From the IMG/VR virus record IMGVR_UViG_3300025767_000015, positions 1 through 61,065 of that record: a stretch of 61,065 bases of DNA; one strand, 5' to 3'. The notes under the pieces are model-generated. The model had not been told where the DNA came from, did not search any database, and worked only from the letters and a program-made list of their open reading frames with translations. The translations under genes and the position numbers were made by a program. Origin of the DNA: a virus (lineage: Duplodnaviria > Caudoviricetes). Numbering within the stretch: position 1 is the stretch's first letter; the number at the start of each line of letters is the position of its first letter. Below are positions 1-61,065 of this stretch, in pieces.

Positions 1-2
1 CA

Positions 3-143
3 AAAGATATGCATAAGAATGAGATTAAGAATGCTTACAATCAAGGAAAATACGATACAGAAGACATAGAACGTGGAGGTATGCCTAACTTTCTAACATT
101 TGAAGATTACTACAACGCAACCTTTAATACCGGAGAAAAATGA
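3..143 (+). CDS. hypothetical phage protein, 5'-truncated (..MHKNEIKNAYNQG..YYNATFNTGEK)
   Basis: Manual translation: frame open from the window edge to TGA at 141-143, ATGA-coupled to the next ORF. Confidence 0.6.
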   Translation, partial: KDMHKNEIKNAYNQGKYDTEDIERGGMPNFLTFEDYYNATFNTGEK

Positions 144-271
144 GTGATAAAAATAAAGAAACAGAGGTGTTAAGAGCTTCATTAATGAAGAAAGTTAGTG
201 AACTAAATAATAATGAAATTATATCTTTATATGATTACTTATCTGAATTCTTTAATACCAACGAGAAATGA
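140..271 (+). CDS. 43-aa hypothetical protein (MSDKNKETEVLR..FFNTNEK)
   Basis: Manual translation; ATGA overlaps at both ends. Confidence 0.55.
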   Translation: MSDKNKETEVLRASLMKKVSELNNNEIISLYDYLSEFFNTNEK

Positions 272-363
272 AACAGATTAAACAATTCTTTAAACACCTT
301 GCTTGGTTAGAGCAAGAAAGAGTAAAAGCAATGATTCATTGTGGTAGACCCACATCCATTTAA
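268..363 (+). CDS. 31-aa hypothetical protein (MKQIKQFFKHLAWLEQERVKAMIHCGRPTSI)
   Basis: Manual translation; ATGA-coupled to the upstream ORF. Confidence 0.45.
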   Translation: MKQIKQFFKHLAWLEQERVKAMIHCGRPTSI

Positions 364-373
364 TATTTTAATT

Positions 374-499
374 ATGGATTATTTACTAGGAATACTTTTA
401 ATCTTATGTGGCCTAATTAGCTCAGGATTAGTTATTAGCAGTTTTCATTATGGACATAGAAAAGACCAGGAAAGAAATCAAAAGAACAATTTTAATTGA
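374..499 (+). CDS. 41-aa single-TM membrane protein
   Basis: MDYLLGILLILCGLISSGLVISSF hydrophobic helix followed by a charged tail. Confidence 0.45.
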   Translation: MDYLLGILLILCGLISSGLVISSFHYGHRKDQERNQKNNFN

Positions 500-563
500 G
501 AAATTACTTTGGATTGTTATTGTAATTGATATTACTTTTGGACTATGGTTGATATTATCTTAG
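450..563 (+). CDS. 37-aa single-TM membrane protein
   Basis: MDIEKTRKEIKRTILIEKLLWIVIVIDITFGLWLILS; overlaps both neighbours. Confidence 0.4.
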   Translation: MDIEKTRKEIKRTILIEKLLWIVIVIDITFGLWLILS

Positions 564-634
564 GAATTGTAGTAGTAGTAGCTTGGAATGGCTACTTAAT
601 TTATAAATGGAAACAGAATGAACCAAAGAAGTAA
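545..634 (+). CDS. 29-aa single-TM membrane protein
   Basis: MVDIILGIVVVVAWNGYLIYKWKQNEPKK. Confidence 0.4.
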   Translation: MVDIILGIVVVVAWNGYLIYKWKQNEPKK

Positions 635-905
635 AGATCACCACTTGAAAGTAACTCGTACAGTACTACTTTCACAACTACTACTGGAATCTCTTGATGA
701 TATCAAATCAACCCAATACTATAGGCAGGATGTAAAGAATCTTACTAATAATCTTGAAAAGAAATTAGAATCTTTTCTTATAATGCCTAACCAGTATTTA
801 TTACAAGGTGATAATGAAGTGATTATCAACAAGTTAAGCAGAGGATATGAAAAATTAGTTAATTTAACTTTAGATGAAATTTATGATGAAGACCCCTTGG
901 CATAA
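618..905 (+). CDS. hypothetical protein
   Basis: 95-aa ORF within the + strand gene run. Confidence 0.65.
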   Translation: MNQRSKDHHLKVTRTVLLSQLLLESLDDIKSTQYYRQDVKNLTNNLEKKLESFLIMPNQYLLQGDNEVIINKLSRGYEKLVNLTLDEIYDEDPLA

Positions 906-1287
906 TTATGATAATCCAACAGACATGGTTCTTAAAAACCAAGTTGCTTTTGAAGCTGTTGGTAAAGAACTATCTCAAGCTTTAAACTTAAAGTTTGAAC
1001 AGATCAATGAAAGATATTCTTTTGGCACATGCTCAGTAGGTGATGAAAATGGTAGCCAAGAAGGTTACTCTCTTACATTCTTTTACAGAGATTTTATAGA
1101 TGAAGAGCATATCAAAGCTGCTAAAAGTGTTTTCCCTATGACTATAGGACACATTACTTTTAATTTCTTAACCGTATTTGATTATGATTACGATGATGAA
1201 AGAGACTTTATGCCTTCAGTAGGTTTTAGTGCTCAAGAATCTAACAGTAAAGCTGTCGTATCAGATCATGTATTTTTATATTGGTAG
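874..1287 (+). CDS. hypothetical protein
   Basis: 137-aa ORF; exact start uncertain. Confidence 0.65.
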   Translation: MKFMMKTPWHNYDNPTDMVLKNQVAFEAVGKELSQALNLKFEQINERYSFGTCSVGDENGSQEGYSLTFFYRDFIDEEHIKAAKSVFPMTIGHITFNFLTVFDYDYDDERDFMPSVGFSAQESNSKAVVSDHVFLYW

Positions 1288-1289
1288 AC

Positions 1290-1652
1290 ATGAAAAAACA
1301 AATTGAACAGATAAAAGAGTTTGAAAAAGCATTTAAGATTGATGCTAGCATGCAAACACCTTTTACTAAATTTAATCTTCTTTTAGAAGAGCTAGAAGAG
1401 TATGTATCCGCAGCTAAAGCTGATGATCAATTAGAAATAGCTGATGCTATTACTGATATGCTCTATGTTTTGTTTGGTTTTGTAACTAAACACCAACTAG
1501 AAGATAAGATTGAAGCTTTATTTGATGAAGTTCATTCATCTAATATGAGTAAATTAGATATTGAAGGCAACCCTATATACCGTGAAGATGGTAAAGTATT
1601 AAAGGGTGCTCTATATTTTAAACCAAATCTTCAAAAAATATTAGACGCTTAG
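1290..1652 (+). CDS. MazG-like all-alpha NTP pyrophosphohydrolase (dUTPase-like, DR2231/PRA-PH type)
   Basis: EELEEY..EIADAITDMLYV..G and EVHSSNMSKL..G.PIYREDGKVLKG motifs. ATG at 1290 preferred over TTG at 1281. Confidence 0.85.
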   Translation: MKKQIEQIKEFEKAFKIDASMQTPFTKFNLLLEELEEYVSAAKADDQLEIADAITDMLYVLFGFVTKHQLEDKIEALFDEVHSSNMSKLDIEGNPIYREDGKVLKGALYFKPNLQKILDA

Positions 1653-1705
1653 CTATACTCTAGAGTCTATATATTTTAAACTATTGTATAGGTATTAAAT
1701 AAGTT

Positions 1706-1713
1706 TATTTTTG
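1706..1713 (+). promoter_or_regulatory. possible Bacteroidota sigma-A -7 element (TAnnTTTG)
   Basis: TATTTTTG ending 17 nt before ATG 1730, in an intergenic gap. Confidence 0.3.
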
Positions 1714-1729
1714 TTTAAACGCCTGTATA

Positions 1730-1990
1730 ATGTTATACCAATTGCCTAGCGGTAAAGTAATAGAAATTAGTTTAGATCATTATTTGTCTATGACAGATGA
1801 AGAGCTAAATGAATTCACACGCTTAAGCTTAGGTAATACGGTAGAGAATCCTTTTGCTGGTTCAGCACTGGATGGTAAATACATGGCCTATGAAGATATT
1901 GAGGAAGATCTGGATACAGAACCTGATCTTACTGATATAGATATAGACATGAAACTCATGGATGAAGATTTTCAACGTGATGACATATAA
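1730..1990 (+). CDS. acidic hypothetical protein
   Basis: 86 aa; MLYQLPSGKVIEIS N-terminus and D/E-rich tail. Confidence 0.75.
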   Translation: MLYQLPSGKVIEISLDHYLSMTDEELNEFTRLSLGNTVENPFAGSALDGKYMAYEDIEEDLDTEPDLTDIDIDMKLMDEDFQRDDI

Positions 1991-2018
1991 TAACCTGCTA
2001 CCTTAAGCAATGGTAAGG

Positions 2019-2061
2019 ACCCGTAAGTATACCATTAGAACTGCTTACGGGTTTATTTTTT
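2019..2061 (+). terminator. intrinsic terminator
   Basis: 11-bp stem ACCCGTAAGTA/TGCTTACGGGT followed by TTATTTTTT. Confidence 0.7.
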
Positions 2062-2069
2062 AACCTCAT

Positions 2070-2094
2070 GCCTCACATTCAGTGGGGCTTTTTT
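2070..2094 (+). terminator. second tandem terminator-like hairpin
   Basis: GCCTCAC-ATTCA-GTGGGGC followed by TTTTTT. Confidence 0.55.
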
Positions 2095-2111
2095 ATTTAA
2101 TAAATTTTATT

Positions 2112-2690
2112 ATGAACAACAAAGTAACAGTACAAGAAAACAAAGACGGTCAAGTAGTAAATGTAAATACTAATAATCCAGACTATGGATACGTAAGAGT
2201 AGGACAAACTATTTCTAGATTTAACTCAGATGGTTGGTTAAGTACAGAGACTCGTTCTTTTCTACTTAAAGGTAAATTAAACGAATTACAAAATTCAGGA
2301 TTATCTGCAGGATTTGAAATGCCAGGTAAACTTGTACGTCAAGAATCATTAGAACCATTTAGTGACTATAGTCAACCTAAAGTAGCTGGTGAAAGTGGTG
2401 TAGTATGTAAAGTAGATGGTCAACCTATTTACTCTCGTGTAGTATATGATAGATCAGGTACAATGGAAGATACTCTTATTGCACATGACAACAAAGAAGA
2501 AATCATAGCTGCCATAGCTGGTAACAATGTAAAGCCAATGATTAACCCTGCTGATATTTCTGAAGCATTTGAAACAGAAGCTACAGATTCTAAAGTAGAT
2601 AACTCTTTAAATGAAGAAGTTGAAGTTGAAGAAGTTATAGATGAGATAGAAGAAATAGAAGAAGATCTAGATACAGACTTCGTACTATAA
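2112..2690 (+). CDS. hypothetical protein, possible ssDNA-binding protein
   Basis: Beta-rich N-terminus and a very acidic tail ending in hydrophobic residues (DTDFVL). ATG 2112 preferred because GTG 2082 lies inside the terminator hairpin. Confidence 0.6.
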   Translation: MNNKVTVQENKDGQVVNVNTNNPDYGYVRVGQTISRFNSDGWLSTETRSFLLKGKLNELQNSGLSAGFEMPGKLVRQESLEPFSDYSQPKVAGESGVVCKVDGQPIYSRVVYDRSGTMEDTLIAHDNKEEIIAAIAGNNVKPMINPADISEAFETEATDSKVDNSLNEEVEVEEVIDEIEEIEEDLDTDFVL

Positions 2691-2692
2691 TT

Positions 2693-2728
2693 ATATATGG
2701 GGGGAGGAAACTCCCCTCTATATTTTTT
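2693..2728 (+). terminator. intrinsic terminator
   Basis: GGGGAG-GAAA-CTCCCC hairpin (GNRA loop) followed by a T-run. Confidence 0.8.
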
Positions 2729-2754
2729 GTATCTTTAAGTCTTAATTAAAACCT

Positions 2755-3096
2755 ATGGAATACAATAGTTTTACACCTGAAGAGATCGTTTTTTTATATT
2801 TAAGACATAAAAAGTACATAACTGTACACAACCAGGTAGCTGAGTCTATTAGAGAACTTAACAAAGAAGGTGTTGAGACTAAGCCCTCTATTGAAGACTT
2901 AAAAGATAACTCTCATGTTTTATTATTAGAACAACTCAATGAAAAGTTAGAACCCATATTTGAAATCATTACGGATACTGACCCTGATCTACTTGAAAGA
3001 ATAGAAAAGGTAGTTGATAACCCTATGAATCTAATGGATGGTGAAGACTTTGATTTTGATGCTGATGATGATGAAGATGATTCAAATTTATTTTAA
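2755..3096 (+). CDS. hypothetical protein with acidic tail
   Basis: 113-aa ORF, TAATG-coupled to the next gene. Confidence 0.7.
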   Translation: MEYNSFTPEEIVFLYLRHKKYITVHNQVAESIRELNKEGVETKPSIEDLKDNSHVLLLEQLNEKLEPIFEIITDTDPDLLERIEKVVDNPMNLMDGEDFDFDADDDEDDSNLF

Positions 3097-3500
3097 TGCA
3101 ACAAAGAAAAAAACCTTGTGCAGGCTGTGAGTCTGAACAATTCATTTGGAAAAGAGAAGGAAGAGACCTGTATTGCAGATCTTGTTGGAATAAAGTAAGA
3201 GCTAAAACAGATGATGCTCCTAAATTAAACAAGGTATCAGCTAGAAAGGCTTCAGAAGATAAGGTATATACTAAATTGCGTAGAGATTTCTTATTACAGA
3301 AACCTTTTTGTGAAGCTAGATTACCTGAATGTACTGTTAAAGGTACAGATATCCACCACACATATTTTGGCAATGACAGAAGTAAGTACTACTTGATAAC
3401 ATCTACATGGAAAACTGTGTGTAGATCTTGCCATAATCAAATTCATGATAAACTAACCCAAGAAGAATTACTAGAACTTGGATTAAAACGTAAAGATTAA
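3096..3500 (+). CDS. HNH endonuclease with N-terminal zinc ribbon
   Basis: CAGC..CRSC ribbon, then CEARLPEC..DIHH..VCRSCHNQIH. Confidence 0.75.
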   Translation: MQQRKKPCAGCESEQFIWKREGRDLYCRSCWNKVRAKTDDAPKLNKVSARKASEDKVYTKLRRDFLLQKPFCEARLPECTVKGTDIHHTYFGNDRSKYYLITSTWKTVCRSCHNQIHDKLTQEELLELGLKRKD

Positions 3501-3733
3501 TGTTTAGAATAACAGATAAAGTAAAATATACCTTAACAGCTAAGCTGACTATAGGTGATAAAACACAATCTATTATTACTTGGATCAACAGTAACCCTGT
3601 TCTTCTACAAAGACACTTAATTAAAACCCCTAGTATCAAATTAAATCCTCATGGTGAGGTTACTTTAAAAAAGAAACTAAATGAAGACACGGGAAGTAAT
3701 ACAAAAAGAAGCCCTAGAGGTAGCACTAAATAA
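3500..3733 (+). CDS. hypothetical basic protein
   Basis: 77 aa; TAATG-coupled start. Confidence 0.5.
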   Translation: MFRITDKVKYTLTAKLTIGDKTQSIITWINSNPVLLQRHLIKTPSIKLNPHGEVTLKKKLNEDTGSNTKRSPRGSTK

Positions 3734-4796
3734 CACCCGTTGTACTCTTGCAATATCTATGGGCGTAGGTAAGACACTCATAGGCTTGCAACACATGGCT
3801 AAAGTTTATAAGCCAGAATCTAAATTTTTAGTAGCAGCACCCAAACTTTCAATATTTGAATCATGGAAAGCTGATGCTGTAAAATTCAAACTATCATACT
3901 TACTTGATAGTATTACGTTTACTACTTACAGATCTTTAGAGAAACAAGAAGAAGCATATGATTACATCTATCTAGATGAATGTCATAGTCTTAAGTATAG
4001 TCATGATTTTTATTTGATGTCTCATAAAGGTGGTATACTTGGTTTAACCGGTACTCCACCAGAAAGAAGAGGCAATGAAAAATATGAAATGGTTTCTAAA
4101 CTTTGTCCCGTTATGTACAAGTTTGGAGTTGATGATGCTACAGAAAATAACATTCTCAATGATTACCAGATCATAATACACACTATGCCCATTAGTTCTC
4201 AAGACAACATGTATGTGAAAACTAAAACAGGAGGTTCATTTAAAACTAGTGAGGTAGCTCAATATAACTTTTGGAGTAGTCGTGTAGAAAGTTCTCCACC
4301 AGGTAAAGCTAAAGCAATAGCTTCTGTTCAGAGAATGAAATCTATGATGAACTTCAAAACTAAAGAAAGATATACCTCAGCTCTTGTAAATCAAATAGAT
4401 GACAAGTGTATCATTTTTGCAAATACTAAAGATCAAGCAGATACTTTATGTAATTACAGCTATCATTCTAGTAATCCAGATAGCAAAGACAACTTAGAAA
4501 GCTTTAAAGAAGGCCATATAAGACGTTTAAGCTGCGTTCTACAGCTAAGTGAAGGTGTAACTATACCTGACTTAAAAGCAGGCGTTATATTGCATGCTTA
4601 TGGTAATGAAACTAAAAGTGCTCAGCGTATTGGTAGACTCCTTAGATTAAACCCTAATGATAAAGCTACCTGTCACATCTTAGCATATGAAAATACTATA
4701 GACATGATGTGGATTAAGAAAGCTTTAAAGAGTTTTGACTCTAAAAAGATTAAGTATTATGATCATATAAATTTTACCTACAAAGACTATGAATAA
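3681..4796 (+). CDS. superfamily 2 DExH helicase (UvsW/ResIII-like)
   Basis: MGVGKT (motif I), DECH (II), GLTGTP (III), EGVTIP (V), QRIGRLLR (VI). Confidence 0.9.
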   Translation: MKTREVIQKEALEVALNNTRCTLAISMGVGKTLIGLQHMAKVYKPESKFLVAAPKLSIFESWKADAVKFKLSYLLDSITFTTYRSLEKQEEAYDYIYLDECHSLKYSHDFYLMSHKGGILGLTGTPPERRGNEKYEMVSKLCPVMYKFGVDDATENNILNDYQIIIHTMPISSQDNMYVKTKTGGSFKTSEVAQYNFWSSRVESSPPGKAKAIASVQRMKSMMNFKTKERYTSALVNQIDDKCIIFANTKDQADTLCNYSYHSSNPDSKDNLESFKEGHIRRLSCVLQLSEGVTIPDLKAGVILHAYGNETKSAQRIGRLLRLNPNDKATCHILAYENTIDMMWIKKALKSFDSKKIKYYDHINFTYKDYE

Positions 4797-5163
4797 TTTA
4801 CAAGTAACACTCACAAAGACAGACGGTAAACTATTATTTAGAAATACTACAGAAGAAAAAGCGTATAATGATTTTATACAAAATCTTCCTGAAGGGGCTC
4901 AAGCTGAAATCTTTATGAGTACGGATGCTAGTGGTAAGAGTACAAATAGCCAGCTTGCTAAAATACATAAGTCTATTAGAGATCTATCTGCATTTACAGG
5001 TAGTACCTTTGAAGACATGAAGCTAGAGACAAAAAGAAAAGCAGGACTTTATTCAAGCTCTGCTTCTCCTAAATCTTTTGCTGACTGCAGTAAAGAAGAA
5101 ATTAATCTTGCTATACAAGCAGTAATTGAAATTGGTGACTTTGTAGGAATTAATCTTCGTTAG
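4789..5163 (+). CDS. hypothetical protein, NinB-like
   Basis: STNSQLAKIH..L...TG..FEDMK..KSFADCSKEE..AIQ pattern resembles phage NinB-type proteins. Confidence 0.45.
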   Translation: MNNLQVTLTKTDGKLLFRNTTEEKAYNDFIQNLPEGAQAEIFMSTDASGKSTNSQLAKIHKSIRDLSAFTGSTFEDMKLETKRKAGLYSSSASPKSFADCSKEEINLAIQAVIEIGDFVGINLR

Positions 5164-5425
5164 TTTCCTCAACGTCTTTCTCAGTAATCTTGTCTTGCTT
5201 CTTAGCTTCTTCTTCTATTTCACGCATAAGAACTACAACTGTTTGTAAATGAGCAACATACTCATCATCAATCTGATTGTTTTTAATTTTTTCAAAAACT
5301 TCAGTTACAAACTCAGGTTCTTTACCATCTAATAGATAGAACATAAGAGCTTGAACACGAGCGTAAAAGCTTCCGTTTACTTGGATATCAATGATATCGT
5401 CTTCTTTAATAGTACTAATAAGCAT
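5150..5425 (-). CDS. hypothetical protein (antisense island)
   Basis: 91-aa ORF filling the gap between + strand genes; late-type motif about 23 nt upstream. Confidence 0.7.
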   Translation of the reverse strand: MLISTIKEDDIIDIQVNGSFYARVQALMFYLLDGKEPEFVTEVFEKIKNNQIDDEYVAHLQTVVVLMREIEEEAKKQDKITEKDVEETNED

Positions 5426-5430
5426 AATTC

Positions 5431-6132
5431 ATGAATAACGTTAAGTCTAATATAATAAACTCTGAGGAGTTTAGAGAGCTAATATACAAAAAGTTAGAAC
5501 CAACTGGTTGGAATACAGCTCTTAGAATGCATATTAAATCTAATCAGTTTATTACACTGCTGGATAATTTAAAAAATGAAGTAGATCTTAACAACAGATT
5601 TACACCTACGTTTAAGAATGTATTCAATGCATTTGAAACTTCATCTTATGATAGCACCAGTGTAATTTTATTAGGGTCTGAACCTTATTTAAGAATACAT
5701 GAAGCAGATGGCCTAGCATATTCTTGTAGCAGATTAGTAAGACCTAAAACATCTTTAGTAAATATTCAAAAAGCTATTGGTGAAAGTGTACCAAACAGTT
5801 TATGTAAAACCAACAGTCTTAGATACTTAGGAGATGAGGGTGTATTGCTTTTAAATACTTCTTTAACGGGTCAAATAAGTAAACCAAACAAACATGAGCA
5901 GTACTGGAAACCTTTTATAGCTCATTTACTTGATCATCTTAGTAGTAATAAACCTAACATGGTATATCTACTATTAGGAGAACAAGCACATTTTTGGGAA
6001 GACCTTATAGATAATACAGACAACATTGTTAAAGCACCTGACCCAAGTATTACTCCTTGGGAACATAATGATTGCTTTAATAAAGTTAATGAGATTCTGG
6101 TTTCACAGGAGTTGCCAGAAATTAAGTGGTAG
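5431..6132 (+). CDS. ung: uracil-DNA glycosylase family 1 homolog with degenerate active site
   Basis: VFNAF, VILLGSEPY, ADGLAYS, SLVNI, GVLLLNTSLT, LLLG..A and APDPS align to UNG motifs. Confidence 0.8.
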   Translation: MNNVKSNIINSEEFRELIYKKLEPTGWNTALRMHIKSNQFITLLDNLKNEVDLNNRFTPTFKNVFNAFETSSYDSTSVILLGSEPYLRIHEADGLAYSCSRLVRPKTSLVNIQKAIGESVPNSLCKTNSLRYLGDEGVLLLNTSLTGQISKPNKHEQYWKPFIAHLLDHLSSNKPNMVYLLLGEQAHFWEDLIDNTDNIVKAPDPSITPWEHNDCFNKVNEILVSQELPEIKW

Positions 6133-6151
6133 AGGGGAGCAATCCCTTCTA
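6130..6151. terminator. hairpin between convergent genes
   Basis: TAGAGGGGA-GCAA-TCCCTTCTA. Confidence 0.65.
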
Positions 6152-6155
6152 TCAT

Positions 6156-6743
6156 TTAAAATGGTAACAGCTTTCTTACTTTAAGATAGGCTCCTGCAGC
6201 TACTACAGCTATTAAAGCAAATACAAAAACTTTAAACTTTCTTTGAGCTGCAATTAGATCACCTTCTATTTCTTTAATAAGTATATTACGTTCTCTAACT
6301 GTAAGTTCTAAGTCAGATTTTAAAGAATCAAGTATGAGTATATCTTTTTTAAGAATGCTTTCTAATGATAGATCACGTACTGTTTCAGTCTTAGTAACTG
6401 TTTTATATTGAACTTTAACAGGGCAGCCTATTGATAAAACTCCTGCAGAATCTATGCTTAGAGTAGTACCATCTGTGAAAACAGTATCAATTTCTTTATA
6501 TAAAGTAATAGAATTGATAGCAGCTGAGTCAGATTGATATAGTGTATCCACTCTTGTTTCTACAACAGTATCATTGATACAGTAACCTTGACGTATAACT
6601 TCAATGGCTACAATATCTAACTTTGATTTATCTTTAAGTACTTGCTTTATTGGATTACACTGAAGGAGTAGCAATGCTGTCAGAATCAAGCAGCTTTTCA
6701 GGAATAATGGCAAAAAATTGAGGGATGAGAATTGTGTCTTCAT
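6156..6743 (-). CDS. putative unimolecular spanin (N-terminal lipoprotein signal plus C-terminal TM)
   Basis: Hydrophobic signal ending LLLLQC, beta-rich then coiled-coil middle, C-terminal TM VFVFALIAVVAAGAYL plus KVRK. Start ambiguous (6776, 6758 or 6743). Confidence 0.6.
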   Translation of the reverse strand: MKTQFSSLNFLPLFLKSCLILTALLLLQCNPIKQVLKDKSKLDIVAIEVIRQGYCINDTVVETRVDTLYQSDSAAINSITLYKEIDTVFTDGTTLSIDSAGVLSIGCPVKVQYKTVTKTETVRDLSLESILKKDILILDSLKSDLELTVRERNILIKEIEGDLIAAQRKFKVFVFALIAVVAAGAYLKVRKLLPF

Positions 6744-6975
6744 GATTTTGGTTTTCATTTTGAGATACAGCATCAAACTTTATTCTTAATGCTTGAACTT
6801 CTTTTTCAAGATAGTCAATTTTAACCTGATCTCTCTCAGACTGAGCCAGTAACGTTTTAATATCCTGCTTCATTTCTTGCAGGCTTGTATTTAACATGCC
6901 TACTGCAAAAGCAAAAACAGCTGGTAAAGCCCAAGCTTTTACTGCTGTTATAACTGAAGAATCATTTGCACTCAT
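6655..6975 (-). CDS. N-terminal TM plus coiled-coil protein (holin/lysis-accessory-like)
   Basis: AWALPAVFAFAVGML TM followed by heptad-like LQEMKQDIKTL..LEKEVQAL. Confidence 0.6.
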   Translation of the reverse strand: MSANDSSVITAVKAWALPAVFAFAVGMLNTSLQEMKQDIKTLLAQSERDQVKIDYLEKEVQALRIKFDAVSQNENQNHEDTILIPQFFAIIPEKLLDSDSIATPSV

Positions 6976-7050
6976 GTGTACAATTTATTATCTTTATAGG
7001 CTCACTCTTTATGTAAAGAGCATAACATTACTAGCTGTTACTGTTAGTAA

Positions 7051-7062
7051 TAATATACAAAA
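7051..7062 (-). promoter_or_regulatory. putative phage late promoter TTTTGTATATTA
   Basis: Identical 12-mer at 50789-50800; variants lie upstream of other - strand units. Confidence 0.55.
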
Positions 7063-7095
7063 GATGAGCCACTTATCCTACAAAACTAAATAACA

Positions 7096-7653
7096 ATGAG
7101 AAAAAAATATAGTAAGCATCACATTGAAGTTATTACTGAACAAGCGGCTTTAGAAAACCTTTGGGCTAATATTAAAGAAAATTATTCGGTAAGTGAAACT
7201 AGAGATAGATATAATGTCATGTATAGGCATTCAACAATGGTAGCCATAAGAGTACATGGAAACATATCCTTATCAATAATAGGTAGAATATTCAAAAGAA
7301 ATCATGCAACTGTTATTCATGCTCAGAAAAATCATGAGGCTAATTATAAATATGATAAAAGCTATAGAGAAATTTTCTTAGCAGTAGAGAAATTAGTTAA
7401 AGATGCTCTTGATGAATATGATTTAAGGCATGTAGAAATTCAAGACCTAAGTCAAACTTCTATGGATTACACATCTGTAGTAAGAGTATATAAGCAGCAA
7501 GTAAATGAACTTGAGCTAACTATTGCTAAACTTAAGTTAGAAGTTTCAGAAGCTAATACCTTAAGAGATCATGCAAATAAGAATGCTAAAGAGATTTACG
7601 AACGTAATAAATCTTTAAATGAATTAGTCATACGCTATAAAAATCTTATATAA
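7096..7653 (+). CDS. DnaA domain IV-like HTH protein with C-terminal coiled coil
   Basis: SLSIIGRIFKRNHATVIHA matches the DnaA signature SLxxIGxxFxxRDHTTVxHA. Confidence 0.7.
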   Translation: MRKKYSKHHIEVITEQAALENLWANIKENYSVSETRDRYNVMYRHSTMVAIRVHGNISLSIIGRIFKRNHATVIHAQKNHEANYKYDKSYREIFLAVEKLVKDALDEYDLRHVEIQDLSQTSMDYTSVVRVYKQQVNELELTIAKLKLEVSEANTLRDHANKNAKEIYERNKSLNELVIRYKNLI

Positions 7654-8204
7654 TGAGTCAAATTAAATTTCTTGCATACCTAGCAAGCAAAGATTTAACA
7701 CCAAGTGAGTATGCTTATGCTTATTGTTATGTAAATCAAGTTGCAATTTTTAAGGATTTAAAAGTAGATCCTAATCTTTTACATAAGAAAAACATTTTAA
7801 TAAAAAATGGTGAAGGATGGCTACCCACTAAAAAAGCTAAGACTATTGTAAAGCAGTCAGAACTATTTTTTCTAAATGATGAAACCACTACCAAAACTTT
7901 TGATTCAAATAAACTTGGAGAGCTAGCAGAGTATCTTCAGTATGTTTTTCCAAAAGATAATGGTGAAGGTAGATTGCTAAGATCTAATAAGAAAGACATT
8001 ATGCAAACCCTTAGAAAGTTTTTTATAAAGTATGATCATGATATGAATACTGTAGCAAGAGCAACTGATGAATATGTTAGAGAACATATTGAAAATCAAA
8101 AGACTCATATACTAATGAACATTACATACTTTATATTAAAAAGCAATAGAAGTACTTTAGCTACTTATTGTGATGAAATAATTAATCCAGACGATAAGAT
8201 ATGA
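7653..8204 (+). CDS. hypothetical protein, possible replication initiator/helicase loader
   Basis: 183 aa, translationally coupled immediately upstream of DnaB; function inferred from position only. Confidence 0.55.
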   Translation: MSQIKFLAYLASKDLTPSEYAYAYCYVNQVAIFKDLKVDPNLLHKKNILIKNGEGWLPTKKAKTIVKQSELFFLNDETTTKTFDSNKLGELAEYLQYVFPKDNGEGRLLRSNKKDIMQTLRKFFIKYDHDMNTVARATDEYVREHIENQKTHILMNITYFILKSNRSTLATYCDEIINPDDKI

Positions 8205-9211
8205 TTTTAGATGAACTTTCAACAACTATTGGAGAAGCCCTTGAAGCTTCTTACAAATACATAAAAGACAGAAGAGACGGAGAAGCTCCTTCATTACTAA
8301 CACCATTTACATTACTTAATGATAAAGGAGTTGAAGGTATCCAGTGGCAAAGTCATGTAGTTATTGGTGCAAGATCTGGAGTAGGTAAAACACTTATCAA
8401 AGATCAAATACTAAATGCTGCATTTAATTTAAATCCATATGATAACATTCGTGTATTAGATTTTAGTTTTGAGATGACTACTGAGTCTACAGGTTATAGA
8501 AGTATTCAAGCTCATCTGAAACAAGATAAGAGCATGCTTCTTAGTACTAACGGTAACAAAGTAGATAAGCAAACCTGTAAGAGAATAGAACTTGTCATAG
8601 AAAAAATGAATAAGATTCCTTGGAGCTTAATAGCAAAGCCATGTACTCTTGAACAAATAGAAGGAGTCGTTGATGACTGCTTTAAAAAGTTTGATAAAAA
8701 AGGAGATCTTAAAGTTATAATCTCTATAGATCATAGCTTACTAATTAAGAAAAGTAAGAATAGAAACTCTCATCAGACTATAGCTGCATACGGGGATCTT
8801 ATGACAGAGCTAAAGAAAAAGTATAACGTAATTATATTTACTCTTTCTCAGCTTAATAGAAACATTGAAGAAGGTAATCGTAAGATACCAGGTAGAGCAG
8901 AAAACTATCCTAACACTTCAGATATTTCTACAGCTGATGCATTATTGCACCACGCTGATTTCTTAATGATTCTTAACAGGCCTAGTGATTTTAACTTAAG
9001 ACTTTACGGTCCTGATAAAATTATAATACCTGAAAACAAAAACTATGTGGCGTGCCACGTACTTAAGAACAGGTCTGGAGAACAGTTTATAATACACATG
9101 AATGCTAACTATGAAAACTATGAATTTATTGAAATGACAGAAGAACCAGAAAAAGCTGAAGACAAAATGAAAGATCAAACATCAAAATTTAAAAATTCAT
9201 TTGTGCAATGA
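8201..9211 (+). CDS. dnaB: DnaB-like replicative helicase
   Basis: GARSGVGKT, FSFEM, ISIDH, LSQLNR, HAD and KNRSG motifs. Confidence 0.9.
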   Translation: MILDELSTTIGEALEASYKYIKDRRDGEAPSLLTPFTLLNDKGVEGIQWQSHVVIGARSGVGKTLIKDQILNAAFNLNPYDNIRVLDFSFEMTTESTGYRSIQAHLKQDKSMLLSTNGNKVDKQTCKRIELVIEKMNKIPWSLIAKPCTLEQIEGVVDDCFKKFDKKGDLKVIISIDHSLLIKKSKNRNSHQTIAAYGDLMTELKKKYNVIIFTLSQLNRNIEEGNRKIPGRAENYPNTSDISTADALLHHADFLMILNRPSDFNLRLYGPDKIIIPENKNYVACHVLKNRSGEQFIIHMNANYENYEFIEMTEEPEKAEDKMKDQTSKFKNSFVQ

Positions 9212-9846
9212 CAACAGAAGAAAGAAAAATTAAAAAGGCAGAGCTGTATAAAATGTACAGTGATTACTTTACTGCCAAGAACATTAACCCATATTTCATT
9301 ACTAAGACTATTCGTAAAGAAGGTAATGGGGAACAGTATACTGCAGCTTCATTTTTTGAAAATGAGTTTAGTGTAACTGAAAAGTATGGTGAAGTTTACG
9401 TTGTAAATGTAAACTGGAGAGACATGAGTCCTTCAAAGTCTGATGATTTTAGCCTATACAAGTGGACATACAATCCTTACTGGAATGATCCTTCAGAAGG
9501 CTATGAAAAGATTGTAATAAATAGTAATGGTAATACATTTACTAAGTATGCTATTCCTATTGAAGAGTTTACAGTTGTAGGTAAAGGTGCTGAGTTTTGG
9601 AAAAGCTTTAGCCCTAAGACAGAACCAGAGCTACCTTTATTTGATATGAGTTCTATATCAGGTGTTAAACCTAAGCATGAACCTATTGAAGCTTCAGCAG
9701 CTTTTTCAGAAGCAATTGAAGATGAAGGTATGGATACATTAGTTAATAAGCTTACTGCTAAAGATCTATATGCTTTAGTTCATAGAAAGCCTATTAGCAG
9801 TATCCCAGGAATAAATGAATTTATTAATCGTGAAAACAATATCTAA
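9208..9846 (+). CDS. hypothetical protein
   Basis: 212 aa, coupled at both ends. Confidence 0.7.
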   Translation: MTTEERKIKKAELYKMYSDYFTAKNINPYFITKTIRKEGNGEQYTAASFFENEFSVTEKYGEVYVVNVNWRDMSPSKSDDFSLYKWTYNPYWNDPSEGYEKIVINSNGNTFTKYAIPIEEFTVVGKGAEFWKSFSPKTEPELPLFDMSSISGVKPKHEPIEASAAFSEAIEDEGMDTLVNKLTAKDLYALVHRKPISSIPGINEFINRENNI

Positions 9847-10526
9847 TGGCACAAGCAGTATTAGTAATTGGGGAATCAGGTAGTGGTAAATCTACAGCTA
9901 TCAAAACCCTAGACCCAGAGGAAACATTTATCTACAATGTAGCTAATAAACCTCTACCTTTTAGAGGATGGAAAAAACGGTATCAGTATGAAGGTGAAAC
10001 CATGAACATGAGTAAACAAAATACTCCGTTAGGTTTGACTCAAAGTGTTACACAGTTATTGGAAGCAAAGCCTAACATTAAGAATATCATCATAGATGAC
10101 TTTCAGTATTTAATGGCTTTTGAATACATGAACCAAGCTGATGTTAAAGGTTATGACAAGTTTGTAAAGCTTGCCAAACAAATCTATGACATCATTAAGT
10201 TTACTGTAACTGAATTACCTGATGATATCTTTGTAGTATTTCTATCTCATGCTGAAGAGTCTGTAGACTTAGATGGGCGTAGAAAAATTAAAGCTAAAAC
10301 TATTGGTAAAATGATTGACAATGCTCTTACATTAGAGGGTTTGTTTTCTACAGTCTTGTTTTCTAAAGTTAAGCGCACTAAAGAAGGTGTTGAACATATA
10401 TTTGAAACCACTAACAATGGTGAAAATACATGTAAATCTCCTGACGGTATGTTTGATAAAGAAATACCTAATGACTTGCAGTATGTTAAAGAGTGTATCG
10501 TTAGATACGAAAATGAAGAAGAATAA
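9846..10526 (+). CDS. AAA_24/Sak4-like P-loop ATPase (recombination)
   Basis: GESGSGKS Walker A, IIIDD Walker B, KTIGKMID and CKSPDGMF. Confidence 0.85.
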   Translation: MAQAVLVIGESGSGKSTAIKTLDPEETFIYNVANKPLPFRGWKKRYQYEGETMNMSKQNTPLGLTQSVTQLLEAKPNIKNIIIDDFQYLMAFEYMNQADVKGYDKFVKLAKQIYDIIKFTVTELPDDIFVVFLSHAEESVDLDGRRKIKAKTIGKMIDNALTLEGLFSTVLFSKVKRTKEGVEHIFETTNNGENTCKSPDGMFDKEIPNDLQYVKECIVRYENEEE

Positions 10527-10548
10527 TAATTAGTAAAATCAAAAGAAA

Positions 10549-11250
10549 ATGTTAAGTACAAAAGGAATCACAACAGGTGGTAGTGGTAAGACTAGCCCAT
10601 TAATTAAGCCAGGAACTCACAAAGTAATGATCTATGATCTTTATTCAGAAACTCCTCCTTATGTTGATCAAAATAATCCAGATAGATTAAATGTAAATGT
10701 TCGTATTGAAACAGAACCAATTGAAGGTTTACAAGGTTGGGAAAGAAATAGAGATGAGCCTAGTGCAGGCATAGCTGAAGGACAAATTGGTATTGTATCA
10801 TTGAACCCTTACGGTTATTCTACCCGCACTTTACCAGATGGTACTAAAATAGACCGTGATGTTTCTATCTTACGCATTCTTAAAGCTTTAGCTAAGGCTA
10901 AAAATGTTGAAGATGAGTTAGATGCTATTGAAGCAAATACTATTGAAGAATTTGTATCTATGGCTAAGCATGTTATATGTGATAAAGAATACATCCACAT
11001 GGTTGTAGGTGCTAAGAAGTCAGCTTCTAATGGTTATTACAAGTATTATTTAGATTTAGCTCAACCTAAAAGCAGAACTGGTAAAGCTTTCAGTACTAAC
11101 CCTGATGAATTGTTTGCATATTCAGAAGAGAAAGATGTTTATATCACTCAGAAAGCTAAAGAATTAGCAGCTGAGAAAGCAGAAGGTTCTGAAACAGTAA
11201 ATGCTTTTGGTAGTAATAGTACTCCTAAAGGAAATGGATTTACTCTATAA
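10549..11250 (+). CDS. hypothetical protein, probable SSB partner of the ATPase
   Basis: LIKPGTHKV N-terminus, flexible tail ending GFTL, located directly after the Sak4-like ATPase. Confidence 0.55.
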   Translation: MLSTKGITTGGSGKTSPLIKPGTHKVMIYDLYSETPPYVDQNNPDRLNVNVRIETEPIEGLQGWERNRDEPSAGIAEGQIGIVSLNPYGYSTRTLPDGTKIDRDVSILRILKALAKAKNVEDELDAIEANTIEEFVSMAKHVICDKEYIHMVVGAKKSASNGYYKYYLDLAQPKSRTGKAFSTNPDELFAYSEEKDVYITQKAKELAAEKAEGSETVNAFGSNSTPKGNGFTL

Positions 11251-11277
11251 GATTTAGTAGTTCATAAAGCAAAGAAG

Positions 11278-11306
11278 AGAGGGGGCAATTAGCTCCCTCT
11301 TTTTTT
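11278..11306 (+). terminator. intrinsic terminator
   Basis: AGAGGGGGC-AATTA-GCTCCCTCT followed by a T-run. Confidence 0.8.
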
Positions 11307-11341
11307 ATCTAATAATTTTTTATAAGTTTACTGATGCTACT

Positions 11342-12328
11342 ATGATATCTACTAAGAACCTTATTGATGACATCCGTGAAATACCTTCACGCTGGATATT
11401 TGAATACTACTGGAACTTACCTCAGCCTTTAAATGGGCAGAGAGTTCAGGTGCCATCAATGTTTAATCCTACAGAAAGAACACCTTCAATGTATTTTTAT
11501 TTTGTAGAAGCACGTAATGATTATCGTTACAAATGTTTCTCTACAAATAATCAAGGAGATGGTGTAAATCTTCTATCTGCTACTAGGAATATAAGCAGTG
11601 GTCAAGCAATACAATTAATACTTACTGATTATAATAAGTATGTTTCCAAGCATGGACATAGTAAAATTAACAGAGAGTATTCTGATCACACCAGTTTTGA
11701 AGTATCTGATATTATTACAAGAGATTGGAATAAATTAGATCAAGACTATTGGACGTTCTATGGTATAAGTAGTGATACATTACACCAATTCAACGTTAAG
11801 CCTTTAGAATCTATTACAATGATAACTGAGACTAACTCAGGTAAAAGATATTCTACTATAAGCCACTCTAACATGTATGGATATTTTACAGCTGATGATG
11901 AATTGTATAAAATTTATCAGCCGCATAATAAAAAATACAAGTTTATGAAGTTGCAAGACTATCTTCAAGGAGTTAATCAACTTACATATGAGAAACCATA
12001 TTTAGTTATATGTTCTTCATTAAAAGATTGTATGTGTTTATCTGAGCTAGGTTACAGTAATATTGAAACTATTGCTCCAGACAGTGAAAATACCATGATT
12101 AAACCCATGTATATAGACACTTTTAAAAGCAGATACAAAGGCATAGTAACATTATTTGATAGTGATAAAGCAGGTAAAGAATCTTCATTGAAATATCTTA
12201 ATGAATATGGTATACCTACAGCGTTATTACCTATAATGAAAGATCTATCAGACGCAGTTGCTGTTAAAGGTATGGACCTTGTAAGAGAAACACTTACACC
12301 CATACTTAGAAAAGCACTATCTTTGTAA
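11342..12328 (+). CDS. dnaG: DNA primase (DnaG/TOPRIM, crAss type)
   Basis: ERTPS..YKCFS..GD N-terminal domain; ICSSLKD, APDSE, FDSDKAG and KDLSD TOPRIM motifs. Confidence 0.8.
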   Translation: MISTKNLIDDIREIPSRWIFEYYWNLPQPLNGQRVQVPSMFNPTERTPSMYFYFVEARNDYRYKCFSTNNQGDGVNLLSATRNISSGQAIQLILTDYNKYVSKHGHSKINREYSDHTSFEVSDIITRDWNKLDQDYWTFYGISSDTLHQFNVKPLESITMITETNSGKRYSTISHSNMYGYFTADDELYKIYQPHNKKYKFMKLQDYLQGVNQLTYEKPYLVICSSLKDCMCLSELGYSNIETIAPDSENTMIKPMYIDTFKSRYKGIVTLFDSDKAGKESSLKYLNEYGIPTALLPIMKDLSDAVAVKGMDLVRETLTPILRKALSL

Positions 12329-12329
12329 A

Positions 12330-12698
12330 ATGAAAGAGTTTTTTATTCCTTACAATTGCCCCTCATCAAAGAACAGTCGTCAATGGACTGGTAAATATTT
12401 TGTTGTAAGCAAAGGTGTACAGAAATGGAAAGCACTTACAAAACCTGTTTGGCAGAAATATAAAGAAGACTTCTTAAAAGCTATTGAAGGTAAAGACCTC
12501 CCTCTTAAAATAGAGATGGAATTTATTAGAGGTAGTAGACATAAGTTTGATTATATAAATCCTGCACAAACTATTCAAGATGAAATGGTGCATCACGGTT
12601 GGTTAGAAGATGACAACTGCACTATTATGATTCCTTATTTCAGGCCTTACAGCTATGATAAGGAAAACCCTGGAGTATACATTCGTATACTAGACTAA
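12330..12698 (+). CDS. RusA-like Holliday junction resolvase
   Basis: PSSKN..KFDYIN..IQD..GWLEDDN..ENPGVYI. Confidence 0.75.
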   Translation: MKEFFIPYNCPSSKNSRQWTGKYFVVSKGVQKWKALTKPVWQKYKEDFLKAIEGKDLPLKIEMEFIRGSRHKFDYINPAQTIQDEMVHHGWLEDDNCTIMIPYFRPYSYDKENPGVYIRILD

Positions 12699-12714
12699 TT
12701 TTAATTTACATACT

Positions 12715-13869
12715 ATGGCAGACATGAAAATGCTGTCACGGGTAAGTAAGGATTTGTTATTTGATGAGCCCTACTATGGGCATTTTATGTCAAGTCTTAA
12801 CAGATCCTTTAACCGTGACGTACCTACAGCTGGTGTTGCTAAAGATGGTATTGGAGTAAAACTTGTAGTTAATCCTGATTTCTTTGAAAGTCTTAGTGAC
12901 TTACATAGAAAAGGTTTAATTAAACATGAGCTACTTCATATTGCCTTTGGACACTTAATTATGCGTGATTCTTACGCAGACAAAGAGCTATTTAATATAG
13001 CTGCAGATCTAGAAATCAATCAGTATATACATCCTAACTGGCTACCAGAAGGAGGTATTACTATGGATTCTTTTCCTAATCTAAGTCTTCCTCTTAAAGC
13101 TGGTACTAAAAAGTACTATGAGCTTTTACAAGAAGAAAGAGATAAAGGAGATAATGGAGATCAAGATTTACAAGACATGCTTTCACAAGGAGGTCCTGGT
13201 AATCATGATTGGCAAGACTTTGAAAATCTTGGTGAAGCTGAACAGAAGCTTATACAAAAACAAGTTGATCATCAATTAGTTACAATTGCAGATGAACTTG
13301 AAAAACATAGTGGAAGTGTTCCAGGTGAACTATCAGGTCTTATTCAAAGACTAAAGTATGTAGAGCCTGCAAAGTTTGACTGGAAAGGTTATCTAAGGAG
13401 ATTTGTTGGAGCGTCTATTAAATCTTATACAAGAATACTAAGACGTAAGCCTAGTAAAAGATATCCTGATAATCCAGGTCTTAAAATTAAATATAGAAAC
13501 AGTGTGTTAGTAGCTATTGATACATCTGGTTCTGTAAGTGATAATGAAGTTAAGGAGTTCCTTAATGAAATACATCACATTAGTAAGACCGGTAGTCATG
13601 TAGACATCATTCAATGTGATACACAAATTCAAAGTGTAGAAGCTTTTAATCCTAAGAAAGATTTTAAAGTACATGGAAGAGGTGGTACATCTTTTCAACC
13701 AGTAATTGATTACTATAATAAGAATAGTAGACTCTATACTACTCTTATTTATTTAACAGATGGTGAGGCAAGACCTCCAGATAATTGTCCTAAAAGAACA
13801 TTGTGGTGTCACTCATCACTTTCAAGAATTAATCCTGACCTACCCGGTTACAAAATTAAATTAAACTAA
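12715..13869 (+). CDS. metallopeptidase (HExxH) plus VWA domain protein (DUF2201-like)
   Basis: VPTAGV, KHELLH, NIAADLEIN; MIDAS motif DTSGS, GRGGT, LTDG. Confidence 0.88.
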   Translation: MADMKMLSRVSKDLLFDEPYYGHFMSSLNRSFNRDVPTAGVAKDGIGVKLVVNPDFFESLSDLHRKGLIKHELLHIAFGHLIMRDSYADKELFNIAADLEINQYIHPNWLPEGGITMDSFPNLSLPLKAGTKKYYELLQEERDKGDNGDQDLQDMLSQGGPGNHDWQDFENLGEAEQKLIQKQVDHQLVTIADELEKHSGSVPGELSGLIQRLKYVEPAKFDWKGYLRRFVGASIKSYTRILRRKPSKRYPDNPGLKIKYRNSVLVAIDTSGSVSDNEVKEFLNEIHHISKTGSHVDIIQCDTQIQSVEAFNPKKDFKVHGRGGTSFQPVIDYYNKNSRLYTTLIYLTDGEARPPDNCPKRTLWCHSSLSRINPDLPGYKIKLN

Positions 13870-13876
13870 AATTACT

Positions 13877-15133
13877 ATGGCACAAGTAAATTTAAATTCA
13901 AATGAACTCAAAGAGTTTGCACAACACATTATTACATCTAACAGACAACTACAGTCAGAAGGTAAAAAGCCTGTAGCTGTAGAAGTTGTTGGTGAATCAG
14001 GTATTGGTAAGACTACCAGTATCTATCAAATTGCAGAACAACACAACTTAGATCTAGTAAAACTTAATCTTGCACAGATTGAGGAGCTAGGTGACTTGGT
14101 AGGTTTCTCTACTAAGGAGTACTACATGGCTAAAGAAGTTGCAGTAAAGAAAGGTGAAACATTAAACTTTTCATCTATTAATGCAGCTGACGCTATTAGT
14201 AATGCTTCATCTGGAGCATCTAAGAAAGTGGGTCAATGGGTTGATGCTGAAGCTGTTAAGATATTTCTTAATAACGGATGGTCAATGACTAAGAAAAAGC
14301 GTACTGCTTACTTACCACCAGAGTGGATTGCTGGTAAGAAAAATGGTGGTATTCTTTTACTTGATGACTGGAACCGTGCAGACCCTAGATTTATTCAGGC
14401 TGTTATGGAATTAGTTGACAGACAGACTTATATCTCTTGGTCATTGCCACAAGACTGGCATATCATTCTTACATCTAATCCAGATGATGGTAACTACATG
14501 GTTAACTCTATTGATGCAGCACAGAAGACTCGTTTCATCTCTGTAAACTTAGAGTTTAATGTGGATACATGGGCTGAATGGGCTGAAGAAGCAGGTGTAG
14601 ATTCTCGTTGTATTAACTTCATGCTACGTTATCCAGAAATGGTAACAGCAGAGTGTAATGCAAGATCTATTACAACTTTCTTTAATGCTATTTCAAGCTT
14701 TGATGACTTTTCTAAACATCTACCTATGGTTCAGATGATTGGTGAAGGCTCTGTAGGAGAAGACTTTTCTACTACATTTACTACGTTTATACACAATAAC
14801 TTAGATAAGCTAATTCATCCTAAAGAGATGTTAACTGCTGAAGAAAAGACTATGAAGTCTAAACTATCTAGCTCTGTTAAAGACAGTGATGGAGAGTTAT
14901 CTGCAGCAATTACATCTATTCTATCAACACGTCTTGCTAACTACACATTGCTTTATTCAAAGAGTAATACTGTAGACAAGAATCTTATTGATAGACTTAC
15001 AATGCTTTTGACTTCTGATTACTTTACTATAGATAACAAGTACATGATTGCACGTACTATTATTAATGGTAACCGTACTAAGTTCCAAAAGCTGGTAATG
15101 AATCCAGCAATTTCTAAAATGATAACTGAATAA
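13877..15133 (+). CDS. MoxR-like AAA+ ATPase
   Basis: GESGIGKT, LLLDDWNRA, TSNP and DAAQKTRF motifs; adjacent to the VWA gene. Confidence 0.88.
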   Translation: MAQVNLNSNELKEFAQHIITSNRQLQSEGKKPVAVEVVGESGIGKTTSIYQIAEQHNLDLVKLNLAQIEELGDLVGFSTKEYYMAKEVAVKKGETLNFSSINAADAISNASSGASKKVGQWVDAEAVKIFLNNGWSMTKKKRTAYLPPEWIAGKKNGGILLLDDWNRADPRFIQAVMELVDRQTYISWSLPQDWHIILTSNPDDGNYMVNSIDAAQKTRFISVNLEFNVDTWAEWAEEAGVDSRCINFMLRYPEMVTAECNARSITTFFNAISSFDDFSKHLPMVQMIGEGSVGEDFSTTFTTFIHNNLDKLIHPKEMLTAEEKTMKSKLSSSVKDSDGELSAAITSILSTRLANYTLLYSKSNTVDKNLIDRLTMLLTSDYFTIDNKYMIARTIINGNRTKFQKLVMNPAISKMITE

Positions 15134-16161
15134 TGAAAACAATTCAAGACTTAACTACTGAGGGGTTGGCTATTGCCAGCCCCAACGTCTTCAGACATTA
15201 CACAGTAACAGGTGGTGCTTTAGATGTATCTGAAAGAAGAGCTAGATATGGCGTAGGACCTATTGCTCAAAAGAAATCAGATATTAAATCTAAGCCTTTT
15301 ACTTATAATGCAAAAGACAGATACTTTATTGTAGGTGGTACTAAAACACCATACAGTAATATCAAAGCTTATATTCAAATGGCAAAGGGTAGAATAACAA
15401 AAGATGCTGATAAAGCTGATCATTTTGTTATAGACAACACTGTGTTTGATACTGCAGTATACTTTGAAAATTGTATTGAAACTAATACACTGAATACAAA
15501 TGAAACTGTATTAGTAAGTTCTGATAATAAGTATCCAAATTGGAATTCAGTTTTTAAACTGTTAGTGGCAAACAAAAAGGTATCTGAGTATGATGATTGG
15601 AATTATGTAAGCAAAAGAGTTTATGATTATAAGGCCTTAGTAGCTTTAGCAGTTATTAAAAACTACTCTAACAAAATAGTTACACCTTATGATTTAGGAA
15701 TTGCAACCGGTTCTATTACAGATCTTACTGATGATAACATAAAAGCTGTAATTAGAATGATTGCTTCTGGTAATCTAGAAGATACTTCTTTAGCAAATCA
15801 TATGATTAGTACGTTTGATTACAAAGCTTCAGAGCTTATGGCTTGGAAATTTTGTAGAGAACTTAATGTAGGTGGTAGAGTCTGGTATCTCAATAAGAGA
15901 ATGAAGTCTATCAGAGAATTCATTGATGAGGTATATAATAAGTATTCTCATCTTGACGTTACAGAGTTCTTTGAACGCTGTAGAAGAAGAGAATCTTTGA
16001 CACCTGAAGTGTTTGCATATTTACATAAAGATCTTCAAAGCAGAGTCCGTGTTTTACATAACCCAGACATTTGGTTTGTAAAATTTGAAATGAAAGACGA
16101 GTATAAAAATCTTTTAAAGGAAAATAGAAATGAGAAAAGTAAGACTAATATCGGGCAGTAA
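15133..16161 (+). CDS. hypothetical protein (BRCT-like segment; paralog of the next gene)
   Basis: GRITKDADKADHFVI motif shared with the next ORF. Confidence 0.7.
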   Translation: MKTIQDLTTEGLAIASPNVFRHYTVTGGALDVSERRARYGVGPIAQKKSDIKSKPFTYNAKDRYFIVGGTKTPYSNIKAYIQMAKGRITKDADKADHFVIDNTVFDTAVYFENCIETNTLNTNETVLVSSDNKYPNWNSVFKLLVANKKVSEYDDWNYVSKRVYDYKALVALAVIKNYSNKIVTPYDLGIATGSITDLTDDNIKAVIRMIASGNLEDTSLANHMISTFDYKASELMAWKFCRELNVGGRVWYLNKRMKSIREFIDEVYNKYSHLDVTEFFERCRRRESLTPEVFAYLHKDLQSRVRVLHNPDIWFVKFEMKDEYKNLLKENRNEKSKTNIGQ

Positions 16162-17227
16162 AGGCTCTTATGCATATGTTGTAAGTTCTGTTCCAAAAGA
16201 GGCTAGTGATTCTTTTTTAGAAAAGATTGATTCTTATAGAACTGTTTTAAAAAAGTCAGATAGTATTTACGTGTATCCTAAATCTTTAATTACTAGAGAT
16301 TTAATTAATGAAGTAAAAATTAAATACGATGCAACTAAAACTAGAAATATTGATAAAGCAGATAAGATTGTACTAAGTACGCCTTATATAAAAAGCTTAT
16401 TTAACTATCCAAGTAATGGTAGAGGAATTGGTAAAGTATTAAACAGAAAGGATATTCTAAGAGCAATTGATCTTATATTAGAAAACTGGGAAATACGCAC
16501 AGCTAACAACTATTATGGATACGCTAGAGAAAAAGTTCTTTCAGCTCAAATGCTTATTAAAGCTTACAGCTCTATACAAGATGAGAGTATAATTTTTGAT
16601 GGAGATAATTATAGTTTAGTAAATAGTATAATTTACACTTTAGATAGAGATAGTAATGATGAAGAAACTGAATTATACAATTCACTAATTGCAGACTCTT
16701 ATTCTGCTTATGTTACTGCTTCTGATTATAAAATTCTTTCAGGATTATTTAAAAAGCGTAACAAGGTTTTTACTGAAAATCAATTTCACAACTTGATAAG
16801 TAAAGATAATTGTATAGATTTTGAAACATATCAAAAGATATCAGTTATGCTGAAAGGTGGTGATCCTGATAAAGAACTTGCATTAACCTTAATGAGTAAT
16901 TATAACTGGAGCAAGAATTTAGATTTGTTAGGTGTACTGTGGTTAAATAATGAAGAAGCTATTCGTAGTACTAAAGCTTATGTAAGCTCAGCTTTTAAAG
17001 TTGTTAAAAATCAGCTGCGTGATTTAGAAACATATTCTTATGCATCACTAATTCAAAATCTGTGTAAAAAGAGTTTACTCACGCCAATAGGACTTGAAGA
17101 AGTTCTTAGAAGTCATGTAGAAAACCTTAACAAAATATACATGGTTACACAAGGAGGTGCTTTCACACTTACTACAGATAATATAAAACTAACACCAGAA
17201 TTAAATGAAATCAGATCTAAGTTATAG
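16130..17227 (+). CDS. hypothetical protein (BRCT-like segment; paralog of the previous gene)
   Basis: ATKTRNIDKADKIVL motif shared with the previous ORF. Confidence 0.7.
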   Translation: MRKVRLISGSKGSYAYVVSSVPKEASDSFLEKIDSYRTVLKKSDSIYVYPKSLITRDLINEVKIKYDATKTRNIDKADKIVLSTPYIKSLFNYPSNGRGIGKVLNRKDILRAIDLILENWEIRTANNYYGYAREKVLSAQMLIKAYSSIQDESIIFDGDNYSLVNSIIYTLDRDSNDEETELYNSLIADSYSAYVTASDYKILSGLFKKRNKVFTENQFHNLISKDNCIDFETYQKISVMLKGGDPDKELALTLMSNYNWSKNLDLLGVLWLNNEEAIRSTKAYVSSAFKVVKNQLRDLETYSYASLIQNLCKKSLLTPIGLEEVLRSHVENLNKIYMVTQGGAFTLTTDNIKLTPELNEIRSKL

Positions 17228-18140
17228 TTCAATTAACAAAATGCTATTCAGTCCTAAACTCTTTTACTCTCATTATATACTTAATGAAAGAGAAGAGAAG
17301 ATTGAATCATACCTTATTGAAGGTAAACTTGTACACTGTTTTATCCTGCAACCTGAAGAGTTTGATAACTTGTTTACTGTAGCTCCTGGGAAGGTTCCTA
17401 CAGCAAGCATTCTTAAAATCTTACACGCAGTACATAATCAAGTTTTAAATAGCTCTAAAGACCTTAATGATCATCATGATCTAATTCTTAAAGAGCTAAT
17501 CAACCAGAATCTTTACCAATCTTTTAAAGAAGATAGTAAGCGTCTTGATAAAATCTGTACCCCAGATGCTCAGGAATACTTTACATTCTTATTTAATCGT
17601 GCTGGTAAAGATCTTGTTGATTTTGAAACTGTAGAAAAATGTAAAGCATACGCTCAGGTAATGAGAGACTACGCCAATATAGCAGAACACTTAGAATTAA
17701 CTAAGTCAGATGCTTATAAAGTGTACAATGAGATTCCTTTAGAGTTTAAAAACTTCAAAGGAAACTTTAGCATGAAGGGTATTATAGACAGATTAGTCAT
17801 TGATGAATTTGGAAATGCTCAAATTATAGATGTAAAGACTACAGGTAAAACTGTAACTACATTTAATGAGAGCATAGACTTTTACAATTATTGGCTGCAG
17901 GCTGGAGTTTATTCTATCTTAGTAAACCGTATTTATAAAATACCGTTTGATAAAATATCTTACAGCTTCTGGGTAATAGATAAGTATGAGCAGGTTTATA
18001 ATTTTGGAGTATCAGACGAAACACTTACAAGTTGGATATCAAAAGCAGAAGAAGCCTTTGATAAAGTTACTTGGCACATAGAAAACGTTAGATATGACTT
18101 ACCTTATGAGCTTGCAAATTCTGAAAGACTTATGTTATGA
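17205..18140 (+). CDS. PD-(D/E)xK exonuclease (RecB/exoVIII-like)
   Basis: LSYSS, GKLVH, E..KGIIDRL..IIDVKTT..LQAGVY. Confidence 0.85.
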   Translation: MKSDLSYSSINKMLFSPKLFYSHYILNEREEKIESYLIEGKLVHCFILQPEEFDNLFTVAPGKVPTASILKILHAVHNQVLNSSKDLNDHHDLILKELINQNLYQSFKEDSKRLDKICTPDAQEYFTFLFNRAGKDLVDFETVEKCKAYAQVMRDYANIAEHLELTKSDAYKVYNEIPLEFKNFKGNFSMKGIIDRLVIDEFGNAQIIDVKTTGKTVTTFNESIDFYNYWLQAGVYSILVNRIYKIPFDKISYSFWVIDKYEQVYNFGVSDETLTSWISKAEEAFDKVTWHIENVRYDLPYELANSERLML

Positions 18141-18673
18141 TAAATAAAGTATCGTCCAAGTACATACAAAAGAGTAGTTTATTTCTTTATCCTCAATTAA
18201 AGCTTTCAGCTACAACTAGATATAAGCCATTGCAAACCTATACAGGTTTAAATAATGACATACATCCAGCAAGTAGTGCTTTGATACTGCAGTATAAAAA
18301 ATATAATTCTAAATCTTTTGTAAAATTTGAAGTAAAGGAACTGCTTAGCAATCAATACTTTATGGATAGGTTTGAAAGCAATGATCATTACGTTTATGTA
18401 TTTAATTTAAGTCATCTTAAGTCTAGCTATAATCATTTTTTAGCTGGTAAGTATTCTAAATTTTCTGAAGATGCTAAAAAACCTATACTGGATTATTACT
18501 CTGATGGTGACTTAATGACTGCTTATATTGAAAGCTATCTTTATCCAGAACTTTATTACGATGAGTATTCTAAAATGCTAAATGTATCTGAAAATGATCT
18601 TGAAAAAGTAATAGAACTTTGTGATAAACCTGATCTTAAAAAAGAAACACTAACTTTACAACTTAACAATTAA
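18137..18673 (+). CDS. hypothetical protein
   Basis: 178 aa with FLYP..F..GKYSKFS pattern; ATGA-coupled. Confidence 0.7.
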   Translation: MINKVSSKYIQKSSLFLYPQLKLSATTRYKPLQTYTGLNNDIHPASSALILQYKKYNSKSFVKFEVKELLSNQYFMDRFESNDHYVYVFNLSHLKSSYNHFLAGKYSKFSEDAKKPILDYYSDGDLMTAYIESYLYPELYYDEYSKMLNVSENDLEKVIELCDKPDLKKETLTLQLNN

Positions 18674-18683
18674 AATTAAAAAA

Positions 18684-19169
18684 ATGTCAGAACAAACACC
18701 AACTTACGGAGAAGCTAGCCAAATTAATTGGACAGCTCCATTAAATATGATGCTTGTAGACTCTTATATGGGGCCTTACAAAACCTTTGCACTTGTTCCA
18801 TTATCTACAGACTGCCCATGGGTAGAAGTAATCTTTGAACCAACAGGTGGTACTTTAATTGCTATCTCTAGAGAAAAGAAGCAAACTTATAAAATGTTAC
18901 CTAAGCTTGATGATAACGGAGATCCTCAAGAATTAAAACTTATGAAGCGTAACGGTGGCCAAGCTTACAAAGAAGAAAGACGTCTAGTAGAAACATTCCA
19001 CGAGATTGTTATTACTGGTCTTGATTCAACACGTGAGTTTGTAAACCAGTTTGCAGTTAATGCAGACACTTATGACTTTGCAAAGTATATGAAACCTGCA
19101 GAAGATAATATCAATCAAAAGACCGGTGGCTTAACTTCATTACCAGGAAGCTCTCTCATTGTAGAATAA
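18684..19169 (+). CDS. hypothetical protein
   Basis: 161 aa with A-rich leader, immediately upstream of PolB. Confidence 0.7.
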   Translation: MSEQTPTYGEASQINWTAPLNMMLVDSYMGPYKTFALVPLSTDCPWVEVIFEPTGGTLIAISREKKQTYKMLPKLDDNGDPQELKLMKRNGGQAYKEERRLVETFHEIVITGLDSTREFVNQFAVNADTYDFAKYMKPAEDNINQKTGGLTSLPGSSLIVE

Positions 19170-19170
19170 T

Positions 19171-21171
19171 ATGAGTAGGCACTGGGTAATGGATTATGAA
19201 ACATTATCTGATTGTTTTGTAGCTGTATTTGAACATTATAAGGAAGATGAGATCAAAGTCTTTAGCGTCTGTAAATTACGTAATGACTTTCCAGATTTTG
19301 TTAAGTTCCTAAATGAAAATATAGTAAACAATGAGTGGCATGTTTCATACAACGGTTTAGCATTTGATGCCCAGGTTACAGAATATATTCTTGATAATCA
19401 CAAAGAGCTTAGGCTATTTGATGGAGGATACATAGCTGGTAAAATTTATGAGTTTGCTCAGGACACAATTGATCTTATGCGTAATAAGATGTGGCCTAAG
19501 TACAGTCCCTACAAAATGAGAGTACGTCAAATAGATGTATTTAAATTGAATCATTGGGATAACCCAGCTAAGATGTCTTCATTAAAGTGGATACAGTATA
19601 GTATGGATTGGTTTAATGTCCTTGACATGCCAATTCATCATACTGATTCTATAGATAATGCAGCTGATCTTGAAATGGTTATAGAGTATTGTGTTAATGA
19701 TGTTGCTAGCACTAAAGCTATTATGCAAATAAGCAAGCAACAAATTGCACTTAGAGCTACTCTAACAGATACTTACAATATTGATTTGTACAGTGCATCT
19801 GAACCACGTATAAGTAAAGAACTGTTTAGTTTCTACTTAAGTGATAACCTGAATATAGAAAAGAAGGTTCTTAAACAAATGCGTACACCAAGGCCAATGA
19901 TAAAGATTAAAGATCTTGTCTTGCCTTACATAAAGTTTGAAACTAAAGAGTTTAACGACCTGTTAGACTTCTTTAAGAGTAAGATTCTAAATACTGATCC
20001 AAGTAATAAATCAGGAACTAAGAATGCTTTATCTCATTCTGTAATATACAAAGGTGTAAAAACTGATTACGGATTGGGTGGTGTACATGGTGCTAATAAG
20101 AAAGGTGTTTACAAAAATGATGAAGATCATATTATTATGTCTTCTGATGTTACCTCTTATTATCCTAACCTTGCTATACGCAACCAATGGTCACCAGAAC
20201 ATTTGCCTAAAGAAGAATTCTGTAAGCTTTATGAATGGTTCTTTGATGAGCGTAAGAAGATACCTAAGAGTAATCCTATGAACTATGTTTACAAGATTAT
20301 TCTTAACTCAACTTATGGCCTCAGCAATGACGCAAATAGCTTTTTATATGATCCTGAATTTACAATGCGTATTACTATCAACGGTCAACTTAGTTTGACA
20401 ATGTTGTATGAAATGATTTGTGAAGAGATTCCAGGCTGTACTCCTATCATGCAGAATACAGATGGTCTTGAAACAATTATTCCAAAAGAGTATGAGCAAA
20501 AGTATTATGAAATTTGTGAACGTTGGGAAAACATAACAAATCTAAACTTAGAACACGACAAATACCAGAAGATTGTATTTGCTGATGTAAACAACTACAT
20601 AGCAGTATATGATTGGAAAGAGGTAGACTATTCCAAATGGAAACAGCTTAGAAAAGATAGACCAAATGATCTTTATAAAGCAACAGGAGGTAAGTTCTTA
20701 CATGCTACGGCAAAGTGTAAGGGCAGGTTTGAATACAGTAATCTAGCATTACATAAAAACAAATCTAAACTTGTTGTTGCAAAAGCTATATACCAATATT
20801 TTATTCATGGTGAATTACCTGAAGAGTATTTAGCTAGAAATAAGAACATACTTGATTACTGTATAGGAACTAAAGCTAAAGGAGATTGGAAACTTGAAAT
20901 CAGATCCATTAATAATGGAGAACATCAAGTAGAAAAACTTCAAAAGACTATTAGATACTATGTTAGTAAGAAAGGTGGGAAGCTTTTTAAGACTAACCCA
21001 GATGGAAGAGAACAGCAATTAGTTGCAGGTAAGTATCTGCAAACTATGTACAATGTGATAGAGGACAAAAAATGGGAAGACTATGATATTGATACTCAAT
21101 ACTATAAACAATTAATTGAAAAAGAAATCAACGGGATAATCCAAAAGGTTAGGCAGCTTGATTTATTTTAA
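19171..21171 (+). CDS. polB: DNA polymerase family B with 3'-5' exonuclease
   Basis: Exonuclease motifs DYET, YNGLAFD, YCVND; polymerase motifs DVTSYYP, KIILNSTYG, NTDG. Confidence 0.93.
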   Translation: MSRHWVMDYETLSDCFVAVFEHYKEDEIKVFSVCKLRNDFPDFVKFLNENIVNNEWHVSYNGLAFDAQVTEYILDNHKELRLFDGGYIAGKIYEFAQDTIDLMRNKMWPKYSPYKMRVRQIDVFKLNHWDNPAKMSSLKWIQYSMDWFNVLDMPIHHTDSIDNAADLEMVIEYCVNDVASTKAIMQISKQQIALRATLTDTYNIDLYSASEPRISKELFSFYLSDNLNIEKKVLKQMRTPRPMIKIKDLVLPYIKFETKEFNDLLDFFKSKILNTDPSNKSGTKNALSHSVIYKGVKTDYGLGGVHGANKKGVYKNDEDHIIMSSDVTSYYPNLAIRNQWSPEHLPKEEFCKLYEWFFDERKKIPKSNPMNYVYKIILNSTYGLSNDANSFLYDPEFTMRITINGQLSLTMLYEMICEEIPGCTPIMQNTDGLETIIPKEYEQKYYEICERWENITNLNLEHDKYQKIVFADVNNYIAVYDWKEVDYSKWKQLRKDRPNDLYKATGGKFLHATAKCKGRFEYSNLALHKNKSKLVVAKAIYQYFIHGELPEEYLARNKNILDYCIGTKAKGDWKLEIRSINNGEHQVEKLQKTIRYYVSKKGGKLFKTNPDGREQQLVAGKYLQTMYNVIEDKKWEDYDIDTQYYKQLIEKEINGIIQKVRQLDLF

Positions 21172-21212
21172 TTACATTTGACACTTACCATTACTTGTGC
21201 CCAAAGTAATAT

Positions 21213-21248
21213 AGGGGAGCCAGACTTTTAGTTTGCTCCCCTTTTTTT
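21213..21248 (+). terminator. intrinsic terminator after polB
   Basis: AGGGGAGC..GCTCCCCT hairpin followed by a T-run. Confidence 0.8.
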
Positions 21249-21271
21249 GCCTATAATAAAAACACAACACA

Positions 21272-21586
21272 ATGACACTAGAAGAATTTAACCAACTGCA
21301 TAACGAGAGAGTTGAAAAAAGCCGTAGAGTTCTTATTGAAAAGAATCGTGAATACGGTACTGAACTAGATGTACTAGAAAGTTTTAAAGAACAATCTGAG
21401 CTAAGCATACACAACACTTCTCCAGCCATTGGATGGGAACTATTAGTAAAGCACTTATACTCTGTTAGACGCATTATAAGAGAGTATGAAGAGTCAGGTA
21501 GACAACCTACTAAAGAAATGATAGATGAAAAGTTTGGTGATGCCATCAACTATCTCATATTAATTGAAGCACTTTTAAAAGAATAA
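21272..21586 (+). CDS. DUF1599-like (nucleotide-modification-associated) alpha-helical protein
   Basis: KNREYG..KH..IDEKFGDAINYLIL pattern. Confidence 0.6.
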   Translation: MTLEEFNQLHNERVEKSRRVLIEKNREYGTELDVLESFKEQSELSIHNTSPAIGWELLVKHLYSVRRIIREYEESGRQPTKEMIDEKFGDAINYLILIEALLKE

Positions 21587-21588
21587 CT

Positions 21589-21810
21589 ATGGAACAAAAA
21601 GAAAACTTCTACAAAGTTAGAATTAAAGTAACAGATGAATCTGAAAAGCCAGCTAGCCTATCTTATATAGTAAAAGCTAAATTAGTTTCTGAAGCAGACG
21701 CCAAAGTTAAAATGCACATTAGAAAAGTAGCAGAGAGCTTACAGTTAGAATCATATGATCTAATTATAGTAAGTATATCTGACATGAAAGTTGAAGACCT
21801 TATAGTTTAA
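21589..21810 (+). CDS. small hypothetical protein (DUF4494-like)
   Basis: FYKVRIK..SYIVKA..SEADAKV pattern. Confidence 0.5.
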   Translation: MEQKENFYKVRIKVTDESEKPASLSYIVKAKLVSEADAKVKMHIRKVAESLQLESYDLIIVSISDMKVEDLIV

Positions 21811-22082
21811 ACTAATAAAGTTTACTATCTTAGAGGTCTCAAACTTTTAAGATATGATAATGCTACTAGGATTTATTGCAATATTGTTTATTGCAAAAAC
21901 ATTAAGATAAAATACAAGGGAAGTTGTACATAAAGAAAACTCTTATGCTTAAAGGGTTTGAAGGTAATCCAGTCTTTTTTATACTGTATCCCAAGATTGT
22001 GTAAAGCAGTTTAAAAAGATTAAAACGCGTACAACATAATAATCATAGCGGTTATGGATTACAAAAGCCGGGAAGAGAATGT

Positions 22083-22116
22083 AGAGAGAGCTTATTAAGC
22101 GTTATAAGCTCTCTCT
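22083..22116. terminator. long hairpin at the convergence of the two gene blocks
   Basis: Perfect 13-bp inverted repeat AGAGAGAGCTTAT-N8-ATAAGCTCTCTCT. Confidence 0.7.
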
Positions 22117-22122
22117 TTCCCG

Positions 22123-22278
22123 TTATTCTTCCTCAAAAACATTAATACGTAATGTTAGTATACCTAAGAATACTTGATAAGTAGTCCACGGTATTTCTTC
22201 ATTAGCCCTTAAAGCCTCAAAGCCAATAGCTAACCTATCATGAGGCCAGTGAAATATAAGTTCTAATGTCCAGTTCAT
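22123..22278 (-). CDS. 51-aa hypothetical protein (MNWTLELIFHWPHDRLAIGFE..), not in the ORF track
   Basis: Manual translation; TAATG-coupled to the phoH stop; ends just before the hairpin. Confidence 0.65.
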   Translation of the reverse strand: MNWTLELIFHWPHDRLAIGFEALRANEEIPWTTYQVFLGILTLRINVFEEE

Positions 22279-22964
22279 TATCTATAATCTTCGTACACTT
22301 TAAGTACAGGTTCAACAATTTCATGACGATGGTTTGTCTTAAGAGTAATAACTTTAAAGCCTTTAACCTGAGCTTCTAATGTATATAGAAAGCCAAAGCC
22401 AGAATCTTTTTTATTACGTAGATCTATCTGAGCTTTATCACCACATATAACCATAGTACTACCTTTACCTAGACGGCCAAGCATCATTTCCATTTGATTC
22501 ATAGTAACGTTTTGAGCTTCATCTAATATGATAAGAGCATCAGTAAACGTTCTACCCCTCATGAATGCAAACGGTACAATTTCTATAAGGCCTTCTTCAA
22601 CACACTTGTCAATCTTAACTTTATCATATAGTAAGTACAAGTTATGGTATATAGGAGCAAGCCACGGATCCATCTTTTCCTTGATATCTCCAGGAAGGAA
22701 ACCGATGTCTTCTTTGGCAACTGTTGGTCTGGTAATGATAATCTTTTCAATTTGCTTTGTAAATAAGAGATCCAACCCAGTTTGCACTGCCACCAGAGTT
22801 TTCCCACTTCCTGCCATACCCTGTAAGACAGTGATTGGGTTTTCAAGTATTTCTGCTTTTGCAAGTTTCTGCTCTTCATTGAGACTTATATTAAATTTAA
22901 TAGGCTTCTTAGGTCTTCTCTTTGCTTTAAATACCTCATCGTTGTGAGATCTAGCTGCTGCCAT
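22278..22964 (-). CDS. phoH: PhoH family ATPase
   Basis: GMAGSGKT, ITRP, GFLPG..EKM.P, FMRGRT, LDEAQN, RLG, GD..Q.D and RH motifs. Confidence 0.95.
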   Translation of the reverse strand: MAAARSHNDEVFKAKRRPKKPIKFNISLNEEQKLAKAEILENPITVLQGMAGSGKTLVAVQTGLDLLFTKQIEKIIITRPTVAKEDIGFLPGDIKEKMDPWLAPIYHNLYLLYDKVKIDKCVEEGLIEIVPFAFMRGRTFTDALIILDEAQNVTMNQMEMMLGRLGKGSTMVICGDKAQIDLRNKKDSGFGFLYTLEAQVKGFKVITLKTNHRHEIVEPVLKVYEDYR

Positions 22965-22966
22965 AA

Positions 22967-23533
22967 TTAATCTTTTTCTGTAGCATACTTGACACCCATA
23001 ATGGTACCAACTATACTGAATGAATTAGTTAACAATATACCAAATAAATTTGACCATGTACTTTCTATTATCTTAGAATCATACCCTTTAGCAAGTATAA
23101 ACAAATACAATACTGTAGTAAGTAATCCTACACCAACAATAATACCCAATGCTAATTTTACTATAATAGAGATCAACTCAAACTGAGTCTTTTTTTGCAT
23201 GACCTCTAAGTCATTCAATGCTTCATCCCGTAAGTTCTCAGCTTCTTTTTTAGAGTCTTCCAACTCTTTCATTTTATCTTCAAGATCTAAAAGCAAATTT
23301 TTATTTAAAATGTTTGCTGCTTCTAATTCTTTATTCTGAGTTTGAACTTGTTTAGTTATATCTAAACGCTTCCTCCTTTGAGATAAATCTTTCTTCTTAC
23401 ACTCTTCAATATAATCCTTAACTTCAGGATCAGAAGTCTTAGCCAACAACTTAACAAAGCTTCCTTCTATAAAAACTTTCTTAGCTTTAGCTTTCTTAAT
23501 GGCTTCTTTAATAGTGTCTTTAGAACTTATCAC
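22967..23533 (-). CDS. coiled-coil protein with two C-terminal TM helices
   Basis: About 115-aa charged coiled coil, then IIVKLALGIIVGVGLLTTVLYLFIL and LFGILLTNSFSIVGTIMGV. GTGA overlap with the receiver gene. Confidence 0.75.
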   Translation of the reverse strand: MISSKDTIKEAIKKAKAKKVFIEGSFVKLLAKTSDPEVKDYIEECKKKDLSQRRKRLDITKQVQTQNKELEAANILNKNLLLDLEDKMKELEDSKKEAENLRDEALNDLEVMQKKTQFELISIIVKLALGIIVGVGLLTTVLYLFILAKGYDSKIIESTWSNLFGILLTNSFSIVGTIMGVKYATEKD

Positions 23534-23964
23534 CTATATACTTTAAACGGATTAGTTTTATTGACATAACCTTGATAGTCTTTATTAAACTCTTCTAGTC
23601 TTGGTTCAATGTCATCAGATTTAATAATCCAAAACTGTGCACCTACGGCTTTAGCTTTTTCAATTTCCCCGCTATCACTGCTGCTAGAAATAATGCCAAT
23701 AACACAACCATTTCCATAATCTTCATTTATTTTACGGATCATTTCTATACCATCAAAGGATGATCCTATTATATTTAAATCAACAAAAACACATTCAGGT
23801 CTTTCTTCACCGTTATCCGGGAACCAAGACTTAAACATTCTGTCAGCTTCATCAGAGCTGTCTAGTGATTCTATAGACAAGGCTATGTCTAACATGCTAC
23901 AGGCATCTTCAAATACCAGATGAAATAGGTTTTCATCATCTATTAGCATTAGTGTATCAATCAT
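23530..23964 (-). CDS. single-domain response regulator (CheY-like receiver)
   Basis: LIDDE (D9/D10), VFVDLN (D62 phosphoacceptor), DGIE, IISSS (S93), GA..WIIK (K115); no output domain. Confidence 0.92.
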   Translation of the reverse strand: MIDTLMLIDDENLFHLVFEDACSMLDIALSIESLDSSDEADRMFKSWFPDNGEERPECVFVDLNIIGSSFDGIEMIRKINEDYGNGCVIGIISSSSDSGEIEKAKAVGAQFWIIKSDDIEPRLEEFNKDYQGYVNKTNPFKVYR

Positions 23965-24863
23965 ATCTCAATAATTATTTTAGTACCTCCCTCATCTCTT
24001 TTTTGAGCTCGTACATTAAATCCATGTTCTTTTAAAATTGCAATTGAGATATTAAGTCCCAATCCCGTACCACTTTCTTTTTGTCCTTCTTTTCTTACGT
24101 AAGGTTTACTGAGTTCTATAAACTCTTCTGAAGTCAAACCTCTACCATTATCTTCTATTAGGATACTTAAGCCTTCTGTAAAGCTATCTTTAATGCTAAT
24201 CTTTACATACTTCGTACCACTATCATTATACTTTAAACCATTCCGAATAAAGTTATCTATAGCTGTACATAGTAACGGCTCATTAATTTCAAAAGACACA
24301 TCTAAACTGTCATCAAGAACAACCTGATTCTTATATGCAGTCAGCTTAAGATAGTCTGACAAAATTTCTTTTATATTTTTTAATTCTTTATTTAACTGTG
24401 CATTCTCCTTTACGAGATTTGTAAATTCAAATACACCTGCGTATACTTTTTGAGCATGGTGTAACCCATCTGTAATTAATCTAAGAGGTGCACCTATCTT
24501 TAACTCCTTAATATCCTCATCTGTAAGCCTTCTATTAAGAGATTTAATCCCTCTTGGTAGATAAGTATTAATTCCACTATGCATGTCATGACGTATGATC
24601 TTTGCAGCATGTTCTAAATAGATGTTCTTCTTATTAAGATCCTTTCTAATCTCAGCTTTATTACTTAAGAACTCTTTTACTACCGTAAAAAACGGAGGCA
24701 TAAAGGCAATAACACTAAGCCACTCAAAGTAATGTGTAAACGTGCTGTGATGTATAACTTTAAAGACAACTAAACTTTTGAATACAAAAAATGTAACCAT
24801 AATTATAGTTGAACATAGTAGGCAAATTCTACTACGTAAAGATATACCAGCTAAAGCTCCCAC
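23961..24863 (-). CDS. membrane sensor histidine kinase
   Basis: Two N-terminal TMs; H-box IIRHDM (H92), N-box NFIRNGLKY, G1 EDNGRG, F-box KPY, G2 GTGLGL, G3 GGTK. Confidence 0.92.
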   Translation of the reverse strand: MGALAGISLRSRICLLCSTIIMVTFFVFKSLVVFKVIHHSTFTHYFEWLSVIAFMPPFFTVVKEFLSNKAEIRKDLNKKNIYLEHAAKIIRHDMHSGINTYLPRGIKSLNRRLTDEDIKELKIGAPLRLITDGLHHAQKVYAGVFEFTNLVKENAQLNKELKNIKEILSDYLKLTAYKNQVVLDDSLDVSFEINEPLLCTAIDNFIRNGLKYNDSGTKYVKISIKDSFTEGLSILIEDNGRGLTSEEFIELSKPYVRKEGQKESGTGLGLNISIAILKEHGFNVRAQKRDEGGTKIIIEI

Positions 24864-25051
24864 TATAGCTTAGATTTCTTTAACCCTAGCTTTTCAAAAA
24901 GCCATTTGCTTGGACAAAACTTGGTCCATACGCCAACCTGAAGCATTGTAGAAACAAAAGCTACTAACCACCAAGACTCAATGAAGATTGCTGTAGTTAA
25001 AACTACAGACATCAATAAGTAAACGGCTCTAACAGAAGTCCAGTTTTTCAT
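24863..25051 (-). CDS. small 2-TM membrane protein (DUF2892/YgaP-like)
   Basis: Two hydrophobic helices followed by TKFCP..LFEKLG. Confidence 0.7.
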   Translation of the reverse strand: MKNWTSVRAVYLLMSVVLTTAIFIESWWLVAFVSTMLQVGVWTKFCPSKWLFEKLGLKKSKL

Positions 25052-25173
25052 AAGTTTATTATTTGTGCTAATGCAATTTGAAATCTATACCACAATCGTA
25101 ATCTAAAAGAAAGATTTTTAAACTCTTTAGTTTTAAATAGATCTTCTAATTCTTTTACATCTTCTATTTTCAT
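25048..25173 (-). CDS. 41-aa hypothetical protein (MKIEDVKELEDLFKTKEFKNLSFRLRLWYRFQIALAQIINL), not in the ORF track
   Basis: Manual translation; starts 10 nt after the upstream stop and is ATGA-coupled to the next gene. Confidence 0.6.
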   Translation of the reverse strand: MKIEDVKELEDLFKTKEFKNLSFRLRLWYRFQIALAQIINL

Positions 25174-25183
25174 ACCTCTAGCT

Positions 25184-25654
25184 TTATACAGTATCGTAAT
25201 CTATATACTGAATAGTTACTTCTTCACCTTCTTCAAGTGCTTTAGCAATTGCAGGGTAAATTCTTTTATACGCCGTAGTACTTGCACCAATGAAACCATC
25301 ACTAGAGCCAAAATTCGTTTGTTGACTGCTACCAACAATGAGACACCCAGCAGTGTGTTCGTCAGTATTACCAGTATGAATAAGGATATACTCAAAGTTA
25401 GGCACATCACGTACCCATAACATTCCCTTGTGCATTTCCCCATATTTCTTTTCATACCTTCCATGAAAACCTCCTACCTTTCTAAGAGTGATTTTATATG
25501 TGCCAGCAGGAATTCGTGTTTCAGACATAACCTTTGTTTCTCTATACTCATCTTCAAGAGTGTAGCATAAAAACTTTCTTCCTTCTGTAACATCAAATAA
25601 AATACCGTTTGTGCTGTCGTCTTGACTGCTAATTCTTAATACTTCTAACTTCAT
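25184..25654 (-). CDS. DUF5675 family protein (L,D-transpeptidase-like fold), putative endolysin
   Basis: CYTLE, IPAGTY, VPNFEYILIHTGNT..TAGCLIVG with His/Cys pair; follows a holin-like gene. Confidence 0.75.
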   Translation of the reverse strand: MKLEVLRISSQDDSTNGILFDVTEGRKFLCYTLEDEYRETKVMSETRIPAGTYKITLRKVGGFHGRYEKKYGEMHKGMLWVRDVPNFEYILIHTGNTDEHTAGCLIVGSSQQTNFGSSDGFIGASTTAYKRIYPAIAKALEEGEEVTIQYIDYDTV

Positions 25655-25899
25655 TTTTTTGCAAACTTTTCAAGACCTGCAATACCAAATGAACCAAGTG
25701 TAATGATTACAAAAGAATTATAGATCCCTTCATTAATAACTAAATCTTTACCAAAGTAACCTGTAACCAAGTCAACTGTAGCAAAGACTACCATAACTGC
25801 AAAAGACATAAATCCAATGATGGTTTTTTCATTGTAATCATTTTCGTCTTTAAAGATGTCAGCAAACGCCATACACTTTAATTTTAATTTTTTAAACAT
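25651..25899 (-). CDS. holin-like 2-TM membrane protein
   Basis: IIGFMSFAVMVVFATV and FVIITLGSFGIAGLEKF helices with a basic C-terminus; ATGA overlap with the endolysin candidate; alternative start at Met11. Confidence 0.6.
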   Translation of the reverse strand: MFKKLKLKCMAFADIFKDENDYNEKTIIGFMSFAVMVVFATVDLVTGYFGKDLVINEGIYNSFVIITLGSFGIAGLEKFAKK

Positions 25900-25926
25900 G
25901 ATGTAATTTGTTGGTTCTTACATATA

Positions 25927-25938
25927 TAAAATACAAAA
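25927..25938 (-). promoter_or_regulatory. putative late promoter TTTTGTATTTTA for the lysis/TCS/phoH operon
   Basis: 11/12 match to the motif at 7051 and 50789; 28 nt upstream of ATG 25899. Confidence 0.5.
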
Positions 25939-25965
25939 AAAGAGGGGCTTATAAAAACCCCTCTT
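25935..25965 (-). terminator. intrinsic terminator after the giant virion genes
   Basis: On the - strand, AAGAGGGG..CCCCTCTT followed by a T-run. Confidence 0.75.
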
Positions 25966-25989
25966 GTTAAATGTTGAGATATTACACTA

Positions 25990-28900
25990 TTATCTCTTAA
26001 TCATTGCCGGAACAGCTAGTGTTGACTCAACACGTACTGCAGCATCTAAGTCTTTGTATACACCACCTAAACCAATTGTTTTAAATAATGAATTTACAAA
26101 TTTAGGTGAGTGCTTTTGTTGCCACTCTGCAGGACCAACACGTCTTGTATAGAATCCGGTAGAGTTACCTGCTAAGTAATCATAGGTTAAGTTACCTATA
26201 TTATACACCTGTTGAAGAGATGCTCCGTAAGATGAGAACGGCTGCTTATAAATACTTTGACCAGTTAAGAACAAGTTACCATACTTATTAAATGAGTATG
26301 GGTTAAATGAACTTGCTTCAATATTAGTTTGAATCAGCTGGTTGATAATATGCAACTCCATAAATGATACTGGATCAAAAGCTCTACCATCATCAGCAAC
26401 TCCTAAGAATGGAAGTGGTCCTGTAGCTGCTCTTAATTTAGACTTTGATTTCAGCTTATCATCATCTTCATCATAGTCAAATAAAAACTTAAGCATATAA
26501 TGAGCTAATAGACCCATAACTAACTGAGATGCTACATCAACACCTAAACGCTTTAATGCTGCTGTCTCAGTAGCACTACGTTTAATACCAGGACTAACAG
26601 AAGACTTGTCACCCATTGCGTAGTACATAATTAAATCTCTAGCATAATATAAAGATGTAAGGTAGTAACCTTCTTCATATACATTAAGATCAGACTGAGG
26701 ACGCTCTCTAGAAAACCTTCTCTGGAACATTGATATAAAGAACTTTCTCATAAAAGCTGCCTGCTTAAACAAGAAGTATCTGTCTGCCATTGGCTGATTG
26801 ATGTCTTTATAGTTACCCTGTAGTCTATCAAATACACCTTGGAACTTAATCTTGAAGTCATTAAAGTTATCACTATCAAGACCCCAAGACTCTTCTACAT
26901 CTTCTCTAATAGAAAGCTTACCATCTTTTAAAATCATCACATCATATAAAGATACTTTAGTACCATCTTTTAATGTAATCTTTTGAAAGTCCATCATGGC
27001 AAACAATAACTCTAAAGAAGCATTCATTTCCATTAACTTTCTTGCGGATAAAGCCCAGCTACCAGAAGCTGAATCTCTACCTAAAGTTCTGTACAATGGA
27101 TCAGCAGTCTTATCTAATTGACCATCTATATTAAATGCTTGTATAATCTGTACGTGTCTAGACTTAGTACCTCTATTATATATGCTTGCAGACAACTCAA
27201 CTGTAGCTTTAGATGCAATTGATTTACCTTTTCCAAGACTTCTAAAATTTAAAAACTGACCAGCTGCAGCTTCTATATTATTCTGTACAATAGCTGCAAA
27301 CCTGTTTTTTACAGCAGAAGAAATATTAAATGCAAAGTAACTATTAGCTGCAACTTTAGACATTGCCGTACCTACTTTCTTTACAGTATCCATTGCTTTA
27401 GGAGCAGCTCTGTCAGCAGCTGTATTAGCATAACGCTGACCTAACCAATCTCTTTCATACAAAGATCTGATTAAAGATTCTCTTACAGAGTTAGAACCTT
27501 TACCACTTGACAATACTACTGCAGCCTGATTTTTAAAACTTGTAGCAACGTTCTTCTTAATCTTATTACCACTTTCTAAAGCAGATCTAGGATCCTCTAA
27601 AACTTTAAGAAGCATTTGAGCAGTATCACTAGTATCAATAAGCATCTTATGCATGATAGTAGAGGTACCATATCTAGCAAGAGACTTAAACAAGTTTAAT
27701 GTTACAAGCTCATTATCCATCTTACTAATACCATGTAGTGGAATCTTATTAAGATCATCACCTACCAGTCCTTCATTTATTAAAAGCCTTACATCAAGAT
27801 TTAAACCTTTCTCTACATCTTGTCTTTGACCACCAGCTATACTCTGCTTGATATCTTTACCAGCTTCTTTTATTGCTGTAACTACACCTGCTCTAGTTAG
27901 ATTCTGAACTTTGTCATAGGTATCTCTTTCAAAACGTGGGACCTCATATCCTAGTTTACCTACATTAGAAACACGCTCTTGACTATCTAAATGCCATTTC
28001 TTAATTTTTTCTAAGAAGCGGAACTTAGCTGGATTAGTACGCTTTAATTCAAAGTATGCATCATTGATAAATGGATTACGTATTACAGTACCATCTTTAG
28101 CAGTTACTTCTTTTACTGAAATATTTGGTAGCCAGTCATCACTTCTAGACACAGAGACTGTTTCTCCTGGTATCTTTTCTACAGGATTAGCAAGTACTCT
28201 CTTTTTATATTTAACAGCTCTAGGAGTTCTGTAATACGTTTCTCCTGATAGCTTAGTAGATACTAGGTACTTATCCTTTGGTATCTTAACTGTCCAGATA
28301 CTGGTAGGCTCATTAACTATAGATGAGTTATATCCTCCTAATGTAGCATCATATGCAGTTTTCTTTATACCTCTATGGTTATTATTCCACCATTTAGCAA
28401 AAAGCTTATCTTGCAGTAAAGTATTAATAACACTAGTATCATTATTCATTTCTTTTATCTGATCTGAATTAATCTGTGTTCCAGCTTTTTGATCTGCTAA
28501 ATAGCCACCGCTTTTAAATAAAACATAAGCAGGGCTACTTTCCCCTTCTTCTTTTATTCTATCAAGATGTTCTTGCCAAACTTCAAAATAATATTCACTA
28601 AAAACTTTGTTTTTAAGACCTCTAACAAATTGAAGTAAAGAACCTCTTTCTGCTAATAATGCAGTAGTATCATCATTATTAACTCTGTTTTTATAAATAC
28701 TTCTAATCTCAGCTCTTTCTTCATCTGTAGCAGTACCCGCTTCTATTTTTTCATAGACCTCACTTATAAACTCATTTTGAGCTTTAGTAAGATTATTAGA
28801 TTGTATTTCTTCCTTTCTAATACTCTCTAATTCAATTTCAATAGCTTTAATTCTAGCTTGTACTTTTGGATCTAGATCAGCAGCTTCAATCTGTAAGTTG

Positions 28901-31446
28901 TTATCTCTAAAGCCACCCGTTAAATCTTGAAGTTCTTCATAAAGCTTATCCATTTTAGACATGCTCGTTGAAGCTAGCAGCTTAGATATCTCTTTTAATC
29001 TTTCATAGGCTTTGCTTTCTCGCTCCCTATACTCATCTTTTAAAGCAATCTCAGTATTATCTTCTATCCACTTTAAACGTAAATTTTTAAAGTCATCACC
29101 TTGTGGATCTAGTTCAGCCTCATATAAACTGTCTATATAACGCTCGTACTCTATTTCAAATAAACCCGGTATTTCTTCATAAGTATAAAACTCAGATACT
29201 GAACTTCTATGCTCCTTTAAAACCTTTGCAACCTCTTGTTCTTCTTTACTTTTTTTAGTACCATCTAAATTAGTTATTCTAAATAAATTTTGATAGTCTT
29301 TTAGAGCTTGCTCTTTTTCAGCAAACAAATCTGTTTCATCAACACCATTATCTAATACGCTAATTTTTGCATCAGCATATTTAATTTTTGCAATAGCCTC
29401 TTCTTTAGCAGCATAAGCTTGCTCTCCGTATTCAGCAGTATCAAAGATTTCATCAGCTTGTCTATGCTCTTTAGTTTTAGCATTGTGCATAAACTTCATA
29501 TAGAGCTTTTTCTTTGCCATTAATCTAACATACTCCTCTTCATTATTCTCTTGTACAGCTAGACTTAATTCTTCATTTATCTGCTTCCAAAACCACTTAT
29601 AATCTTTGTGAGGATTTAAAAAAGTGTATACCTTATGTTCTTCTACAGACATCAAATCTTTAACCTGATCAGATTGAGGCTTAACTTCTTTAGGTCTAAA
29701 GCTTTTGTCTAAGAATACAAGGCTTTCAAAAAACTCTGATTCACTTCCTGGTTTATAACCAACTTTAACAGCTTCATCATAAAGCTCATTAATCATATCA
29801 TTTAAATATGACTGAGCTTTGTTTTCTACTTTTGAAACATTCATTAAATGCCATTTAGCAAAACTTTGTACAACAGGATCTTCACTACGCACATAAGCTT
29901 CTACAGTAGAAATAAGAGGAGCATCTCCCATTTTATTTTGAAGTCGTTTTTTAATATCCTCTCTAGTAATAAAGTAAGTTGACTTCTTTTTTTCAAGAGC
30001 TTCTATAGCACTTTTACTATTTTTAGCTCTTGCTCTTTCCATTTGTTCTTCCCATCTGCTAGCACCATTTGCCATAAGACTTTTAGAAAGATTATTGTAA
30101 ACAAAGTCTGTAGAAATCTCTAAAAGAGATGTATATACATTAGTTTTTACTTGAGTAGCTTTATTAATAATCTCATTTAAATCTACTAAAAATGCATTAT
30201 CAGAAGTAATTCCATTCTGTGTAGCTAAATTATTCATATGTTCAGCCCATATAGATAAGCTCTCTGCAATTTTACTTACAGCCATTACTCTACCTAAGTC
30301 GTCCTGCTTTAAATCTTTTTTAGTATCAATACTAAAAGTCTCTAAATTACCTACTATACGTTGAGCATCTCTAATACCTTGATAAAGTACTCCAAGGTTT
30401 ACTCTGTAAACTTTTGCAATAACATCTTCAGCTTTCATATCAGGTGTAACCTTTTGAGCTTTACCAAGATCTTGTAATAGCTGTTCTATAAGATTACGAC
30501 TCTTTTCACTTTCTTTTATAGCAGGTATAATTTCTGGGTTATCTTCTACAAACCTCTTAGAAATACGAGCAATATTTTTTAGCTCACCTATTTGAGCATT
30601 AATAGCATTAGCATCTTGTTTAGCTAAAGCTTCTCTATAGGCAACCTCATCTTGTAAAAATTGTATAACAGAATCATTTACATCTTGTACAAAAGTGTAA
30701 TCAAATGTTTCAGTCTTTATTAGTTCAGCTAACCCTGCAATACTTGTATCTGCAGACATCTTGCTGACATTTACTGATTTACCAAACAGCTTTCTAAAGA
30801 ACTGCTTTATAGCATACATTACTTTATCAATGAACGACTTGTTTTCATTAAGCTGTACTGATTCAGTAAGAGCTCTTACAATTACTTCTTTCTTTCTGGT
30901 AACCTCATCAGCTTCAGCATAGAGTTCTTCTACTACTGTAGCAATATTAGATACACCTCTTGCTTCATTATAAAGCTTCTCAAACAATGCTGGATTTTCT
31001 TCAGCAATAGCATCTACTATAGGGTGACTAAACTCATGAAAAGCTGTAGACTCATTAAACTTCCCTTTAATTAAGTAAGCAGTACCTGCATGATAAAAAC
31101 CTTTCTGACCACTATAAACCTTACCCTGCTGCTCTAATAACTCTGTAGCTTCATCTACAGTTAGAATGCTATAAGTTCTGCCTGTATTCTCACTAAGCTT
31201 CTCCAGCAAGTTAGACATCATTGCATCAGCTGTATACTTATTGTAAGATCTTAACTCATTGTTCAAGAATACAGAAGGGCCTAACTCATTAGACTCTTCA
31301 ATACTTCTTGAATCAATTTTGTTTTCTACATCAGTAATAGATCTAATAGTACCGGACTCATAGAAATCACGATATGCTTCAATTTCACCTACAGAATCTA
31401 CTAAGTTTTTCCATTCTTGCAGGGAGGTATTAGGACATGCTTTCAT
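25990..31446 (-). CDS. giant virion (ejected) protein with zincin-like HExxH domain
   Basis: 1818 aa; AFHEFSHP..KKEVIV motif; helical; adjacent to the virion RNAP as in crAss-like phages. Confidence 0.75.
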   Translation of the reverse strand: MKACPNTSLQEWKNLVDSVGEIEAYRDFYESGTIRSITDVENKIDSRSIEESNELGPSVFLNNELRSYNKYTADAMMSNLLEKLSENTGRTYSILTVDEATELLEQQGKVYSGQKGFYHAGTAYLIKGKFNESTAFHEFSHPIVDAIAEENPALFEKLYNEARGVSNIATVVEELYAEADEVTRKKEVIVRALTESVQLNENKSFIDKVMYAIKQFFRKLFGKSVNVSKMSADTSIAGLAELIKTETFDYTFVQDVNDSVIQFLQDEVAYREALAKQDANAINAQIGELKNIARISKRFVEDNPEIIPAIKESEKSRNLIEQLLQDLGKAQKVTPDMKAEDVIAKVYRVNLGVLYQGIRDAQRIVGNLETFSIDTKKDLKQDDLGRVMAVSKIAESLSIWAEHMNNLATQNGITSDNAFLVDLNEIINKATQVKTNVYTSLLEISTDFVYNNLSKSLMANGASRWEEQMERARAKNSKSAIEALEKKKSTYFITREDIKKRLQNKMGDAPLISTVEAYVRSEDPVVQSFAKWHLMNVSKVENKAQSYLNDMINELYDEAVKVGYKPGSESEFFESLVFLDKSFRPKEVKPQSDQVKDLMSVEEHKVYTFLNPHKDYKWFWKQINEELSLAVQENNEEEYVRLMAKKKLYMKFMHNAKTKEHRQADEIFDTAEYGEQAYAAKEEAIAKIKYADAKISVLDNGVDETDLFAEKEQALKDYQNLFRITNLDGTKKSKEEQEVAKVLKEHRSSVSEFYTYEEIPGLFEIEYERYIDSLYEAELDPQGDDFKNLRLKWIEDNTEIALKDEYRERESKAYERLKEISKLLASTSMSKMDKLYEELQDLTGGFRDNNLQIEAADLDPKVQARIKAIEIELESIRKEEIQSNNLTKAQNEFISEVYEKIEAGTATDEERAEIRSIYKNRVNNDDTTALLAERGSLLQFVRGLKNKVFSEYYFEVWQEHLDRIKEEGESSPAYVLFKSGGYLADQKAGTQINSDQIKEMNNDTSVINTLLQDKLFAKWWNNNHRGIKKTAYDATLGGYNSSIVNEPTSIWTVKIPKDKYLVSTKLSGETYYRTPRAVKYKKRVLANPVEKIPGETVSVSRSDDWLPNISVKEVTAKDGTVIRNPFINDAYFELKRTNPAKFRFLEKIKKWHLDSQERVSNVGKLGYEVPRFERDTYDKVQNLTRAGVVTAIKEAGKDIKQSIAGGQRQDVEKGLNLDVRLLINEGLVGDDLNKIPLHGISKMDNELVTLNLFKSLARYGTSTIMHKMLIDTSDTAQMLLKVLEDPRSALESGNKIKKNVATSFKNQAAVVLSSGKGSNSVRESLIRSLYERDWLGQRYANTAADRAAPKAMDTVKKVGTAMSKVAANSYFAFNISSAVKNRFAAIVQNNIEAAAGQFLNFRSLGKGKSIASKATVELSASIYNRGTKSRHVQIIQAFNIDGQLDKTADPLYRTLGRDSASGSWALSARKLMEMNASLELLFAMMDFQKITLKDGTKVSLYDVMILKDGKLSIREDVEESWGLDSDNFNDFKIKFQGVFDRLQGNYKDINQPMADRYFLFKQAAFMRKFFISMFQRRFSRERPQSDLNVYEEGYYLTSLYYARDLIMYYAMGDKSSVSPGIKRSATETAALKRLGVDVASQLVMGLLAHYMLKFLFDYDEDDDKLKSKSKLRAATGPLPFLGVADDGRAFDPVSFMELHIINQLIQTNIEASSFNPYSFNKYGNLFLTGQSIYKQPFSSYGASLQQVYNIGNLTYDYLAGNSTGFYTRRVGPAEWQQKHSPKFVNSLFKTIGLGGVYKDLDAAVRVESTLAVPAMIKR

Positions 31447-31448
31447 AC

Positions 31449-34400
31449 TTAAGCTATATTACATTTTTTGATTGCATCTAAAACTTCCTCATCAGTGAGT
31501 ATAGTATTTTCTAATGCTTCTTCTTTAACTGCTAAATCAGATTTAGAACCCATTTCTATACCGTAGTCTCTGTGAACTTTAGGTGTAGCTGTAGGATCTA
31601 ATTCTACTATCTCACCAGACTTAGAAAACTTAATAACTAAACTAAGTGATTCTTCCGGATTAACCATAACTGTAGCAACATATCTAGAGTTCTCATCTGT
31701 AGTCACAGCTCCTGATAAATCATAAGTAAGATCTCCTATAGTAACTTTTGTTTTGCTTTTTGCACCTGGTTCTACTTCTCTTTGAACACCCAGGTAAGTT
31801 CTGGTTTCTTGAATTCTTTTAAACTTTGATAAGAAATCTTGAGCTATTAATTTCTTTTGTGAATCAGACATTTTAGTAAATGAACTTAATGCATTACTAG
31901 CACTAACAGCTAAGTCTCTGTCTAAAAGATAAGGCATTAAAGAACCTTCATAAGATTCAAAGTTATCTTGTATAGCTATTCTTTCTGACAATAATCTAAA
32001 GAACACTGCAGTTGCACCACCCCCTTGAGATAACTTACGGAGGTCTTCTTTATATTCAGCAACGTCTTCTATAGTGTAAGACATTCTTAGCCCAACAGCT
32101 GAGCCTTCAGTATAAACTCTGATCTTTTCTATTAAGTCACTATCTGCAGTAGATGTTGCTTCTTCTTTTACAGAATTAAATAAGGCTGCAATATTATAAT
32201 TACTATTAGCATTAAATAAAACATCTATAGACTTACTGCGTATTAAAGATCTATGGGTCACTTCTTCATCTGTGCTTTCTGGTCTACTACCTTTAATAAT
32301 AGCCTTTTGCATTTCATGAATAATAAAGTCACCTTGAAATCTAAAAGTAACTCCATTTTCTTTTTCATATGATTTAAAACTACTTTTCTTTTGGTCAAAA
32401 AACTTTTGCTCTAGTAATGCTGAGTTTATAAGTAGCGTATTAGAATCCTCAACAAAAACAACAGGAGTATCTATTTTACCAGTAAATTCTATATTGCTAT
32501 TATAAAATAGTTTTGATTTACCAGACTTAAGATCTTCAAACGTAGTAGTGTTTTGATTTTGATATAAATAAGATTTAAAATGACTATTCAACTTATTAAA
32601 TAAAGCAGAACGATTTTTCTTGCTCATATACATAAGCTGCTCTTTACCAAAAGTCTGATAATTTTCTGTAAATGAACTGTAATCAAAAGCACTTACAGGG
32701 AACCAGTCTTTAAGCATTGACACCATGTTTCTATTTATTCTTTCATAAATACCTTGAACAGAAGTATCAGATATAATAGCAGCTAGTGGACCTGTAAAAT
32801 CACTAAGATTGTCTAGCCCTTTAACAGTTTGAATTGAATCTTGAATACTAGCAGCTTTAACCGTATCTACCTTTGTAGCTTTAAGTAAACTATTAATCTG
32901 ATCAAGCATTGGTTTAGCTTGTAAATACATAGCGTATGCTAGCTCTCCATCTTTATCATTTAACAACTCTTCTGTAGTAGGAGCTGTATTACTCTGATTT
33001 AATATTGTTTTAGTCCACCTGTGAGCCCATACCCAATTTATATCTTCACGGAAGTTTATTTCTTTTAAAACTTGAAGTTCTGGTGAACTCATTCCTAGAA
33101 GAGGATCATCTAATAAAAATAGTGGATCTTTCTTTTCAGCCTTTAGCTCAAACAATCTCTTCATTAAAGGTGTGTTAAGCATTGCTACAGCATAGTCATA
33201 ATTAACACCAGCTGCAATCATACTTAATAAAACCGGAGTAGACTGATAGTTAGCACCAATATTAAATACCCAAGCACCTTTAGCAATATCTACAAAACCG
33301 TTAATCAATTGCTCTACAATAGAGGTCTTTAAATTCTGGCCCTCTAAATCTGTATTCTTACCTAAACCTTCTTTTGGTACAGGCAGCATTAGATCTTTTG
33401 TATTTAATTCAAATAAACCATTGTCTCTACCTTCTATTACTTTTGGTAAACTTTGATCTATTCTAGAAAGTAAGGAAATAATAACGTTGTTAGCAGCTAC
33501 AATACCTAGAGTACGCTTACCTACAGAGTTTTCTTTTAACTTTCTAACATTAAAGTTGTAATCTAAAGCAGTACCTACAGTAGCTTCATCAGCTGTAGCA
33601 GCTTTATTACGACCTGCTAGTGTATTGTAAGACTTAGAATTCTCTCTTACTTGGTTAACATCATTAGGTTTAATTAAGTTAAGGTAGTTAGATTTATCTA
33701 GTACTATGTCTGTAATAGACTGAATCATATCATTCTGAGCACCACCTTGACCTTGCTTATCTAAGCTTACTACATATTTAATTTCAGGAACTAAATTCTC
33801 TGCCATTAGTATATCAAGTATAGCCATGTCTTGACTATCTAACGTATATACCGTTTCACCTTCATACTCACTGTCAATACTTTTTTTCTCATTATCTTTA
33901 ATAAAGTCTATGACGGTATCAACAGTGTAAGAATTAATACCCGCTGCAGGATACTTTTTACTAAGCTTCTCTATTTGAGTAGGGCTTAAGTAACCTAAAT
34001 TTCTTTTAGAGATTCTATCTGTTTTCTGTGGTACAGTTGCTTTAACATTAATACGCGGATAGAACAAAGTAAGCTTATCAACGTCAAAATCACCACCTGA
34101 TTTAACTGGTAACTCTGATGGTACTACAATAGCAGAACCATTTGCAGGATCTAAAAATTCAACAATCTCTAGAACCTCCATAGAGTTATGACCCTGTACT
34201 GGAATACGTACACCAGTAATAGTAATCATTCTACGGTTGTTACCTTTACTTAACCAAGCTTCATCTTTAATTGCTTCGTTAAGTCTGGCCAAAGTCTTAA
34301 TAGGTTTACCTTTATAACTCATTGCTAGCAGCTTTACAAAATCTCCTTGTAATGCTATTTTAGCTTGAGCAGCTATAATCTTTTGGCTACCAGACTGATA

Positions 34401-37400
34401 CGTATAGAATCGTAAATCATTAGAATATCCTATAGACGGAGCATCTAAGTTTTCCATAAAAGCAGAAGATACTTGTACAAGTGCTTCACCTTTAAGTTTA
34501 GTTCTAACAAGTCTCTTGTTAAAGATATTGATAATAATAGTTTCTATTCTATCAGCATTAGGTAGAGCATTAATGTTACCACCATTCTGCAATAAAACAT
34601 CTACTGCTTCAATTTCTTCTTCACTAGCATCTCTTTTATTTAGATCTCTTTTAACACGCTCTACTACTTTTCTAATACTTTCTGGATTCCTTTCAGCAAA
34701 TACATCCTCAAGCTTCTTTAACTCTAGATTTAAGTAGTTAGCCATGCTATCTAAGTATCTTTCATAAGCTTCAGCTGCAACCTCTTTACCAGGAATTATT
34801 TGCCCATTCTCATAGATGCCAACAGGTAATAAGTTTCTTAACTGACTTGATGCTGTAGCTTTACTTTTAAATGTATCCTTTACAAGAGTTACATCTTTAA
34901 GATAATTAAAGTGTATAACATTAATATTGCTAGCAAAATCTGTAGCTATTTGACCCTCATCCTTTAATTTTCTAATAGATTGACCTTGATCATTAGTTTC
35001 AAATTCATAAGGTTGTACTTTTTCATGTACATTGTTAACCTTACTACCAGACTCAAATACTACATAGTCTACTTTTGACTTGACCATAGCATCATGAATA
35101 ACATCTGCGGCCTTTTTAGGTTGTCCTTTAGGTGTAGGTATGATAGGCTTAAGAGAGTACTTGTGAAGAGCTGTAGCGTGTGCTTTTTTACCAGCTATTT
35201 CTGCATTAAGAATAGGACCATAGTACTGATACTTTCTTACTGCAAAAAACTTTTTAGCTGCAATAGCATCTTCTATGGTAATCTCACCACCTTCAGCCGC
35301 AGCTTTTACAATCTTTAAATATAATGGTTCATGATTTTTCCAGTCCCAAGATTGTGATGCTATAGCTAACTGTCTATAAGAATCTAATGTTATAAATGCC
35401 TGAGCATCTGCTTCATTATAGTTATTCTTATAGTCATCTATCAATGCTTGAATCTTTTCTTTAGGTACATTGTTTTCTTCACCATACTTTATAAGAGTTT
35501 CTACAAAACTTGAAGAAAGAACACTGCTATCTTTAGAAACATTATTATCTAGATCAGTAAGAATAACAGTATTACCTGTACCATCATACTGTTTTGTTTC
35601 AGATTTCTTTAAACCTAAAACCTGTTCTGCATATTGATTACCTTGAGAATTAATAAACTCTTGAATGCTTTCACCAGTATCAAATAGTTTACCTGTAGAT
35701 GTTACGGCATAACGTTTAGTAAAATCATTAGCATCTTTAAACTGAGCTAAATCTCCTACAAATAGAGCAGCAATTTCTGAATTGATTAACCAGTTGTTAA
35801 TCATCATATTTCTAATAACTATCTCTACGTTTTCTCTTTGACTTAATTCAAGATCAGGTGCTACATCTTCATTAATAAGATTACTAATCTTATCGTAGTT
35901 TACTTCATTTAATAAAGCATCTACCTTTCCTTGAAAATATGCCTCTAAAGTATTTGCAAAAGCGTTTTCATTTTCTTTATACCAATCCTCAAAATTCTGA
36001 CCTTCTTCTATAAGTGCAGTTACTACCTGATCTTTAGATAGTAAACCTTCCACTTCATTAGAAAATATAGAGCTGAATAAACCAAGCTCTTTCCCTACTC
36101 TTTGAATATTAGTGTCTGCATCTTTATTGTTAAGAGCATTTTTAATATCTGCTTTTAACTTAGCTTTAAAAAATGATAAAGCAGGTTGAATGCTTTTTCT
36201 AGATGCTTTTATAAATAGTCCTTTTTTAGCACCTATTGCACCTGGTATTGTACCGTTTACATTAAGCATGTAAGATGTGCTCTTATCAGAAGCTCTAAAT
36301 TGTTCTGAGTAACCACTCAAAAACATAGAATGTAAATCTGATATAATCTTACTTGATGTAGTAAGGTTGGCATTTTTCTGAGCAGTTCTTTCTGTAAACA
36401 CTCCTAATGCACTTTGAATAACAAGCTCTACAGCTCTAGACTTAGGTCTAGCTCCATTAGGAAACATTGCCTTCATCCAAAAAGATGCTTCAACATAAGG
36501 ATTTGTTTTAGGATCTAAGTGAGATAAGGCTTTATTACTTTCAATCTCATCTTTAGTTTGCAATTGATTAATTGCTTTTACTACTTGAGATTGAGTACTA
36601 TTTAAACTTAAGTCATATACGTTCTTACCATCGGCTGCAATTTTTCTAGATATTGACATACCTGGAGTAAGACCTAATACGTAATTAAGTAAACTATTAA
36701 TAGTACCATATTGACCGCTATACTCTATACCCTTAGTTTTATTCTTTCTAGCCTTTCCTAATGTTTTAACAGGTTCTGTAATCTTTGTGGCTCCTTTCCC
36801 TAGTATAGGAATTAAGTTATCTTTTACATCAGCATAAAGAAGCTGAAAATTTGATACTACTTCAGGTCTACTTAAATAAGCATCTAACTCTAAAGTGTAC
36901 TGTAATGGTATACCTAAGTCTTGTATAAAAGCAAACAGTTTACCAGAACGCAATAAGTCTTCTTTTTCATACTTGCTAAGTACTTCCTTATAGTTAACAC
37001 CATTTGGGTTATCATTAGCAAAACGACCTTGAAGCTGCTTTTTAATTCTTGATGTATCTCCTTCTGGATTTTTAATAACAACCTTAACTGTACCGGCATC
37101 ATCAGTAGCAAACGTTTGCTTGTTAGCAATAAATGCTAAGTTAAAGGCTTGCCACAATTTACCACTAAGCAGTTGCTTAATAGGGTCACTACTATTAATA
37201 GCACCTATCTGATCTAGTATATGTTCATATACATTGTTATATCTGCGACCTGAATCTTTACGTTTTGTATTTTCTTCTCTTAATGCTGTAAGCTTATCAA
37301 AAAGTTCTTCTCTTGTAAACACATTAGCTAGACCTGTCTGTACATCATTATATACTTTACCGAAGCTGTAAATCTTTGGAAATCCAAATCTATCTCTAAC

Positions 37401-40400
37401 CACTTGACCATCTGCTGTTCTTTCAGGAACTGTAGATAAAAGCAATTTAACACGCTTATCCATTAGCTCTAACTGTGAAAACTCATTACCAGATTTATCA
37501 TAAGCCTCAAGAAGATCATCTAAAGTTTCTGCATCATCTAACTCAGAAGCTTCATCAGCATTTTCAATAGTCTGAGAAAATACAGACATTAATTCAGAAT
37601 TCTGTAAATGATAAGAGACAGTGCTAAAGCGTGACCCTGCTTGTTTAGTTTCTGAAACAGACCCATAACTTTCTATAGCATCTTCAAGAATGTTAATACT
37701 TTCTTGAAGCTCTAGCTGTTTAACTTGATCTTTTTCAGCTAATGTTAATTCATCTAGCTGTAATTCTAAATCAATCTTAGCAAGCTCTAAATTATCTTTT
37801 ACTTCTTCATATAGAAGCTCTATGTTGTTTAGATCTTCAAACAGTACATTAACATCAGCATCCATCTTTTCCATTATAGAAACTATAGCACTATCCATTG
37901 ATTCTTTTACAAACCTTGAATTAGCAGATGAAATAGTAGTACCGTCTTTTAACTCTATACCTTTATTTAAAGTAATAAGCATAGCATTGTCCCATTCAGC
38001 ACCACGCTCTTGTACTATATTACCAGACTTAAGGTTCTCATACATTTCTGTTACCGCATCATAAGCTTGAGTACGTTCTAAACCTTTAATGATAAACGAT
38101 CTGTTACCAAAGAGAGCCTTAAGCATCTCTAGTATCTTTTTAAAGATAGAGTTAATAGCTTTTGATTTACCTAACACACGTTTACCATCTGATAACATGT
38201 ACTTACGGAAATCTTCAGCAAGCTCCTCTTCAATTTCTAAGAAAGTTTTCTTACCTAATATCTTAGACGCTTCATTATATAAGCTTACCTTTTCTTCTTT
38301 AGTAAGTACTAGTTGTGAAAACCCGTGCCATGCTTCATGATATGCATCAGTAAAGTTAGACCCAGCATAAAGAGTAATACCATTACTACCCCAGGTTGCT
38401 AAAGCTCCTGAGTTAGCAATACCAAACGCTCTGTTAAGAGGAACAAACTTAGATAAAGGATGAGTAGACCACCATTCCTCTGCGGCCTTAATTTCTTCTG
38501 CAGTAGCAGCATTACTTAAGCTATCTAACTTATTTAATAAGTCTCCTCTTGAAATGCGTCTTTCAGATCTTTCTTGTATTTCTGCACGCTTAGCTCTTAA
38601 CTTTTCTATTCTAGCTTGCTTTTCTTTTTTCTGCTTATCTGTAAGAGATTGTTGAGGAGCTTCTGTCTTTTTAGTCTGACCAAAGCCTAGCATCAATTGA
38701 GTACTATCTTCTTTAGCCTGTTTAACTTTTGCTTTAGTAACCTGTCTAACTGCAGAAAAGTCTCTAGCATATTGTATATCAGCATGAGCTGTTTGCAATC
38801 CCTGACCACCTTTAGAATTAAAGTACGTAGCAGCATTTAATCTATAATACTTGCGTATAAACTCCTCTCTTGATATAGATTGAAATTCTATAGAATCATT
38901 TACTACTTTAGGTATCGTAATATTATCTAATGTAATAACGTTATTTAGAAAGATCTTAGAAATAATATCTGAAACCTCTGCTTCAGTTAACTCATCTACA
39001 AATTTATTTTTACGGCTAAAAAATAATCTACCGTCTTTAATGCTGACATGAGGAGCATTTTCTGATTGCAACCAACCATTCAAAGCATCTACTACAAGTT
39101 CAGGATCTAGAGCACTGCTAACTAACTTAACAGTGTCAGTGAAAAGAGTGTCTCCTTCTATCTTATTAGATATAAAGCCTATTGCATTAGATTCAACTAA
39201 AGCTAAATAATCATAACCATCAATGTCTAAGAACATTCTTGACATCATGATAGGATTACCTTTAGCATCTACACCAGGAACTTCTTTTACAACTCCATCT
39301 TCATCAGTAACCCTTTTAACAATCTGCTCATCTTTAATTACAATTTTATTAATTGATAAAGGACCTGATTGATTTTCTAAATAAGCAATCTGTTGTTTAT
39401 TAACCCCATCTCCAGCATATCCTAAATATCCTCCAGTAATCTGTAAAGTATACTCTGTACTAGGATCATTCATTATAGTAGAGTAAACATCAGCATGCAA
39501 AAGAGCAGCTTCCTCACTTGCTTTTTGAACCTTACTAGGTCTTCTAAACCAAGAGTGAGCTAAATAATCACCGCCTTCAGTTACTTCACCTTCTGAATTT
39601 ATTCTGACAGGCTTTCCTGTTTGTTTATCTATGTATAGAATTACAACTGCTGTAGAATATAGATCTGCTCCGTTTTCAGGCTTTACCTTATCTTTTTCAG
39701 ATATAGTACTACCATGTACTAAACGTAACTCATACTTGGAATTACTTATAGATACTTTTTGACGTGCTTGTCCAGGAGATAATGAAGACTTGTTAGGCAC
39801 TTCTTCCCTAACAATACCTCTTCTAAACTGACCATTAGCTTTTACAATAGGATCATCTATGTATTGACCCGCAGTTCCTTTAGCCGTAGATACTGGAGAA
39901 AAGCTGCTTTCTTTATTTGCAGTAGTGTCTGGATCTAAACTACTACTAACCTCATAATTTTGAGGTGCTTGCTCTTCTCTTTTTCCTTTATTATTTTGTT
40001 CTTCTTGCTGACGCTTTTGTGCTTCTTTGGCTCTTCTCTTTTTTTCTTCTTCAGATACAAATTCTTCACCAGTCTTTGTAACTCCTAGATATTCAATAAG
40101 TTTCTCAGCACTGTTTTTTCCGTCAAGTAATTCTTCTAAATCCGCTATTTCTGCAATGCTAGGTTTTAAAAGCTTTTTAAATCTTTTACTAGTAAATGCA
40201 ATTGTTAAAAGCTGAGGAAAACTTTTAACAAACGTAAAAGCCTTTTCAGGTGTCATCAACAGAGTACCGTCTTTTGTTTGAATAGATAATAAATCCTTAT
40301 ATGAAGCTTTCATAAAAGGCTTCAAAGAAAAGTTTACATCCTTATCAAGATAAACTTCAGTCAATTTTTTATTAGTGTAATTGACTGCCTGTGTTACATT

Positions 40401-40427
40401 CTTTTGGCTAAAGCTACAGTACTTCAT
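31449..40427 (-). CDS. virion-packaged DNA-dependent RNA polymerase (crAss/phi14:2 gp66 type) with N-terminal zincin-like domain
   Basis: 2992 aa; GVRIPVQG and KSGGDFDVDKL catalytic DxDxD (nt 34071-34097); LGIVA and VDIAK motifs; YHEAWH..IEEELAEDF. Confidence 0.88.
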   Translation of the reverse strand: MKYCSFSQKNVTQAVNYTNKKLTEVYLDKDVNFSLKPFMKASYKDLLSIQTKDGTLLMTPEKAFTFVKSFPQLLTIAFTSKRFKKLLKPSIAEIADLEELLDGKNSAEKLIEYLGVTKTGEEFVSEEEKKRRAKEAQKRQQEEQNNKGKREEQAPQNYEVSSSLDPDTTANKESSFSPVSTAKGTAGQYIDDPIVKANGQFRRGIVREEVPNKSSLSPGQARQKVSISNSKYELRLVHGSTISEKDKVKPENGADLYSTAVVILYIDKQTGKPVRINSEGEVTEGGDYLAHSWFRRPSKVQKASEEAALLHADVYSTIMNDPSTEYTLQITGGYLGYAGDGVNKQQIAYLENQSGPLSINKIVIKDEQIVKRVTDEDGVVKEVPGVDAKGNPIMMSRMFLDIDGYDYLALVESNAIGFISNKIEGDTLFTDTVKLVSSALDPELVVDALNGWLQSENAPHVSIKDGRLFFSRKNKFVDELTEAEVSDIISKIFLNNVITLDNITIPKVVNDSIEFQSISREEFIRKYYRLNAATYFNSKGGQGLQTAHADIQYARDFSAVRQVTKAKVKQAKEDSTQLMLGFGQTKKTEAPQQSLTDKQKKEKQARIEKLRAKRAEIQERSERRISRGDLLNKLDSLSNAATAEEIKAAEEWWSTHPLSKFVPLNRAFGIANSGALATWGSNGITLYAGSNFTDAYHEAWHGFSQLVLTKEEKVSLYNEASKILGKKTFLEIEEELAEDFRKYMLSDGKRVLGKSKAINSIFKKILEMLKALFGNRSFIIKGLERTQAYDAVTEMYENLKSGNIVQERGAEWDNAMLITLNKGIELKDGTTISSANSRFVKESMDSAIVSIMEKMDADVNVLFEDLNNIELLYEEVKDNLELAKIDLELQLDELTLAEKDQVKQLELQESINILEDAIESYGSVSETKQAGSRFSTVSYHLQNSELMSVFSQTIENADEASELDDAETLDDLLEAYDKSGNEFSQLELMDKRVKLLLSTVPERTADGQVVRDRFGFPKIYSFGKVYNDVQTGLANVFTREELFDKLTALREENTKRKDSGRRYNNVYEHILDQIGAINSSDPIKQLLSGKLWQAFNLAFIANKQTFATDDAGTVKVVIKNPEGDTSRIKKQLQGRFANDNPNGVNYKEVLSKYEKEDLLRSGKLFAFIQDLGIPLQYTLELDAYLSRPEVVSNFQLLYADVKDNLIPILGKGATKITEPVKTLGKARKNKTKGIEYSGQYGTINSLLNYVLGLTPGMSISRKIAADGKNVYDLSLNSTQSQVVKAINQLQTKDEIESNKALSHLDPKTNPYVEASFWMKAMFPNGARPKSRAVELVIQSALGVFTERTAQKNANLTTSSKIISDLHSMFLSGYSEQFRASDKSTSYMLNVNGTIPGAIGAKKGLFIKASRKSIQPALSFFKAKLKADIKNALNNKDADTNIQRVGKELGLFSSIFSNEVEGLLSKDQVVTALIEEGQNFEDWYKENENAFANTLEAYFQGKVDALLNEVNYDKISNLINEDVAPDLELSQRENVEIVIRNMMINNWLINSEIAALFVGDLAQFKDANDFTKRYAVTSTGKLFDTGESIQEFINSQGNQYAEQVLGLKKSETKQYDGTGNTVILTDLDNNVSKDSSVLSSSFVETLIKYGEENNVPKEKIQALIDDYKNNYNEADAQAFITLDSYRQLAIASQSWDWKNHEPLYLKIVKAAAEGGEITIEDAIAAKKFFAVRKYQYYGPILNAEIAGKKAHATALHKYSLKPIIPTPKGQPKKAADVIHDAMVKSKVDYVVFESGSKVNNVHEKVQPYEFETNDQGQSIRKLKDEGQIATDFASNINVIHFNYLKDVTLVKDTFKSKATASSQLRNLLPVGIYENGQIIPGKEVAAEAYERYLDSMANYLNLELKKLEDVFAERNPESIRKVVERVKRDLNKRDASEEEIEAVDVLLQNGGNINALPNADRIETIIINIFNKRLVRTKLKGEALVQVSSAFMENLDAPSIGYSNDLRFYTYQSGSQKIIAAQAKIALQGDFVKLLAMSYKGKPIKTLARLNEAIKDEAWLSKGNNRRMITITGVRIPVQGHNSMEVLEIVEFLDPANGSAIVVPSELPVKSGGDFDVDKLTLFYPRINVKATVPQKTDRISKRNLGYLSPTQIEKLSKKYPAAGINSYTVDTVIDFIKDNEKKSIDSEYEGETVYTLDSQDMAILDILMAENLVPEIKYVVSLDKQGQGGAQNDMIQSITDIVLDKSNYLNLIKPNDVNQVRENSKSYNTLAGRNKAATADEATVGTALDYNFNVRKLKENSVGKRTLGIVAANNVIISLLSRIDQSLPKVIEGRDNGLFELNTKDLMLPVPKEGLGKNTDLEGQNLKTSIVEQLINGFVDIAKGAWVFNIGANYQSTPVLLSMIAAGVNYDYAVAMLNTPLMKRLFELKAEKKDPLFLLDDPLLGMSSPELQVLKEINFREDINWVWAHRWTKTILNQSNTAPTTEELLNDKDGELAYAMYLQAKPMLDQINSLLKATKVDTVKAASIQDSIQTVKGLDNLSDFTGPLAAIISDTSVQGIYERINRNMVSMLKDWFPVSAFDYSSFTENYQTFGKEQLMYMSKKNRSALFNKLNSHFKSYLYQNQNTTTFEDLKSGKSKLFYNSNIEFTGKIDTPVVFVEDSNTLLINSALLEQKFFDQKKSSFKSYEKENGVTFRFQGDFIIHEMQKAIIKGSRPESTDEEVTHRSLIRSKSIDVLFNANSNYNIAALFNSVKEEATSTADSDLIEKIRVYTEGSAVGLRMSYTIEDVAEYKEDLRKLSQGGGATAVFFRLLSERIAIQDNFESYEGSLMPYLLDRDLAVSASNALSSFTKMSDSQKKLIAQDFLSKFKRIQETRTYLGVQREVEPGAKSKTKVTIGDLTYDLSGAVTTDENSRYVATVMVNPEESLSLVIKFSKSGEIVELDPTATPKVHRDYGIEMGSKSDLAVKEEALENTILTDEEVLDAIKKCNIA

Positions 40428-40444
40428 TTTTATACTTTTATGAA

Positions 40445-43400
40445 TTAACAGATATCATCTGCAAATGGATCATCTACTGGATTATTGTCATAACTAGAAA
40501 GAATGCTTTCTGCATTGCTTTCTACAGTATCTGATACATTTTCTAAATCTTCATTTACTTCTTCAGTTACCTCTGGTACAGTTTGTTCAGTAGCATTAGC
40601 ATTTAAACTAGCCATCTTATTACTAATCATATCTCGTAATACTTTCTTTTGCTCATCTGTTAAAATAGATGAAGAGTCAACATCTAAACGTCTAGCTTCC
40701 AAGGTAGTAATTTTCTTGCTTCTATTGATTCTATTACTAAGAGTTTTAAATTCTTTTTCAGCTTCTTTACGCTCCTCTTCACTAATATCAGAGAACCCTT
40801 CTTCTATAGTTTCTCCTATATTTTCTACAACAACTTCTTCTACTTCTCTAAAACCTTTAGCAGCATCTCTAGCTTTTTGAAGTTCTACCTCTGTAACACT
40901 TCTACCAGGACCATTCATAAACTGAGAAAGAGTAGAAATACGTTCTTTTGGATTTGCAGTTCTATATTTAGTATACTCCTCATTAAGCTTAGATAAAAGA
41001 CCCTTTAGTACTTCTGGCTGATCTTTAAATTCTTTTCTGATCTGAGCTTCTTCATAAGTTATTTGCTCAGGAGTTTCTTCTTCTACAGCTTCTACTTCTG
41101 GAGTTTCCTCTACTTCTTCTACAGTTTCTTCTGCTTCACCTTTAAGTTTTTCTTCTGCGTCTTTCTTAGCTTCTTCTTGAAGTAAGTTGTAACGATCAAA
41201 AATATCTTGAATCTTATCCCATGTTTCAGTGCCTTCTATTACTTGAGATTCTAAGTTTACATCATCACTATTAGGATCTGCTAAAAACTTAGTAGGAATA
41301 ATACCTTCATTTACAAACTTAAACAAGCTGCTTTCAGATTCTGGTATACTTGCATCAGTAATACTTTCATTAAATATTACCACTCCTATATCAGCAAGGT
41401 CTTCTAAAACATCTTTACGATCTTGAACAGTAGCACCATTTAATGCTGCAAACTGATCTGCAAGATTTACTGCAAATAAATCAAACAACTGCTTATTAAT
41501 CTCTAAGAAAAACTTACGGAAATTTTCTGGATCAGATAAATTTGTTACAGCCTGGTTAAAAGCTGTATTCATTTCTTCTACTCTATTGTAGTCTACAATC
41601 TGCTTAAGAAGCTTTTCTGCTTTAAGACCATCTACAGACGAGTTAGTCTTATTACCATAGTAGTTAAGTACATTTTTAAGAGCCAAAGATAATTCCTTGT
41701 ACCCTTCAACTTTATTTAAATCTGCTCTACCTTTTACAGCTTCAAGATTTGTTTTAAATTGATTAAAGGCTTTTTCATATGTACTAAAGACAGCTTCTTT
41801 TTTAGCTACATCTGATAACTGTTGTTCTGCTGCTTTTATAGCTTTGTCATTAGAAACTTTATCTTCTTTAGTTTCTGTTTCTGCACCCTTTAAATTAGCA
41901 ACTTGAGCAGTAAGAGCAGCTTTTTCATCAGCTAATCTTTTTAATTCACTTTCCAAAGTAAAACTTAAACCCTTGTTATCAGCACTAATGTTAAATAGTG
42001 GGCTGACATCTGAAGCTAGCATTGAAGCTACAGCAGGATCATCAGATGCGGCTTCTGCTATTTCAGAAAGTCTTTCTAGTGATCTCTTATCATTGTGGTA
42101 AGAGTATACTAGTGTTTGTTTAGCAAGTTCAAAAGCCCCTGCAGCTATCTGCATTTCTTTTCTTTCTTCACCTGTAATATTAGGATCTAATAAAGCATCT
42201 GCATAATAATTACCGTAAGTCTTATCTACATAAGCTTGTGTACCTACAATGCTTTTAGTTCTTTTAGTTATATCATCAATAACTTTTTCTGCAGCAGCTC
42301 TGTTTTCTGCAGGTATAGCTTGTAATAACTCTTCATCAGATAGCTGTTTATGATTATCTAAAGCCTCTAAGAAGTTATCTACAATCCCTTTTTGAGATAG
42401 TGCCGATATGTAGGTAAATAAAGATTCATCTTTAATAGATTCAAATGCCATACGGTCATCTAACTCTAAAGCTATACTCATACCTTTTTGTGCATCAGCT
42501 TGAGCTTTTAATGTAACCAGTTCTGGAGCTAATGCTTCAATTACGTTAGCACCTTCAGAGTTAATTAAGTTTACAAGATCAGAATTAAAGTTTTTATCTT
42601 TTTCTAAAGATGCTTCATATTTTTCTAAAGCACTTTTATTAACCTTACGGTATCCAGCTTCTATAGCTTCTCTACCAGCTTGAATAACATTACCTCCACC
42701 AGATATTATACCACCACCTAAGAAACCTCCTAAAAATGCTTCTAAACCTTGTTGTGAAACTTGTGCTGCAAGACCGCTAGCTATTTCTTTTTTAGCTAGC
42801 TTCATTCCTGCTATTTCAGGACGCAAATAAGTTTTAGCAAAATAATCTTCAATAGCTTTAGATGCAGACTCTTGATAAATTTCTTGAACCCCTTCACTAA
42901 TATTTGCAGAGAAATATGAGCCTAGACTACCTAATGCATATCTAGCCATGTCTTTATCAGTAAACATTTTTACAAATGCTTGCCCCCTACTTAATTCTTG
43001 AGCTGTTACATTCAAGCCTACACCAGCTGCTTTACCTCCAGCTTTTTCTCCAGCCTTTGTTGTAATAGTACTGTAAACACTTTTAGATTTACCTGCACGC
43101 ACTTTCATAGTCTTAGCAGCATTACCATAAGGTAGTGCCAAACTATTAAATGTTATATTATTAGTAAGATATATAAATGGAAGGTTAGCCCAGTAATCTA
43201 CATTACCAGCTTCTGTAGCTTGGTTATCCATTGATGCTAGTATTTCACCTGATGGCATAAAACCATTAGCAGCAACATACTCACTTACTAATCTATCTTT
43301 AATACCCTGTCTTACACCTGATGCTTCAACCATTGACTCATCATTAGATAGTCCCGCAATTCTTAAATCACGATAGACAGCACCAAATCCTTTTATACTT

Positions 43401-44323
43401 GCCAAACTAGCAACAGCATCTGCAGCCTTACCTGCAGAAGTAGCAGCCTTAGATTGAGTAGACGCTCCTTTAATAAAGTTATAAGTATTAGGAGTAAATG
43501 CTCTAGTTAAAGCGTTTCCTGTATCTGCAACTCTATTATAAATTTGTTTAGCAGAAAGTGCATCTCTAAGCTTGTCTACATTTTTAAGTGTTTCAAAAGT
43601 TCCTTTAACAGCTTTACCAAAACCTTTTACAGTTCTGACACCAGCCATAGTTAATGAACCACCCAAAGTTTCTGGTGCAACTGCTGCCAACAATAAATCT
43701 TCTGCAGCAATAGCTCCTATAATACCTAAAGTATAATTCATATTATACCCAAGGTTAACAGCCATCTGACCTAATCCTCCTCTAGTAGACATTGCCATTT
43801 TAGCTGAGTGAGTCATAAGCTCCCCCTTATCATACGCAATATTACTAGGATCAAGTGTACCAGAATTACCAAACATTCTTAGACCCCCTCCAAAATTATC
43901 TAAGAATACTTCACCCATTACAGGGAAAAAGTATTTAGAAGCCCTAACAAAGTCTCCAGTCCACGCTGTATTAGCGTTATAAAAACTTTCATTATCTTTT
44001 AAAGTAGAAAACCCAAGCCTTGAATAAGCTGGGTGAGAAGTATATCTTTCAACATTCTGAGCCTCCTTATTAAATGCTAAAGTCTTTTGCTTAGCATAAG
44101 TAGGAGCCATATCTATCACAGGTTTTTGAGTACCTGCTGGCATGTTAGCACTAATATTTAATAAGCTTCCTGTATTAGTAGGAGCCACATTATCAAATGC
44201 TCTAACATTAAAGTTTATGTCTTCTGCTTTTTGCTGAGTACCCTGCAATAAGGAAGATTGAAACTTAGCTGCATCTTTGTAAGCATTATTACCAAATGAC
44301 AAAGACTTATCCTGATCTTCCAT
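40445..44323 (-). CDS. large ejection protein with Gly/Ala-rich hydrophobic segments
   Basis: 1292 aa; TLGIIGAIAAEDLLLAAV, EGVQEIYQ, AFLGGFLGGGIISGGG; position upstream of the RNAP. Confidence 0.7.
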   Translation of the reverse strand: MEDQDKSLSFGNNAYKDAAKFQSSLLQGTQQKAEDINFNVRAFDNVAPTNTGSLLNISANMPAGTQKPVIDMAPTYAKQKTLAFNKEAQNVERYTSHPAYSRLGFSTLKDNESFYNANTAWTGDFVRASKYFFPVMGEVFLDNFGGGLRMFGNSGTLDPSNIAYDKGELMTHSAKMAMSTRGGLGQMAVNLGYNMNYTLGIIGAIAAEDLLLAAVAPETLGGSLTMAGVRTVKGFGKAVKGTFETLKNVDKLRDALSAKQIYNRVADTGNALTRAFTPNTYNFIKGASTQSKAATSAGKAADAVASLASIKGFGAVYRDLRIAGLSNDESMVEASGVRQGIKDRLVSEYVAANGFMPSGEILASMDNQATEAGNVDYWANLPFIYLTNNITFNSLALPYGNAAKTMKVRAGKSKSVYSTITTKAGEKAGGKAAGVGLNVTAQELSRGQAFVKMFTDKDMARYALGSLGSYFSANISEGVQEIYQESASKAIEDYFAKTYLRPEIAGMKLAKKEIASGLAAQVSQQGLEAFLGGFLGGGIISGGGNVIQAGREAIEAGYRKVNKSALEKYEASLEKDKNFNSDLVNLINSEGANVIEALAPELVTLKAQADAQKGMSIALELDDRMAFESIKDESLFTYISALSQKGIVDNFLEALDNHKQLSDEELLQAIPAENRAAAEKVIDDITKRTKSIVGTQAYVDKTYGNYYADALLDPNITGEERKEMQIAAGAFELAKQTLVYSYHNDKRSLERLSEIAEAASDDPAVASMLASDVSPLFNISADNKGLSFTLESELKRLADEKAALTAQVANLKGAETETKEDKVSNDKAIKAAEQQLSDVAKKEAVFSTYEKAFNQFKTNLEAVKGRADLNKVEGYKELSLALKNVLNYYGNKTNSSVDGLKAEKLLKQIVDYNRVEEMNTAFNQAVTNLSDPENFRKFFLEINKQLFDLFAVNLADQFAALNGATVQDRKDVLEDLADIGVVIFNESITDASIPESESSLFKFVNEGIIPTKFLADPNSDDVNLESQVIEGTETWDKIQDIFDRYNLLQEEAKKDAEEKLKGEAEETVEEVEETPEVEAVEEETPEQITYEEAQIRKEFKDQPEVLKGLLSKLNEEYTKYRTANPKERISTLSQFMNGPGRSVTEVELQKARDAAKGFREVEEVVVENIGETIEEGFSDISEEERKEAEKEFKTLSNRINRSKKITTLEARRLDVDSSSILTDEQKKVLRDMISNKMASLNANATEQTVPEVTEEVNEDLENVSDTVESNAESILSSYDNNPVDDPFADDIC

Positions 44324-44327
44324 GGAA

Positions 44328-47300
44328 TTACCTATTTAATTCATCCGTACTATATACAGCACCGTTATCTTCATTATATAATCTTTCAGCCTCCTCTTGG
44401 TTAGCTTCAAAAAGCATTAACTCATTATATAGATTTTGACTAAGATATCTGTAATTTATTGGATTTGCTACTAGGCTAGATGGAGATTCATAAGTTACAG
44501 TTCTATATTTTCCTGTCTTAGGATTAAATTCTTTTTGAGTAGAAGTGTAATTTAAAAGTTTATTTTCAGCATCATATTCTATACGAACTGCATTATTATT
44601 TAACTGAATAGTTTCTATTCCATTTGTTGTTAATGCCGTAAAATTTTCAATGTCTTCTGAAACAGGTAAATTCATCATACCTGCTACACCTTCTGGTATA
44701 AACAAAGTAGCTTTACTATTATTACCATCAACACTAAATTTAAAACCAGGATCATCAGCAGTACTAGATACTCCTTGCAACCATCCTGTATTATAATTTA
44801 TCTCTACGATTGCACCTGATTGATCATTTCCAAAGTCAACAGCAGATAACACTTTAAATGTAGCTCTTGGATCAGATGTTGCTGTAGAAGTTTTAGCGTC
44901 ATTTTTAACTTTAATGTCCTGATAGAATCTACTAAAAACAGAATAAGACATTCTTTCTTGATTCTTATCTCCTTTAATCTTACCTTTTTTAAAGGCTTCT
45001 GCTTTTTCAGGATTAAATTCTCCAGATGATATCACAATATCTCCTGACTCTAAATATCTATTTAAAGTTGCCAGCATTACTTGTTGCTCTACCTGTGCTG
45101 TTTTATTAGGTAAAGCAGAATTTGGTGCAACATCAAGATTACTAGAAATAATTTCTATAGCATCAGGAGCACCGTCTAAAATAACAGCAGTAGGATTAAG
45201 CATACTTACTGCAGATTGAGATGCAGGATCTCTTTTATAAAAGTCTTCCACTAAAGTTAATGCTTGATCATAAAATTTACCAAGACGTCTAGTTGATTTA
45301 ATACCTTCTCTTGCTTCTAAACCTACAATACTTTGTGGATTTTCTCGTGCGTCTTTTATATAAGGCCTAAGTAGTTCACTTCTTTTATTATCTGATAAAT
45401 TTTCCCATGCTGTTCTGTAACCTATTATTTCACCTCTATCGTTTTTTATAGATACTTGTTTTTCGTCAGGTGGTAAAGAGTTCATGTAATCAGCTTTAGC
45501 TAACTTTTCACTAGCCTCTAGTATATCATTAAACGAAGGTTTAATAGGAGTATTACTAAGATTCAAAACTTGTTCTGCTACAATGGGATCTATGTCACCT
45601 GCTTTATAAGCATCCAACACATTTTTTTCAAATTGTTTTTTACTTTCAATTCCAGTTTCTGAATCATACATGTAACGAACTAACGGTGCTGTACTAGCCA
45701 TAGCATCATTTGAATTTAAAGCAATTTCTGCCTCTACATTCTTAAATGAATTACTATAAGATTGAGCTACCGTACTTTCTGCTTTTATGTAAGCAGCTTC
45801 TTTTCCTTTCCATTTATTTAAAGCTTGTTTTACTTGAGGATACTCTGAAGCTAGTATACCTTCTTTATCAAGCTTATTAAAAAAGTCTAAAACTCTCTGT
45901 GTTTCTTGACCAGCTAACTCAGATTCACTAGTTCTTTCCCACCACGCAGATGCAGATGTAACATCTCTAATACCAGTATTAGGTATTTTTTCAGTTGTCA
46001 TTTCATCCGGGTGCTTCGTATTGTAAAGCTTAGTATAAGTACCAATTAAATCTACAAGATCTTTATTAAGTTTTACTTGTTTTTGTTTTAAAGCATTTTC
46101 ATTAGTCTCAACTACAGTTACATCTGTATCTGTATCAGAAATATATGTAATGGGTGCAGTATCACTACCCGGTAATAAACCCTGACTAACAGAAGGAGAA
46201 TCTGAACCGCTACCTGTAGATTTATCTTTTCTAGCATCTACCCACTTACCATAGTTAGGTGTAGCTTTATAGCCAATGCTATAATCTTGCATAGCATAAT
46301 CTGTAGCAGCAGCATTTAGGTCAGTCTCATATGCAGCTTTACCCGCTGTTCTGTATAGGGAGCTTATATCTTGTATAGCAATACTCACTTGCTTAGACTC
46401 GTCTACTATAGATTTATGCTCTTGACTAAATCCAGCTTCTTCTGCTGTAATCTTTAAATATTCCATATGTTCTTTAGAACCTGGAATAATACCAACCTTT
46501 GTAGCCTTGCTTTCGTAGACTCTTTTCTTAGCGTTATTAACTGTCCTTGCTTCTTCTAACTTAGCTTTTTTATTAGCTGCTACTGAAGGATCTATAGTAG
46601 ATTGATACTTATCTGTTACTTGTGCTAAAGCAGCTTGATAACCAACTTGAGGAATTAGTTCTTGTAGTTCAGATTGAACTTGAATATAACCCTGCTGCTG
46701 ATAATACTCTTGAATGTAAGGGTCGTTATTAAATACGTTAGCTAGTCTGCTGTAAGCTAATGGAGTAATCTCTTTACCATTAGTTTCTGTTACCATAAAA
46801 GGCATAAGATTACCAGCAGCATCTGTTGGTTTAGATTCTCTTTTAAGGCTAAACCCATTTTTTTTAGCAATCTCTAAATACCTTTCAAATAGATTGATAT
46901 TATCTACAAATGATAAACTTTGAGATGCCATGCTCTTACGAGTTTCAGCATCTGACATTTTAAACTCTTCAAGTTTTAGTTGAGCAAAAATGTTGTTGTT
47001 AGCATTATATCTAGCACGGTCTTCTGAATCAGAACTGTTTTTAAAATTAGCATTAGCCTGCATTAAGGCCGTAGCTTTAGACGTAAACGTTGCATCTGCC
47101 ATAATATTTTCATCCTGCAATAAAGGATTAAATATTTGTCTTGCAGCTATTACATTTTCTTCTAAACTTAAATCTACAGAAGCTAGCTTTTGTATTTGAT
47201 TTTGAGCATCTTTAATAAACTGATCTTTCTTAGCAATATTGCTTTCATCAGTAAGAGGCAAGTTGGCAATTGTAGAGTAGGCTTGACTTACAGCCATTCT

Positions 47301-47417
47301 ACCTTGATTGTAACGTTCTTGTTTAACGCTTAACCAATTTTCCATCAATTCAAAATTTGGAGTATAAAGCTCCAAGTCTGGAATGTTACCTTGTATATTG
47401 GGAATAAATGTTGCCAT
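44328..47417 (-). CDS. large virion/cargo protein
   Basis: 1029 aa; first gene of the giant-gene unit, with its own promoter-like motif. Confidence 0.7.
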   Translation of the reverse strand: MATFIPNIQGNIPDLELYTPNFELMENWLSVKQERYNQGRMAVSQAYSTIANLPLTDESNIAKKDQFIKDAQNQIQKLASVDLSLEENVIAARQIFNPLLQDENIMADATFTSKATALMQANANFKNSSDSEDRARYNANNNIFAQLKLEEFKMSDAETRKSMASQSLSFVDNINLFERYLEIAKKNGFSLKRESKPTDAAGNLMPFMVTETNGKEITPLAYSRLANVFNNDPYIQEYYQQQGYIQVQSELQELIPQVGYQAALAQVTDKYQSTIDPSVAANKKAKLEEARTVNNAKKRVYESKATKVGIIPGSKEHMEYLKITAEEAGFSQEHKSIVDESKQVSIAIQDISSLYRTAGKAAYETDLNAAATDYAMQDYSIGYKATPNYGKWVDARKDKSTGSGSDSPSVSQGLLPGSDTAPITYISDTDTDVTVVETNENALKQKQVKLNKDLVDLIGTYTKLYNTKHPDEMTTEKIPNTGIRDVTSASAWWERTSESELAGQETQRVLDFFNKLDKEGILASEYPQVKQALNKWKGKEAAYIKAESTVAQSYSNSFKNVEAEIALNSNDAMASTAPLVRYMYDSETGIESKKQFEKNVLDAYKAGDIDPIVAEQVLNLSNTPIKPSFNDILEASEKLAKADYMNSLPPDEKQVSIKNDRGEIIGYRTAWENLSDNKRSELLRPYIKDARENPQSIVGLEAREGIKSTRRLGKFYDQALTLVEDFYKRDPASQSAVSMLNPTAVILDGAPDAIEIISSNLDVAPNSALPNKTAQVEQQVMLATLNRYLESGDIVISSGEFNPEKAEAFKKGKIKGDKNQERMSYSVFSRFYQDIKVKNDAKTSTATSDPRATFKVLSAVDFGNDQSGAIVEINYNTGWLQGVSSTADDPGFKFSVDGNNSKATLFIPEGVAGMMNLPVSEDIENFTALTTNGIETIQLNNNAVRIEYDAENKLLNYTSTQKEFNPKTGKYRTVTYESPSSLVANPINYRYLSQNLYNELMLFEANQEEAERLYNEDNGAVYSTDELNR

Positions 47418-47429
47418 ACTTCTATATTA

Positions 47430-47441
47430 TAATATAGTAAA
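47430..47441 (-). promoter_or_regulatory. putative late promoter TTTACTATATTA
   Basis: Motif variant 13 nt upstream of ATG 47417. Confidence 0.5.
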
Positions 47442-47475
47442 AAATTTCTAGAGTTTAATACACCTAAAAAGTTTA

Positions 47476-49410
47476 TTACCTCTTTATAAATTTACTTAAA
47501 TTAAATGAACTGTAACCTTGACCCCCTTTACTTTTTTTAGACTGCTCTTTAGTTCTAGGCATATTGCCTGCAATATTTTGCTGCAGCTTCATGTAGTCAG
47601 CTATTTCATCTTCATCAATAAGAACTTGACCTGTAGGAGATACAAAATATCCTTGCTCTGTATATGGGTTAATAGCAGCGTTAGGATACATATCAGACAA
47701 CATTGCAGTTTCTCTAGGGTTAGATATAAATCTATTTAAAGACTTAGCTAGCAAAGCTCTTCTTTGATTATCCTGTGCAGCTTTAGATTCATTAACTGTA
47801 GCAGTATCTATTCTTTGCTGTCTATTTTGACCAGCATTAAACTCAGATACTTTATTTAAAAACTCAGTATTAAATAATTCAAACTTATTAGCAATTTGAG
47901 CATTAGCATTTGAATATCTGGCTAAAGTATTAGCTTGATTAGCTGCAAGTTTACCTTGCATTAATGATAAATTAGCTCCAAGATTTTGACCTCTTCCTTG
48001 TAAAGCAAGAGCTTGTGCATTTATTGCACCTACCTCTTGATTAGCTTGTAACTCTCTCTCAGGATCCAAGAATACAGGGTCAACTAAATTAGGTTGTAAC
48101 CTTTGAGTATAACCATACTCCATAGGAGTTCTCATCATAGCAGCAGCAGCTACATTAACTCCATCTTCTAAGAAGTAACCTCCAGGTTCATTTTCAACTT
48201 CAATATACTCTGGAGTACCTGGTGCAATAGGCTCTTCTGCTGGCACTTCTTCTGCAGGTGCTAGAGATAATAAAGTCTTAGCAGTGTTGTCACCATATAA
48301 ACCATCGTCTTTAGATAAAGCACCTTCTTCACCAGTAGCAGTAAACTGCATTCTTTGTACTATATCATTATCTGCAAAATCAGGATTATATTTAAAATCT
48401 GCTAAAGTAAGTGCTGCAAATTGAGCTAGTTTAATGTCTTTTTCTGAAAGAGAGTTTAGGTCTAAATCTTTAGTAGCTTTTTTATAAGCAGCATTTCTAC
48501 CAACCTTATTGTATCTATCCCAAGATTCTTCATCAATATTTAAACCTTTGTCTCTAAACGTATAGTTCTGCTTTTGCATGTTCATGAGAGCATCTCTCAT
48601 CTCTTGCTTAGTAGCTTTACTTTTAGGATTTTTAGTTTTGTAGTTTTTATAAGTAGCATCTAACAGCTGAGAAAACTCATCAGTATTAATTAAGTTTTCA
48701 AAGTCTTCATAGTTTTTTGTAAACTCACCAGCAGTTTGATACTTGTATTTCTGACCACCCTTGCCGTAAGTCTCCTTACCATACCCAGCCATCATATCTG
48801 CCATCATATCACGCTGTTCTATTTCAGCGTTAATCATTTCAACTTGCTCAGGTGTGACACCATTACGATTTAAATACGGTAAAGCAATTTCAGGAATACC
48901 TCCTTCAAAATCTTTCTTAGATTCTTGTACCATTGCTAACTCCCCTAGCTTAGTAAGTTTAGCTTGAATGTTTCTTTCAGCTGTAGATTTAGCCATCTTA
49001 TCAGCATCAGCATCTTTTAAAACTTTATTCTCTTCACTAATGTCAAACTTTTTAAGACTTGCAATAGCAGCAGGAGTCATAGATTTCTTACTAGTATTAG
49101 TAAACTTTTTAAGATCTTCTCCTTTTAATGACATAGATTTATGATCACTAAAAATAAATGACTTTGGAGGAAGATTAAGAGGAGTACCCCCTTGGCTGTG
49201 TTTCTTACCACCAATCTTATAGTGCTCAGGTATACTGTTATTATCAAGATCTGCTACAACAGTCTCTCCCTTTTCTGCTTCTAAATTAGCCGCAGCTCTA
49301 GAAGTAGGATTTAAAACAGGTTGCCCTCCCTTTTCCATTGACTTAACAATTTTACCATTAGGCAATCTTTTAAATCCTTCAGGTAATTTATTGATCTTAA
49401 TCTTTTTCAT
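47476..49410 (-). CDS. virion cargo/structural protein
   Basis: 644 aa; NLEAEKGE..GGKKHSQGG..FIFSD motif; Q/N/A-rich helical C-terminus. Confidence 0.7.
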   Translation of the reverse strand: MKKIKINKLPEGFKRLPNGKIVKSMEKGGQPVLNPTSRAAANLEAEKGETVVADLDNNSIPEHYKIGGKKHSQGGTPLNLPPKSFIFSDHKSMSLKGEDLKKFTNTSKKSMTPAAIASLKKFDISEENKVLKDADADKMAKSTAERNIQAKLTKLGELAMVQESKKDFEGGIPEIALPYLNRNGVTPEQVEMINAEIEQRDMMADMMAGYGKETYGKGGQKYKYQTAGEFTKNYEDFENLINTDEFSQLLDATYKNYKTKNPKSKATKQEMRDALMNMQKQNYTFRDKGLNIDEESWDRYNKVGRNAAYKKATKDLDLNSLSEKDIKLAQFAALTLADFKYNPDFADNDIVQRMQFTATGEEGALSKDDGLYGDNTAKTLLSLAPAEEVPAEEPIAPGTPEYIEVENEPGGYFLEDGVNVAAAAMMRTPMEYGYTQRLQPNLVDPVFLDPERELQANQEVGAINAQALALQGRGQNLGANLSLMQGKLAANQANTLARYSNANAQIANKFELFNTEFLNKVSEFNAGQNRQQRIDTATVNESKAAQDNQRRALLAKSLNRFISNPRETAMLSDMYPNAAINPYTEQGYFVSPTGQVLIDEDEIADYMKLQQNIAGNMPRTKEQSKKSKGGQGYSSFNLSKFIKR

Positions 49411-50765
49411 TAGTCTAATAATTCTATATCAGCACCTGCTGCAATTAATGCTTTTAAAGTCTCCTCATCTACCATGCTAGTTTGACCGCCACTCATAAAC
49501 TGAGATTGAAATTGTACAGGTACATAGTCATCTGGTCTAAAGATGCCAGTGTTTATATCATAGTCACCTCTATTATTACCAGCAGCCATTGGTATAAAGT
49601 TATCAGTCAGCATATTCATTCTTTGCTGTGATTCTATACGTTGTGCTTTAGCACTATCAATAAATCTGTTTAACATGCCTGCACCAGCAATTCTTCCAAC
49701 AGCGTTAAGCATCTTGTCATTACCATTGCTTTCTTCTTCTGTTTCTATTTCTGTTTCTTTAGTAGCTGGCTTTTTTAAATCTATTGGTATTAAACTTAAC
49801 TCAGGACTAGCTACATCAAATCTAGGTAAAGACTTAGGTTGTGCACCTCCTATAAATGTATCTGTAACAGTCACCTCATCTAGCATTGTAGATTCAGGCT
49901 GCATTAATGACATTTCCTCATCTGTAAAAGGATCTTCAAGGGTTTGCCCAGCAAATTGATATTTCTTTTGACCACCACAAGAATAGCACTCACCACCTAT
50001 ACCCATGTTATCTAGTATCTGCTGTTGTACTTGAGGAGGAAGTGCTTCAAATCCAGGATTGTTTGTACCACCTTTAGCATATCTTTCTCCACCACGCATC
50101 ATCTCTTGCATTTCATCTTCATGGAGATAACCCATTTCTTTCATTTCAAGATGATCTTCCATTTTTTCTGCCATGTAACCTTTTCCAGTATTTGGATCAT
50201 ACATCATATGAGATTCAAACTCTCCACCTTCTGCCCAAGTACCAAATCTTTTATGCCAGTATAGTGGGCTAAATGGATCTTTAGCTTTAGCAGAATCTTT
50301 TCCACCCATTCTATCCCAAAAGTTTTTCTTTCTTTTTGCAGAACCATGTTGACTAAAGTCTTTCATTCCTTTATAACCACCATGAACAACTTTGTACTTA
50401 TCACCTTTTTTAGCAAGTACCATCCATTTTTTACCAGGACGTGTAGATTTCTTTTTAGCTCCTACTTTAGTAAAGCCTTTGTTTTTATAACGTTGTGGTA
50501 TACCGCCACCTTTAGCATACTCTTCCATGTCAGTGTCTTCACCACCATACATGTAGGCACTGTCAGCATATGATACACCTCCGTACATATACTCTTCAGG
50601 TATTTCCATACCTTGCTCAGCTTTTCTATAACCTCCACCACGTTTCTTGTAAGTCTTTACAAGCCAGGCAGAACCATATGCAGATGGCCATCTATCAAAT
50701 TTTCTTTTAGCTTCAGCTTTTACTGCAGCATAAAGTTTCTTATTTGTGGGAATATTTTTAGACAT
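49410..50765 (-). CDS. modular virion protein with basic mini-domains and repeated hydrophobic-x-x-GG motifs
   Basis: 451 aa; WPSAYGSAWLVKTYKKRGG and STRPGKKWMV..SPLYW modules. Confidence 0.7.
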   Translation of the reverse strand: MSKNIPTNKKLYAAVKAEAKRKFDRWPSAYGSAWLVKTYKKRGGGYRKAEQGMEIPEEYMYGGVSYADSAYMYGGEDTDMEEYAKGGGIPQRYKNKGFTKVGAKKKSTRPGKKWMVLAKKGDKYKVVHGGYKGMKDFSQHGSAKRKKNFWDRMGGKDSAKAKDPFSPLYWHKRFGTWAEGGEFESHMMYDPNTGKGYMAEKMEDHLEMKEMGYLHEDEMQEMMRGGERYAKGGTNNPGFEALPPQVQQQILDNMGIGGECYSCGGQKKYQFAGQTLEDPFTDEEMSLMQPESTMLDEVTVTDTFIGGAQPKSLPRFDVASPELSLIPIDLKKPATKETEIETEEESNGNDKMLNAVGRIAGAGMLNRFIDSAKAQRIESQQRMNMLTDNFIPMAAGNNRGDYDINTGIFRPDDYVPVQFQSQFMSGGQTSMVDEETLKALIAAGADIELLD

Positions 50766-50788
50766 AACTAGTTACGATATCTCAATTA

Positions 50789-50800
50789 TAATATACAAAA
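50789..50800 (-). promoter_or_regulatory. putative late promoter TTTTGTATATTA
   Basis: Identical to 7051-7062; 24 nt upstream of ATG 50765. Confidence 0.55.
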
Positions 50801-50820
50801 TTTATAGCAGACTACCATAT

Positions 50821-52323
50821 TTACAGGCCTTTAGGTGTGTAAGTATAGTGCTTCTCACCTCCATACATAAAAACTTTACCTTTACCTAATTCCTTACGTG
50901 CAGCAAACCATGCTCTTTCTTGAGTGTCATATTTACTATAATCAGGCAGTGACTGACCTCCTTGCTTTTTAAGCTCTGCATAACCACCTTTTATACCTTT
51001 TACTTTTGATTTATCAACGCTTGTTCTAAATGACTTTCTATCTCCTTTAGCTTCTACATTTTTATGACCCGTCAACCAAAGATCTTCTATAGATGTTTTA
51101 CCATCAGCATAGTCTTTTAAAACGGCATCTGATTCTATTAAGTTTACTAAAAATGCAGTGTACTGTTGCTTTGGAGTAAGTTGATCTGCAGAAGTAGCTT
51201 TTAATATATCCTCATCCACTTCTAACTCTAAAGCATTTGCTACAGTTTTATAACGGTTTTGAAATGTTTTAAAGGCAGGACCTTCAAACTGAAACATACC
51301 TCTAGCAGGACCATCATCAGCTTGTTTCATCTTAGGGTTCATAGTATGCCAAGACTCATGGTATGCTATAGTATCAGCTGTATTACCCCAAAAGTCTTTA
51401 GTATTACCTCGGCTATCTACTAAATAGTCTAAAGTATTATCTAAATCTAAAACGTTACTTTTAGGTTTAGAAGACTTTGCATTTACAATTCTATTTTCAA
51501 GGCTGTCCTCTACAGGACCTGTTACCATAGGATAAACTTTATCTTGAATTGGACCAGGAGTTAAAGACGGAGGACCTACTTGTCTACCTGTCTGATACTT
51601 TTCTTTTTTCCAAGAACCTTCATCAGCAAACTTAATGGCAGCTTTTACATTCTCACCAAAGTCATATACTTCACCACGTTTAAGAGCTTCCTCATACGCA
51701 GGATAAAAACTACTATCTTGAGACATGTCTATCCAAGTATTATCTTCATTTTGGAATAGAGTAGGAAAAGCTACCCAACCTCTACCATCTACATACTCTC
51801 TAGCCATTAGATGAGTAGATACAGAATTATCTTCATTTTTTCTTACACCATTACGTCCTACAACTTCAATACCTTCTTGTGCACGTTTATGATTGTAGTT
51901 AATACGCTTACTTGAAGTCTTAGACTTTTTAAACTTAGCTTTCTCAGCAGAAGACATTTCTTTAGTAGTTTTAGGTGTAGTTTTATTTACACGTTTACTT
52001 GGTCTACATGCTGGGTAGGGTCTACCATTTTTGTCTTTACCAGATCTACCACACTTCTTACCTGTTTTAACGTCAACCCATTCTTCTGCAAACCACTGAG
52101 TGAGGCCACCAGAACCATAGGCAGGTAACTCTGTAACGTAATCTCCTTGAAATTCATATTCACTACCAGGATACATAAGCTCAGAATTACCCAAGTTATC
52201 AATACCAAGTACAGGAAAGTCTACTCCAATCATACTAATCCTATTAGAAGGAATAATATTATAATCATTGTTTACGTCTGGAGAATTTCTTCTATATCCT
52301 GTTTTTGTAACCCGACCTTTCAT
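50821..52323 (-). CDS. modular virion protein with a DUF5872-like basic module and a lysozyme/lytic-transglycosylase-like domain
   Basis: 500 aa; GLTQWFAEEW..CGR..YPACRP and IAYHES..GPARGMFQF. Confidence 0.65.
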   Translation of the reverse strand: MKGRVTKTGYRRNSPDVNNDYNIIPSNRISMIGVDFPVLGIDNLGNSELMYPGSEYEFQGDYVTELPAYGSGGLTQWFAEEWVDVKTGKKCGRSGKDKNGRPYPACRPSKRVNKTTPKTTKEMSSAEKAKFKKSKTSSKRINYNHKRAQEGIEVVGRNGVRKNEDNSVSTHLMAREYVDGRGWVAFPTLFQNEDNTWIDMSQDSSFYPAYEEALKRGEVYDFGENVKAAIKFADEGSWKKEKYQTGRQVGPPSLTPGPIQDKVYPMVTGPVEDSLENRIVNAKSSKPKSNVLDLDNTLDYLVDSRGNTKDFWGNTADTIAYHESWHTMNPKMKQADDGPARGMFQFEGPAFKTFQNRYKTVANALELEVDEDILKATSADQLTPKQQYTAFLVNLIESDAVLKDYADGKTSIEDLWLTGHKNVEAKGDRKSFRTSVDKSKVKGIKGGYAELKKQGGQSLPDYSKYDTQERAWFAARKELGKGKVFMYGGEKHYTYTPKGL

Positions 52324-55300
52324 TATCTATGGGAGTAATTTAGTTTAGCATTTGTCAATCTAATACGCAGCTTGTTATTGCCTGATACGTTTCTTCTTAA
52401 GAACAATCTATTATTGTAGTGACGGAACTTCTTATGCTGGTGAGCATCTTTAGTGTAGTCAAGATTAAAGTCATTTAATGTTCTAACATAACCGTTAGCA
52501 GAAGTATTCCACACATTACGGGTTACACCACTAAACTCACCTCTATCTCTTGTGATATCATAGAACTGATTAAACCTATACTTATTCTCTTCTTTACTGT
52601 ATAGAATATCTATACTAGAAGTATTAACTTTAGGGTAGCCTAAAATAGCTTGAGGGTCATTCTTAGGAGAGATGTTTAACCTCAGCATACCAGACACTTG
52701 TTCAGAGTTGTAAACTACAGCTCTATCAAAGTTTTGATCAAGTACATGATACTCATCTTTACAGTTAGGTTTGTATCTATAAGCTTCTAATTGATATTCA
52801 AAGCTTCTAATAGTACTAACAGCCTGTCCTGTATTAATGATCTGCTCTAATTCAAATGGATAATCTTCACCATAGTAGTTACCAAAACTTTGACAATTGC
52901 TATTATGAATCCATATACCGTTACCCTTAACAGTCATAAAGTTGTTTCTACCTGGTAACATAAACTCAGGATGCCAATCATGGAATGATATCCAAGCATT
53001 ACGCTTAACATCATAACTAACTGTCCAACTAGCTTCTTCAAAGTAATCAGGGTCTCCTAATTCTACTACAGAGTTTCTGATCATAAACCTGTTTAAGTCA
53101 TCATAAACAAGCTTGTCTTCAAATCCAGGCTTAACAGAATAATCTTTTTTACTAATGTAAAGCATTGCGTTCTTGTTATCATAGATAGTAGAAACACCAA
53201 CACCTGTTACAGGGTTATCTGTTAGATTGAACTCTGGGAAAGAATCTTGAATTTTATAAGGTAGATACTTAGCAAACCACCACTTCATTCCTGCACCGGT
53301 AATGTCTTCTAGACCTTTACCATATTTAAATATTTTACCTTGATTCTGAGACACGTAGTAAATACCTGCAGGAGTAGCACTAATTGCTAATCTGTTTTGA
53401 GAGCTACCATATTCATAGGAAGCATCTACATTCACTGTGTTTCTAATCTTCTGACTTGGATCAAATAAACCACCGTCTCCAATAGTTATTTCTACACCTG
53501 CTTCAGATTGTAAAGTATCTGCACCAGCAAAGAACATAGGAGATTCTCTGCGTAGCATAATTAATGCACCAGCGTTACCAATAGGTTTCACTGCTGTTAT
53601 GGGGCTCTTAAAGTCTTGATAGTTGTTAACCAGGAAGGTTCTCCAATTATCTACTTTAAGAGTCTGTTCTTGAGGCAAAGAGTAAATCAGCCTATTAGGG
53701 TAATATGTATGACAATCTTCAGATATTTCTGGATCATAATCTCTTGTCTGTATATTACCCATACTAACATTATTAGTAAAGTAATATCCAGCTGATAAAG
53801 AGAAGTCATACTTAAAATGATTACCTGCTGTTATCTCATCTGCACGGAAGATACGTTGTAAGTCTGTATATTCTCTATCGTCATAATGACGTGTTCTTGG
53901 TTCATCGTCATGGTCTCTGTAAGCACAGTTAATTTCTGACTCTACAAAGAACTCTTTTATTCCTGAGTTAAACAAATAAAAATAACCTTTAGCTAAGAAG
54001 AAACCATTTGGTGATATAGGTCTATCTAAATTGTGTAAATCAGAAGGCAAAGTATCTATTTCATCTTGTACATCATCATTACTAGAAAGTTTTAGACCCT
54101 TAATAGCGTTTTTAATGTTAGTAATACCTGCTCCAATAGACTGACCTAATCCTTCTACAAAGTTATCAAATTTATATTCTTCAGTATTAATGTAATATCT
54201 AGGATAAGGAACATTAATGTGTTGACGATAATCATATTCCTCTCCGTCTGTAAACTCTTTACCTGCTAACCAATCATTAAAAAAGAACATAGTATTCTTT
54301 TCTGTATACTTAGTAATATATACATCACCACCAAATAGTATATCAGTTTTAAACTGACTAGCTACTTGATAAGTATCAGGTAATAGCTGAACACACCCAG
54401 TTAAAGATTGAGCAATATTTTCTAGTTGACCATATTGATTCTCATTCTGAATCTTAATACCTACGTATTTGGAAGAAATAGGATTAGCAAACTTTTTTGC
54501 TTTTACTGCTTTTAAACTTTTATCCCAAAAACCAGCACTTCTTAAGGTATACTTACTTTTATCTTCTATATTTGGATCTGAAATATTAGAATCAGTTTCT
54601 ATAGTTACAGATCTAGTTCTTAGATAATTGTTTATACTTCTACTAGTACCATAGCTGTAGTTTTGATTCTTAATGTATATAGCATTATTAAGCTTTCTTC
54701 TGGTTTCACCAGTTTGAGAAGGAATAAAATTATTATACAAGCCATGACTAATATGTTGGAGTGCATATTGTCTATAAGGATTAACAGACCTAAGTAAATC
54801 TAATGCTTCATTAGCACCTTGTCCAATAAAGGTTATAAGAGCTGGAATTATACCAGCTAACTTTAAATAACCAGGAAGCTCATTAAATTTAGACGAAGTA
54901 GTAGTATCTGCATACTCACCACCTAAAGGCCCAGCTATTGCATATTTACCAATTTTTGCAATAGTATCATTACTTGTAAGTTTACTTAAAAAGTTTATAC
55001 CAGTACTTTGTAATGTTGCTTCTGCTCCAGACGCAAAAAAAGCAGCACCTGCACCTATTACACCATTAATATTACCACCAGATACTTTTGGAAAAGTTAT
55101 TGTTTTTGTACTTTCACCTGCCAATCCTTGAACAGCATTACCTAGACCTAGCAATACTGAAATAAGCATTGTAGTATCAGAAAGCAATTTATGTTTTGGA
55201 TGCTTATGTGGATCTATAAACTTCCCTTCAGCTAAACCAGAAACTTCACCGTATATTCTAAGTTCTGTACCAGATAAAAACGGATGTTTAAATTGAGTAT

Positions 55301-57104
55301 CAGGAGAATGAAAGGTAAAGTCTTTTTTACTATAGGTATCAATAGCAAATTCATTACTTTTATTTCTACCAACTTGTCTAAGTCTACCGTCTTCTGGGAA
55401 TACACTTGTTAGATATGGATCAGGTCTTAAGTCATTAAATGGATAATTAGCATATAGTCCTTTTCTGTCTGAATCTGGTATATCATACTCAAACATATTA
55501 TTGATAATACCCTTAGCAATAATAGACTTGTTACCTTTTCTAGATCCCCTAAGAATCTCATAACCAACAATACCAGCAATAAGATTACCATCATTATCTA
55601 CCGGTGGCTGTATACTGCTAAACTCTACACCTAATACATTGATCTTAGTACCACCTTGATTGTGTCTAGGTGTTACTGTATCATCAGGCATCTTGTGATG
55701 TCTAATAGGCTTACCACATAGTGCACCCCATACTTCTGGCTTATTATCTGGATAACGTTCTGTAGACTCCCAGTAACCCATTTTACCACGCTTAACAACC
55801 TTACCACCATCTGATAAAGTTTCACCACCTAGACCTGTTACTGTAGCTGTATTATATACTTGCCATCTCTGTTGCTTCTCAGCTTCCCAAATTTCTACTC
55901 CGTCTGGTGCAAGCTCATCTACATCTTGAGCAATTGCTTGCCTTCCTGGTATATGATATGAACTAGATTTTTCACCAGTACTGTACACCCATCTAATAAA
56001 AAAGGTATATTGTTCATCACGCATGTAGCCAGCATTGCTACCAGAATCTCTATAATAGTCTGCATTATATTCTACTGATACCCAGTTAGTTCTAATCTTA
56101 TTAGCTAACAGCTGGTAATTAAAATCAAATTTAGTTGTAGGACCTACACGTAGTAAATAATTTGTTACTGTATAAATAGCATCTGACTTTTCATATGCTG
56201 GACTACGCAATAAAAGCTGCTCAAGAGGTATGGCAACTAAACGTTGATCTATACTATCAATTGTAATCTTAGTAGCTTGAGTAGAGTAGTAACCAAATGT
56301 AGAAGCACTAGTTTGCTGATTAATAAATGTAATAACAGCAACTTCAAACTCATCAAACCTATCAACATCTAAACCTTCTATATTAACTTCAATAGATCCT
56401 ACAGAATTCTCATGAAAGAATATAGACTGCAAGTTAGATGCTGCTATATAATCAGTTACTCTAGTACCATTAATAGAGTATGCAATCATTACCTGATAAG
56501 TACCATTGAGTAGTGTACCTATCTCTCCTTGCTCTATAGTAAGACATGGAGTATCCATTAGTCTTGCTAAACGAATTTGCTCACCATCTAAATCTGCGGT
56601 AGGTGTTTCTACAACACAATCATCTACTACCCTCTTTGTAACCTTGTAAGGTATGTTATCTATGTTGAGAGTTCTAGAAGGATTCTTACCATCATCCCAG
56701 TATAGCTGCCAAGTGCAATCATAGTTTTCTTTAGAAGCACCCTTAATCAAATGATTTTTATCAAAGGATAAAACTTTATCATTAACTAGTTTAGAATAAG
56801 TGCACTGACTTTCATCAAATAAACCTATCTCACTGTTAATGTTATCTGTAGAAAAAATAGCCCACTTATCATCGTATAAATGAATAGACCCTATAATATC
56901 ATAAGGAACTTCAGCACACAATCTATTTGAAGACTCATTCTCTAACGTTCCAAAGTCTCCTTCTGTAGAGTTGTTAACTGCATTTCTTGCATGAACCCAA
57001 GTACCAGGAGTTTGAAATGACTCATTGGTATCCTGCACCATTCCTTTTACAAAAGAATCAGTGTGTGTATTTTGCTGGGTATTAGGAGTCTGCTTCTTTG
57101 CCAT
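52323..57104 (-). CDS. tail muzzle/stabilization protein (crAss type)
   Basis: 1593 aa, beta-rich; FVKGMVQD..NAVN start, GYMRDEQY, IRHHKMP, FGGDVYI, WTVSY..WISFHDW; follows the ring genes. Confidence 0.8.
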   Translation of the reverse strand: MAKKQTPNTQQNTHTDSFVKGMVQDTNESFQTPGTWVHARNAVNNSTEGDFGTLENESSNRLCAEVPYDIIGSIHLYDDKWAIFSTDNINSEIGLFDESQCTYSKLVNDKVLSFDKNHLIKGASKENYDCTWQLYWDDGKNPSRTLNIDNIPYKVTKRVVDDCVVETPTADLDGEQIRLARLMDTPCLTIEQGEIGTLLNGTYQVMIAYSINGTRVTDYIAASNLQSIFFHENSVGSIEVNIEGLDVDRFDEFEVAVITFINQQTSASTFGYYSTQATKITIDSIDQRLVAIPLEQLLLRSPAYEKSDAIYTVTNYLLRVGPTTKFDFNYQLLANKIRTNWVSVEYNADYYRDSGSNAGYMRDEQYTFFIRWVYSTGEKSSSYHIPGRQAIAQDVDELAPDGVEIWEAEKQQRWQVYNTATVTGLGGETLSDGGKVVKRGKMGYWESTERYPDNKPEVWGALCGKPIRHHKMPDDTVTPRHNQGGTKINVLGVEFSSIQPPVDNDGNLIAGIVGYEILRGSRKGNKSIIAKGIINNMFEYDIPDSDRKGLYANYPFNDLRPDPYLTSVFPEDGRLRQVGRNKSNEFAIDTYSKKDFTFHSPDTQFKHPFLSGTELRIYGEVSGLAEGKFIDPHKHPKHKLLSDTTMLISVLLGLGNAVQGLAGESTKTITFPKVSGGNINGVIGAGAAFFASGAEATLQSTGINFLSKLTSNDTIAKIGKYAIAGPLGGEYADTTTSSKFNELPGYLKLAGIIPALITFIGQGANEALDLLRSVNPYRQYALQHISHGLYNNFIPSQTGETRRKLNNAIYIKNQNYSYGTSRSINNYLRTRSVTIETDSNISDPNIEDKSKYTLRSAGFWDKSLKAVKAKKFANPISSKYVGIKIQNENQYGQLENIAQSLTGCVQLLPDTYQVASQFKTDILFGGDVYITKYTEKNTMFFFNDWLAGKEFTDGEEYDYRQHINVPYPRYYINTEEYKFDNFVEGLGQSIGAGITNIKNAIKGLKLSSNDDVQDEIDTLPSDLHNLDRPISPNGFFLAKGYFYLFNSGIKEFFVESEINCAYRDHDDEPRTRHYDDREYTDLQRIFRADEITAGNHFKYDFSLSAGYYFTNNVSMGNIQTRDYDPEISEDCHTYYPNRLIYSLPQEQTLKVDNWRTFLVNNYQDFKSPITAVKPIGNAGALIMLRRESPMFFAGADTLQSEAGVEITIGDGGLFDPSQKIRNTVNVDASYEYGSSQNRLAISATPAGIYYVSQNQGKIFKYGKGLEDITGAGMKWWFAKYLPYKIQDSFPEFNLTDNPVTGVGVSTIYDNKNAMLYISKKDYSVKPGFEDKLVYDDLNRFMIRNSVVELGDPDYFEEASWTVSYDVKRNAWISFHDWHPEFMLPGRNNFMTVKGNGIWIHNSNCQSFGNYYGEDYPFELEQIINTGQAVSTIRSFEYQLEAYRYKPNCKDEYHVLDQNFDRAVVYNSEQVSGMLRLNISPKNDPQAILGYPKVNTSSIDILYSKEENKYRFNQFYDITRDRGEFSGVTRNVWNTSANGYVRTLNDFNLDYTKDAHQHKKFRHYNNRLFLRRNVSGNNKLRIRLTNAKLNYSHR

Positions 57105-57105
57105 C

Positions 57106-57969
57106 TTATCTTAAAGTTGGGGTGCTCTTAAACATGTTTACATACTTGTCATACTGTGAACGTCTGTTCATACTCCAGATTTTTTGCAATTCAGCAAAGT
57201 CTGGTGTATTTACAAATGACAACGCATTGTTTCTTGCAGCTCTTAGACGAGCTTCAATTAAGTTTAATTGCTGTGATACAGGCTCTCCTGCAAAAATCAT
57301 ATTCTCTAGTATACGTTGCTTAATAGCATACTCATAGTATTCATTTACTAGAGGGTGATCCATAACTACAAGTTCTCCTGTAGAGCTTTCCATTTGAGAT
57401 TGGTAGTTAATATAAACCTGACCACTGGTAAAGTTTGTATAAACAAATCCATCTCTAATTTCTATTTGAAACTGACTATCGTTCCAACGACTGTTAGGGC
57501 ATTTATCTGAAACACCTTGACCTACAGCTTTTACTTTAGCAAAGCTTTCATAAACCTTTACTTGAGTTTTACTTTTTTGAATAAGCTGGTAGTAATCACC
57601 ACAGTCATTCATACATACAGATGTATCTACAGGGCAACCATCAGAATCTAATGCTACACTACCCTTATCTAAGATTACATCTTCTATTAATGTACCAGAA
57701 GGAACAGAGCTTTCTACTCTATACTTACCGGTCATGTATGCAAAGTTTAAAGAATAAAAGTTATTAGGCATCTTAGCCTTACCCTTATCTATATCTAAGA
57801 TAACTTGTCTAGATCTTTGGACTCTAACTCCTAAGTCAAAGTTAACTCTCATTGCAACTTTAATAAGCTGCTGAGGTTCTATCATACCTTCTAAAGCATA
57901 AGTAGAGAAGTCAATACTTACTTCTTCTATTAGCTGATCAAAGGTTCTATATTGAATATTAGCTGCCAT
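57106..57969 (-). CDS. tail ring/adaptor protein
   Basis: 287 aa; GFVYTNFTSGQVYINY motif; position upstream of the muzzle gene. Confidence 0.65.
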   Translation of the reverse strand: MAANIQYRTFDQLIEEVSIDFSTYALEGMIEPQQLIKVAMRVNFDLGVRVQRSRQVILDIDKGKAKMPNNFYSLNFAYMTGKYRVESSVPSGTLIEDVILDKGSVALDSDGCPVDTSVCMNDCGDYYQLIQKSKTQVKVYESFAKVKAVGQGVSDKCPNSRWNDSQFQIEIRDGFVYTNFTSGQVYINYQSQMESSTGELVVMDHPLVNEYYEYAIKQRILENMIFAGEPVSQQLNLIEARLRAARNNALSFVNTPDFAELQKIWSMNRRSQYDKYVNMFKSTPTLR

Positions 57970-58640
57970 TATCTAGAGATATTTTGATTATCATGTTTAC
58001 CATCACTAGGAAGTTTTGCAAGACCTGACATAGTTTGAAGCACTTGAGCTTCTATTTCTGCAAACAAAAAGTCTGGTACGTTAAACTCTTGCTCTTGTCT
58101 AATAAGGCAGTCATCTTCTACATCACAGTTCCACTTAGTAATATCATCTTCAAATACTCCTTCTATCTTAATAGCATCCCAATCAACGTTAGGAAAATAC
58201 AGATAGCCATTTAAAAACCAAAAGTATTTAGTAGTGTTGTATCTAAAGGTTGAACCCTTAGTCATAGAAGTGTAAGTACCCGGTTGTGTAGGCTGAAGCT
58301 CAATACCTCCATCAATAGAGCTAACAGTTCTAATTAATGGACCCCAGTAACCTTGCATGAAATTAGGAAGCTTAGCTTTAGTACGTTTAATAGTACACCC
58401 TGACTTAATACCAGAACACTGAGCTTCTATTTTATCTACCTCTATAAGTTCTACAAAAGGTAAAGTTTTAAATACACTGTTAAATTTCATTAGCTTATTT
58501 GTAGAATCTTGTCTACGCATATAAACTGCAGTGTATTTAATTATAAGGCTGTAGATATATCTATCCGTTAAGAAAGCATCTTGCCTTGAGCTTTTAAATT
58601 GGTTTCTTACTCTTGAAACGATCTCACCAATTGTTGCCAT
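57969..58640 (-). CDS. tail ring/adaptor protein
   Basis: 223 aa; C..KRTK..LP, YFWFLNGYLY and IEGVFED motifs; position. Confidence 0.65.
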   Translation of the reverse strand: MATIGEIVSRVRNQFKSSRQDAFLTDRYIYSLIIKYTAVYMRRQDSTNKLMKFNSVFKTLPFVELIEVDKIEAQCSGIKSGCTIKRTKAKLPNFMQGYWGPLIRTVSSIDGGIELQPTQPGTYTSMTKGSTFRYNTTKYFWFLNGYLYFPNVDWDAIKIEGVFEDDITKWNCDVEDDCLIRQEQEFNVPDFLFAEIEAQVLQTMSGLAKLPSDGKHDNQNISR

Positions 58641-58641
58641 A

Positions 58642-59235
58642 TTAATCTAGTTCAAACTCATTATACTCATCTATTGAGTTAGCATAGTTTCTAGTTTCAA
58701 TCTTACGATCTACAACTTTAGAAAATATGTCAGTAACTCTCACAGTATCAGTGAGTTGAACATAGCGCATATAATTGTCTGGGAAAGTTTGTGCAACAGA
58801 TCTTTTAAACTGTCTTACTCCTTGGAACCCCCATATGTCTCTAAATGCAAACTTATATTTAGCGTGATAGTTGCTGTACATAATTTTAGCAAGACGGTTA
58901 TCTGTCTCCCAGTTTTGATTATGTACAGTTAATCCTAGTTTAGCAGACTCTTTAAAGTTTATATTGTTTTTATGTTTTGAAGCTGGTGTGCTTGCTATAA
59001 ATAAAAACCCTATACCATCTGGAAGCTCTACCCCGTCTCTATTTTCTATGACCTCTTTCCAAACAGCCTCATTAAACTGTTTAATTATTTCTTTAAAGTG
59101 GTCAAGATCTATTTTCTTATAACGAGGATACTTCTCTTTAAATTCTTCTAACAGTTTACTATTCAATACACTAAATACCTTTTCCCTATATCGGGGAGCA
59201 TTTAAATTAGGTTTCTTATACGGCTTGTTACTCAT
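58642..59235 (-). CDS. IHF/HU-like DNA-binding protein
   Basis: IIKQFNEAVWKEVI..GVELPDGIGFLFI..F.G.RQFKR.V pattern; IHF-like genes occupy this position in crAss-like phages. Confidence 0.6.
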   Translation of the reverse strand: MSNKPYKKPNLNAPRYREKVFSVLNSKLLEEFKEKYPRYKKIDLDHFKEIIKQFNEAVWKEVIENRDGVELPDGIGFLFIASTPASKHKNNINFKESAKLGLTVHNQNWETDNRLAKIMYSNYHAKYKFAFRDIWGFQGVRQFKRSVAQTFPDNYMRYVQLTDTVRVTDIFSKVVDRKIETRNYANSIDEYNEFELD

Positions 59236-59282
59236 AGATACCTACTTATAATTTACTGAAAATACAGGAAGAATCAAAGAGA

Positions 59283-60482
59283 TTACCCTGCTATGTGAGA
59301 AAACTCTGCAACCTTTCCCCGGTTAAACTCATGCACCTCTAATACTGCAGCTTTTTTACTACCTACAAATTTATTATGGTAGTGCCAGTAATCAGAGTTA
59401 GAAAGACTAGGCATGATCTTAACAGAGAAGCCATTGATTTCATTTTCAGTAATAAACACAGACGTTCTTTTCTGATGATAATGTCCTGTATATAGAGTAC
59501 GGTAGATTGTCTTACCCCATTCTTTTGGATATTCAGAAGCATATACTCTATCAGAGTTAGCAGTGTTTACATCTCCATGCTCAAAGGCTAAGAAGTTATC
59601 TCCAAATAAATGAACCTTACGCTCTCCATACTCTACATCATAGTGAACGTTTTCAATGTGGATGCTTTTAGATATAGCATGAGCTAAATGCCAAGAGGAT
59701 AATCTATCATGATTTCCAGGTATAAATACTACCTGAAGATTCTTAGCAACGTGAGACAGTTGGACTATAGACCATACTACTGCATCATAAGCCTCTAGAT
59801 AGGCCTGTATTGGATCTTTATCGTTTTCTACTGGTGTACCCTTAGTTGTAGTTTTAGCAAACGTATCAGCGTTTAAAAGGTCTCCTCCAATTACGTAGTA
59901 TAAAGTGTTTAAATCATATGCTTGACTAGCCTTCATTGACACTTCTGTAATAGACTCTTTAAATCTTAAGATTACATCATTGTTATTTTGTTTACCAAAG
60001 TGAACATCCTGAACACTAAAAACCCCACAGTAATTAAGATTGTCTTTCTTTTTACTTGGGGGTAAGGATACTACTTCAAAACTTTTAGGCTCGTATCTTT
60101 CTAGAATTTCTTCAACTATACTTACATCTTCAGCTTTCTTTTGAGTAATTAAAGCTGATATAATCCAATGATTAGATTTTTGCTTATTCCAATATTGAGC
60201 AAGCTTCCATCTAGTAGTATCAATATTTAAAATTTTAATTATATCTTCAGGAGACTTTGGTTCTGTTGCAGATACAGCTTGAATTTTTGAAGAACCACTT
60301 TCTAAATTTACGTTTTCAGAAATGACCCCAACCTTTATACCGTCATCTGTAATAGTTTGATCTAATACCACAGCCTTTAGTGATAAATAATCTTCTAAAG
60401 AAATACCAATTCTATCAGCAGAAATTTGAGAATTCTTTTTCCACTTAAGTGACTGCTTTACCTTATCTAATAATGAAGACAT
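59283..60482 (-). CDS. calcineurin-like metallophosphoesterase with N-terminal extension
   Basis: DVHFG, GGDLL, PGNHD, EHGD and GHYH motifs. Confidence 0.88.
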   Translation of the reverse strand: MSSLLDKVKQSLKWKKNSQISADRIGISLEDYLSLKAVVLDQTITDDGIKVGVISENVNLESGSSKIQAVSATEPKSPEDIIKILNIDTTRWKLAQYWNKQKSNHWIISALITQKKAEDVSIVEEILERYEPKSFEVVSLPPSKKKDNLNYCGVFSVQDVHFGKQNNNDVILRFKESITEVSMKASQAYDLNTLYYVIGGDLLNADTFAKTTTKGTPVENDKDPIQAYLEAYDAVVWSIVQLSHVAKNLQVVFIPGNHDRLSSWHLAHAISKSIHIENVHYDVEYGERKVHLFGDNFLAFEHGDVNTANSDRVYASEYPKEWGKTIYRTLYTGHYHQKRTSVFITENEINGFSVKIMPSLSNSDYWHYHNKFVGSKKAAVLEVHEFNRGKVAEFSHIAG

Positions 60483-60531
60483 ATGATACTGATTTATAGT
60501 TTGTTAAATATAGTAAAAAATCTTAATAATA

Positions 60532-60559
60532 GAAAACCCCACCGTTAGGCAGGGTTTTC
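60532..60559 (-). terminator. hairpin/possible terminator
   Basis: GAAAACCC..GGGTTTTC inverted repeat; a second hairpin GTCACG..CGTGAC lies at 60567-60592. Confidence 0.5.
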
Positions 60560-60592
60560 ATTGTAGGTCACGAAAAACCAACAAAACGTGAC

Positions 60593-61063
60593 TTATGCTT
60601 TAGTAGTAACCTCAATAGTTAAAGAATAAAAAGGACCAGGAGCCCCGCCATTAAGAGTTGAAGCTACTTTAATATAATACTTGGTAGAAGAAGTAAGGTT
60701 TATCAACTGATAAGAATCTTTCTGAGCATCTACGCCAGTGATATCAGTCCAAGTAGTATTGTCTGTAGAATACGAAATAGTATAATCCCATGCATCACCA
60801 CTATTGTCCCATTGAAAGTCAATAGTAGTATCGGTTTTAGCAATTGATTCAATCCAGTAAGGAGCATGCACCGTGTCAACACCTGTAAAGCTTGCAAGTG
60901 CAATTTCACGTAGCACCATCATCTGCATAAACCTAGAGAGTCTATCTCCACTAACTAGTGGGAAGTCTGCTAGGTCATCACCTTGATACCTTACACAAGC
61001 AAAGTCTACTACTGTGTCACAAGGTTCACCACCTGGACAATCTGGATAAACTGGATTTATTCT
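60593..61063 (-). CDS. structural protein with Cys-rich motif and C-terminal fibronectin type III domain (5'-truncated)
   Basis: Frame stays open upstream of ATG 60928 to the window edge (DCPGGEPCDTVVDFACVRYQG..GDRL); FN3 pattern FQW..YTISY..LINLTSSTKYYIKV. Confidence 0.75.
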   Translation of the reverse strand, partial: RINPVYPDCPGGEPCDTVVDFACVRYQGDDLADFPLVSGDRLSRFMQMMVLREIALASFTGVDTVHAPYWIESIAKTDTTIDFQWDNSGDAWDYTISYSTDNTTWTDITGVDAQKDSYQLINLTSSTKYYIKVASTLNGGAPGPFYSLTIEVTTKA

Positions 61064-61065
61064 TA

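Follow-up and report, generated by a model that had tools for sequence, protein, structure and literature searches.

Classical two-component systems with a single-domain response regulator (Rcp1/RcpA/RcpB, RPA3017, DrBRR, and CheY) pair a histidine kinase, which has a CA domain and a motif resembling the H-box, with a receiver that has the (beta-alpha)5 fold and a full acidic pocket. Intramembrane-sensing kinases of the LiaS and BceS type are characterised by two N-terminal transmembrane (TM) helices with only a very short loop between them, and DivK, which acts with DivL and PleC, is a single-domain receiver that allosterically controls a downstream kinase. Holin-like proteins (LrgAB/CidAB) are under the control of the two-component system LytSR. 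Lysis inhibition in phage T4 involves no phosphotransfer, as the RI antiholin acts on the T holin by direct periplasmic binding. Among phages, phiCDHM1 encodes an agr cassette with a histidine kinase as an accessory gene (PMC3901668), and the curli (T8SS) clusters of pelagiphages include a kinase (PMC9599517). These phages and their hosts are unrelated to the virus studied here and lack its coiled-coil protein cc188, and the available parts of both papers describe no cognate receiver beside the kinase.

The locus analysed here is located on a 61,065-nt fragment of an uncultured marine crAss-like phage (IMGVR_UViG_3300025767_000015), the whole of which is referred to as the window. A sequence-only reading of this window had described a histidine kinase (HK) and a receiver (RR) within a lysis/PhoH operon, interpreted as a phage-borne phosphorelay that is expressed late and may tune lysis. 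The observation is confirmed and the interpretation is partly supported. In agreement with that reading, the literature searches yielded no characterised phage HK-RR pair of this kind.

Organization of the locus

All nine minus-strand ORFs form one packed unit (22123-25899, Table 1), with junctions that, from the coordinates, overlap by 4, 4, 1, 4, 4, and 1 nt or are separated by gaps of 10 and 2 nt, as had been reported. The nine-gene operon thus exists in the window, but the conserved unit consists only of tm62, HK, RR, and cc188. The linkage to PhoH (Pfam, E 5.2e-63) is local, and the genes for PhoH, the DUF5675 protein, and the 51-aa ORF adjoin the cassette only in the closest relatives.

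Both of the hairpins reported to bound the unit were found on the minus strand, whereas the late-type promoter motif described beside the upstream one did not rise above the level of shuffled sequence. Sigma-70-like sites are not enriched (19 observed vs 20.0 +/- 4.2 in shuffles), and the intergenic 17-mer recurs only at two places with 3 mismatches, which 15 of 100 shuffles equal. The upstream hairpin sits between an 1818-aa gene and the cassette, and other marine strains have a mosaic boundary at this point: contigs from the DNA runs X2 and X4 follow the window up to position 25964 and then diverge, and the match of an X10 contig likewise stops there.

Table 1. Coordinates of the genes and hairpins of the locus in the window
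Feature	Position	Strand	Details
Terminator-like hairpin	25940..25965	-	11-bp stem, 5 GC pairs, T run
Holin-like small membrane protein, cluster fam4	25651..25899	-	82 aa; ORF and hydrophobicity
DUF5675 protein, endolysin candidate	25184..25654	-	156 aa; Pfam PF18925
41-aa ORF	25048..25173	-	Weak conservation, no TM segment
tm62, 2-TM protein	24863..25051	-	62 aa; conserved FCPS motif
Membrane histidine kinase (HK)	23961..24863	-	300 aa, GTG start; HATPase_c
Stand-alone receiver (RR), single-domain response regulator	23530..23964	-	144 aa; Response_reg
cc188, coiled-coil/2-TM protein	22967..23533	-	188 aa, GTG start
PhoH-like ATPase	22278..22964	-	228 aa; Pfam PhoH
51-aa ORF	22123..22278	-	Beside PhoH in closest relatives; cluster fam30, 5 loci
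Downstream hairpin	22083..22116	-	13-bp stem, no clear T run; 3' of last ORF

Conservation and distribution of the cassette

HK, RR, and cc188 occur in a strict order, are translationally coupled, and evolve under purifying selection; in the marine clade, tm62 precedes them. Of the 83 IMG/VR loci that differ in their RR DNA, 70 contain the complete set of four core genes, whose order in the gene strings is uniform. The dN/dS values, suggested as a check by the sequence-only reading, range from 0.02 to 0.29 over the four genes (RR 0.02-0.06, HK 0.05-0.16, cc188 0.07-0.22, tm62 0.20-0.29). HK is encoded in 157 and RR in 541 IMG/VR stretches, and in 77 of 79 further, independent metagenome loci the gene immediately preceding cc188 is RR; upstream sequence is missing from the remaining two. 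In total, the cassette has been retained at well over 100 loci of viral or metagenomic origin, among which are phages of two or more unrelated lineages. The complete, related 117.8-kb phage G466 has 33 of the 48 window ORFs in common and carries the cassette on the other gene block; the unrelated 186.6-kb phage G464 has only 6 of 48 in common, yet also encodes it. No copy was found among 50,697 GenBank phage records.

Rare cellular relatives, which the sequence-only reading had overlooked, exist in the form of chromosomal HK-RR pairs in two related Bacteroidota metagenome-assembled genomes (MAGs; G001 and G002). These bacterial homologs would fit a recently acquired bacterial operon without a phage role, be it through passive capture, misassembly, or as a decaying passenger, but we regard this explanation as practically negligible. 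The nearest chromosomal copies are by tblastn only 52%-54% (kinase core) and 59%-64% (receiver) identical, with 60%-65% in the genome search, which argues against recent passive capture, and in the tree they fall outside a branch uniting all 78 viral rows. Moreover, dN/dS is far below 1, contigs from three marine DNA runs, belonging to three studies, contain the same stretch at ~97%-98% identity, and the cassette occurs in CheckV-complete phage genomes.

Histidine kinase and receiver

In HK, two N-terminal TM helices with a ~13-residue loop are followed by a DHp domain and by a CA domain in which the N, G1, and G2 boxes are present (Pfam HATPase_c, E 1.8e-15), and its GTG start is supported by the conservation of residues 1-21 in homologs. 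The retention of the catalytic residues was corroborated, with H92, N204/N208, D238-G240-G242, and G265-G267-G269 invariant across 23 aligned kinases; H95 is invariant as well, and the DHp carries the invariant motif RH92DMHSGINTY. The kinase profile matches HK853 (E 1e-12). Even with the threshold relaxed to E <= 1, Pfam did not recognise a HisKA domain in HK, and hhalign alignments with HisKA-bearing kinases were limited to the CA domain, with the DHp not recognisable as HisKA. The assignment of H92 as phosphoacceptor therefore rests on its invariance and on the likeness of its surroundings to the HE(L)(R/K)(T)P(L) pattern. Like kinases of the LiaS/BceS type, HK has no extracytoplasmic sensor domain, and the gene immediately upstream codes for a small membrane protein. 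In contrast to that type, the cassette lacks an ABC transporter, a LiaF-like partner, and a DNA-binding regulator, and the kinases of many relatives contain an inserted, cytoplasmic PAS domain, a feature that the sequence-only reading had also missed.

The Response_reg match of RR is barely above the cut-off (Pfam, E 4.9e-7; 30.3 vs 30.2 bits). Its AlphaFold2 model (pLDDT 86.4) adopts the (beta-alpha)5 fold, and a comparison with the PDB gave 286 matches at E <= 0.001; the top matches listed are receiver domains throughout, and the best fold matches among those listed include receivers of the classical systems named above, such as the phytochrome-associated Rcp1/RcpA/RcpB (TM 0.65-0.78). The receiver profile matches 3ilh and 4zyl. 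D9, D10, D62, S93-S95, and K115, most of which the sequence-only reading had already pointed out, are invariant in 34 aligned receivers and also across 78 distinct RR sequences, while the usual K-P motif is absent, with K115-S instead. It is thus very probable that phages have kept a functional kinase-receiver pair. Compared to the classical single-domain systems, whose kinase motifs, fold, and acidic pocket it shares, this pair is phage-encoded, its DHp is unlike HisKA, the RR family is almost absent from the cellular genomes searched, and cc188 has no counterpart there.

RR is the most conserved gene of the cassette, with 79%-95% identity to the window vs 59%-88% for HK in IMG/VR and a mean column identity of 84% vs 54%. 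This far stronger conservation fits a constraint from additional, possibly host, partners, as would be expected if the phage proteins entered host two-component pathways, phosphorylating host regulators or draining host kinases. The cassette would then be an auxiliary regulatory gene set that changes host physiology, with cc188 and tm62 as accessories, and both the existence of cellular relatives in Bacteroidota and the typical auxiliary genes flanking it in some phages (PhoH, ribonucleotide reductase) agree with this. We nevertheless consider such cross-talk unlikely. Typical hosts probably lack a cognate pathway: at E <= 1e-12, the receiver family was found in only one genome of a phylum-wide sample of 401, in 1 of the 61 G001 relatives, and in 2 of the 81 G002 relatives. 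Furthermore, RR has no DNA-binding output, and the strict co-inheritance of HK, RR, and cc188 argues for a closed circuit.

The membrane proteins cc188 and tm62

The sequence-only reading had overlooked cc188 as a possible output of the relay, for which it is the best candidate. The protein begins with a conserved N-domain (~residues 1-75), continues as a coiled coil whose length varies, and ends in a 2-TM hairpin, the second helix of which is near-invariant and the most conserved part of the protein. All 71 complete homologs in the further metagenome loci end in at least two hydrophobic segments. The searches, which included Pfam, PHROGs, and the Atlas, linked cc188 to no known family or fold, and its Atlas matches all fell into viral clusters.

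A possible connection between RR and cc188 is offered by the cellular relatives, which have the gene order PAS-HK, single-domain RR, and a second kinase starting with the cc188 N-domain. At the G002 locus, the gene following RR encodes the N-domain, a coiled coil, HisKA, and HATPase_c; a second case of this fusion is cut by the contig end (L179). Among the best 150 of 183 matches, five of the six longest representatives contain the N-domain-kinase fusion. This order suggests receiver-to-kinase control via the N-domain and resembles DivK in arrangement, whereas the phage version has a TM hairpin in place of the kinase core. On balance, we favour the view that RR signals through the cc188 N-domain, with binding predicted from gene order and domain fusion.

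Since RR is always encoded just upstream of cc188, and the long helix of cc188 carries the invariant polar residues T60, K61, Q64, and N67, cc188 might instead be a membrane-anchored auxiliary phosphatase, comparable in its role to CheZ, or a scaffold for phosphorylated RR, with another phage or host protein as the output. This seems quite unlikely, as a mere anchor would not require TM2 to be the most conserved part, and in the cellular relatives the N-domain takes the place of a sensor domain ahead of the kinase core, where an input domain rather than a phosphatase would be expected.

Within the marine clade, the conserved core begins with tm62, which was detected by tblastn in 72 and as a clustered family in 71 of the 83 loci. 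Its earlier description as a DUF2892-like 2-TM protein holds for the topology, but the family match (Pfam YgaP-like_TM, former DUF2892) is below the cut-off (17.2 vs 25.3 bits). The PHROGs search related neither cc188 nor tm62 to any lysis family.

Association with lysis genes and proposed function

Upstream of tm62 in the window, the 82-aa holin-like protein has one strong hydrophobic segment and no family match in Pfam, PHROGs, or NCBIfam; fam4 homologs occur in 43 of the 83 loci, mostly immediately ahead of an endolysin gene. The presence of this separate holin-like gene besides cc188 was counted against the model with cc188 as output. The endolysin candidate belongs to DUF5675 (PF18925, E 4.7e-27; phrog_1501), a family termed 'C82-like' in the available part of a preprint, and has a weak Tlde1 match and the motif HTGN...AGC (residues 93-104). 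In relatives, its slot is taken by Amidase_2, GH19, Peptidase_M15_3, or a phrog_33083-like protein. The proposed tie to lysis genes is recurrent, with five non-orthologous endolysin families encoded on the same strand within 1.1-3.2 kb of RR. This applies to 20 of 36 well-flanked loci, where the distance is at most ~3.3 kb, and to 49 of 83 overall, although these counts are not independent events because the loci are related. The unrelated phage G464 (locus L041) also has an endolysin near the cassette. However, 12 of the 36 well-flanked loci have no recognised lysis-like family nearby, and in the complete genome of G466 the cassette is located behind the ribonucleotide reductase genes and shares its strand with the replication genes. 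Thus, the link to lysis is not universal, nor is it bound to a late operon, and the suggestion of late expression needs to be qualified.

We lean towards a self-contained, virus-adapted phosphorelay cassette that includes cc188 as its output. The kinase, built like an intramembrane-sensing kinase, would read the state of the membrane or envelope, perhaps together with tm62, and in relatives with an inserted PAS domain it may additionally read a cytoplasmic cue. HK would autophosphorylate at H92, from where the phosphoryl group would move to D62 of RR. Having no DNA-binding output, RR would bind the cc188 N-domain. The signal could then run along the long cc188 helix to the TM hairpin and alter a membrane property. 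In the least certain step, the cassette would gate or delay holin-dependent lysis, as suggested by its repeated same-strand placement beside holin-like and endolysin genes. Lysis timing is a plausible and the most likely biological role, put forward here tentatively. The closest functional analogy for such control is LytSR, where a membrane-state kinase is likewise tied to holin-like and murein-hydrolase functions; in contrast, the cassette is phage-encoded, has neither a 5TM-Lyt sensor nor a LytTR output in Pfam matches, and would act by protein-protein control. With T4 it would share the idea that a phage postpones holin triggering when it senses a signal from the envelope or from superinfection.

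The intramembrane-sensing build of HK could also serve to detect a second infection, envelope damage, or host defence, with the cc188 hairpin blocking the entry of rival DNA or countering abortive infection. Mobility between unrelated lineages and mosaic boundaries, as common for conflict genes, the variable position of the cassette near strand-switch regions, and the confinement of cc188 to viral clusters in the Atlas are in line with such a sensor. Still, this role is doubtful, as the repeated occurrence of holin and endolysin genes next to the cassette on the same strand finds a more direct explanation in lysis, and no sequence feature indicates DNA-entry proteins. Whichever role the predicted relay may have, the locus reveals an uncultured marine phage with its own sensor kinase, receiver, and virus-specific membrane-anchored partner, a set of genes often found beside those for host lysis.

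A recurring gene string in phage genomes

IMG/VR contains 157 stretches with a relative of the window's 300-aa histidine kinase and 541 with a relative of its 144-aa stand-alone receiver. From the best 80 of each, we derived 83 loci that differ in their receiver DNA and clustered the 1332 same-strand ORFs of these loci. The gene string that recurs consists of a 62-aa protein, the kinase, the receiver, and a 188-aa coiled-coil protein with two transmembrane (TM) segments (cc188), together termed the cassette. All four genes occur in 70 of the 83 loci, and most of the others are cut by contig ends. A separate metagenome scan seeded with the N-terminal domain of cc188 (N-domain) added 79 more divergent loci. 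The receiver gene lies directly 5' of cc188 in 77 of these, the other two having less than 100 nt of upstream sequence, and each of the 71 complete cc188 homologs has at least two hydrophobic segments at its C-terminus. As the 62-aa protein was detected by tblastn in only five of the 41 metagenome loci that have a full-length kinase, a search that may miss divergent small proteins, it appears to belong to a marine subclade and not to the universal core. For the same reason, this count carries no weight on whether the 62-aa protein co-varies with the 2-TM N-terminus of the kinase. Its match to the YgaP-like TM/DUF2892 family (PF11127) reaches 17.2 bits, below the cut-off of 25.3, and its conserved FCPS motif resembles the C-P motif of DUF2892.

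Pairwise dN/dS values against seven relatives range from 0.02 to 0.06 for the receiver, 0.05 to 0.16 for the kinase, 0.07 to 0.22 for cc188, and 0.20 to 0.29 for the 62-aa protein. With dS saturated in most comparisons, the values are rough, but their direction is unambiguous: the cassette is under purifying selection. Across 50,697 GenBank phage records, we found no relatives of the receiver or cc188; for the kinase, all matches had less than 32% identity and covered no more than portions of the C-terminal half. Two metagenome contigs of 328 kb (L184) and 323 kb (L190), from a jumbo phage or a cell, also encode the cassette. At 14 loci (L134:4269-5558 and 13 others), a protein of approximately 400 aa with an EF-hand match is encoded 3' of cc188.

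The phage and the mobility of the cassette

The window, an entire IMG/VR virus record, is linear, comprises 61,065 bp, and has a CheckV completeness of 51%. Genes up to approximately 21.8 kb, among them those for a DNA polymerase and an ATPase, lie on the plus strand, and genes from 22.1 kb onwards, including those for proteins of 1818, 2992, and 1292 aa, on the minus strand. The 2992-aa protein resembles the “putative RNA polymerase” of crAss-like phages (approximately 24% identity over approximately 600 residues, E down to 2e-12, 62 GenBank phage records), and the label “crAss-like” therefore seems reasonable; capsid and terminase genes, sought as further hallmarks, were not identified in this 51%-complete window. 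Among five large viral records tested, the 2992-aa protein is present in the nearest one only. On the minus strand of the complete related phage G466 (L158-L163), the giant-protein block contains a stop-free frame of 4991 codons, far exceeding the window's 2992-aa gene.

The genomic setting of the cassette varies. G466 (117.8 kb) contains 33 of the 48 window ORFs in order and places the cassette on the replication-gene strand, after the ribonucleotide reductase genes, leaving the late expression proposed in the sequence-only reading unsupported as stated. The phage G464 (186.6 kb, 98% complete) shares 6 of the 48 window ORFs, has different structural genes, and still encodes the cassette. It follows that the cassette has moved both within and between phage lineages. 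In a comparison of 22278-25899 with the related locus L004, dS is 1.2–3.1 for the four cassette genes vs. 0.5–0.7 for the flanking holin-like, DUF5675, and PhoH genes. Furthermore, three marine DNA runs, each from a different study (X2, X4, and X10), yielded contigs that match the segment 21907-25964 at approximately 97%–98% identity. All three omit 83 bp of the window (21823-21907); the X2 and X4 contigs turn unlike the window just beyond the upstream hairpin (25964-25965), and the X10 match stops there. Both hairpins therefore mark mosaic boundaries. The higher dS suggests that the cassette was exchanged by recombination, and it supports mosaicism, as do the strains that diverge exactly at the upstream hairpin.

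Gene neighbourhood and the link to lysis

An ORF check of the window bore out all nine minus-strand ORFs at the positions given in the sequence-only reading and with the overlaps or short gaps described there (table). The proteins of 82, 41, 188, and 51 aa have no match in Pfam, PHROGs, or NCBIfam, and the DUF5675 protein has none below E 0.3 among PDB sequences. The nine genes had been read as a fixed lysis/PhoH operon, which is not supported as stated: PhoH, DUF5675, and the 51-aa ORF adjoin the cassette in its closest relatives only. Nor could the “late-type promoter motif” be substantiated. Sigma-70-like sites, a consensus that may not be the organism's own promoter type, are not enriched, and the intergenic 17-mer recurs solely at three mismatches, which shuffled sequences equal. 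The intergenic site TTTGTATATTATAATTG (50783-50799, minus strand), located 5' of a 451-aa gene, resembles the motif at 25921-25937 5' of the holin-like gene, a likeness not above chance. Four short contigs came from the marine metatranscriptome run X20; they cover PhoH, DUF5675, and the junction of PhoH and cc188, whereas the kinase and receiver genes are not covered. Contigs from an RNA library are no proof of transcription, and the absent coverage carries no weight.

Features of the cassette and its surroundings in the window and in related loci
Feature	Position	Strand	Details
Terminator-like hairpin	25965-25940	−	one end of the nine-ORF unit
Nine-ORF stretch	22123-25899	−	82-aa holin-like, DUF5675, 41-aa, 62-aa, kinase, receiver, cc188, PhoH, 51-aa
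62-aa protein	24863-25051	−	cassette
Histidine kinase	23961-24863	−	cassette; 300 aa
Receiver	23530-23964	−	cassette; 144 aa
cc188	22967-23533	−	cassette; 188 aa
13-bp hairpin	22116-22083	−	other end of the nine-ORF unit
DUF5675 (PF18925) match		−	156-aa ORF; 94.5 bits vs. cut-off 26.7; E 4.7e-27
PhoH (PF02562) match		−	228-aa ORF; 212.7 bits; E 5.2e-63; phrog_170
Endolysin families near the cassette		same strand	PG_binding_1 + Amidase_2; GH19; Peptidase_M15_3; DUF5675; phrog_33083-like

In the relatives, a same-strand endolysin gene from one of five unrelated families (table) lies within 1.1–3.2 kb of the receiver gene. This link is found in 20 of the 36 loci with at least 4 kb of upstream and 3.5 kb of downstream sequence and in 49 of all 83 loci; as the loci are related, these counts are not independent events. 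A homolog of the 82-aa protein is usually encoded directly before the endolysin gene, and a 140-aa protein with weak holin matches is often encoded near the cassette. In the unrelated phage G464 (L041), holin-like genes flank the cassette on both sides, and a GH19 gene lies downstream. Because the enzyme has been replaced non-orthologously and the neighbourhood kept across two lineages, this arrangement argues for a functional tie of the cassette to the lysis genes. At 12 of the 36 well-flanked loci, no lysis-like family was seen. As a rival reading, the cassette may be a superinfection or conflict sensor. A lysin role of DUF5675 is supported by its position, by the non-orthologous replacement, and by a structural comparison in a preprint, the available text of which describes DUF5675 as C82-like. 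At ten loci (L128:537-1037 and nine others), a protein of approximately 165 aa encoded between the receiver and cc188 has a borderline match to an Rz-like spanin PHROG (E 0.009).

The kinase and the receiver

Both signalling proteins retain their catalytic residues, as the sequence-only reading had claimed. The window kinase matches HATPase_c (PF02518), a Bergerat-fold ATP-binding domain, above the cut-off (Pfam E 1.8e-15), and its N box (DNxIRNGLKYND, N204/N208), G1 box (DNGRG, 238-242), and G2 box (GxGLGLN; GTGLGLN at 265-271 in the window) are invariant in 23 aligned kinases. The alignment of the kinase profile with Thermotoga HK853 (3dge, E 1e-12) begins at DHp helix 2 and extends across the CA domain. 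The motif RH92DMH95SGINTY, located upstream at approximately the expected distance, is likewise invariant in the 23 kinases. A Pfam search of the window kinase for HisKA (PF00512) found no match even at E ≤ 1; hhalign against HisKA-bearing (fusion) kinases aligned the CA domain alone, and the acceptor histidine is not assignable by homology. Matches in NCBIfam, all far below cut-off, comprise only the catalytic ends of many kinases and the NarL receiver. The DHp thus appears to be atypical. H92 fits the H-box pattern (H-E/D-x-basic-S/T) and, in our reading, fits it better than H95.

Intramembrane-sensing histidine kinases have two TM helices joined by a loop of under approximately 25 residues, no further input domain, and a linked transporter or LiaF-like partner. 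The window kinase has this helix-and-loop build; unlike that class, many of its relatives are kinases of 411–433 aa in which an inserted PAS domain separates the TM region from the DHp (Pfam PAS on the representative protein P0090). No transporter or LiaF-like gene was found near the cassette among the Pfam matches in the window or in the gene strings of the relatives. At L144:4877-8618, on a contig in a Verrucomicrobia-labelled MAG, two tandem kinase genes precede the receiver and cc188.

The AlphaFold2 model of the receiver (pLDDT 86.4, pTM 0.82) has the (beta-alpha)5 fold of five strand-helix units. It gave 286 PDB matches at E ≤ 0.001, of which the top ones listed are all receiver domains and include phytochrome-associated single-domain regulators and CheY. 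The Response_reg match (PF00072) passes marginally (E 4.9e-7, 30.3 bits vs. a cut-off of 30.2). The acidic pocket (D9, D10, and D62), S93-S95, and K115 are invariant in 34 aligned receivers, the usual proline after the lysine is absent (K115-S116), and Pfam identified no output domain. Kinase and receiver look functional, and the cassette would operate as two-component systems with single-domain receivers do.

cc188 and its N-terminal domain

The AlphaFold2 model of cc188 consists of two short helices, a helix (36-149) that continues into the first TM segment, and, beyond a turn, a second TM helix. No part of the protein is more conserved than this second TM helix (WSNxFGILLTNSFSIxGTIMGxKY). 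The two C-terminal hydrophobic helices are followed by a short charged tail. A PDB fold search with the model gave no match at E ≤ 0.001, returning generic helical hairpins only, and an Atlas search gave only viral clusters, all without Pfam families. Class II holins are small proteins with two TM helices, both termini in the cytoplasm, and a charged C-terminal tail, which trigger membrane lesions. With its hairpin and charged tail, cc188 is at most a candidate member of this class: it is 188 aa long with a large N-terminal extension, and no holin family was matched in Pfam or PHROGs. Alternatively, cc188 may be a phosphatase or scaffold.

The N-domain also occurs outside cc188. In the Bacteroidota MAG G002, the third gene (349 aa) encodes the N-domain (profile positions 3-110, E 9e-21), followed by a coiled coil, HisKA, and HATPase_c, and a second, incomplete N-domain/kinase fusion lies 3' of the receiver gene at L179. 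A search of the profile against 1.84 billion representatives gave 183 proteins at E ≤ 0.001. Among the best 150 of these 183, the N-domain is always at or near the N-terminus, and five of the six representatives of at least 318 aa are fusions to a kinase core. In P0304 and P0264, each from one 50% cluster and possibly a gene-call chimera, it precedes a FecCD permease and an RNA_pol_Rpb1_5 segment, respectively. An N-terminal domain followed by a coiled coil and a DHp occupies the position of an input domain. Since the N-domain sits in this position and its gene always follows that of a single-domain receiver, we infer that the receiver binds it and that the TM hairpin would be the regulated part of cc188 in phages. 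A complex prediction for the receiver and cc188 residues 1-116 (score 0.11 vs. a mark of 0.32), run without controls, carries no weight either way. The N-domain is a previously unannotated domain family. It appears to link a single-domain receiver with one of two partners, a membrane hairpin in phages and a second kinase in bacteria. Which partners orphan CheY-like receivers have is a long-standing question, to which this offers an answer that is concrete and testable.

Cellular relatives

Nine loci emerged when a single genome per species (185,579 species) was scanned with a pattern. All lie in MAGs, which belong to scattered phyla, and one locus (L152) is a distant kinase match only. The complete string of the phage type (kinase, receiver, and cc188) is present at four MAG loci, and contig ends interrupt it at two more; these may be phage or cell, the MAG contigs of this status being L144, L145, L146, L147, L149, and L151. 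One of them, a contig of 89 kb that was binned as Bdellovibrionota, also has genes for PrkA and SpoVR 1–4 kb 3' of the cassette (L146:8512-11775). Two loci are clearly chromosomal. On a contig of 967 kb, G001 encodes a PAS-kinase and a receiver whose neighbours are genes for sulfur transport, cytochrome c, TetR, and ABC1, and G002 encodes a triple-PAS kinase, a receiver, and the fusion gene amid type-IX-secretion substrates and CreD. At E ≤ 1e-12, the receiver family is found in one of 401 phylum-wide genomes, one of 61 relatives of G001, and two of 81 relatives of G002; G001 and G002 each fall in the other's set.

In a quick tree of the kinase core and receiver (84 rows), one branch (SH-aLRT 97) has all 78 viral rows on the same side, and the chromosomal copies of G001 and G002 pair outside it (SH-aLRT 99); the tree has a midpoint root only, which does not give the direction of transfer between phages and Bacteroidota. 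Passive capture of a bacterial gene pair is excluded by the conservation, the selection, and the branch that unites the viral rows.

Proposed mechanism and significance

The observations described here cover gene content and order, conservation and selection, and the folds and catalytic residues; on their basis, a mechanism can be proposed. Kinase H92 would transfer its phosphoryl group to receiver D62, cross-talk of the phage kinase and receiver with host pathways being an alternative; the receiver would then bind the cc188 N-domain, and the putative membrane effect would be exerted by the cc188 hairpin. That the cassette controls lysis timing is conceivable and the least secure step. Joined together, these steps would describe an essentially virus-restricted device in which the kinase senses membrane or cytoplasmic state and signals through its dedicated receiver and the hitherto undescribed cc188 input domain to the near-invariant two-TM hairpin, acting as a signal-gated holin, antiholin, or membrane switch, with the same domain defining a new receiver-to-kinase relay in a few Bacteroidota; we regard this joint reading as possible, if rather unlikely.

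The nearest functional analogies are LytSR with LrgAB, whose 5TM-Lyt sensor and LytTR output Pfam did not find in the cassette kinase and receiver, and T4 lysis inhibition, whose defining domains are likewise absent from the cassette. The available text on the phiCDHM1 agr cassette (PMC3901668) and on pelagiphage curli clusters (PMC9599517) describes phage kinases and no cognate receiver, and that of a jumbo-phage review mentions divergent receiver domains, never as part of kinase systems. In the literature, we found no description of the cassette or of a complete two-component system in crAss-like phages, although a supplement may mention one.

As a signalling module of phages, the cassette is widespread and has a new partner domain. 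Strong purifying selection maintains it in hundreds of environmental phage contigs, and unrelated lineages have exchanged it. Phages are usually thought to read host state via simple repressors, small peptides, or holin clocks; a phosphorelay complete from sensor to effector would add a new layer to the decisions that viruses make in abundant aquatic phage-host systems. If the joint reading is true, marine and freshwater phages of unrelated lineages would use His-Asp phosphotransfer to choose the time of lysis or to let competitors in or keep them out. Should the lysis link hold, the burst timing of marine Bacteroidota phages would be environment-responsive, which matters for models of carbon flow.

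Follow-up and report, generated by a model that had tools for sequence, protein, structure and literature searches.

In Firmicutes, the two-component system LytSR operates with CidAB and LrgAB; LytR is a transcription factor of the LytTR type, and the Cid and Lrg proteins are holin- and antiholin-like. Stand-alone receivers that act by protein contact are represented by the CheY-FliM and DivK-DivL/PleC pairs. In phages, the T4 antiholins RI and RIII act on the holin T (PMC11413866, PMC8385771). Two further reports describe phage-borne kinase genes, namely the agr locus of the Clostridium difficile phage phiCDHM1 (PMC3901668) and a kinase adjoining curli genes in pelagiphages (PMC9599517).

The window, which is the whole stretch of DNA analyzed here (61,065 nt), is a phage fragment. 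On its minus strand, genes for a histidine kinase, a stand-alone receiver and a 188-aa membrane protein follow one another, and together with the p82, DUF5675 and p62 genes they all lie between two terminator-like hairpins. The features are as follows.

25940–25965, minus strand: terminator-like hairpin with an 11-bp stem and a T run, 3′ of an 1818-aa virion-type gene; upstream boundary of the unit
25651–25899, minus strand: p82, a holin-like membrane protein of 82 aa, from hydropathy and reading by eye; 4-nt overlap with the next gene
25184–25654, minus strand: DUF5675 protein of 156 aa, predicted to fold like a YkuD-type L,D-peptidase; candidate endolysin, from Pfam and an AF2 model
25048–25173, minus strand: p41, a 41-aa ORF whose place upstream of p62 is conserved in many marine relatives
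24863–25051, minus strand: p62, a small membrane protein of 62 aa with the conserved motif WTKFCPSKW..EKLG
23961–24863, minus strand: histidine kinase of minimal form, 300 aa, with HATPase_c
23530–23964, minus strand: stand-alone receiver, 144 aa, Response_reg, followed by a conserved tail (about 25 residues)
23309–23533, minus strand: N-domain of the 188-aa protein (aa 1–75), motif R..RL.ITKQ.Q.QN..L.; proposed receiver-docking input module
23222–23308, minus strand: coiled-coil stalk of the 188-aa protein (aa 76–104), of variable length, with insertions of up to about 46 residues in relatives
22970–23221, minus strand: juxtamembrane helix and two-helix membrane hairpin of the 188-aa protein (aa 105–188); proposed effector module
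22083–22116, minus strand: terminator-like hairpin with a 13-bp stem, 3′ of a 51-aa ORF after PhoH; downstream boundary of the unit

The three central genes are tightly packed. Kinase and receiver genes share the four nucleotides ATGA (23961–23964). The receiver ORF (23530–23964) begins with ATG, and the ORF of the 188-aa protein (22967–23533) begins with GTG. The plus strand reads tcac at 23530–23533, which gives GTGA on the coding strand, and this bears out the overlap of the receiver TGA stop with the GTG start that the first-pass annotation had noted. Terminator-like sites are not in excess in the region (3 versus 1.8 ± 1.3 in shuffled sequences). The hairpin at 25940–25965 is notable for its intergenic position only.

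The proposed likeness to LytSR and Cid/Lrg is that a two-component system is tied to small membrane proteins controlling cell lysis. However, the phage system is virus-encoded and its receiver lacks a DNA-binding domain, so its output would be protein contact. Pfam searches of the kinase, the receiver and the 188-aa protein returned no LytS-type, LytTR, LrgA or CidA domain. With CheY and DivK the phage receiver shares a single-domain form, an intact phosphorylation pocket and a predicted non-transcriptional output; here the system is viral, and the receiver would act on a new domain, some 75 residues long, carried on a membrane hairpin protein. As in bacterial one- and two-component signaling, the same output is either fused to PAS or GAF domains or served by a kinase and a receiver, and the sensors are homologous; what differs is the output, which in the phages would be a membrane hairpin in place of a DNA-binding or enzymatic domain. 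Unlike in bacterial receiver-output proteins, the phage receiver stands apart from its output and apparently uses a separate docking domain. The T4 antiholins offer the parallel of a phage accessory protein that turns a signal into delayed holin triggering; RI, however, is a periplasmic sensor not known to take input from a kinase or a receiver, whereas the regulatory domain of the 188-aa protein is cytoplasmic and modular. In the consulted parts of the reports on the phiCDHM1 and pelagiphage kinases there is no sign of a receiver/N-domain/hairpin arrangement (PMC3901668, PMC9599517), and literature searches returned no description of a kinase/receiver/N-domain-hairpin module.

The receiver matches Pfam Response_reg at residues 6–116 (E = 4.9e-07), marginally, with 30.3 bits against a cut-off of 30.2. 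This is the sole Pfam match and no second domain was found, in keeping with the earlier reading of a receiver without a DNA-binding domain. Across 141 receiver sequences, the mean column identity is 81%, and D9, D10, D62, S93–S95 and K115 are invariant; from their spacing, we take these residues to be the CheY active-site positions. The solved chains nearest to the family profile are 3ilh (E = 1.3e-6) and 4zyl. Judged from its sequence, the 144-aa protein is a predicted stand-alone CheY-like receiver whose cognate kinase is encoded alongside and whose output domain is absent.

The window kinase runs from a hydrophobic N-terminus through an H-box (RHDMHSGINTY) to HATPase_c (Pfam E = 1.8e-15) and has no cytoplasmic sensor domain. 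Pfam HisKA gave no match in the kinase; the RHDMHSGINTY block stands at the position expected for DHp, and the H-box and the N, G1 and G2 boxes are near-invariant in the alignment. Relatives of the kinase carry either one PAS domain (about 410–430 aa) or a GAF plus a PAS domain (707 aa). The p62 protein gave weak Pfam matches under the cut-off to DUF4395 (E = 0.0043) and YgaP-like_TM (E = 0.0059). Its gene precedes the kinase core by no more than 1.5 kb in 83 of 117 marine and 7 of 84 freshwater-type loci, and in none of 80 PAS-type loci. It is possible that p62 is a co-sensor of the kinase.

The 188-aa ORF can be taken as real because relatives were found by tblastn in 155 IMG/VR stretches, its profile had 243 matches at E ≤ 1e-3 among 1.84 billion representative proteins, and the family alignments contain near-invariant blocks. 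The protein consists of three modules: the N-domain of about 75 residues, a variable coiled coil and a conserved two-helix membrane hairpin. The AF2 model (pLDDT 78) has a continuous helix over residues 36–149, passing unbroken into the first membrane helix, and a return helix over residues 154–183. Kyte-Doolittle windows give hydrophobic segments at 116–151 and 163–181. Both lines of evidence agree with the two transmembrane segments previously read after the coiled coil; the protein has a cytoplasmic domain of 118 residues, two membrane helices and the tail KYATEKD. The second hairpin helix (STWSN.FGILLTN.FSI.GTIMG.KYA) is almost invariant, with a consensus common to the N-domain, PAS and GAF forms. 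Residues N162, G165, T169, S173, G176 and G180, all invariant or nearly so, line a face of polar and small residues.

The family is restricted to viruses, and an ESM Atlas search led to its own viral clusters only. Neither Pfam nor PHROGs contains a family that matches the 188-aa protein, and no lysis category in either gave a match indicating an antiholin relationship; for a PAS-fused relative, PHROGs gave no family at E ≤ 0.01. Foldseek of the model against the PDB gave no match at E ≤ 1e-3 and six at E ≤ 10 to helical hairpins, for instance those of ATP-synthase c subunits, which is uninformative. Among the cultured phages of INPHARED, tblastn found no match to the 188-aa protein or the receiver, and blastn of positions 22000–25900 found phoH only, at 70% to Flavobacterium phages. 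A phosphorelay through an Hpt-like histidine of the 188-aa protein was rejected, as the family has no invariant His.

The first-pass annotation had proposed the 188-aa protein as the target of the phosphorylated receiver and named the lack of co-occurrence of the two genes in other genomes as part of a refutation. The opposite was found: of 274 loci with enough sequence ahead of the N-domain gene, 272 have a receiver gene directly upstream of it, at no more than 1.3 kb, among them one locus in which the N-domain is joined to a histidine-kinase core in place of the hairpin. A kinase core is present in 267 of the 274. In 131 of 149 distinct protein pairs, no more than 38 nt separate the receiver gene from the N-domain gene. 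The order of kinase, receiver and 188-aa gene is kept in 153 of 155 IMG/VR loci, the two misses being contig ends. Flanking genes vary between these loci, and in loci with additional genes between kinase and receiver (such as L261 and L264), the receiver still adjoins the N-domain gene. The two N-domain loci that have ample upstream sequence and no receiver or kinase nearby are L378 and L383; no receiver was found anywhere on the 177-kb contig that holds L383 (74% complete).

Receiver distances correlate with those of the N-domain (mirror-tree r = 0.57; r = 0.38 for the N-domain and its own hairpin), which is weak support because relatedness inflates r. Complex predictions of the receiver with residues 1–100 of the 188-aa protein, run without controls, scored 0.33, 0.07 and 0.13 against a mark of 0.32 and carry no weight on either side. 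Much of the synteny of receiver and N-domain could reflect common descent, and the independent contrasts are few, comprising about four architectures. On balance, the receiver and the N-domain are probably coupled in function, and the N-domain is likely to be a receiver-docking adaptor, as judged from genomic context. PhoH, which had also been listed as a candidate partner, is the next gene downstream in 10 of 151 loci of the marine group and in 0 of 231 others; with 10 of 382 loci in all, it was rejected as a part of the module.

Further contrasts come from natural exchanges of modules. Searches with PAS-PAS-coiled coil-hairpin proteins gave 253 relatives, from which 80 loci were kept. Neither a kinase nor a receiver is present in 73 PAS-PAS-hairpin loci (0/73 for each), and both are likewise missing from three GAF-coiled coil-hairpin loci (0/3). 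The receiver profile had no match in ten PAS- or GAF-type contigs, four of which are complete genomes; in five contigs of the two-component type, it found one copy in each. Pfam Response_reg was found in 0 of 5 PAS-type contigs, and HATPase_c in 0 of 2 complete PAS-type contigs. The GAF domain of one fused protein (P0033) is 53–68% identical to that of long-form kinases in two-component loci, and the PAS domain of another (P0047) is up to 54% identical to theirs. The sensors are homologous, and therefore the fused forms look like the pathway minus the kinase core, the receiver and the N-domain.

In the reverse exchange, the N-domain and coiled coil are fused directly to a DHp/HATPase core (P0110, P0126, P0138, P0139 and P0116), with the coiled coil passing straight into the H-box. 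These fusions support the earlier suggestion that the coiled coil resembles the signaling helices preceding DHp domains, and the DivK precedent, in which the partners are DivL and PleC, fits them. As in modular signaling helices, the helix between the modules is continuous in the AF2 model, and the input and output modules recombine in nature. In one locus (L260), the fusion gene lies directly 3′ of kinase and receiver genes. P0110 had no relatives in viral contigs; in genome contigs, 23 loci gave kinase-core matches only, none reaching the first 29 residues, and a metagenome scan found L260 as the one truncated fusion locus, the rest being N-domain-hairpin genes. Because the modules separate in this way, with the N-domain linked to a receiver and the hairpin also found behind PAS or GAF domains where kinase and receiver are missing, the hairpin is likely the output and the N-domain likely the adaptor. 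With somewhat less assurance than for the coupling of receiver and N-domain, we favor the hairpin as the effector of the pathway. The effector idea was already part of the first reading, and it gains from the PAS- and GAF-fused hairpins in loci and genomes without kinase and receiver and from the position of the gene among lysis genes.

In the complete genome G001, the hairpin gene is followed by a p82-like gene, a Phage_lysozyme gene (E = 3e-43) and a Peptidase_M15_3 gene. In 45 of 80 PAS-type loci, a relative of p82 is encoded no more than 400 nt from the hairpin gene. In the window protein, one hydrophobic segment (24–50) exceeds the threshold, and a second transmembrane segment at about 58–76 and a charged C-terminal end were read by eye; Pfam and PHROGs gave no match. 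We regard p82 as a putative holin. A single-protein search for p82 succeeded in three of five large contigs of the two-component type, and Phage_holin_4_1 was found in 0 of these five. The p82 relative is 159 kb from the receiver in contig G006 and 13 kb in G007, which rules out that p82 is always adjacent.

The DUF5675 protein matches its Pfam family at E = 4.7e-27 and, weakly and under the cut-off, Tlde1 (E = 0.0044). In its AF2 model (pLDDT 80.8, pTM 0.80), all 19 of the top VIA rows are L,D-transpeptidases or carboxypeptidases (Z 5.2–7.2); Foldseek gave no match at E ≤ 1e-3. Residues H93, H100, G103 and C104 are invariant in 31 sequences. For 51 of 57 distinct proteins of the PAS type and 56 of 96 distinct marine proteins of the two-component type, a recognized lysis gene is no farther than 5 kb away; among loci with full flanks (4 kb on each side), the counts are 18 of 21 and 21 of 41, respectively. 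With the same 5-kb limit, an endolysin-type gene is present in 45 of 57 loci of the PAS type, in 45 of 96 marine loci and in 10 of 65 from metagenomes. Marine loci without a recognized lysis gene have ribonucleotide-reductase-like and other flanking genes, named by reading the sequences.

With a probability of roughly 55%, we consider the 188-aa protein to be the membrane-embedded output of a phage-encoded two-component pathway; its most likely effect would be on the timing of lysis. Of the first-pass annotation, co-occurrence, the signaling helix and the effector idea found support, and the PhoH link and similarity to holins in sequence did not: for the end of the hairpin, GTIMGVKYA, which had been called holin-like, no Pfam or PHROG holin family was obtained at E ≤ 0.1. 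An unlikely alternative places the 188-aa protein upstream of the kinase, as an accessory sensor or scaffold whose hairpin contacts the kinase membrane helices and whose N-domain responds to a signal in the cytoplasm or keeps the receiver close to the kinase. Such a helper would suit the window kinase, with no sensor beyond its hydrophobic N-terminus, and in P0110-type proteins the N-domain does form the N-terminal input part ahead of a kinase core. However, the hairpin is almost unchanged in the PAS- and GAF-fused proteins of kinase-less genomes, and because it persists there, it cannot depend on the kinase as an obligatory partner. Long-form kinases, too, own GAF and PAS sensors and still keep the receiver and the N-domain protein.

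It is similarly improbable that the receiver acts on a host protein or another phage protein, with the 188-aa protein as an independent lysis or membrane protein (such as a holin partner or superinfection-exclusion factor) that shares a late operon with the kinase and receiver genes. Conservation is much higher in the receiver than in the N-domain (mean pairwise distance 0.24 versus 0.50), as expected with a conserved host partner, and its main partner could on this ground be something else; the two loci with an N-domain protein and no receiver point the same way. Against this, the adjacency of receiver and N-domain outlasts rearrangement of every other neighbor, the N-domain is missing exactly where the receiver is missing (0 of 76 PAS or GAF loci have either), and in L260 the N-domain still follows the receiver even though its C-terminal partner is a kinase core. 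We also give a low probability to a pathway that runs as proposed and ends in a task other than lysis, for example an ion-conducting or membrane-remodeling switch adjusting the energy metabolism of the host or preventing secondary infection. The polar and small-residue face of the hairpin would fit such a switch, and 20 of 41 marine loci with full flanks have no recognized lysis gene near. However, the gene sits between holin-like and endolysin genes in G001 and in the 18 of 21 PAS-type loci with full flanks, and the window has it in one unit with the genes for p82 and the YkuD-like protein.

In the two-component pathway that we favor, the kinase, in its minimal membrane form and perhaps with p62, would phosphorylate the receiver at D62. 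The phosphorylated receiver would dock onto the cytoplasmic N-domain of a coiled-coil dimer, and the long helix, unbroken into the first membrane helix, would transmit the change to the hairpin bundle. Under this regulation, the hairpin may work as an antiholin or holin partner to p82 and the YkuD-like DUF5675 wall peptidase. The effect of the pathway on lysis is a tentative part of this scheme, to which we give rather less than even odds.

Lysis timing determines the burst size and fitness of phages. Beyond T4-type lysis inhibition and lysogeny switches, we know of little on condition-dependent timing in lytic phages. More speculatively still, the systems described here may form a "sense-then-lyse" circuit that is widespread in marine and freshwater phages, in which a two-component or PAS/GAF-fused system reads the energy, envelope or superinfection state of the host, gates a new class of hairpin effector directly and post-translationally, and sets holin triggering. 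If so, it would be the first two-component output in the form of a membrane switch operated through a dedicated receiver-docking domain, and a second form of lysis inhibition, mechanistically unrelated to the known one. Two-component systems would gain a new kind of output, with a compact and modular architecture of sensor, helix and membrane switch that lends itself to testing and re-wiring, and for which the natural PAS, GAF and two-component variants are ready-made experimental controls. It would also mean that uncultured aquatic phages actively sense the state of their hosts.

The window is an IMG/VR virus record estimated to be 51% complete (61,065 bases). Its genes include those for a phage DNA polymerase and a helicase, along with several giant ones of virion type. 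The giant ORFs form a minus-strand run at 25990-57104 (1818, 2992, 1292, 1029, 644, 451, 500 and 1593 aa); their only PHROG matches are weak ones to 'virion structural protein' for two of them and one to a minor head/DNA pilot family for a third. Nine tightly packed minus-strand genes run from 25899 down to 22123.

25651-25899, minus: p82, an 82-aa holin-like protein with a strongly hydrophobic segment
25184-25654, minus: DUF5675 protein
25048-25173, minus: 41-aa ORF
24863-25051, minus: p62, a 62-aa membrane protein
23961-24863, minus: histidine kinase, 300 aa
23530-23964, minus: receiver, 144 aa
22967-23533, minus: 188-aa protein, the subject of this finding
22278-22964, minus: PhoH
22123-22278, minus: 51-aa ORF

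Terminator-like hairpins at 25965-25940 and 22116-22083 flank the block; only their placement is notable, because their regional count is not above that in shuffled sequences. The kinase and receiver genes overlap by ATGA, and the receiver stop overlaps the GTG start of the 188-aa gene in GTGA. This overlap and the output-less nature of the receiver, both described in the first-pass annotation, are confirmed by the ORF coordinates and by Pfam, in which the receiver matches Response_reg alone, just passing the threshold (30.3 bits; cut-off 30.2). In 141 relatives the active site never varies at D9, D10, D62, S93-95 or K115, and we place the receiver among the stand-alone receivers that act by contact. 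The receiver is 61-95% identical across marine and freshwater relatives, which is unusual for a phage accessory gene, and a C-terminal tail of about 25 residues shares this high conservation.

The AlphaFold2 model of the 188-aa protein (97-sequence alignment, pLDDT 78) comprises two short N-terminal helices, a long helix (36-149) and a return helix (154-183), and the membrane segments fall at 116-151 and 163-181 by hydropathy. Because a signal peptide is absent and the 118-residue N-terminal part is charged, both ends probably face the cytoplasm. The family alignment (97 sequences, later 141) has three regions. The N-domain (residues 1-75) is conserved, with invariant E23, G24, Y41, D49, R56, K61, Q64, N67 and L70; the coiled coil is poorly conserved and varies in length among relatives; and the juxtamembrane helix and the C-terminal two-helix membrane hairpin are conserved, the second hairpin helix being nearly invariant. 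Searching 1.84 billion representative proteins with the family profile gave only 243 matches at E<=1e-3, and the ESM Atlas matches are in viral clusters only. In a further protein, P0071 (348 aa), the N-domain, the coiled coil and the first membrane helix are followed by a multi-pass permease-like region; it may be either a genuine fusion or a chimera made in assembly. The 188-aa protein belongs to no Pfam or PHROG family, and neither it nor the receiver has a match among cultured phages (INPHARED).

The order kinase, receiver, 188-aa gene is kept in 153 of the 155 IMG/VR loci recovered with the 188-aa protein and the receiver as seeds. One of the two misses lacks sequence upstream; in L155, the other, the homologue begins 12 nt short of the contig limit, beyond an inserted gene for a 161-aa membrane protein. 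Such a polytopic protein of 161-167 aa lies between the receiver and N-domain genes in 15 loci (for example L155 5997-6482 and L056 1027-1530); other inserts at this position are a 56-aa membrane ORF (8 loci) and a 109-aa ORF (4 loci). Scanning metagenomes with N-domain fusions as seeds added 80 loci, whose N-domains are only 32-51% identical to that of the window. Of these, 78 extend upstream, and in every one the receiver immediately precedes the N-domain gene, also when the kinase is set apart from the receiver by about 2 kb of other genes. Of all 274 fetched loci offering over 600 nt of upstream room, 272 have the receiver no more than 1.3 kb upstream of the N-domain gene; this set is partly non-independent since some contigs were fetched twice (149 distinct receiver/partner pairs in the first two sets). 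The only two exceptions, the N-domain-hairpin genes of L378 (at 3195) and L383 (5574-6230), have no receiver or kinase in 3-5 kb of upstream sequence, and the entire L383 contig (177 kb, 74% complete) lacks the receiver. A mirror-tree test gave a receiver/N-domain covariation of r 0.57 (partial 0.48), reached by 0/300 permutations, although shared descent inflates this test. The receiver is far more conserved than the N-domain (mean column identity 81% versus 51% for whole proteins; mean pairwise distance 0.24 versus 0.50 for the N-domain), which leaves room for another main partner. The flanks of the module vary from locus to locus.

The longer profile matches include three kinds of domain swap. 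The hairpin follows PAS-PAS and a coiled coil (P0047, P0051) or GAF and a coiled coil (P0033), and the N-domain and coiled coil precede a DHp/HATPase kinase core (P0110, P0126, P0138, P0139, P0116). Of 253 PAS-form relatives on viral contigs, 80 loci were kept, and neither these nor three full-length GAF-form loci contain a kinase, receiver or p62. In ten whole contigs the receiver profile found nothing; six of these are PAS- or GAF-type, among them the complete genomes G001, G003, G013 and G014, and the ten also take in the contigs of L378 and L383. As a positive control, the same profile picked up a single copy per contig in five contigs of two-component type. Pfam Response_reg matched 0/5 PAS-type contigs, and HATPase_c matched 0/2 complete PAS-type contigs and 1/5 overall, the one match being a 631-aa ORF roughly 42 kb away from the hairpin gene. 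Fused proteins and long-form kinases of two-component loci have homologous sensor domains, with identities of 53-68% for GAF and up to 54% for PAS. In the sole recovered locus of a kinase-core fusion (L260, 1,058 nt), the fusion gene (612-1034) comes directly after the kinase and receiver genes, which suggests a receiver-controlled second kinase.

The architecture observed directly in these loci is modular: the N-domain accompanies the receiver regardless of its C-terminal partner, and the hairpin accompanies any cytoplasmic sensor. The fused forms look like the pathway minus kinase core, receiver and N-domain. This pattern would be expected if the signal passes from sensor to kinase, receiver, N-domain, helix and hairpin in that order; the small number of independent architectural changes counts against the argument. 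The kinase of the window is a minimal form without PAS or GAF. The p62 protein, which has an invariant FCPSKW..EKLG motif and is weakly similar to YgaP-like_TM and DUF4395, is found beside short and one-PAS marine kinases in 83/117 loci and beside GAF/PAS-rich freshwater-type kinases in only 7/84; p62 may therefore supply the input to the minimal kinase.

A lysis-cassette setting is frequent. Neighbouring Pfam families are Phage_holin_4_1, PG_binding_1 with Glyco_hydro_19 or Amidase_2, Peptidase_M15_3 and Phage_lysozyme. Recognised lysis genes occur no farther than 5 kb away for 51/57 distinct PAS-type proteins (18/21 with 4 kb on both sides), 56/96 distinct marine two-component-type proteins (21/41) and 14/65 distinct proteins from the mostly short metagenome loci (7/10). 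Relatives of p82 occur no more than 400 nt from the hairpin gene in 45/80 PAS-type loci. In the complete PAS-type genome G001, the PAS-hairpin gene comes directly after a lipoprotein-like 158-aa ORF and an 85-aa ORF with a membrane helix and a coiled coil (L198 5271-5998), and is followed in turn by a p82-like gene, Phage_lysozyme (E 3e-43) and Peptidase_M15_3. The two upstream ORFs matched only PHROGs of unknown function, and their features indicate that they may be a spanin pair. Two points count against a universal link to lysis: among fully flanked marine loci, about one in two has no recognised lysis gene nearby, and in two large contigs p82 and the receiver are 159 kb and 13 kb apart.

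The DUF5675 protein, encoded after p82 in the window, has invariant H93, H100, G103 and C104. Foldseek alone gave nothing significant for its model (pLDDT 80.8), and its best 19 VIA matches are all YkuD-type L,D-transpeptidases or carboxypeptidases with middling scores (Z 5.2-7.2). The modelled fold makes it a candidate wall-cleaving enzyme.

The first-pass annotation proposed the 188-aa protein as the receiver target, possibly a regulated holin, antiholin or pore. Its coupling to the receiver and its role as an effector are well supported by genomic context. The holin-like label is not borne out, as Pfam and PHROG show no holin homology, and the association with PhoH falls away because PhoH is directly downstream in only 10/151 marine loci. 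In the proposed mechanism, the kinase would phosphorylate D62 of the receiver, which would dock on the N-domain of a parallel coiled-coil dimer. The long helix would transmit the change to a four-helix membrane bundle of two hairpins, which would restrain or release the holin-like protein, or itself open. LytSR-Cid/Lrg likewise ties a two-component system to lysis proteins, but Pfam finds none of its defining domains in the module of the window; T4 lysis inhibition is alike in purpose but differs in sequence and topology. Papers searched outside their supplementary files describe other phage kinases, but no receiver/N-domain/hairpin module.

A YkuD-like fold, if true, would give DUF5675, with 7,383 relatives in the protein collection, a function and add a new endolysin type. 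The signalling module is widespread in uncultured aquatic phages and is readily testable.
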